Of a DNA stretch of 25,533 nt, positions 1 to 25,533 are shown piece by piece (the first letter of the stretch is position 1; every line of letters begins with the position of its first letter). This DNA comes from a virus (Duplodnaviria > Caudoviricetes). The notes under the pieces are model-generated. The model saw only the letters and a program-made list of their open reading frames with translations, was not told the DNA's origin and did not search any database. The translations under genes were made by a program, and so were the position numbers. The stretch is taken from positions 1 to 25,533 of the IMG/VR virus record IMGVR_UViG_3300032011_000115. The stretch is one strand, 5' to 3'.

Positions 1-607
1 TTCTATCTTTATCGGTAAAATATTTTCTTCTACCATACACAGCAAAGCTTTCAGGATTTTTACTAATTCCAAAATTTCCTACGTAGGCTTGAACTGTACC
101 TATAACAGTATTAGATGTAGTTACATTAGTAGATCCCTCGGCTGTATATATAATGTCTTTATCAATAGGTGCTCTACTAACTTTTTTCTCTTGAAATATT
201 ATTAAATTAGTATCTTCAGCATAAATTTTTTGTATACTACCGTTTGCTGGATCTACACTTTTAATTATATCTTCTCCTACAGAAAAAACATTAGTATCAT
301 TAATACCTGTTCTAGCGTTAAATATACCTGAATAAATCATAGAATTAATCCTTACAGATGATTTAGGATTATCTTCAACTAAATATGCTTTAACTCCTTG
401 ACCTACATAAGTATTATTATATCCTCCTCGAATTCTTGCTTCTTCTACTGCCCAATCTTGTTCGTTATCAGGATTAGTAGCTATAGCAGGATAGGTTAAA
501 TCACCTCTAGAACCATTCCATTCTGCAGGGGCAGGATTACTTCCATCATTTAAAGTCTTTCTTAATACGAAGGAATTAAAAAATTTTACTTCTACTGTTG
601 CAGCCAT
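1..607 (-). CDS. C-terminal half of crAss-like tail stabilization (muzzle) protein as a separate gene; runs off the window edge
   Basis: Not in the ORF track. ATG at 607, open for 202 codons to the edge: MAATVEVKFFNSFVLRK...AVEEARIRGGYNNT...MIYSGIFNARTGINDTNVFSVGEDIIKSVDPANGSIQKIYAEDTNLIIFQEKKVSRAPIDKDIIYTAEG...GNFGISKNPESFAVYGRRKYFTDKDR. I recognise these motifs from the C-terminal region of crAss-like tail stabilization proteins. Confidence 0.8.
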   Translation of the reverse strand, partial: MAATVEVKFFNSFVLRKTLNDGSNPAPAEWNGSRGDLTYPAIATNPDNEQDWAVEEARIRGGYNNTYVGQGVKAYLVEDNPKSSVRINSMIYSGIFNARTGINDTNVFSVGEDIIKSVDPANGSIQKIYAEDTNLIIFQEKKVSRAPIDKDIIYTAEGSTNVTTSNTVIGTVQAYVGNFGISKNPESFAVYGRRKYFTDKDR

Positions 608-644
608 AATTTATAATTGCACATTTATTTTTATTATTACCTTG

Positions 645-3600
645 TTAAGGACAAGCAGGAACTCCTTGTAAATACCAATTTTGTCCCCCATTTGCTGTTC
701 CATTTTGAAAAGCATCTAAAGCTGAAGTAGCTCCATCTATAGTTAGTGTTACATAGGTTCCACTATATCCACCTAAATTAACGGTCTGATATGTTGCTCT
801 AGATCCTGCACCAAAACTTACAGATCCAATTTTTTCATAACAATTAGAAGCATTAGGAGATCTTACTGTTATTTCACTAACCCCAACAACAGCTGCCGGA
901 GAACCTTCAGCACCTTTGCTATTTGTTACATTTTGAAATAATGTATATATATTACAAGTAGAGGACATGGTTAATGCATCTAAAGTTTGTAAAAATTCTA
1001 TTTTATTATTACCTGGAGCATATACCTGCATTACACCAAATCGATAAGCTGCGGCAGGAGAACTACATTGGTTATTATTACCTCCAGTAGCTGGATCTAA
1101 ATTAGCTACACATGGTTCAGCAGTACGAATAATTTTTTTACCCATTTGATCAAATTGAGCAGTCCATCTCATATTTTTCTGAGTCATCATCGTACCAATA
1201 ACATAATCAGGAGCAGGACAAGTAGGACAAGTCCACAAAGGAGCACCGTCTCTAGTACAACTATTTTCATTTCCCCATTTTGTATTTAATGATGTATCAG
1301 AAACAGCTGTATAACCAAACCATTTATTTGTAGCCCCTGGAGACCAACCACTAGTTAATTGAGGATCAGTATAAAATTGAGACACATATTTAAAACCCCA
1401 TTCTCTTGCATAAACAACTTGATCTATAGATGCACCAGCTGCGCTAGTTCTATCATCACATGCTGCAGTTACTCTATAAGCAAAAGACGCAGGAGCTGCT
1501 GAATCACTTCCAGAACCATTACTATAAAAAGATACTAATTGACTTGGATTATAAAAATCTCCAAAACTTAACCATACTCTTTGATTTTGTTGAGCTGTTG
1601 TATAATTATCATATGGAAATGGCGGAGTTTTAAATGGTGTTAATGTTGGTATTTTAGGATTAGTTACCGATGATGAAGTAGTAGGTGAAATATTAGTACC
1701 ATAAGGATAACGAGTAATTAATCTATATTCTCCAAATCTATCTGGAGCATCGGTAGGAGCAGTACCTCCTGGATCTCTATAAGCTTGATTTCTACCTACA
1801 ACAAATAATTTTCTACCTAAAGTGTTTAATAAAGGATCTACTTGAGTTTCTCTTGAATCCATCCATGATTCAAAACAATCAGCTGTAGCAGGGTCTGCAC
1901 CACTACCTTCATCAGTAATTGCATTACTTAATTTATCTTTAACACCAGTAGTATAAAATGCTGAACCACCAATAAATTGTGAACCTCCAATTGTTACTCC
2001 ACTTCCTACACTATCTTTATAATAAGCATCAGCTTGTGCACCTCCAAATTTTATATCATTACCCTCTACATCTTTAGCGGTCATCCATGTTGCATTACTA
2101 TTTTCTCTGTACTGTAAATAAGTTGGCCAAATAACACCTGGTCTATCATTAGGTGCTGAACCATAATTCCCTAATTCAAAATCTACTATTATATAAGCAC
2201 TACCGTTTGTAATTCCTTCAGGAACAGGAATAACATTGGTAACACAATCACTTCGTCCTGAACTTACTACTGTTCCTAAACCAGAATTTGTAGCATTCAT
2301 TTCAACTTGTGCATTTCTATTTGAATTATTCCATTGCCACCCATCAGCTGCAGCACTAGTTGCATAACTAGGTAAACTTGTACCTAATCCTAAACCACTT
2401 ACAACTTCTCTATTAATAGGAGGTAAAGGTGTGCTTTCTACAGGATCAGGAGTAGGAGCAGCCCAATAATATCCAGAGGATTCAGCCGCTTGATTAATAC
2501 ACATGTTTTTAGTACTTCCAAACGTGCTATTTAATGGAAGAGTTTCATAACCTGTATTTCCACTTACTTCTGGAGCACAAGTTCCTTCAGCAACACCACC
2601 TATAGTGGTTTCATTAGTACCAGCATCTGTAAGACCTATTTCTAAATTTACTGGTACATTTAATGTATCAGTAGGATCAGTAACTTCTCCATTATCATTT
2701 ATAACTAATTCAGGAACACCATTTCCTATAGGATCTTGAGATATTATCCTCCAAGTTAAATCATTTTGGTTTTGTTCATTCCAAGCGCTTCCATTTACCC
2801 CTTCAAAAGTATATAAAGGACTAGTACCAGGTTCTACTACAATACCTTCACTTGGGCAAGTTATTTCAGGTTTTACATTAAATAACTTTTCAGTTATAGC
2901 AATTTTAGTAACTATACCTTGCTGTGAACCACTATCATTGTTTTGTACGTCAAAATTAAATGTAAAAGAATCTTTTACTGGAGAATTTGTATTATAATAA
3001 AAATATGTTCCACTAGATATTTGAAGAATATAAGTATCAGGAGTATTAACCCCATTACCTGCAGTTCGAATTAATTCAAATTTTTCTGTTACATCTTGAT
3101 TTTCTCCATCTGTTACCCAAAAACCTGATGTTGTGTCAATGTTACTATTTATTACCATTAATTTTATACCTGAGGCATCTTGAACATAAGGAAAAAATGG
3201 TTTAGATGTGTATACTCCATTAGAATACGTTGCTGTAGGGGATTCACCTGGTGTTATATCTTCAGCTAAATTAAATGTCCACGTATTAGGAGCCGCAGCC
3301 ATATCTTGGTCTGTTGTAAAATTTTTAATAGCTGAACTACCTGTTTTTATAGCTTCATTTAATTCTGCTATAGTTCCACTAGATGAAGTTTCCCAATAAA
3401 TATCTAATCTTGATTCTACAGGTTGAGTTTCATAAACGCTTAACCATGATGTTTGAGCATCAGTTACAGCTGTTTTAGCTGCTGTCCCTATAGGGTTTGA
3501 AGTGATAGAGATACGAGCTAAAGAAGGATTTGATACAGTTTGATATATTGAACCATATTTTACATTACTAGTATTATCAAAAAGATAATTTTGATCTGCA

Positions 3601-6005
3601 ATAGTAGATACTGTATCAGAAATAGCTATTCTTGTTGCGGCGTCTACAGGATTAAATTGATAATTATAAGTAGGCGTAGCGTTAGCATGAGGAGCAATTC
3701 TTCCATATAATTGTACAGAACTTCTAAATTGTTTTTGTTCAGGTCCTACTTCAGTTAAATCTCTAGGTACTTTATTTATATTATCATTTAATAAAGTAGT
3801 AAAAGAAACTGTATTTACAGGATCAGGAGCATCAGTTGATTGTTGTGCAGCAGTAAGGTTAGGATAAAAATTCATAATACTAGGTAGATACACATTATAA
3901 TATTCCTGTTCAGTTTGTTTAACAACAATTTTATAAGAATACCATCCTAATGGGTTGTAATCATCAGATGTTGGATCTCCATTATATAAACCTGGCCATC
4001 CTGTACTTAAATTATGTGGCACATTTTCTTCAACTGGAGTGTTAAATAATACTTTTATAGAATCTCCTGGCCATTTTTGTATTAAATTCTCAGAAGGTGT
4101 AGTGCTAGAAATGTTATTATAAGGAAAATAAATAGTGTCTCCTAACAATGTTAGTTCTCCATCAAGAGCTTGCGTGTTTACTGATGACAAAATAGTAGTA
4201 GAACTTCTGCCATATCTATCAGATAAAACAACTCCTACTTGATAATTTCTATTTTGCTTAACAGTATGCATAGGATATTCCCTAGATACAGTTCTTTCGA
4301 TAGGGCGTGGAACTGTAGGATCATCAGCAACAAACACATCATATTTATCTCCTATACCTACATTATAATCTAACGTTTCAGGTGGAGTGTGTTTATTTTG
4401 AAAATTACTATAAACTAATCTATTACTAATAATTTCTTGACCATGGGCTCTAACTGGTGCTTTATCATATACACGAGTTATTTCGCTATCTGGTAAAGTT
4501 TTATAAGGTTTATCTCCTTGGTAGTTGTATTCTATAACAGTATCTGTTCCAAAATTTTCATATCCATTTGTTCCAACCCTTGGAATTGTATCTACAACTT
4601 GAATAGCTAGAGCATCTGATTCTTTATATAAAATTTCAATTTCATCTACTTGCATTGCGCTAAACAAAGCGTTAGCAGCAATACCATTATTATCTTTGTC
4701 TAAAGGTAAAGGTATTTGTAAAAATATATTATTTACTTTATTTTCCATAAAACCTACTACGGTACTTCTATACGTAGCTTGTTCATCTGTTGTCATACCT
4801 ACTGGAGTTGTAGCTCCTATAAAATAACCATCTTGTTTAGGTATAAAAGTTGCTTGAGTAAATGGAGCCATTAAAGAATAATTTCCATCTTCAAACTTAA
4901 ATCTATAACTAAATCTTACAAATTTATCTTCTAAGAAATCAGGATCTCCATTAAATTTTGGGTTATAATTTGGATTTGTTGTAAGACCTGGATATCCAGC
5001 ATTATATGTACCACCTGGATTCATAGGAGAACTAGCATCCTCCATACTTGTAACCCAATTGTCAGTACCTAAACCAGTTCCTGCGGTAGGCCCTGTTATA
5101 GGATTTAAGTTTTGATTGAAATAAATTTTTGATCCTGGAGGTAAATCTAGTAATAAATTTACTGGTGTTTCTGCTCCTGGTAACGCACTTCTATCTATTA
5201 ATTCTATTTGGTTACCATTAGAATAACAACAATAAGCGGTATTATTAGGTATAGCACCAGTAACATCTGATGTAATTAAAGCTCCTACTAAAGTTTTTCC
5301 TACATCAAGTTCGTTAGCTAAACCTAATCTATTATCTGCGCTTAATAAAATTTTATTTTGTCCTGCAGTTGCAGTTCCAGTAGTTATTGCCGAACCACCA
5401 TTTGGCCAATATTCTGCAGCGCGTTGTTGATATAGTTCAATAGCTTGAAAAGGCGCGTAAGTAGCTACTGATATTTGATCTTCATTTGAATAGTAATTTA
5501 GAGTTTTAGCTCTATCAATATTTATTCTACGAGGTTGATTCCTATTATCTGTCCAAAATAATATTCCTTCTAATAAATTTACAGATAATATAGGATGTGT
5601 GGTAGAAAAGTTTAAAAATGCACCAGTAAGTAATAAATCAGTTTCTTTATTTGAAGTATTGTGTACATAAATATAATTATTAGCACTAGAAGAATAATTT
5701 AAAAGTTGTGTATTATAACCAGGAGCTAATCTTTCATCATAATCAGTTAAAAATATATAAATATTATTATTAACTTCATCAGTATATAAACCAATAGTAG
5801 TAAGATTACAATTACAACCACTTAATGTTTTTAAATCAACAAGCTCTATGTTACCTAATACATTTTCTAAAGCGCCTACATCAGCTCCTTCGGATTTACT
5901 TACTTGTATATTAATTCCTTCACGATACTCACCATTTGGTAATAACCTAGCATCTAGGTCTTTATTCATTTTGGACTTAATAAAAGAATTTTTAGCTTCT
6001 GCCAT
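645..6005 (-). CDS. Tail stabilization (muzzle, P22 gp10-like) protein, N-terminal half, with a ~900-aa beta-rich extension
   Basis: 1786 aa. Family motifs SKMNKDLDARLLPNGEYR, LFWTDNRNQPRRINI, KFVRFSYRFKFEDG, QEIISNRLVYSNF, NRNYQVGVVLSDRYGR, YKIVVKQTEQEYYNVYLP, ETQPVESRLDIYWETS. Follows two ring-type genes, as in crAss-like tail modules. Confidence 0.8.
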   Translation of the reverse strand: MAEAKNSFIKSKMNKDLDARLLPNGEYREGINIQVSKSEGADVGALENVLGNIELVDLKTLSGCNCNLTTIGLYTDEVNNNIYIFLTDYDERLAPGYNTQLLNYSSSANNYIYVHNTSNKETDLLLTGAFLNFSTTHPILSVNLLEGILFWTDNRNQPRRINIDRAKTLNYYSNEDQISVATYAPFQAIELYQQRAAEYWPNGGSAITTGTATAGQNKILLSADNRLGLANELDVGKTLVGALITSDVTGAIPNNTAYCCYSNGNQIELIDRSALPGAETPVNLLLDLPPGSKIYFNQNLNPITGPTAGTGLGTDNWVTSMEDASSPMNPGGTYNAGYPGLTTNPNYNPKFNGDPDFLEDKFVRFSYRFKFEDGNYSLMAPFTQATFIPKQDGYFIGATTPVGMTTDEQATYRSTVVGFMENKVNNIFLQIPLPLDKDNNGIAANALFSAMQVDEIEILYKESDALAIQVVDTIPRVGTNGYENFGTDTVIEYNYQGDKPYKTLPDSEITRVYDKAPVRAHGQEIISNRLVYSNFQNKHTPPETLDYNVGIGDKYDVFVADDPTVPRPIERTVSREYPMHTVKQNRNYQVGVVLSDRYGRSSTTILSSVNTQALDGELTLLGDTIYFPYNNISSTTPSENLIQKWPGDSIKVLFNTPVEENVPHNLSTGWPGLYNGDPTSDDYNPLGWYSYKIVVKQTEQEYYNVYLPSIMNFYPNLTAAQQSTDAPDPVNTVSFTTLLNDNINKVPRDLTEVGPEQKQFRSSVQLYGRIAPHANATPTYNYQFNPVDAATRIAISDTVSTIADQNYLFDNTSNVKYGSIYQTVSNPSLARISITSNPIGTAAKTAVTDAQTSWLSVYETQPVESRLDIYWETSSSGTIAELNEAIKTGSSAIKNFTTDQDMAAAPNTWTFNLAEDITPGESPTATYSNGVYTSKPFFPYVQDASGIKLMVINSNIDTTSGFWVTDGENQDVTEKFELIRTAGNGVNTPDTYILQISSGTYFYYNTNSPVKDSFTFNFDVQNNDSGSQQGIVTKIAITEKLFNVKPEITCPSEGIVVEPGTSPLYTFEGVNGSAWNEQNQNDLTWRIISQDPIGNGVPELVINDNGEVTDPTDTLNVPVNLEIGLTDAGTNETTIGGVAEGTCAPEVSGNTGYETLPLNSTFGSTKNMCINQAAESSGYYWAAPTPDPVESTPLPPINREVVSGLGLGTSLPSYATSAAADGWQWNNSNRNAQVEMNATNSGLGTVVSSGRSDCVTNVIPVPEGITNGSAYIIVDFELGNYGSAPNDRPGVIWPTYLQYRENSNATWMTAKDVEGNDIKFGGAQADAYYKDSVGSGVTIGGSQFIGGSAFYTTGVKDKLSNAITDEGSGADPATADCFESWMDSRETQVDPLLNTLGRKLFVVGRNQAYRDPGGTAPTDAPDRFGEYRLITRYPYGTNISPTTSSSVTNPKIPTLTPFKTPPFPYDNYTTAQQNQRVWLSFGDFYNPSQLVSFYSNGSGSDSAAPASFAYRVTAACDDRTSAAGASIDQVVYAREWGFKYVSQFYTDPQLTSGWSPGATNKWFGYTAVSDTSLNTKWGNENSCTRDGAPLWTCPTCPAPDYVIGTMMTQKNMRWTAQFDQMGKKIIRTAEPCVANLDPATGGNNNQCSSPAAAYRFGVMQVYAPGNNKIEFLQTLDALTMSSTCNIYTLFQNVTNSKGAEGSPAAVVGVSEITVRSPNASNCYEKIGSVSFGAGSRATYQTVNLGGYSGTYVTLTIDGATSALDAFQNGTANGGQNWYLQGVPACP

Positions 6006-6010
6006 TTAGT

Positions 6011-7234
6011 TTAATTTTTAAGCCATTTAGATTTACCTCTCATAATCTGAACAAACTCATTTGATTTAATATTAGATAATCTTATTTTTGCATTTCTTAA
6101 TTTAGCACTTTTTTCTCTTTTTAATCTTTGAACTACATATTCAGGTTGATTTATTCTACTAGCTAAAATAGCGTGACTTAAATAAGCGTAGACAGCTTCT
6201 TCAGCTAATTTAGGAACTCTCATATCTTCTTCATATCCTAATCCATCTGATATATATTCTAATACTATAACTTTGTCTTTTAAATCACTAGAAAAAGATA
6301 ACATTCCATTACGATCATTAATTGTAAACCAACCATTTATCTGAGAAGTTTCTGGTTGCATACCATAACGTTGCCCATATCCATAAAACCAATTTCCATA
6401 TAAACCGTATAATCCATCAGATATCAATCTACCTGTTATATCATCTCTTATTTCTTTTAATAATTCCGTGTTTTGACTATCCCAACGCTCTTCAGTTATA
6501 GATGTTCCTGTTAAATTTCTTCCTTCATTATCTTGTGTAGGTATACCTGCGGCATCTTGAATAGGTTTAGTATAAGGATTAGTAGTTAAAGTAGTTGGAT
6601 ATATTACATGTGTAACACCTAACTCATCCACCCATGATACATTAACATAATTAACGTAATCCTGTGGTATAGGTACGCTTAAACTAGCTGGTATAGTTAG
6701 TTCTTGAGATTTTATACTTCTTAATGTATCATAACTAAATTCTTGTAATGCTCTTTTTGTGTGAAAAATAACATCTGTTTTTTTAACACTTGAAATTAAT
6801 TTACCCGCACCGACATAAGCCACTAAGAAGTTATTAACTAAATCTTCTACTTTTATATAAGAATAATTATTATAATTATGTTGAGTAACTTTTCCGTAAG
6901 CATCTTTATTTCCAAAATTACCTCCACTTTCAGTTAGTAATTGTATAACTACATAAGTACCAACTGCTTGTGCTGGTAAAGTAAATACATTATTTAATAC
7001 TGTATACGCTGAAGTATATTCAGCAAAAGTTCCTGGATTACCTGTTGCGCTAGTATATAACCTAAAATTATTTTGATTGTAATCTTCAGATGTAGGATCA
7101 GCACTTCCAAAAGTTATTTCTGTGTTAAAAGTAGCCGTAAAAATTGTTTGATCAGCAGTAGCTACAAACATTTGAGCACCTGCATAATATTGCGAATTAG
7201 TTTCTGTGATTAATCCTCCGTTAGGTTGTGCCAT
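6011..7234 (-). CDS. Tail ring/tubular structural protein
   Basis: 407 aa. Motifs LVNNFLVAYVGAGKLI, VIFHTKRALQEFSYD, IPQDYVNYV, IVLEYISDGL, VPKLAEEAVYAY. Lies between the other ring gene and the stabilization gene. Confidence 0.65.
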   Translation of the reverse strand: MAQPNGGLITETNSQYYAGAQMFVATADQTIFTATFNTEITFGSADPTSEDYNQNNFRLYTSATGNPGTFAEYTSAYTVLNNVFTLPAQAVGTYVVIQLLTESGGNFGNKDAYGKVTQHNYNNYSYIKVEDLVNNFLVAYVGAGKLISSVKKTDVIFHTKRALQEFSYDTLRSIKSQELTIPASLSVPIPQDYVNYVNVSWVDELGVTHVIYPTTLTTNPYTKPIQDAAGIPTQDNEGRNLTGTSITEERWDSQNTELLKEIRDDITGRLISDGLYGLYGNWFYGYGQRYGMQPETSQINGWFTINDRNGMLSFSSDLKDKVIVLEYISDGLGYEEDMRVPKLAEEAVYAYLSHAILASRINQPEYVVQRLKREKSAKLRNAKIRLSNIKSNEFVQIMRGKSKWLKN

Positions 7235-7240
7235 AATTTA

Positions 7241-8017
7241 TTAACTTTTTTCATTTTGTTCATTCATTGCTACTTCTTGTGTAGCAGCTTGTACAATTTC
7301 AGGATCTCTTATTATTACCCCAGCATATTTTAATACTTGTAATATAACATTAGTTTGTTCTGATTCATGTAGTTCAAAATCTCTAGAACCAGAGGGAGTA
7401 GTACTTGCATTATAAGCGTTAGAGTTATAAACGTATTGACCTAAAGCACCTACGTCAAATCCCCAAATAGGATCTACAGGTTTTCTAATATAATCTACTT
7501 GTATATCTCCGGCAGTATTAATAGTTGTCGGTTTTACAAAAAGTTTGTAATCTTCAAATAAATAAACTGGAAAAGTTTTAGAAGGTTTTGTTAATAAGGA
7601 ATTATTAACATGGTAGAATTCATGTCTATCAAGTCTTTGGAGTTCGACTTCATTATTGTATAATACAGTTCCTAATCTGTAAAAACTTACTTGATTACCA
7701 TAAGCATCTAAACCAGGTAAAGTCCAATAAGTTAAAGTATTATTAGTTCCTGATGGAGTGGTAGAAACATAATTAGCGTTTCCAAAAGTTTTAAATATAG
7801 CTAATTTTCCATCAAGATTTTTAACTCTATCCGCATAATCTGTGTCAGTTTGGGGTACTCTTATTTGTTGGTTAATATCTTCAAAATATTTTTCAAATAT
7901 TTCTAACTGCACTTGAGTTCCTAAATTATTAAACTCAGTGGGTGTTATATAACCTCTTTGTTCTTTATTCAAGATAAGTAAAACAGTTTGGTATACCGTA
8001 TTTACATTTATAGCCAT
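7241..8017 (-). CDS. Tail ring/head-tail adaptor protein (P22 gp4-like)
   Basis: 258 aa. N-terminus VYQTVLLILNKEQRGYITPTEFN, plus DYIRKPVDPIWG and DFELHESEQTNVILQVLKYAG, typical of crAss-like ring proteins. Confidence 0.65.
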   Translation of the reverse strand: MAINVNTVYQTVLLILNKEQRGYITPTEFNNLGTQVQLEIFEKYFEDINQQIRVPQTDTDYADRVKNLDGKLAIFKTFGNANYVSTTPSGTNNTLTYWTLPGLDAYGNQVSFYRLGTVLYNNEVELQRLDRHEFYHVNNSLLTKPSKTFPVYLFEDYKLFVKPTTINTAGDIQVDYIRKPVDPIWGFDVGALGQYVYNSNAYNASTTPSGSRDFELHESEQTNVILQVLKYAGVIIRDPEIVQAATQEVAMNEQNEKS

Positions 8018-8036
8018 CTGTATTTTTTATTATTAT

Positions 8037-8064
8037 AATAAAGGAGGCCAAAGCCTCCCTTATT
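8037..8064 (-). terminator. Stem-loop, probable intrinsic terminator or attenuator after the 275-aa gene
   Basis: Minus strand AATAAGGGAGGC-TTTG-GCCTCCTTTATT: 12-bp stem with one G-U pair and a U-rich 3' arm, in the intergenic gap. Confidence 0.7.
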
Positions 8065-8073
8065 AACATTATA

Positions 8074-8901
8074 TTAAGAAAGTTTTTTCTCTATTGACTT
8101 AAAAACCTCTAAGCCTTCATCTGTTTTAAAGAATTGAGCCATAGCTGAATATGGATGTTCATCAAATGGAACTGTCATTAATTTCATTTGGTTTGAAGCC
8201 CACATAAATGTTCTTTGATCAGAACTTAATTTTATTATTCCAGCTTCTGTAGCTTTTATTGCAAAATTTCTTAGTTGTACATTTTCATCATTTGCTAGAT
8301 CTATGAATAATTTTGGATTTTTCTTAGCAAATACTAATAAATCTCTTTTGATTTCCTTAGAACTCATATCTCCAACTTTAGAACCAACTTCTACTCTTAA
8401 AATAGCTTCAGCTTGATCAATATCAACCGTTCTAGCCATATTAAGTGCGTCTATTTCTAATTCTAAATCCATTAAGTCATCTTGAGCTTGCACGACTTCA
8501 TCTACTTCTCTATATCGTTGTCCTTTTAATGGATGATATAAAGATAATATTTTTTGTAATGCTTCTTTTTCTTTTTTTACTAATAAAGCACCGTCTCTAA
8601 AAACAATATGTCCTAAAGTAGATTCTCCTTTTTGTTCATCTTTAAACGGAGAATTTTGATTAGTCGCATATCTAATTTCTCGTTGCTCCCTAGTTTTATT
8701 ATCATACCACAATAAAGCATGTCTTGTGGTGTGCCTAGATGGAATTTTATATGTTAAAGGAGTTTTATTACCTGTTAAAACATAAGTTCTATCTTTTACC
8801 TCCCAAGTATCTTTAGGAGTTATTTTTTCTTTTTTAATAGGAGTTTTAACCATTACTGGTTCATCTAAAACTTCCTCTTCTTTTTTCATTTTTTTTGCCA
8901 T
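8074..8901 (-). CDS. Conserved protein downstream of the major capsid gene, function unknown
   Basis: 275 aa. Motifs KDRTYVL, REIRYATNQNSPF, GHIVFRDG, LSLYHP; charged helical C-terminus; position typical of a conserved post-capsid gene. Confidence 0.6.
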   Translation of the reverse strand: MAKKMKKEEEVLDEPVMVKTPIKKEKITPKDTWEVKDRTYVLTGNKTPLTYKIPSRHTTRHALLWYDNKTREQREIRYATNQNSPFKDEQKGESTLGHIVFRDGALLVKKEKEALQKILSLYHPLKGQRYREVDEVVQAQDDLMDLELEIDALNMARTVDIDQAEAILRVEVGSKVGDMSSKEIKRDLLVFAKKNPKLFIDLANDENVQLRNFAIKATEAGIIKLSSDQRTFMWASNQMKLMTVPFDEHPYSAMAQFFKTDEGLEVFKSIEKKLS

Positions 8902-8923
8902 GATATAATATAATTAAATAGTT

Positions 8924-8968
8924 AAAAGTAAAGGTAGGGGCACCTAATTTAAGATGCCCCATCTTTAC
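8924..8968 (-). terminator. Intrinsic terminator after the major capsid gene
   Basis: Minus strand GTAAAGAT-GGGGCATCT-TAAATT-AGGTGCCCC-TACCTTTAC followed by TTTT, a few bases after the capsid stop codon. Confidence 0.75.
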
Positions 8969-8974
8969 AAAGTA

Positions 8975-10426
8975 TTAAATACCTTTGAATAATACAAAGT
9001 TATTTGCAGCTTGAGTTACAAGACATCTTTCTGAAAGGAAGTTTACTTCCATTGCATCAAGATTAGAAGTGTAAGCACCTCCAGCTGATCCAGTTAACCA
9101 AGACTTCATACGTCTGTCTTCTGTTTGAGAAGCTCTATAACGTACGTGTAAAAATGGTCTTCTTATATTAGTACCTAAAATTTGATCGTAAACTGTTGAA
9201 GTACCTGCTGGTATTAAAACACCTTCGATTGATTGAGTACCTGCAATTGCTCCTCTTGTAGAAGCATCATTTAAGTATTTCCAGTCAGTTTTATAGAAGT
9301 CATAAGAACCTCTTCTGAAACCACTAAATCCAAGATTTAAAGCCATTTCTTCTGAGTTTTCAAATAATCCATAAGCTGTACCACCGTTAGCACCATAAGA
9401 TACATTAGCAAGCATGTTATCAAATTCTAATGCAGTTGATCTTTGTAAGAACAGCATATTTTCTTCAATAGCACCTTGAGTATCTAGGTTTTTAAGTATT
9501 TCATCAAAGTCATCTATACCAGCTGCGCCAGCAAATCCAACTTCTACGTTACCTCTTGATGAGATAGCGGCGAAAAGACCTTCAGTACCTTTAAACCCTG
9601 AAGCAGCAGCATTATTTCCAGCAGCCGCCACAGCGATCTCACCTTCAACACATACCATTTCTAGGTAATCTTCAAATCGTAATCTAGTTTCAGATTCCGC
9701 TTTTAAGTACCATAGATAACCAGTAGTTCCATCTTCTGTAGCAACTTCAACCCAACCTATTTGAGCCATATCTGATCCGTTTATTGTATAAACATTTCTG
9801 ATAATAACTGGTGAGTTATTATATTGTTGAAAAGCTGGAGTAATAGTAATTTGTGGTTGTACAGTATTATTTAAAGCTAAAGCTCCAGCACCTGCATTAG
9901 ATGTGGATGCGCCTTTAACAAATTCTGAACCATAAACAAATATTTTTACTGAAGTACCTAAACCGCTTAAATCTGTACTTAAATAAGGAGCAACAGTTAT
10001 AACACCAGTAGCGGTATTAGAAGCTGTTACAACACATTTTGCTTCATTGCCACTATCGTCTAAAACTACAATAGTTTGACCTGGAGATACTACATTTCTT
10101 GTAACACCAGGAGCTGTTGCAGCAGGAACAGTAATAGTGGATGGATTAGCTTGATCGTTAACACAGTTGTCATATGCTATATGTAATCTATTTTGCTCTG
10201 ACCAAACAACTTGATCTGAAGTCAGAGGCATTTCAGCACCTACCATACGTAAGAAACCAGATAGAGTTCTATTTCCATATCTCTCTACTTCTTGTTCATA
10301 TATTTCTGGTAGATATTGCTGAGCAAAATCACTTGTCCCATCTGTAAAAGATAGGTAATTACTGGCTAATAGCTGCTGATTAGGAGCAGGAACTATTGAG
10401 CCAAATTGTGGAGTTAAAATTCCCAT
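8975..10426 (-). CDS. Major capsid protein (HK97 fold, crAss-like type)
   Basis: 483 aa. Motifs AQQYLPEIYEQEVERYGNR, SDQVVWSEQNRLH, GYLWYLKAESETRLRFEDYLE, NLGFSGFRRGSYDFYKTDWKYLN, RPFLHVRYR. Follows portal and scaffold; followed by a terminator. Confidence 0.85.
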   Translation of the reverse strand: MGILTPQFGSIVPAPNQQLLASNYLSFTDGTSDFAQQYLPEIYEQEVERYGNRTLSGFLRMVGAEMPLTSDQVVWSEQNRLHIAYDNCVNDQANPSTITVPAATAPGVTRNVVSPGQTIVVLDDSGNEAKCVVTASNTATGVITVAPYLSTDLSGLGTSVKIFVYGSEFVKGASTSNAGAGALALNNTVQPQITITPAFQQYNNSPVIIRNVYTINGSDMAQIGWVEVATEDGTTGYLWYLKAESETRLRFEDYLEMVCVEGEIAVAAAGNNAAASGFKGTEGLFAAISSRGNVEVGFAGAAGIDDFDEILKNLDTQGAIEENMLFLQRSTALEFDNMLANVSYGANGGTAYGLFENSEEMALNLGFSGFRRGSYDFYKTDWKYLNDASTRGAIAGTQSIEGVLIPAGTSTVYDQILGTNIRRPFLHVRYRASQTEDRRMKSWLTGSAGGAYTSNLDAMEVNFLSERCLVTQAANNFVLFKGI

Positions 10427-10443
10427 AATTTATTTATTAATTT

Positions 10444-11739
10444 TTAATTAAACGTTTTCTTTTTTATTTTCAATTTTGAAGAATCAAGCCCACTAATTGC
10501 TTTTACTTTTAAACCACCAACAAATATTTCTCCAGATGCCGTTTTACGTGGCTCTAAATTTATATTTTTTGATTTAGCCATTGTTTCTTTAATTGCATCG
10601 GTTTTACCTTGCTCATAAAAATGATTAGCTATAGTATCAGCATTTTGTGCGGCATATAAAGCTTTATGATAACCTCTGGCATCTTGTATCTCTCCTTTGT
10701 CATTTAAGAACGTCTTAATAAAGTTCGATATATCACTTTGGTTATCGGCAACAGTTGAAGGATCTTTTATTCCGTATCTGAATTTTTTATCTCCTAATTT
10801 AAAATCAAAACCTTTGAATTCGTTGTTGAGAAGGCTTTTTGTTTCAGTTACAAATCTTTCATGTTTAGCTTCACTTGCTTGCTTGTCTTCGTTATAGCGA
10901 TTGAAAAAATCCATAGCTTTTTGTTGTTCTTGAGTAACACCGGGTCTCAACTTGATTTCAGCATAATACTCTTTTTTAAGATCTTCCAAAAAACTTTTGG
11001 CTTTCGCTATCTCTTCTTTATAAGCGAGTTTTTTCTTTTTTATATCTCGCTCATCATCAACCTCTTCATCATATTGAAAAGTATCTTCAATAATAAAATT
11101 TACTTCTTCAGTATTTAAATGAGGTTTAGCTTTTTTGTAATATTCTTGTAGTAACAGACCGTTGTCAACATTGCTATAATCAGCATTTAATCTAGCGTAG
11201 TCTTCAACAGTTCCACCTGTTTCTTTCATGAATTTTACTAATTTTTCTACATTTTCAGGAAGTTCTTGTGTTTTATCTTCCTGTAATATTTTTTCCTGTT
11301 CCGGTAAGGTAGTGGTAGTTTCAGTGCTTACATCCACTCCTGTTTCGTTAGAATTATCTTCTTCATCTGTAATCTCTTGTATTGGTGAATCAGATTTTTC
11401 TTCTTTTACTTCTTCTTCTTTTTTATCTTCAATAGTGGAAATGGACTCCCGTACTTGTTCATCCATTTTAACCATATCTGCGGCTTGTTTTTCTTCAGCC
11501 AATTTTCCTGTTCCGTCGATTGAAATGGCATCTTTTTCTTCTTTTTTAGGTTTACTTAAATCTACCTTTATCATTTCAGGTACTTTATCTTCACCTAGTT
11601 GTTTTGGTTTAGTTACTTTTTTTATTTTAAAACTTCCTTCTTCTTTAGTAGGTTCAGACACTTCAGCTGTTGTAACTGCTTTAGTTTCTTCTACTTTTTC
11701 TAATACTTTTTCTTTTATTTTTGTTTCTTTTTTTGACAT
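10444..11739 (-). CDS. Putative scaffolding/capsid assembly protein
   Basis: Likely start is ATG 11739 (MSKKETK, 431 aa); the track start at 11784 overlaps the portal gene and translates the AT-only leader. Glu/Lys-rich disordered N-terminal half, then LPENVEKLVKFMKETGGTVEDYARLN and a coiled-coil region. Lies between portal and capsid genes. Confidence 0.65.
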   Translation of the reverse strand: MSKKETKIKEKVLEKVEETKAVTTAEVSEPTKEEGSFKIKKVTKPKQLGEDKVPEMIKVDLSKPKKEEKDAISIDGTGKLAEEKQAADMVKMDEQVRESISTIEDKKEEEVKEEKSDSPIQEITDEEDNSNETGVDVSTETTTTLPEQEKILQEDKTQELPENVEKLVKFMKETGGTVEDYARLNADYSNVDNGLLLQEYYKKAKPHLNTEEVNFIIEDTFQYDEEVDDERDIKKKKLAYKEEIAKAKSFLEDLKKEYYAEIKLRPGVTQEQQKAMDFFNRYNEDKQASEAKHERFVTETKSLLNNEFKGFDFKLGDKKFRYGIKDPSTVADNQSDISNFIKTFLNDKGEIQDARGYHKALYAAQNADTIANHFYEQGKTDAIKETMAKSKNINLEPRKTASGEIFVGGLKVKAISGLDSSKLKIKKKTFN

Positions 11740-11770
11740 AATATAATAATATAAAATTAATAATAAATTT

Positions 11771-14182
11771 TTATTTAGGACCAAATTGCTCTAAACCAAA
11801 TCCTCCTAATGTATCATTACCTGCTGATTCAAAATCTTTTGGTAGTAAATCATTTTGTCTTTGATTTATAAGTTCACTTTGTTGTGTTCCTTGTATTTTT
11901 ACTCTTTTATCTTTTCGATCTTCAATTTCAGCTTCTTTTTGTTGTTGTGCTCTTGATTGTAAACGAGCAAGTTCTAGATCGTAATTAAATTCTTCTGCCA
12001 TTAATTGTTTTTTAATTACAGCTTCTTGCTCCATTCTTTGAATTTCAAATTGAGATTTAGCTTGTTCAATTTGAATTTCAGTTTCAGCTAATGCTTGTTG
12101 TTTTTGAACTTCAGCTAAAGCAGCTTTTTCTGCTGATTCAGCGTTAGCGGCAGCTTGTGCTTCTATGTTTTCTAACTGTTGAGCTCTTTCTATCTCTTGC
12201 TTTTTCTTTTGACGAGATTTTAAACTTTGATTAGCTAATTTAAGGTTTCTTATTTCTCTTAAATCTATCGCATCTTCCAATCCAATATTACCTGCTTGTA
12301 AGGCTATTTGTATATTTTGTTCTAATGTTGCTTTATCTTCTTCTTCAGGTTCTAATTCTAGAAATATTCCAAAATCATGTAAACTTAATTTCTTTATTTC
12401 TTGTAAAGTATTTGTATTAAAAGTATTTATACTAGTTAATAAACTTTGTTCAGTAAGAGGAAATTGAAGCATATCAGCTACTCTTAAACTTATATTTTCA
12501 CAAACTCTTATAGTTAAATACATTAATGATTGTAATATATGTTTAGTAGCTGTATTGGAATTTGCCGCAGCTAATTTTTGTAGTCCAACCAATGAATCTT
12601 TTGCTGGTGTACTACCATCTCTAGCTTCGTTAAGCCCAGTGACATCTCTTATCATTTGTAAATAATACTGATAAGTTTGAATCATAGCTTGAATTTTAGA
12701 CATTCCATTTGACGTCTGTAATTCTTGAACAGGCACTTTACCTCTATTCAATTCACCATCTTGTGTTAAAGATCTTCCAACTATACTACCTGTTTGAAAG
12801 TACATATTTAAGGCTTCTGATGGATTATAATTAGTACCGTTTCCTAAATCTACTTCTGCAAGTCCATCTACATCCAAATATACACCATCTGGTACCATTC
12901 TTGATAACACTTGTTGTAATTTTAAATGAGTTAATTGAATCATATCTGCAAAACCTACACTTTTACTAACTAAAGATTCAATTCTACCTTGATACATTCT
13001 AGGTGCACTAATGATATAATTCATATTTACTTTAGTAGTATCACTATAAGGACGAGTCATATTTTCACTCAATTCCCATTGAAGTAAATTATTAGCTAAA
13101 CCTAATACTTTAGCTCCAGAATATAAAACTTCAATAGATCTTGACACTCTATCAAAATTATCATTTGGAGGAGGATTAAAGGTATCTGGTTTTTCTAATG
13201 TTTTTTCTAAACCTTGTTCGGTTTGCTTTATTTTAAATACCTGATCTTGGTATGTTTTATATTCAAAAAATAAAACTTGAACTTGATCCTGTGTTTCTTG
13301 TCCCCACCACGTATTTTCTACGTAAGAATTTCTTCCGGGATATTTTTGGATTTCCTCTAATTCACTTTCAGTTAAATAAGGAAATTGTCTTTTAACTTCA
13401 GAAAGTGACATATTTTTAATTTCTCCTACATAATAAATATCTTCAAAATTAGGATCATCTGTATATGAATATACTATGTTGGCTGGATTAACGTAATCTA
13501 CCGTTATTCCTTCAGATAAATTAAAACTGGTTTTAACACAACTAATTCCTAAAACAGACAAATCGTATGCTAATCTTTTTTTAGTTTCATCGTATTTATT
13601 ATAATCTAAAATATTATTTATAACTTCTTCCTCCGCTATTTCAATGCTTTGTTTATAACTTAATTGCATATAAAGATCTAATTCTCCTGGATCTTCTGGT
13701 AAATTTAACGGATCTGCAGATGAATAATAACTTTTTCCAGTCATTTGAGTTAACTGCTCTATTTCAGCTTTGTTTTGAATATCTCTTAATGCATTTTCCG
13801 CAAATGTAGTTCTTTGTTTGTTTGCGAAAGGATCTTGTGCGTAGGATTTTATTTCATATCCTTTATCTGTCATTCCATTAACTACAATATCAACAAATTT
13901 AGATAAAATTGGTACGGGTTTCCAGTCTAAGTTAAGATAAGATAAATCACCGTTTATAGCTAATTCATCTTTATATTTTTGAACTGGTTGTTCTCCTCTA
14001 GCATATAATCTTAATCTATTAAAATTTTGAAAATTATTAATAAATCTATTTTGACCACTAGAATTTCTAAACCACTCATATTCAATAGCTTGAGCCACTT
14101 GTAACCCATACTCTCTAGATTTTTTCTCTTCTTCAGGTACTACCTGATCGGGGAAAGCACTATTATAGTTAATCTTAACCAT
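11771..14182 (-). CDS. Portal protein
   Basis: 803 aa. Motifs RLYARGEQPVQKYK, YLNLDWKPVPILSKFVDIVV, MYFQTGSIVGRS, IRDVTGLNEARDGS, long Gln/Glu coiled-coil C-terminus. Directly downstream of terL. Confidence 0.85.
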   Translation of the reverse strand: MVKINYNSAFPDQVVPEEEKKSREYGLQVAQAIEYEWFRNSSGQNRFINNFQNFNRLRLYARGEQPVQKYKDELAINGDLSYLNLDWKPVPILSKFVDIVVNGMTDKGYEIKSYAQDPFANKQRTTFAENALRDIQNKAEIEQLTQMTGKSYYSSADPLNLPEDPGELDLYMQLSYKQSIEIAEEEVINNILDYNKYDETKKRLAYDLSVLGISCVKTSFNLSEGITVDYVNPANIVYSYTDDPNFEDIYYVGEIKNMSLSEVKRQFPYLTESELEEIQKYPGRNSYVENTWWGQETQDQVQVLFFEYKTYQDQVFKIKQTEQGLEKTLEKPDTFNPPPNDNFDRVSRSIEVLYSGAKVLGLANNLLQWELSENMTRPYSDTTKVNMNYIISAPRMYQGRIESLVSKSVGFADMIQLTHLKLQQVLSRMVPDGVYLDVDGLAEVDLGNGTNYNPSEALNMYFQTGSIVGRSLTQDGELNRGKVPVQELQTSNGMSKIQAMIQTYQYYLQMIRDVTGLNEARDGSTPAKDSLVGLQKLAAANSNTATKHILQSLMYLTIRVCENISLRVADMLQFPLTEQSLLTSINTFNTNTLQEIKKLSLHDFGIFLELEPEEEDKATLEQNIQIALQAGNIGLEDAIDLREIRNLKLANQSLKSRQKKKQEIERAQQLENIEAQAAANAESAEKAALAEVQKQQALAETEIQIEQAKSQFEIQRMEQEAVIKKQLMAEEFNYDLELARLQSRAQQQKEAEIEDRKDKRVKIQGTQQSELINQRQNDLLPKDFESAGNDTLGGFGLEQFGPK

Positions 14183-16405
14183 CTAATTTAGTATTTTTGA
14201 ATTTACTCCTTTATTATCATATTTTTTAAAACCTAAAGGTACACTTGTTATTGTTCTTTCAGCAGTAGGTCTATATCTATTTTTATTACAAGCCATAATT
14301 GCTAATCCAGAACTTATAGACGCATCGTGTAAAGTTCTATTATTAATATTGAATTTAGCCCAATCTTCAAGAGTTTTTTGGAAATACATATCTCCATAAT
14401 TTTCTCCATTATATCCTATAAAATTTTCAATATAATCTTCTATTGCAGCAGCATGAGCTTGTTTTATATCTTCGCTAGAGTTAGGTATTCCACCTATTTC
14501 TCTTTCTGTTACAGATAGTTTATTATAAATTTTATCAGGTCTATTCATTGAGTACCCTCGGTAACCTCTTCTTTTTAAATAATACAATAATCGAGGTTTG
14601 TTGTTTTCTGCAAGTAATGGCATGCCATAAAAAACTAAAGCCATTAATACTTCTTCAAAAAATATTTCTGCAGTTTGTGGTCGTGCTATATATTCTAAAA
14701 AAAATGTATTAGGAGGAACATCCTCCATTGTAAATTTTGTAAGACCATGCAAAGATCCTTTTGATCCTCTACCGTCTACTGTGCCTGATATATCATAAGG
14801 GTCACAACCAAAAGCCCCACAATCATTATTACCAGGATATTTAATTCCATTTTTTATTAAGTACCTATTTTGTAAATTAATTGGAGGAACCCAAGATATA
14901 AAAAATCTTCCATTATTATTAGGAACAAATAATACTCTAGTATCTTTAATCCCACCTTCCCATTGAAAATTACCTTGAGTAACAATATTTGTGTTTCTTA
15001 AATCCTCATTATAATCAATTTGTTCGTAAATTTTTGTTAAATTAAACAAAGATTCCTTAGCTTCATCTCTAAAAGCATGTTTTTCAGTTCTGGGAAATTG
15101 ACGATAAAATTCATTTAAACTATCTTGATCATCTTTTAATCCTTCAACTTCGTTTTCCCAATGGGAAATGACCCCAATTTCAATTTGCGATCCATCGATC
15201 CCAGGTATTGCTTTTTTCGGAGTTTCAAAGACAGGTATTCCATAAGCATCAAGGTATCCTTCGTAGTTCCATTCCATAGGTATGAACAAACTATATAATC
15301 CTGAGTTAGTCTGTCCATTGCGGTTTCTTTTTGTAACATCTGATGCATCATATAATTTTTTAAAATTATTTCCTCCTTTATCTAAAGCGTTTGAAGTAGA
15401 ACCCATCATACATTTTCCAACTATTCTACTTCCTAACCTTAATGTGGTTTTTGTGACCCTCCAGTTGTTGAGGATGTTGTCGGGCCTCTCCCATTTCCCT
15501 GATTCATCATGGGCGAGAAGTTGTAATTTCTCCCCATCGTACGAGTTGTCCCCGGTATTCTTCCAGTCGATCGTTGTGTCCAATCCTTGTATTTCTTCAA
15601 CTTTGGTGTTTTCGTCCAACTTCTTTCTCGTAAGTTTGGATGCTGGTACTCTATAGGCAAGTTCCGTTTTGGGCCTGTCCATACCGTCTTGAATCGGTTT
15701 GAAGAAAAATGGGTAGTTAACCGATATCGGTACAACTTTATCTGTAAACATCTTTTTAGCATCGGCTCCAGTCTTAGATAAAATTCCGTATCGTGAATCA
15801 CTGGATATGGTTGCTTGGTGTACCAATTCTGAAGACGCCATGAACGAAAAGCCAGACCGTCTATTTTTAAGGTAGCACATTCCATAACATCTGGTATCCA
15901 ACTTACAGGCCTCCCAGAAAATGAAGAATAATCTGTTCGATTCCCTAAATTCTGCTGACCCAACATCAATCTTGGTCCATTGCAGGTACATGTAATGAGA
16001 ACCAGTAATGTAAGTAGGATTACCTTTATTGTAGAACCAAAAACCTTCTTCACGTCTTTTAAATTCTTCGTCAATATAATCATACCATTTATTTTTAAAA
16101 TCAAGAGATCTATCATTCCAATCAAAAACTGTTTTAAGTTTGGATAATTCTTTTGGATAGTTAAAAACCTCCCAATACTGTTCATCTTTCTTTTTTGCTC
16201 TTTTATATACTGTTTTTTCGAGTGGTAATGCAATCTTTAGACCTTGGATTTCATATATTTCGCCAATTTCTCCAGTTTTGCTGATAACCACAATATCATT
16301 TTCTTTATCATAACCTTGTTTCCATTTTTTATATCTATTGTTTCTTTTTATTACATTAGATTTAATATGATTAGGTAAAATTTTATATAAAGTTTGTGTG
16401 TACAT
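14183..16405 (-). CDS. terL: Terminase large subunit
   Basis: 740 aa. Walker A-like LKNRRSGFS, Walker B LLAHDESGKW, coupling motif MMGSTSN, nuclease motifs GAFGCDPYD, LAENNKP and HDASISSGLA. Confidence 0.9.
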   Translation of the reverse strand: MYTQTLYKILPNHIKSNVIKRNNRYKKWKQGYDKENDIVVISKTGEIGEIYEIQGLKIALPLEKTVYKRAKKKDEQYWEVFNYPKELSKLKTVFDWNDRSLDFKNKWYDYIDEEFKRREEGFWFYNKGNPTYITGSHYMYLQWTKIDVGSAEFRESNRLFFIFWEACKLDTRCYGMCYLKNRRSGFSFMASSELVHQATISSDSRYGILSKTGADAKKMFTDKVVPISVNYPFFFKPIQDGMDRPKTELAYRVPASKLTRKKLDENTKVEEIQGLDTTIDWKNTGDNSYDGEKLQLLAHDESGKWERPDNILNNWRVTKTTLRLGSRIVGKCMMGSTSNALDKGGNNFKKLYDASDVTKRNRNGQTNSGLYSLFIPMEWNYEGYLDAYGIPVFETPKKAIPGIDGSQIEIGVISHWENEVEGLKDDQDSLNEFYRQFPRTEKHAFRDEAKESLFNLTKIYEQIDYNEDLRNTNIVTQGNFQWEGGIKDTRVLFVPNNNGRFFISWVPPINLQNRYLIKNGIKYPGNNDCGAFGCDPYDISGTVDGRGSKGSLHGLTKFTMEDVPPNTFFLEYIARPQTAEIFFEEVLMALVFYGMPLLAENNKPRLLYYLKRRGYRGYSMNRPDKIYNKLSVTEREIGGIPNSSEDIKQAHAAAIEDYIENFIGYNGENYGDMYFQKTLEDWAKFNINNRTLHDASISSGLAIMACNKNRYRPTAERTITSVPLGFKKYDNKGVNSKILN
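15136..15351 (-). CDS. Possible second nested ORF in the terL +1 frame (71 aa, basic)
   Basis: Same frame as the larger nested ORF. terL codons here are enriched in C/G endings (CGC, GTC, CCG, GGG ATC, TCG, GGG GTC, TCC). Confidence 0.3.
   Translation of the reverse strand: MMHQMLQKETAMDRLTQDYIVCSYLWNGTTKDTLMLMEYLSLKLRKKQYLGSMDRKLKLGSFPIGKTKLKD
15439..16053 (-). CDS. Candidate overprinted gene in the terL +1 frame encoding a lipoprotein-like exported protein (204 aa from GTG 16053; frame open from 16233)
   Basis: 264 stop-free codons. GTG start gives MKKVFGSTIKVILLTLLVLITC. GC content is locally raised and drops at the nested stop. Confidence 0.6.
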   Translation of the reverse strand: MKKVFGSTIKVILLTLLVLITCTCNGPRLMLGQQNLGNRTDYSSFSGRPVSWIPDVMECATLKIDGLAFRSWRLQNWYTKQPYPVIHDTEFYLRLEPMLKRCLQIKLYRYRLTTHFSSNRFKTVWTGPKRNLPIEYQHPNLRERSWTKTPKLKKYKDWTQRSTGRIPGTTRTMGRNYNFSPMMNQGNGRGPTTSSTTGGSQKPH

Positions 16406-16677
16406 TATCGAGATCTATTTTCTGCGAATCCTTTAAAGTTATTTCCGCGATTTTCTTCTTTAATCTCTTTTAGCATATTCTCTTCTTCTTCTATACGTGT
16501 GAGTATTTCAAAAGCATCAAAAATAGCTAATTTTTTAGTTGCTGCTGCATTTTTTAATCTATCAGCAGAAACATCATCTTCTGAGTCTACTATTTTTTCC
16601 TTAGCAACCTTAATTAATTCTTCAACAGCTTTTTGCCCAGCTTGGATTATACTCTTTTTGGTTTGCTTTGTGTTCAT
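16405..16677 (-). CDS. Small helical protein immediately upstream of terL, candidate terminase small subunit
   Basis: 90 aa, helical (ADRLKNAAATKKLAIFDAFEIL); TAATG stop/start overlap with terL. The function is inferred from position only. Confidence 0.45.
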   Translation of the reverse strand: MNTKQTKKSIIQAGQKAVEELIKVAKEKIVDSEDDVSADRLKNAAATKKLAIFDAFEILTRIEEEENMLKEIKEENRGNNFKGFAENRSR

Positions 16678-17212
16678 ATTTAATTACAATATCATTTGAT
16701 TCCATACAATATAAAAGCTCATTATCAATTATAAATTCAAATTCTCTTAATGGATTAAATCCAATAACATCACCTGGATTGATATTAAGCACTTCTAGTG
16801 AACTATTACCATATTTTAGTATACCAGTATTCTTTATAATTTTTTCATCTTCTGATACCGGTTTTACAAAACAATAATTTTCATTAGTATTCCATGTATT
16901 GTTTCTATAATACATATAAACTTGAGAAGGAATTGCAAAGTATAAATCATCTTTAAAATATTTACTACTATTTACAGACTTACCTTTCATATTATAATAT
17001 CTTCTAAATAAATTATGATGAACTATAACTTTATCTCCTTTATTTATAGATGTTTTATATACAAGTGGAACAGACACAACTTCTGCTTCTCTATTTATAA
17101 ATTTATGATTAGATATACTAGAATTTATGATTAATTCTTTATTTTCAATATTAATTTTATTTTTATATCTTTCACCTATAGGTTTTATAATAAATTGATA
17201 TAAACTATTCAT
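16622..17212 (-). CDS. GroES-like co-chaperonin with two tandem GroES-fold domains
   Basis: 196 aa. Domain 1: FIIKP...EAEVVSVP...INKGDKVIV. Domain 2: CFVKPV...TGILKYG...INPGDVIGF...EFIIDNELLYCMESNDIVIKY. Each follows the GroES pattern. Confidence 0.65.
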   Translation of the reverse strand: MNSLYQFIIKPIGERYKNKINIENKELIINSSISNHKFINREAEVVSVPLVYKTSINKGDKVIVHHNLFRRYYNMKGKSVNSSKYFKDDLYFAIPSQVYMYYRNNTWNTNENYCFVKPVSEDEKIIKNTGILKYGNSSLEVLNINPGDVIGFNPLREFEFIIDNELLYCMESNDIVIKYEHKANQKEYNPSWAKSC

Positions 17213-17442
17213 TAATATTCTAGATCATATTCAACAGATATAGCCATTTGAGAATTAAATTTTTTCCATGGCAATACCTCGTCATCTTTTTTTATAAATA
17301 TATTATAAGATTGTTCTTCTTCATTATTTAAAATATGAGAGATAGTATGACCGCCATACACTTGCTGACCTACAGCGTAATGCATGGCATCATTTTTATA
17401 ATCAGAGCCAATACTGATTTTTCTTATAACTTTACTGCTCAC
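17212..17442 (-). CDS. Hypothetical small beta-rich phage protein
   Basis: 76 aa (IRKISIGSDYKNDAMHYAVGQQVYGGH). Overlaps the upstream gene by 11 nt and the downstream gene by TAATG. Confidence 0.7.
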   Translation of the reverse strand: MSSKVIRKISIGSDYKNDAMHYAVGQQVYGGHTISHILNNEEEQSYNIFIKKDDEVLPWKKFNSQMAISVEYDLEY

Positions 17443-17749
17443 TTTTTTTATCTTCTTCTTTTTTATCTTCTATCATAGTATAACTACCGTCATCAAGACT
17501 AATATTTATACCTCCATATTCTTCTTCAAGTTTTGTTTTAAACTCCTCAGCATCTTGTACAATACCAGCATATTTATGTAATAAACCATGTTTTTGGCTT
17601 TCTAAATATCCTATATCTCTTAATGATTGAGTTATTTCTTCTTGTTGTTTTTTAATAGTAGATAATTGTTCTTCAGTTATTTTTCCTGCAACTTTTTTAT
17701 TTTTATCGTCACAAGAAGAACATCCTTCTGTTGTTTCTTTTTTTGTCAT
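17432..17749 (-). CDS. Hypothetical coiled-coil protein with N-terminal CxxC
   Basis: 105 aa. CSSC, then a long amphipathic helix and the hairpin-like EEYGGINISLDDGSY. Confidence 0.7.
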   Translation of the reverse strand: MTKKETTEGCSSCDDKNKKVAGKITEEQLSTIKKQQEEITQSLRDIGYLESQKHGLLHKYAGIVQDAEEFKTKLEEEYGGINISLDDGSYTMIEDKKEEDKKSEQ

Positions 17750-17778
17750 TTGATTAGATTTAATTATTTATTTATTTA

Positions 17779-18489
17779 TTAATATAGTGCTATCATTTCT
17801 GATGCAGTGGTAGTAGTATCATTGGTATATACTTTTCTAACAAGCATACTTAATGTAGTTCCCGCTGGAATACTTTGTATTGTTACTGTTTGATTTGGTG
17901 GTGCTGCAGCAAATTCTAATTTAATATCTCCAGTTCCACCTACATATAATCCAAAACCACTAAATCCAGGATCAGCTTCATATATTGCGTTTGTACCAGC
18001 ATCAGCACCCGTAGTAGGAGCTTGTAAATCTGTACCAGCTAAAGCTATTGATAACGTACCTGTTATATTAGTTTGTCCAAAAGCTGTATTTAAATCTGAT
18101 GCGCTAAAAACAATAGTTTGTGTAGCAACTCCCATATTTGGACCAGAACCTGGATTAGCGGGTGCACCTGGTGCAGCGCCTTGATTTAATCCATCAGGTC
18201 GTGTTTGTACTACTCTTACATTTGTTATTGCTCCAGCACTATCTGTTTCAATAGTATAATACGCTCCCCATTGTTTGTTTTGAGTGTTACTTGCTGAACC
18301 TAAAAAAGTACCTCCAGAAGCAAAAGCTGTAACAGTTTGAGCAGATGCAGCTATATTAGCAGTTGTATCTGTAAATTGTCCTACAGGTATACCAGCCGCT
18401 GATGCACCTGGTGCTCTTAAAGTACCAACTGTTTCTATAGCTACTGCATGAGTAGATGCATCAACCATATTTTTTTGATAAAATCCCAT
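17779..18489 (-). CDS. Capsid spike-base/decoration protein, RcGTA Rcc01079-like, with an inserted domain
   Basis: 236 aa. C-terminus GLYVGGTGDIKL...TVTIQSIPAGTTLSMLVRKV...TTASEMIALY resembles the Rcc01079 family pattern; Ala/Gly/Thr-rich middle. Confidence 0.6.
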   Translation of the reverse strand: MGFYQKNMVDASTHAVAIETVGTLRAPGASAAGIPVGQFTDTTANIAASAQTVTAFASGGTFLGSASNTQNKQWGAYYTIETDSAGAITNVRVVQTRPDGLNQGAAPGAPANPGSGPNMGVATQTIVFSASDLNTAFGQTNITGTLSIALAGTDLQAPTTGADAGTNAIYEADPGFSGFGLYVGGTGDIKLEFAAAPPNQTVTIQSIPAGTTLSMLVRKVYTNDTTTTASEMIALY

Positions 18490-18497
18490 TTTTTTAT

Positions 18498-18917
18498 TTA
18501 TTTATGTTTATTATTTCCGAATACTTTTTCAACTCCACGAGAACCGAAATAGCCTCCAATTACTATTGTAAGAAGTCCAGTGATAGAATCTAAGGGGTAA
18601 CTTAAATACCATCCTACTACATAACTTACTGTTAAGAATATTAATACTATTGGCCGTACATTAGCCGCAAGCCAGGCCCCTGATTTTGCATCTGCAACCC
18701 ACCTTTTAGTTGTTCCATCTATTTCAGCCTTTTCAATTGATAGTTTCTTTAATGCTATAGCTTTATCTTCAGCAGATAAACTACTATTACCGGATATTAA
18801 TCCAGAGATTACATTACCTGGTAATATAGCATCACCAACAATTCCTAAGATACTAGGGGCTTTTTCAATAAGAAATTTACCTACCCCAGTATCTTTAAAA
18901 GGCTTTTTTTTACTCAT
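18498..18917 (-). CDS. Holin, GTA_holin_3TM-like
   Basis: 139 aa. Signature RWVAD...WLAANVRP, hydrophobic segments IVLIFLTVSYVVGWYL and ITGLLTIVIGGYFG, ending in YFGSRGVEK. Confidence 0.75.
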   Translation of the reverse strand: MSKKKPFKDTGVGKFLIEKAPSILGIVGDAILPGNVISGLISGNSSLSAEDKAIALKKLSIEKAEIDGTTKRWVADAKSGAWLAANVRPIVLIFLTVSYVVGWYLSYPLDSITGLLTIVIGGYFGSRGVEKVFGNNKHK

Positions 18918-19283
18918 TTAATTATTTTTCTTCCAAGAAGGTTTAGAATCTCCAGAAAATCCAACTTGACCTCCTTCAGAGCTAGGTGCTACTAAGCTTC
19001 TACCTCCTGCTGGTCCACTTGATTTTAATGTCCACCCTTTTTTATTTCCAGCCTTTACAAAGTCTTTTACATTTTGTACTGTTTTTCTACCATAAGCTTT
19101 AATACTTTCGAATGTACTATGTGGATGTTTGTGATCTCCGTTATCGTTTAATGGACTACCATTATAATTTAAATCTGAATCTGAACCTGAACCAGCCCTA
19201 TCATCAATAGGCATGTAGTTCAATAGATTTTTAGCGTGTTTACTCATGAATGAACCACCAGCCATTTTTTTACCTGTTCCCAT
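18918..19283 (-). CDS. Hypothetical basic Gly/Ser-rich protein
   Basis: 121 aa, tightly packed with its neighbours; contains NGSPLND. Confidence 0.65.
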   Translation of the reverse strand: MGTGKKMAGGSFMSKHAKNLLNYMPIDDRAGSGSDSDLNYNGSPLNDNGDHKHPHSTFESIKAYGRKTVQNVKDFVKAGNKKGWTLKSSGPAGGRSLVAPSSEGGQVGFSGDSKPSWKKNN

Positions 19284-19294
19284 TTTATTTATTT

Positions 19295-19621
19295 TTATGT
19301 GTGTTTATGTGCTTTTTTCTCCCAACTTAACGTCTTACTACCTTCTTTTATATTAGCTCGAGGATGAATTTGCCACTTATCATTTACTGATTCACGACTA
19401 TATACATTTTCATCATCATAATACAAAAGACCAGATTGAATGTCATTAATATGAATTTGTTCATGATCAATAACTTCTTGTCTTTGCTTAGGATCTGTTA
19501 TTTTATTATTAATTAATATATTTCCATTTCTATCAGCTTTACCTAATACACCATCTTCCATGTTAATTTCATGGACTGGAGCTGTTGCTACGTAAGGAGG
19601 GTTATTAAGTTTAAAAGCCAT
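19295..19621 (-). CDS. Small zincin-like metallopeptidase
   Basis: 108 aa. VLGKA...NILIN strands, EVIDHEQIH (HExxH) helix and downstream WEKKAH supplying a candidate third-ligand Glu. Confidence 0.7.
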   Translation of the reverse strand: MAFKLNNPPYVATAPVHEINMEDGVLGKADRNGNILINNKITDPKQRQEVIDHEQIHINDIQSGLLYYDDENVYSRESVNDKWQIHPRANIKEGSKTLSWEKKAHKHT

Positions 19622-19782
19622 TATTTTCTTGTTGAATATGGAAACATTTTGTTTAATGCATCTTTACGTTGTTGACATCCACAAGGAATATTAAGACCTT
19701 CGGAGACTGAATCAACGATGGTCTTAATACCTGTTTTTGTAGTAAACTTTTCAATAGAATCGCCTAATCCTTGGGATTTCAT
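19621..19782 (-). CDS. Small CGC-motif protein (53 aa), absent from the ORF track
   Basis: ATG 19782: MKSQGLGDSIEKFTTKTGIKTIVDSVSEGLNIPCGCQQRKDALNKMFPYSTRK. Fills the gap and overlaps the peptidase start by TAATG. Confidence 0.8.
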   Translation of the reverse strand: MKSQGLGDSIEKFTTKTGIKTIVDSVSEGLNIPCGCQQRKDALNKMFPYSTRK

Positions 19783-19792
19783 CAACTAATTA

Positions 19793-20095
19793 TTATGCTA
19801 CTGTAATTGCTGTAATTTCTACTGTAGATGCTAAATGTACAGTCGCTACTACTCCTCCTGGATTAGCTGTAAGAGCTTTATTAATTCCAGTTACAATATC
19901 TGCACCTTTAGCGGTGTCTTCAAAAGTAATATATGAACTAGCATCTAGAAAAAATATTGTAGCTTCATTTGCATTTACAGCACTGTTACTACCTTTTTTA
20001 ACTAGCGCAATATTATCCACGCCAAGAATCATATCTGCTGTATAATTCAAACTAGACGCGAAACTTTCTTTTTTAATTTTGATAAATTTTGCCAT
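19793..20095 (-). CDS. Putative small virion structural protein
   Basis: 100 aa, Ala/Thr/Val-rich (MAKFIKI...INKALTANPGGV), preceded by a long A/C-rich leader. The structural role is inferred. Confidence 0.55.
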   Translation of the reverse strand: MAKFIKIKKESFASSLNYTADMILGVDNIALVKKGSNSAVNANEATIFFLDASSYITFEDTAKGADIVTGINKALTANPGGVVATVHLASTVEITAITVA

Positions 20096-20167
20096 TTTTG
20101 TTGTTGTTTATGTTTGTGTTAATGTTTATGTTTGGTTAGATTTATACAGTTCTATTCTGTTTTATAT

Positions 20168-20713
20168 TTAAGTTTTAACTTTAGGTGTAGTACTTGTACG
20201 AGTAAAACTTCTAGTATTATTATCTATCGCATCCATTGAATACTGTTGCCATGCATTTCTGTTTGCAAGATCCATATTATGACTTTTAGATCTTATTTGA
20301 GATCTCCTTAATCTAGTTGATCCAGCTTTAGGTTTATATAGTTCACCTCTTTCGTCATAATATTTAACCTGTGATCCTAATCTTTTTATATCTCTACTAC
20401 TCATACTTTCAAATTCTTTCCCAGTTATAAACCTAGCGTTTTCTCCTTGTGTTTGAATTCCCGCTTTGTTAGGTTGATTTACTAAAAGTCCTTTATTCCA
20501 ACCCGGGGCTATTTTTTGATAATCTGAAGCATAAGTTCCACTCTTATTTTTCATTGCAGTATAATTAGATTCAATAATATTCCTATTTAAATATTTATCC
20601 TCACCGGTTTTTGCATCAATCCTAAAGCTCTGATAGTCTGAATTGTTAATTCCATGATGGTCATGAAAAGGTGAATTACTAATTCCCGTTTTATAAAATG
20701 GTGTTTTACTCAT
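20168..20713 (-). CDS. Hypothetical basic protein
   Basis: 181 aa; N-terminus MSKTPFYKTGISNSPFHDHH. Confidence 0.7.
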   Translation of the reverse strand: MSKTPFYKTGISNSPFHDHHGINNSDYQSFRIDAKTGEDKYLNRNIIESNYTAMKNKSGTYASDYQKIAPGWNKGLLVNQPNKAGIQTQGENARFITGKEFESMSSRDIKRLGSQVKYYDERGELYKPKAGSTRLRRSQIRSKSHNMDLANRNAWQQYSMDAIDNNTRSFTRTSTTPKVKT

Positions 20714-20714
20714 T

Positions 20715-20948
20715 TTAGTGGTGTTTTTTATCGTATTTAATATCTCCAGCTAATTTAGATATATGTTTTTCATCAGCTGTCATGTCTATATCACTATGTC
20801 CATGTTTGTTATCCCAAAGAACATCTCTTTTAAGATAACTTATGTGTGCTGCATCATCTCTTTCAGATGCATGAACGTTACTCTTAGTAACAGGTGTATG
20901 AGAATGTCTAGCATTACCAGAATATTCTCCGAAATGTCCTTTTTCCAT
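20715..20948 (-). CDS. His/Asp-rich small protein with an internal duplication
   Basis: 77 aa with 10 His; repeat DAAHISYLKRDVLWDNKH / DEKHISKLAGDIKYDKKH. Confidence 0.75.
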   Translation of the reverse strand: MEKGHFGEYSGNARHSHTPVTKSNVHASERDDAAHISYLKRDVLWDNKHGHSDIDMTADEKHISKLAGDIKYDKKHH

Positions 20949-20985
20949 AATTAGTTATTTTTATTGTTGTTTATTAATTTAACTC

Positions 20986-21210
20986 TTATCCAAGTTTTCC
21001 TTTAGCAATTTCTGTTATAGGAAATTTAACTTGCATAGAAACTGCAGATTCTGGGAATTTAGATACTTGCATACCTGTTATCCCTGAACTAGATCCTACT
21101 CCATGAATACGACCTTCTTGGTTTAAAGGACCATCCCATATATGAGATTCCCCTACAATACCTATTTTCTTTTCTTTACTTGCTTTGTTGTATGCTTTAT
21201 CTTGATGCAT
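20986..21210 (-). CDS. Hypothetical protein
   Basis: 74 aa (GIVGESHIWDGPL...GSSSGITGMQVSK), A-rich leader. Confidence 0.7.
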   Translation of the reverse strand: MHQDKAYNKASKEKKIGIVGESHIWDGPLNQEGRIHGVGSSSGITGMQVSKFPESAVSMQVKFPITEIAKGKLG

Positions 21211-21227
21211 GATTATTTGTTTAATTG

Positions 21228-21296
21228 TTACAATGCGTTTTCTAGTATAATTATAAATAAAAATATAACTATACCTGCTATTAAATAGCTTGTCAT
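21228..21296 (-). CDS. Putative 22-aa single-transmembrane microprotein, absent from the ORF track
   Basis: MTSYLIAGIVIFLFIIILENAL; its ATG overlaps the upstream stop (TAATG) and it fills most of the gap. Confidence 0.5.
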   Translation of the reverse strand: MTSYLIAGIVIFLFIIILENAL

Positions 21297-21535
21297 TAGT
21301 CTTTTTTTAGTTTTGGATATTTTCTATGTACACAAGCTTTTATTTTATCAGGATTTTTAGCGTTGTGAGCTAGTTTAAGAGCAGACTTAGCTCTTTTTAA
21401 TGTATTAACAGGGAATGTGCCTTTTGGTCCACAAAAGTCTGATTTATCTACATTAGGATATTTACCAGCATTTGACATTCCTGGTTCTTCCCTTATTTCT
21501 GATATTGTTTTTAAAAATGGTGAATTACTTTTCAT
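21296..21535 (-). CDS. Small basic protein, DUF6582-like
   Basis: 79 aa; SDFCGPKGTFPVNTLKRAKSAL...IKACVHRKYPKL resembles the DUF6582-type pattern, by eye. Confidence 0.55.
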   Translation of the reverse strand: MKSNSPFLKTISEIREEPGMSNAGKYPNVDKSDFCGPKGTFPVNTLKRAKSALKLAHNAKNPDKIKACVHRKYPKLKKD

Positions 21536-21538
21536 AAT

Positions 21539-22213
21539 TTATTTTTTAGTTCTTGGTTTTGGTTCATTTTTATCTAGATCATTCCAATTAATACTCTCTG
21601 GGTAGTATTTTTTTTCTTTATCTTCTTCTTTATTTGAATAAGGTCTTCCTATATGAGTATTTTTTAATTTTTTATCTAATTCTTCTTTTTCTTTATTAGC
21701 TTTTGCTTTTTTTATTCCAGCATCAGTAATAGTTTCTCCTAAACCTTGTAATGCATTAGATATATATTCAGTACCTGTAGACATTGTTTGATGACTTTGA
21801 TCAGGATTTTCATAATTATACTCTGTTTGAGATCCATCCAATGCTTTTAAAGGGCTTTTCATTAAAAAAGCTTGACCAATACCCATAGGGCGATAATCTC
21901 CCGCATTTAAAGCTTCAGTTGTAGATGATGCCGAAGGACCTTGAGTTAAAGTATTTAATCCTGTACCTTGAGCTACTTGTGCTTGTTGTGCTTGTTGTGC
22001 TACCGCAGATACAGCACTATTTGCTATTCCTTGATTATTACTTGGAGTTGATAAAAGACCTAATGGATCTTGAGGTAAATCTTTTTGTGCTAAAGATTTT
22101 ATTTTACCTAATGCTCCTTGAAATTGATTTGCTTGAGAATTATTTTTTTTACTCATTCTCATTTGTTTACCTATACTTCCAAAAGGATTATGATTTAATG
22201 GACTTTTACTCAT
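21539..22213 (-). CDS. Hypothetical low-complexity protein
   Basis: 224 aa; starts MSKSPLNH, internal MKSPLKA, Gln/Ala-rich middle, Lys-rich end. Confidence 0.7.
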   Translation of the reverse strand: MSKSPLNHNPFGSIGKQMRMSKKNNSQANQFQGALGKIKSLAQKDLPQDPLGLLSTPSNNQGIANSAVSAVAQQAQQAQVAQGTGLNTLTQGPSASSTTEALNAGDYRPMGIGQAFLMKSPLKALDGSQTEYNYENPDQSHQTMSTGTEYISNALQGLGETITDAGIKKAKANKEKEELDKKLKNTHIGRPYSNKEEDKEKKYYPESINWNDLDKNEPKPRTKK

Positions 22214-22214
22214 T

Positions 22215-22661
22215 TTATCTATTTTTATCTTTGTTAACGTTTTTTATTGCAGTTATTAAAACTTTATCTGTATAAGTTTTTCCATGCATAATAGAATTTC
22301 TTCTTTTACTTGTTGGAACATCTTCTTCTCCAAGCATAATTCGGTACATTCTTGCTATTAGTTGTCTACACTTGAAAGAAACTTTATAGATATTGTACTT
22401 CTGAGTTGTTCTGTTTCGATTTCTCCAAACTACAATCCAATTGTTTTTTATCATTTTGTTCCAGCGTCTATTATCCCAACTGTAAGCATAAGTACCGATC
22501 TTAAAATCTTGCTTAGTAAAAAGATCCATACAATCGAAGTATATTAATAGTTCTAAATCCGCATCGTTTAAGTTATTGTTTCTACAAGCCCATTTTCTTA
22601 TAAGCCGATAGTGTTTTAATAAGTTTAAATCCTTTATATTACTTGAATCTAATTTTCTCAT
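22215..22661 (-). CDS. Putative winged helix-turn-helix (MarR-like) DNA-binding protein
   Basis: 148 aa. LNDADLELLIYF helix, FTKQDF, RWNKMIKNNWIVV, wing RNRNRTTQKYNIYKVSFKCRQLI. ATGA overlap with groES. Confidence 0.55.
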   Translation of the reverse strand: MRKLDSSNIKDLNLLKHYRLIRKWACRNNNLNDADLELLIYFDCMDLFTKQDFKIGTYAYSWDNRRWNKMIKNNWIVVWRNRNRTTQKYNIYKVSFKCRQLIARMYRIMLGEEDVPTSKRRNSIMHGKTYTDKVLITAIKNVNKDKNR

Positions 22662-22921
22662 AAAACAACAACAACATCTTGTAATTTAATAAGAGTAAAT
22701 TTATCTTTGTTGAATTCAATACCATGACCTGCGTGTCTGTCATAATAAATCACATCATCTTGTTTTAAACCTTTTATATCATCACTTACAGAAATTATAA
22801 TAGCTTTTCTGTATCTTATATCTTCACGATCTTTTTCAATAATTAGTAATCCCCCTTTTGTTTTATCGGTTTTTACTTTCTCAGGTTTAATTATAATATT
22901 ATTTCCTATTGCTTTCATCAA
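22658..22921 (-). CDS. groES: Co-chaperonin GroES
   Basis: 87 aa. MKAIGNNIIIKP, mobile loop KTKGGLLI, IISVS...LKQDDVIYYDRHAG, LIKLQDVVVVL. Directly downstream of groEL. Confidence 0.85.
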   Translation of the reverse strand: MMKAIGNNIIIKPEKVKTDKTKGGLLIIEKDREDIRYRKAIIISVSDDIKGLKQDDVIYYDRHAGHGIEFNKDKFTLIKLQDVVVVL

Positions 22922-24470
22922 TTCTTAAATTATTGATTACACAATCTGTTGATAATATCGTTGCGGCTACTGAAGCAGCATTTATCAAAGCGCTTTTAGT
23001 TACTAGTAAAGGATCAATGATACCAGCTTCTATCATATTAACTGGTTCACCTGTTATTACATCTAAACCTTTACCTTGTAATTTCCCCATTATTTTAGGC
23101 AATGAATCACTAGGACATTCAATCCCAGCATTATCTAAAATAACTCTAAATGGAGATTCTATTGCTTTTAATAAAATCTTTTCCCCTTCAGTATTTGTTT
23201 TAATATTTTGTCCAGCGTTTAGTAGAGCTATACCACCACCGGGTACAATACCTTCTTTTATAGCGGCTTTTGTCGCACAAATTGCATCTTCTATTCTATC
23301 AGATTTTTCTTTTAATTCTATATCTGAATTTGCCCCTACTTTTACTATAGCTATTTTAGCTGATAATCTTGCTAATCTTTTTTCTAATCTTATAAGATGT
23401 GCAGGATTAGGTTTGTTAGCTAATTCTTCTTTAACTGCTTTTATAGCATTTAAAACTGCTTCTGTAGGTTCACCTACTTGCAGAATAGTATCTTTTTCAT
23501 CAGTAACGGACTTTAAACAACTCCCTAAAAATTCAGGTTGTATTAAATCCATATCATCTCCAAGATCTTCATTTATGACAGTAGCTCCTGTAAGCATAGC
23601 TAGATCATCTAATGTTTCTCTTTTATTAACTCCAAATGTTGGAGCATTAATGATATTTACTTTTATGTTACCTTTTGTTTTATTCATTGCAAGAGTAGCC
23701 ATTATTGGGGCTTCTACATCTGCTATGATAAGTAAAGGTGTATTCTTTTTTATAATATGTTCTAAGATAGATTGAATTTGTCTTATATTATCTATCGGAG
23801 ATTCTATTAAAAGTACTGCGGGTTTTTCAAGCTCTGCAGTCTTTTTTGCTTTATTAGTAATAAAATGAGGATTAGTAAGACCTTTATTATACTGAACTCC
23901 ATCTACTAATTCTACTTCTGTCTCAGGTAATGAAGAATGTTCCATCATCACCACCCCTGTTTGACCAACTGCTCTGAATGCATCACCAATAATTTTTCCA
24001 AGTTGTGGTTCATTATTAGTAGAAATAGTTGCAATTTGATCAATCATATCCCCTTTAACAGGGATACTAATTTTTTCTAAGTATTTAACTACTTTTTTTA
24101 CAGCTTTATTAATATTTTCTTTTAATTCTCTAGAATTTATATCTGCACTTTTAGCTTCTTCAAGTATTGCATGTGCTAAAACTGTTGCTGTTGTTGTGCC
24201 ATCACCTGCTTCGCTAACTGTTTTTCTAGCAGCTTCTTTTAAAAGTGTAGCACCCATATTTTCTACAGGATCTAATAAAACTATTGAATTTGCTACTGTA
24301 ACCCCATCTTTAGTTATAACTGGGGTACCTTTATCATCTTCAAGTAAAACACACTTGCCACTAGCCCCTAAAGTGGAGCTAACAGCTTGCGTGAGTTTAT
24401 CAATTCCTTTAAACACTTGACTTTGAGCTTGTTGCCCAAAATTAAGATTTTTGACTATTAAGTCTGACAT
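22899..24470 (-). CDS. groEL: Phage-encoded chaperonin GroEL
   Basis: 523 aa. Motifs ITKDGVTVA, AGDGTTTATVLA, PLLIIAD, EKRLARLS, IEDAICATKAAIKEGIVPGGG, GIIDPLLVTKSALINAASVA. No GGM tail. Confidence 0.95.
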   Translation of the reverse strand: MSDLIVKNLNFGQQAQSQVFKGIDKLTQAVSSTLGASGKCVLLEDDKGTPVITKDGVTVANSIVLLDPVENMGATLLKEAARKTVSEAGDGTTTATVLAHAILEEAKSADINSRELKENINKAVKKVVKYLEKISIPVKGDMIDQIATISTNNEPQLGKIIGDAFRAVGQTGVVMMEHSSLPETEVELVDGVQYNKGLTNPHFITNKAKKTAELEKPAVLLIESPIDNIRQIQSILEHIIKKNTPLLIIADVEAPIMATLAMNKTKGNIKVNIINAPTFGVNKRETLDDLAMLTGATVINEDLGDDMDLIQPEFLGSCLKSVTDEKDTILQVGEPTEAVLNAIKAVKEELANKPNPAHLIRLEKRLARLSAKIAIVKVGANSDIELKEKSDRIEDAICATKAAIKEGIVPGGGIALLNAGQNIKTNTEGEKILLKAIESPFRVILDNAGIECPSDSLPKIMGKLQGKGLDVITGEPVNMIEAGIIDPLLVTKSALINAASVAATILSTDCVINNLRIDESNRK

Positions 24471-24495
24471 ATTAGATTAGATTAGATTTGATTTA
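24471..24495. repeat. Pentamer tandem repeat in the groEL leader
   Basis: Plus strand ATTAG ATTAG ATTAG ATTTG ATTTA, ending at the groEL start codon. Confidence 0.7.
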
Positions 24496-24503
24496 TTTAA
24501 ATT

Positions 24504-24791
24504 TTATTTAAAGGTCTTAACGACTTTAGGACCGTTTAAGAACTCTATTTTTTTCTCGTAATGCTTTACTGAAGCGGTTACAGCTTCTTCAGCACCTTCG
24601 AGTGTTTCTCTACGGGTTACATCCATCCACTCTTTAGTTTCAGGATCTTGGTATTCAGTTTGATAAAAACCGTTAGGTAATTGGGTTATTCGCCAATTCT
24701 TCTTTTTCGCTATCTGCTTCCAAAGGTTTTGGGTTTTTTCTGAAATTTGTGGTTGACTACTCCACGAATGAGTCTGGTAAAATAGTGTCAT
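24504..24791 (-). CDS. Hypothetical protein, first gene of the putative chaperonin operon
   Basis: 95 aa (KNWRITQLPNGFYQTEY...WMDVTRRETLEGAE). Confidence 0.75.
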   Translation of the reverse strand: MTLFYQTHSWSSQPQISEKTQNLWKQIAKKKNWRITQLPNGFYQTEYQDPETKEWMDVTRRETLEGAEEAVTASVKHYEKKIEFLNGPKVVKTFK

Positions 24792-24825
24792 AGGTTTTGG
24801 TTTTAATTGTTTGACATTTGGTTTA

Positions 24826-24839
24826 TAACTATATAGTTA
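24826..24839. promoter_or_regulatory. 14-bp perfect palindrome, candidate operator
   Basis: TAACTATATAGTTA in the intergenic gap about 35 nt upstream of ATG 24791. Confidence 0.4.
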
Positions 24840-24868
24840 CTTGTTTTTCTTTGTTTTTAAGTGAATTT

Positions 24869-25533
24869 TTAATTGCACACTACTTCATTGTATAATTCTG
24901 TTATTTGAGAAGTTGTAAGTACACTATTAAATAATCTAATTTGGTCCATTAGTCCATCAAAATACTGCCCATCTGCTAATCCAATTTTTGTATTAGAATA
25001 CGCGGCTGTACCTGCTACACCTGCTGAATAAGTATAACTAGCCTCAACACTATTAAAATAAACTTTAGCTTTATTAGATAAACTTCTGTCAGCTACAATA
25101 ACTACATTATACCAAGTATTATTTGCAATAGCCGATTGGGGTGTTGCATTTATAGCGTCAAGATTAGTATTGCCATTTGAAACAACACTATATATAGTTA
25201 TTTTTCCACTATTTAAAACTACAGCAATTTCGTTTGTTAATCTTGATGAAGTAATATTTGCAAAAACTCCTTTATAAGCGGTTACATCAGAGAAATTTAA
25301 CCACATCGAAATAGTATATGGAGTTCCTACATTTATTGTGCTTGAAGATATGTCAATAACAGAACTACTTCCATTAAAACTAGCTGCTTTACCAAATTTT
25401 CCAGTAACATAAGGATCTAAATTAGATGCTATTCCGTTATAATTTCCACAAGTATCATTTACATTATCATTAAATTGATACAATGCAGTTGCTGTTGTTG
25501 GAAAATTACAAACACAAGTACTAGGTTGACCTG
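24869..25533 (-). CDS. LamG/concanavalin A-like jelly-roll domain protein (C-terminal part; gene begins beyond the window)
   Basis: Frame is open to the window edge (GQPSTCVCNFPTTATALYQFND...). Motifs GKFGKAASFNGSSS, YTISMW, NTWYNVV, YFDGLMDQIRLFNSVLTTSQITELYNE. Confidence 0.85.
   Translation of the reverse strand, partial: GQPSTCVCNFPTTATALYQFNDNVNDTCGNYNGIASNLDPYVTGKFGKAASFNGSSSVIDISSSTINVGTPYTISMWLNFSDVTAYKGVFANITSSRLTNEIAVVLNSGKITIYSVVSNGNTNLDAINATPQSAIANNTWYNVVIVADRSLSNKAKVYFNSVEASYTYSAGVAGTAAYSNTKIGLADGQYFDGLMDQIRLFNSVLTTSQITELYNEVVCN

Follow-up and report, generated by a model that had tools for sequence, protein, structure and literature searches.

A second gene nested in the +1 frame of the terminase large subunit gene of a marine phage lineage, with a predicted exported product

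The window analysed here, a stretch of 25,533 nucleotides from a tailed-phage record (positions 1 to 25,533 of IMG/VR IMGVR_UViG_3300032011_000115), carries TerL, portal and groEL/groES genes in the same set and order as the GroEL-encoding 'group 2' phages of marine Flavobacteriaceae (PMC5332604). Its nearest cultured kin are Elemovirus, Pervagoviridae and Pachyviridae; TerL identity is 46% with Elemovirus and 37-39% with the Cellulophaga phages phi38:1 and phi13:2. Upstream of terL, on the same strand of a late gene run, lies a holin-like gene; a 90-aa gene, also upstream, shows no similarity to the long Elemovirus TerL. Within terL, the +1 frame contains a long stop-free stretch, and the features relevant to it are as follows.

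14183..16405, minus strand: terL, terminase large subunit, host gene of the overprint; 740 aa; PHROG 6681, E 7e-163
15439..16236, minus strand: whole stop-free +1 stretch of terL; 265 codons plus stop, terL codons 57-321
15439..16083, minus strand: nested gene, preferred CDS; ATG 16083 (terL codon 108) to TAA, 214 aa
15985..16083, minus strand: residues 1-33, predicted export leader with a basic N-region ahead of the hydrophobic core
15994-16023, minus strand: hydrophobic core of the predicted leader, residues 21-30
15982..15984, minus strand: cysteine under selection (Cys34), where terL spells Leu141 as YTG; Thr at -1; candidate lipid-attachment or disulfide site
15442..15981, minus strand: mature region of the nested protein; 180 aa after Cys34, polar, without a confident fold, pI 10.5
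15442-15618, minus strand: Ser/Thr/Gly/Arg tail of the mature region, missing in many relatives
18498..18917, minus strand: holin-like gene, context only; PHROG 3427 holin, E 7e-13

A sequence-only reading of the window had reported 264 stop-free codons in the +1 frame of terL, and we count 265; in the 12 other genes of the window, the longest +1 gap spans only 27-49 codons. In the synonymous-codon shuffling proposed by that reading, an open stretch of at least 265 codons appeared in none of 5000 runs under genome, terL-wide or uniform codon usage and in 2 of 5000 with the overlap's own usage, while the analytic chance under genome usage is 3e-13. Only the +1 frame stays open, and the antisense and +2 frames were rejected as second coding frames. 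The open stretch ends at the nested stop (TAA, 15441-15439), and terL codons 322-341 contain the five stops which the sequence-only reading had pointed out; they are present but carry little information, because homologues without the nested gene have most of them. Its GC counts (31, 27, 17 and 17 per 60) and its run of 13 consecutive terL codons ending in G or C proved exact on recount, and GC3 over terL codons 130-320 reaches 0.49, whereas it is 0.15 beyond codon 330 and other genes have 0.08-0.18.

The frame is open in 59 of 79 close terL homologues and lost in the remaining 20. Unranked samples drawn by TerL motif gave 101/117 and 48/112 open, the latter from the roughly 8600 IMG/VR stretches that match one such motif. 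By contrast, all four cultured relatives checked carry many +1 stops in the overprint region, and in an outgroup clade whose GC is higher, none of 81 loci has the frame open. The nested frame thus has a narrower range than its host gene, being restricted to clades A (which includes the window) and B. These form one clade with support 99/97 in a tree built on the TerL C-terminus and portal; a FastTree run that grouped clade B with the outgroup did so at low support, and the longer alignment supports A+B. The gene likely arose once, in the ancestor of the two clades, and was then lost repeatedly, with 18-24 changes on three trees. Upstream of about terL codon 108, the open stretch is not conserved, and relatives have stops at codons 87, 90, 101 and 111.

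The GC3 rise stops at each lineage's own nested stop (codon 224, 263-272, 294 or 317-328), and over terL codons 296-316 GC3 is 0.72 if the nested stop lies beyond and 0.29-0.34 if it lies before. Import of the ATPase core from a GC-rich phage, the alternative raised earlier, is ruled out by this boundary and was rejected, codon positions 1 and 2 being flat in GC across the overlap and the higher-GC outgroup having stops in all 81 loci. A profile search of 1.84 billion representatives returned 143 hits, of which 132 fit the TerL +1 constraint at no fewer than 85% of tight sites; the remaining 11 look like chimeras formed by a frame switch, fragments or shadows of more distant terL genes, and none of the 143 appears to be a stand-alone homologue. 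The +1 frame of terL is a selected second gene, not a chance opening.

All four starts listed in the sequence-only reading (GTG 16053 and ATG 16083, 16116 and 16185) exist, but the GTG that it preferred is a start codon in 26% of 46 open clade-A relatives, compared with 87% for ATG 16083. ATG 16083 therefore appears to be the better start; many database homologues are called at the same 214 aa. The start codon does vary in clade A, however, ATG standing at this codon in only 25 of 48 open sequences of the unranked sample. In clade B, a start codon stands at terL codon 94 in 33/33, 32 residues ahead of the Cys. As in lipoprotein signals, the basic N-region and hydrophobic core of the predicted leader fall within about 35 residues of the start. 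Leu is fixed at five leader sites in 91-100% of open clade-A relatives, leader hydropathy is 2.7 in open and 2.1 in closed relatives, and third-position A over terL codons 126-141 is purged to 0.07 in open sequences, against 0.26 in closed ones. Synonymous variation is suppressed, as had been anticipated, under the leader (0.27 vs 0.41), but not under the mature part (0.51 vs 0.42).

TerL Met-Tyr dictates the cysteine first singled out, Cys22 (terL codon 139), and 94% of losers have it as well. The selected one lies two residues further on: Cys34 (terL codon 141) occurs in 46/46 open vs 4/18 closed clade-A relatives, over a background of 12%, and in 44/48 open vs 16/64 closed sequences of the unranked sample. 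The preceding Thr is present in 96% of open clade A vs 22%, at a position where TerL Tyr140 permits only Thr or Ile. Lipoboxes were judged by a PROSITE-like rule and by the pattern [LVI][ASTVI][GAS]C, as given in PMC6139136. With Thr at -1, none of the 46 sequences of the window's clade fits at either Cys; we found nothing relevant on Thr at this position in the literature. In clade B, however, where the hydrophobic leader and Cys sit 16 codons further upstream, GSC conforms in 33/33, the unranked sample dividing into 84/101 GSC and 17/101 GLC (Leu at -1). Here, Phe124 is written TTC in 33/33 vs a background of 18%, and position 126 of TerL holds Cys or Arg in 101/101, both preserving the nested Cys, whereas other groups have Asn in 96-100%. 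The residue after the nested Cys is always small (S, N, G or A). A hydrophobic segment ending in Cys is thus selected in two clades, at two different positions. We infer lipidation of the nested protein, with a firm motif limited to clade B. What stands of the lipoprotein-like gene proposed earlier is a real gene, a lipoprotein-like leader with a Cys, and a product predicted to be exported and membrane-tethered; its start, Cys22 and, for clade A, the lipobox do not.

The mature part, 99-207 residues long across relatives, is under selection for polar, basic composition and not for sequence. Few of its sites are fixed beyond what TerL forces, and its two conserved cysteines fall at TerL Met-Cys and Met-Phe junctions, both likewise forced. 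AlphaFold2 on a 79-sequence alignment gave a mean pLDDT of 39, which is weak evidence of disorder because the alignment is shaped by TerL. The nested protein had no family match in Pfam (264-aa form), PHROGs or NCBIfam, a best E of 0.65 against PDB sequences and no usable match in the ESM Atlas. It has no C-terminal TM segment, no 15-residue hydropathy window after the leader exceeding 0.7.

We suggest that the gene would be translated by internal initiation on the late mRNA. The coupling of its expression to DNA packaging that the sequence-only reading proposed stays, like a spanin role, conjectural. No conserved internal promoter motif of the Bacteroidota type was found upstream of it, and promoter-like sites were fewer than in shuffles (18 vs 26). 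RNA-library contigs from several marine runs match the region, although such contigs cannot show strand, start or translation.

Sister phages carry a stand-alone Tyr/Pro-rich lipoprotein with a canonical lipobox, which we label LppY (e.g. L317:11104-11541). In 6/28 loci it is flanked by an M15 endolysin and a holin-like gene, and in most others its neighbour is M15 or a TM/coiled-coil gene; the cassette also contains secreted OMP-like and thioredoxin-like genes. LppY had no family match in the libraries searched. It resembles the nested protein in its lipoprotein-type leader, basic aromatic middle and Ser/Thr/Asn/Gly tail; the two are nonetheless not homologous (hhalign probability 0.1%), LppY being an ordinary gene beside endolysin and holin. 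A second lipoprotein of the cassette, the Tyr/Trp-rich LppW, shares with LppY and the mature nested protein a basic, aromatic composition rich in S/T/N/G/Q/P. The frame is closed in all 23 informative LppY carriers, of which 17 belong to clade A, and carriers are spread over 8-13 separate closed lineages; two retain the nested leader with a 54-residue stub. Conversely, LppY was found in none of 29 long open records (21 plus 8, the latter searched with two positive controls), many LppY-negative records being partial. After phylogenetic correction, seven independent pairs remain, of which a mean of 4.3 agree and none oppose, and the exclusion is not significant (median p 0.125, range 0.03-0.25). 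A general exclusion between the open frame and stand-alone lipoproteins does not hold, since YfiM-like, small 59-80 aa and 208-aa proteins and LppW occur in open genomes. LppW accompanies an open frame in 4/7 records, and in these GC3 is at background beyond codon 198; among closed long records, 8/20 have no lipoprotein by the filter used. Carriers of u-spanin-like proteins (11 records) are all closed and are uninformative because none belongs to clade A or B. No M15 endolysin match turned up in five near-complete open genomes of clade B.

Our preferred reading, held tentatively and at slightly less than even chances, is that the nested protein is exported, probably lipid-anchored at Cys34, and serves as an outer-membrane lysis accessory replacing the job of LppY. 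The leader would export the 214-residue protein, the basic, unstructured chain would be exposed in the cell envelope, presumably at the outer membrane, and the protein would do the work of a stand-alone lysis-cassette lipoprotein, helping to weaken that membrane at lysis. The role is probably accessory, because many complete relatives have neither the nested gene nor LppY. A bolder version, which we regard as possible but doubtful, holds that a gene born de novo in the terminase ATPase replaced the unrelated LppY, that both represent an undescribed, spanin-independent class of outer-membrane lysis proteins of Bacteroidota phages acting by charge and disorder rather than by fold, and that the nested gene moved its signal peptide, recoded TerL and is lost when LppY returns.

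The same gene and topology could instead serve superinfection exclusion, the masking of a host receptor from within the periplasm in the manner of T5 Llp, or envelope remodelling apart from lysis. In favour of this, the gene is patchily distributed and has been lost repeatedly, as suits an accessory trait that depends on the host, many complete relatives have neither gene, and secreted OMP-like and thioredoxin-like genes share the cassette with LppY; yet the gene sits within a late packaging gene, with no conserved promoter motif upstream, and receptor binding should conserve specific residues, of which the mature part has few beyond TerL's demands, so we consider such a job unlikely. We judge no better the chances of an uncleaved inner-membrane anchor in the window's clade, with cysteines forming disulfide oligomers and the basic chain acting there in lysis timing or holin modulation. 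The long leader (30-34 residues) and the residue at -1 (Thr in clade A, Leu in 17/101 of clade B), with Cys kept nonetheless, speak for it, whereas the preference for Thr where only Thr or Ile is allowed, the small residue after Cys and the prevalence of GSC in clade B speak for lipidation.

It seems improbable that the protein acts as o-spanin in a two-component pair whose genes lie far apart. The sole candidate partner, cc96, is a 96-aa TM/coiled-coil protein of the lysis cassette that directly follows LppY in many loci and is kept in 8/17 open records without LppY, and more widely separated pairs were beyond the reach of the method of Kongari et al. (PMC6139136). But cc96 was not found in the near-complete open genomes G001, G110, G111 and G112 (weakly in G108) or in the window fragment, has no cysteine, and matches libraries weakly as a holin and PspC; no linked type II inner-membrane partner (i-spanin) was found, the host gene being TerL and cc96 distant. 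Entry into the +1 frame by ribosomal frameshifting, giving a fusion to the TerL N-terminus, was rejected as very improbable. Database proteins that switch between the frames exist (P0019, P0020, P0048, P0049), and the clade-A start codon varies, but they have four separate switch points, a pattern expected of sequencing indels, and the clade-B start is fixed close to the Cys; a lipobox functions only near the N-terminus. Least credible of all is that there is no second protein, only GC-rich import, RNA structure or chance: the flat GC1 and GC2, the GC3 boundary, the resampling, the closed outgroup and an Rfam search of the overlap without a match all argue against it.

Among known systems, one close in layout is lambda Rz1, the embedded two-component spanin lipoprotein in the +1 frame of Rz, which, as PMC6139136 describes it, likewise has a lipoprotein signal, lies wholly within another gene and has an unstructured mature part. 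It differs in that its host gene encodes the partner i-spanin, while here the host is a terminase ATPase and no partner is established; its overlap falls on a flexible linker, not on a region of about 90% identity as in TerL; its mature part has 40 residues; and the nested gene, unlike Rz1, is dispensable, with a non-canonical lipobox in the window's clade. Unimolecular spanins of the T1 gp11 type share the N-terminal lipoprotein-type signal, but the C-terminal TM segment is missing from the nested protein; a protein of that layout occurs in four closed relatives, in one directly behind the M15 endolysin. In proposed role, the nested protein resembles the phiKT gp28 disruptin, a cationic outer-membrane lysis factor of a spanin-less phage, which bioRxiv 10.1101/515445 describes as a predicted amphipathic helix of 56 aa; the nested protein is likewise cationic (pI 10.5) but has 214 aa, 181 of them in the mature part, an export leader, a selected Cys and no confident helix. 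Our search of the published literature found no report of such a nested gene.

If the exchange with LppY is true, it would point to a function for two families of unassigned role at once and bear on how spanin-less phages, 13% of genomes according to PMC6139136, cross the outer membrane. TerL is a standard phage-tree marker annotated as single-coding, and in this very abundant marine lineage its ATPase region contains some 200 dual-coding codons. The overprint biases codon usage, the rate of synonymous change and the identity of at least one TerL residue. Hundreds of sequences are available, among them lineages that keep or have lost the gene, variants of different length, a signal that has moved and matched controls, so that the family lends itself to the study of overprinting and gene birth as a natural experiment.

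The +1 frame of terL had been singled out by the sequence-only reading as stop-free over an exceptional length, and it indeed runs without a stop across codons 57-321, against maximal +1 gaps of 27-49 codons in the other genes of the window.

14183-16405, minus strand: terL
15439-16083, minus strand: nested gene from its preferred ATG to TAA, 214 aa

The hand counts behind that observation were exact in every case on recount, and the synonymous shuffling that it had proposed never reached 265 open codons in 5000 resamplings for any of three codon usages; with the raised usage of the overlap itself, 2 of 5000 did. The frame is retained, with raised GC3, in 59 of 80 IMG/VR homologues (75-100% identity), while 20 others carry stops and mostly background GC3 and one is uninformative; an unranked TerL-motif sample (n = 120) contained 48 open frames, 64 closed and 8 that were too short. 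In the sister clade B (~68% identity, the window's own clade being A), all 80 loci retrieved by a biased query are open, one being covered only from codon 142, as are 101 of 117 informative loci of an unranked sample, in which 15 of the 16 closed loci bear a different TerL motif. The frame is closed in 81/81 members of a higher-GC outgroup clade and in all four cultured relatives. GC is flat at codon positions 1 and 2, and high GC3 persists exactly to each lineage's own nested stop (codons 296-316: 0.72 in lineages with a later stop, 0.29-0.34 in those with an earlier one). Import of the ATPase core from a higher-GC phage, raised earlier as an alternative, is excluded by the flat GC1/GC2, the GC3 edge at nested stops and the closed higher-GC outgroup; a chance open frame is removed by the same homologue evidence, since GC3 ends at each nested stop and no other frame of terL is kept open. 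The nested frame is thus a real overprinted gene, for which frame, selection, leader, cysteine, composition and distribution are established; a function is probable but unproven.

Clades A and B group together (support 99/97) in a tree of 39 hand-picked rows based on the TerL C-terminus and portal, both markers lying outside the overlap, although one quicker tree lacks this grouping. Closed members are dispersed within clade A, with 18-24 open/closed changes on three trees. The simplest history is a single origin followed by many losses, some of them through recombination, because GC3 is mosaic in two loci (L499, L508). Two more distant terL genes (P0135, P0138) also have open +1 frames, without a hydrophobic leader, representing either chance or an independent overprint. 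Two different terL genes (L248, L263) share one 117-kb contig (G010:C7), which is either two joined phage genomes or a chimera, and a closed-type terL (L298) lies on a 3-Mb contig in a Saprospiraceae bin, possibly by integration or misassembly.

Codons 126-141 of clade A are purged of A at the third position, and five leucines are fixed (91-100%); Thr140 occurs in 96% of open versus 22% of closed members, and Cys141 (residue 34 of the nested protein) in 100% versus 22%. The latter requires TerL Leu141 to be TTG or CTG, as in 46/46 open members versus 12% background, whereas the codon-139 cysteine, earlier taken as the key residue, is dictated by TerL Met-Tyr. In clade B, a start at codon 94 (33/33) precedes a hydrophobic segment at codons 108-124 and a GSC ending at 125, which requires Phe124 to be TTC (33/33 versus 18% background) and TerL codon 126 to begin with a pyrimidine; this residue is Cys or Arg in 101/101 open clade-B members, against Asn in the other groups (96-100%), a bias to which avoidance of a stop behind Met125 could contribute. 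Where one clade has its hydrophobic core, the other is hydrophilic or neutral. The two leaders, of 32 and 34 residues, are thus close in length but differently placed, the strongest indication that export is the selected property. The lipobox rule used for scoring is matched by 33/33 clade-B sequences versus 0/46 in clade A. Leu occupies -1 in 17/101 clade-B members; in clade A, TerL Tyr140 permits only Thr or Ile at -1, and Thr is the one used. ATG 16083, shared by 87% of open clade A, is the best start for the window, any start codon at the previously favoured GTG 16053 being found in 26%; in the unranked sample its equivalent occurs in only 25/48, many members having a stop at codon 108 or 111 and then an ATG at 112.

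The mature part from Cys34 (181 residues, pI 10.5, 30 K/R versus 10 D/E; range 99-207 residues) has few fixed sites beyond those forced by TerL. The suppressed synonymous variation suggested as a check holds for the leader (0.27 versus 0.41); for the mature part it does not (0.51 versus 0.42). AlphaFold2 pLDDT is 39, no match was obtained in protein families, PDB or Atlas, and 143 profile matches are all apparently terL shadows, fragments or chimeras. The mature part is selected for polar, basic character, not for fold.

Scanning long records for lipoprotein signals yielded LppY, first seen in a closed genome (G002), a Tyr/Pro-rich lipoprotein that has a gene of its own and ends in a Ser/Thr/Asn/Gly tail. 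In 6/28 loci this gene is flanked by an M15 endolysin on one side and a holin-like gene on the other; in most others it adjoins M15 or the gene for cc96, a 96-aa TM/coiled-coil protein. Of 28 LppY-bearing records, 25 include terL and 23 are informative; every one of the 23 is closed, although 17 belong to clade A, in which three quarters of the members are open. The exclusion (Fisher p 4e-9, naive in ignoring kinship) spans 8-13 separate closed lineages, and a kinship-corrected test on 61 records gave 7 independent pairs, of which a mean of 4.3 agree and none oppose (median p 0.125). Searches for LppY in 21 long open records, in 29 closed ones and, with two positive controls, in 8 further open ones found no copy. 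LppY and the nested protein are unrelated in sequence but similar in composition. Against an exchange between them count the kinship-corrected result and two LppY carriers that retain the leader with a 54-residue stub. So do the 8/20 closed long records in which a filter found no lipoprotein, and the other small lipoproteins present in several open genomes. A second cassette lipoprotein, LppW, also weighs against it, co-occurring with the open frame in 4/7 records, though GC3 beyond codon 198 is at background in the LppW-bearing open records.

On the mechanism we favour, the nested gene would be translated by internal initiation on the late transcript and its product exported by Sec, lipidation being likely in clade B and about an even chance in clade A. 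The basic, unstructured chain may then act at the outer membrane as a lysis accessory in place of LppY, which we hold at slightly less than an even chance. That the protein is instead a superinfection exclusion factor seems unlikely, and an uncleaved inner-membrane anchor is likewise doubtful. A distant o-spanin is improbable: the candidate partner cc96 is kept in 8/17 open records but was not found in four near-complete open genomes, and because of this absence a fixed two-component spanin with cc96 is unlikely.

The arrangement resembles lambda Rz1 within Rz. The nested protein differs from o-spanins in having no linked partner, from u-spanins in having no C-terminal helix and from disruptin, as described in the portion available (10.1101/515445), in size. 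The embedded spanin class comprises o-spanins within their own i-spanin, and the accessible text of Kongari et al. (PMC6139136) has none inside an unrelated gene; the accessible part of Bartlau et al. (PMC8776804) does not mention such a nested gene, and no report of an overprinted gene within terL was among the matches listed by full-text searches outside subscription journals.

The envelope cassette around LppY (L317:9430-11800 in G002; L468-L495) is mobile and variable in gene order, comprising a secreted OMP-like protein (408 aa), LppY, cc96, a signal-bearing thioredoxin-like protein and the M15 endolysin; neither the OMP-like protein nor LppY nor cc96 could be matched to a family with confidence. 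LppW (205-223 aa, Tyr/Trp/Asn-rich) adjoins the M15 endolysin (L588:928-1542, L601-L609), and the open frame is weakened in the four co-occurrence records. Five clade-B genomes (G001, G108, G110, G111, G112; 91-100% complete) have the holin-like gene and no match to the M15 endolysin. Four closed relatives encode unannotated proteins of u-spanin layout (lipobox and C-terminal TM), one directly after the M15 endolysin, and three clade-B genomes, two with a weaker GLC nested leader, encode a lipoprotein family of 59-68 aa:

L335:4807-5316, u-spanin layout
L550:5073-5489, u-spanin layout
L554:4847-5308, u-spanin layout
L563:10675-11130, u-spanin layout
L786:13264-13440, small lipoprotein
L792:12389-12592, small lipoprotein
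L536:5166-5357, small lipoprotein

Among cultured phages, Elemovirus (46%) has the nearest TerL, followed by Cellulophaga phi13:2 and phi38:1 (37-39%). Because of this kinship and the GroEL-encoding phi38:1 relatives, described in the available part of Nishimura et al. (PMC5332604) as probable Flavobacteriaceae phages, the host would be a member of Bacteroidota. Beside terL, the 25.5-kb virus record holds groEL/groES, the holin-like gene, portal and virion genes, with two GroES-like genes at 16622-17212 (196 aa) and 22658-22921 (87 aa), both on the minus strand. Near the holin-like gene, 19295-19621 (minus strand) encodes a protein of 108 aa that contains HEQIH, a motif of the HExxH type; it is widespread among relatives, has no match in family libraries and may be a small zinc peptidase. 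Two long antisense ORFs on the plus strand, 22909-23775 (288 aa, opposite groEL) and 11228-11746 (172 aa, opposite an acidic 446-aa gene), are codon-aligned shadows and probably not genes.
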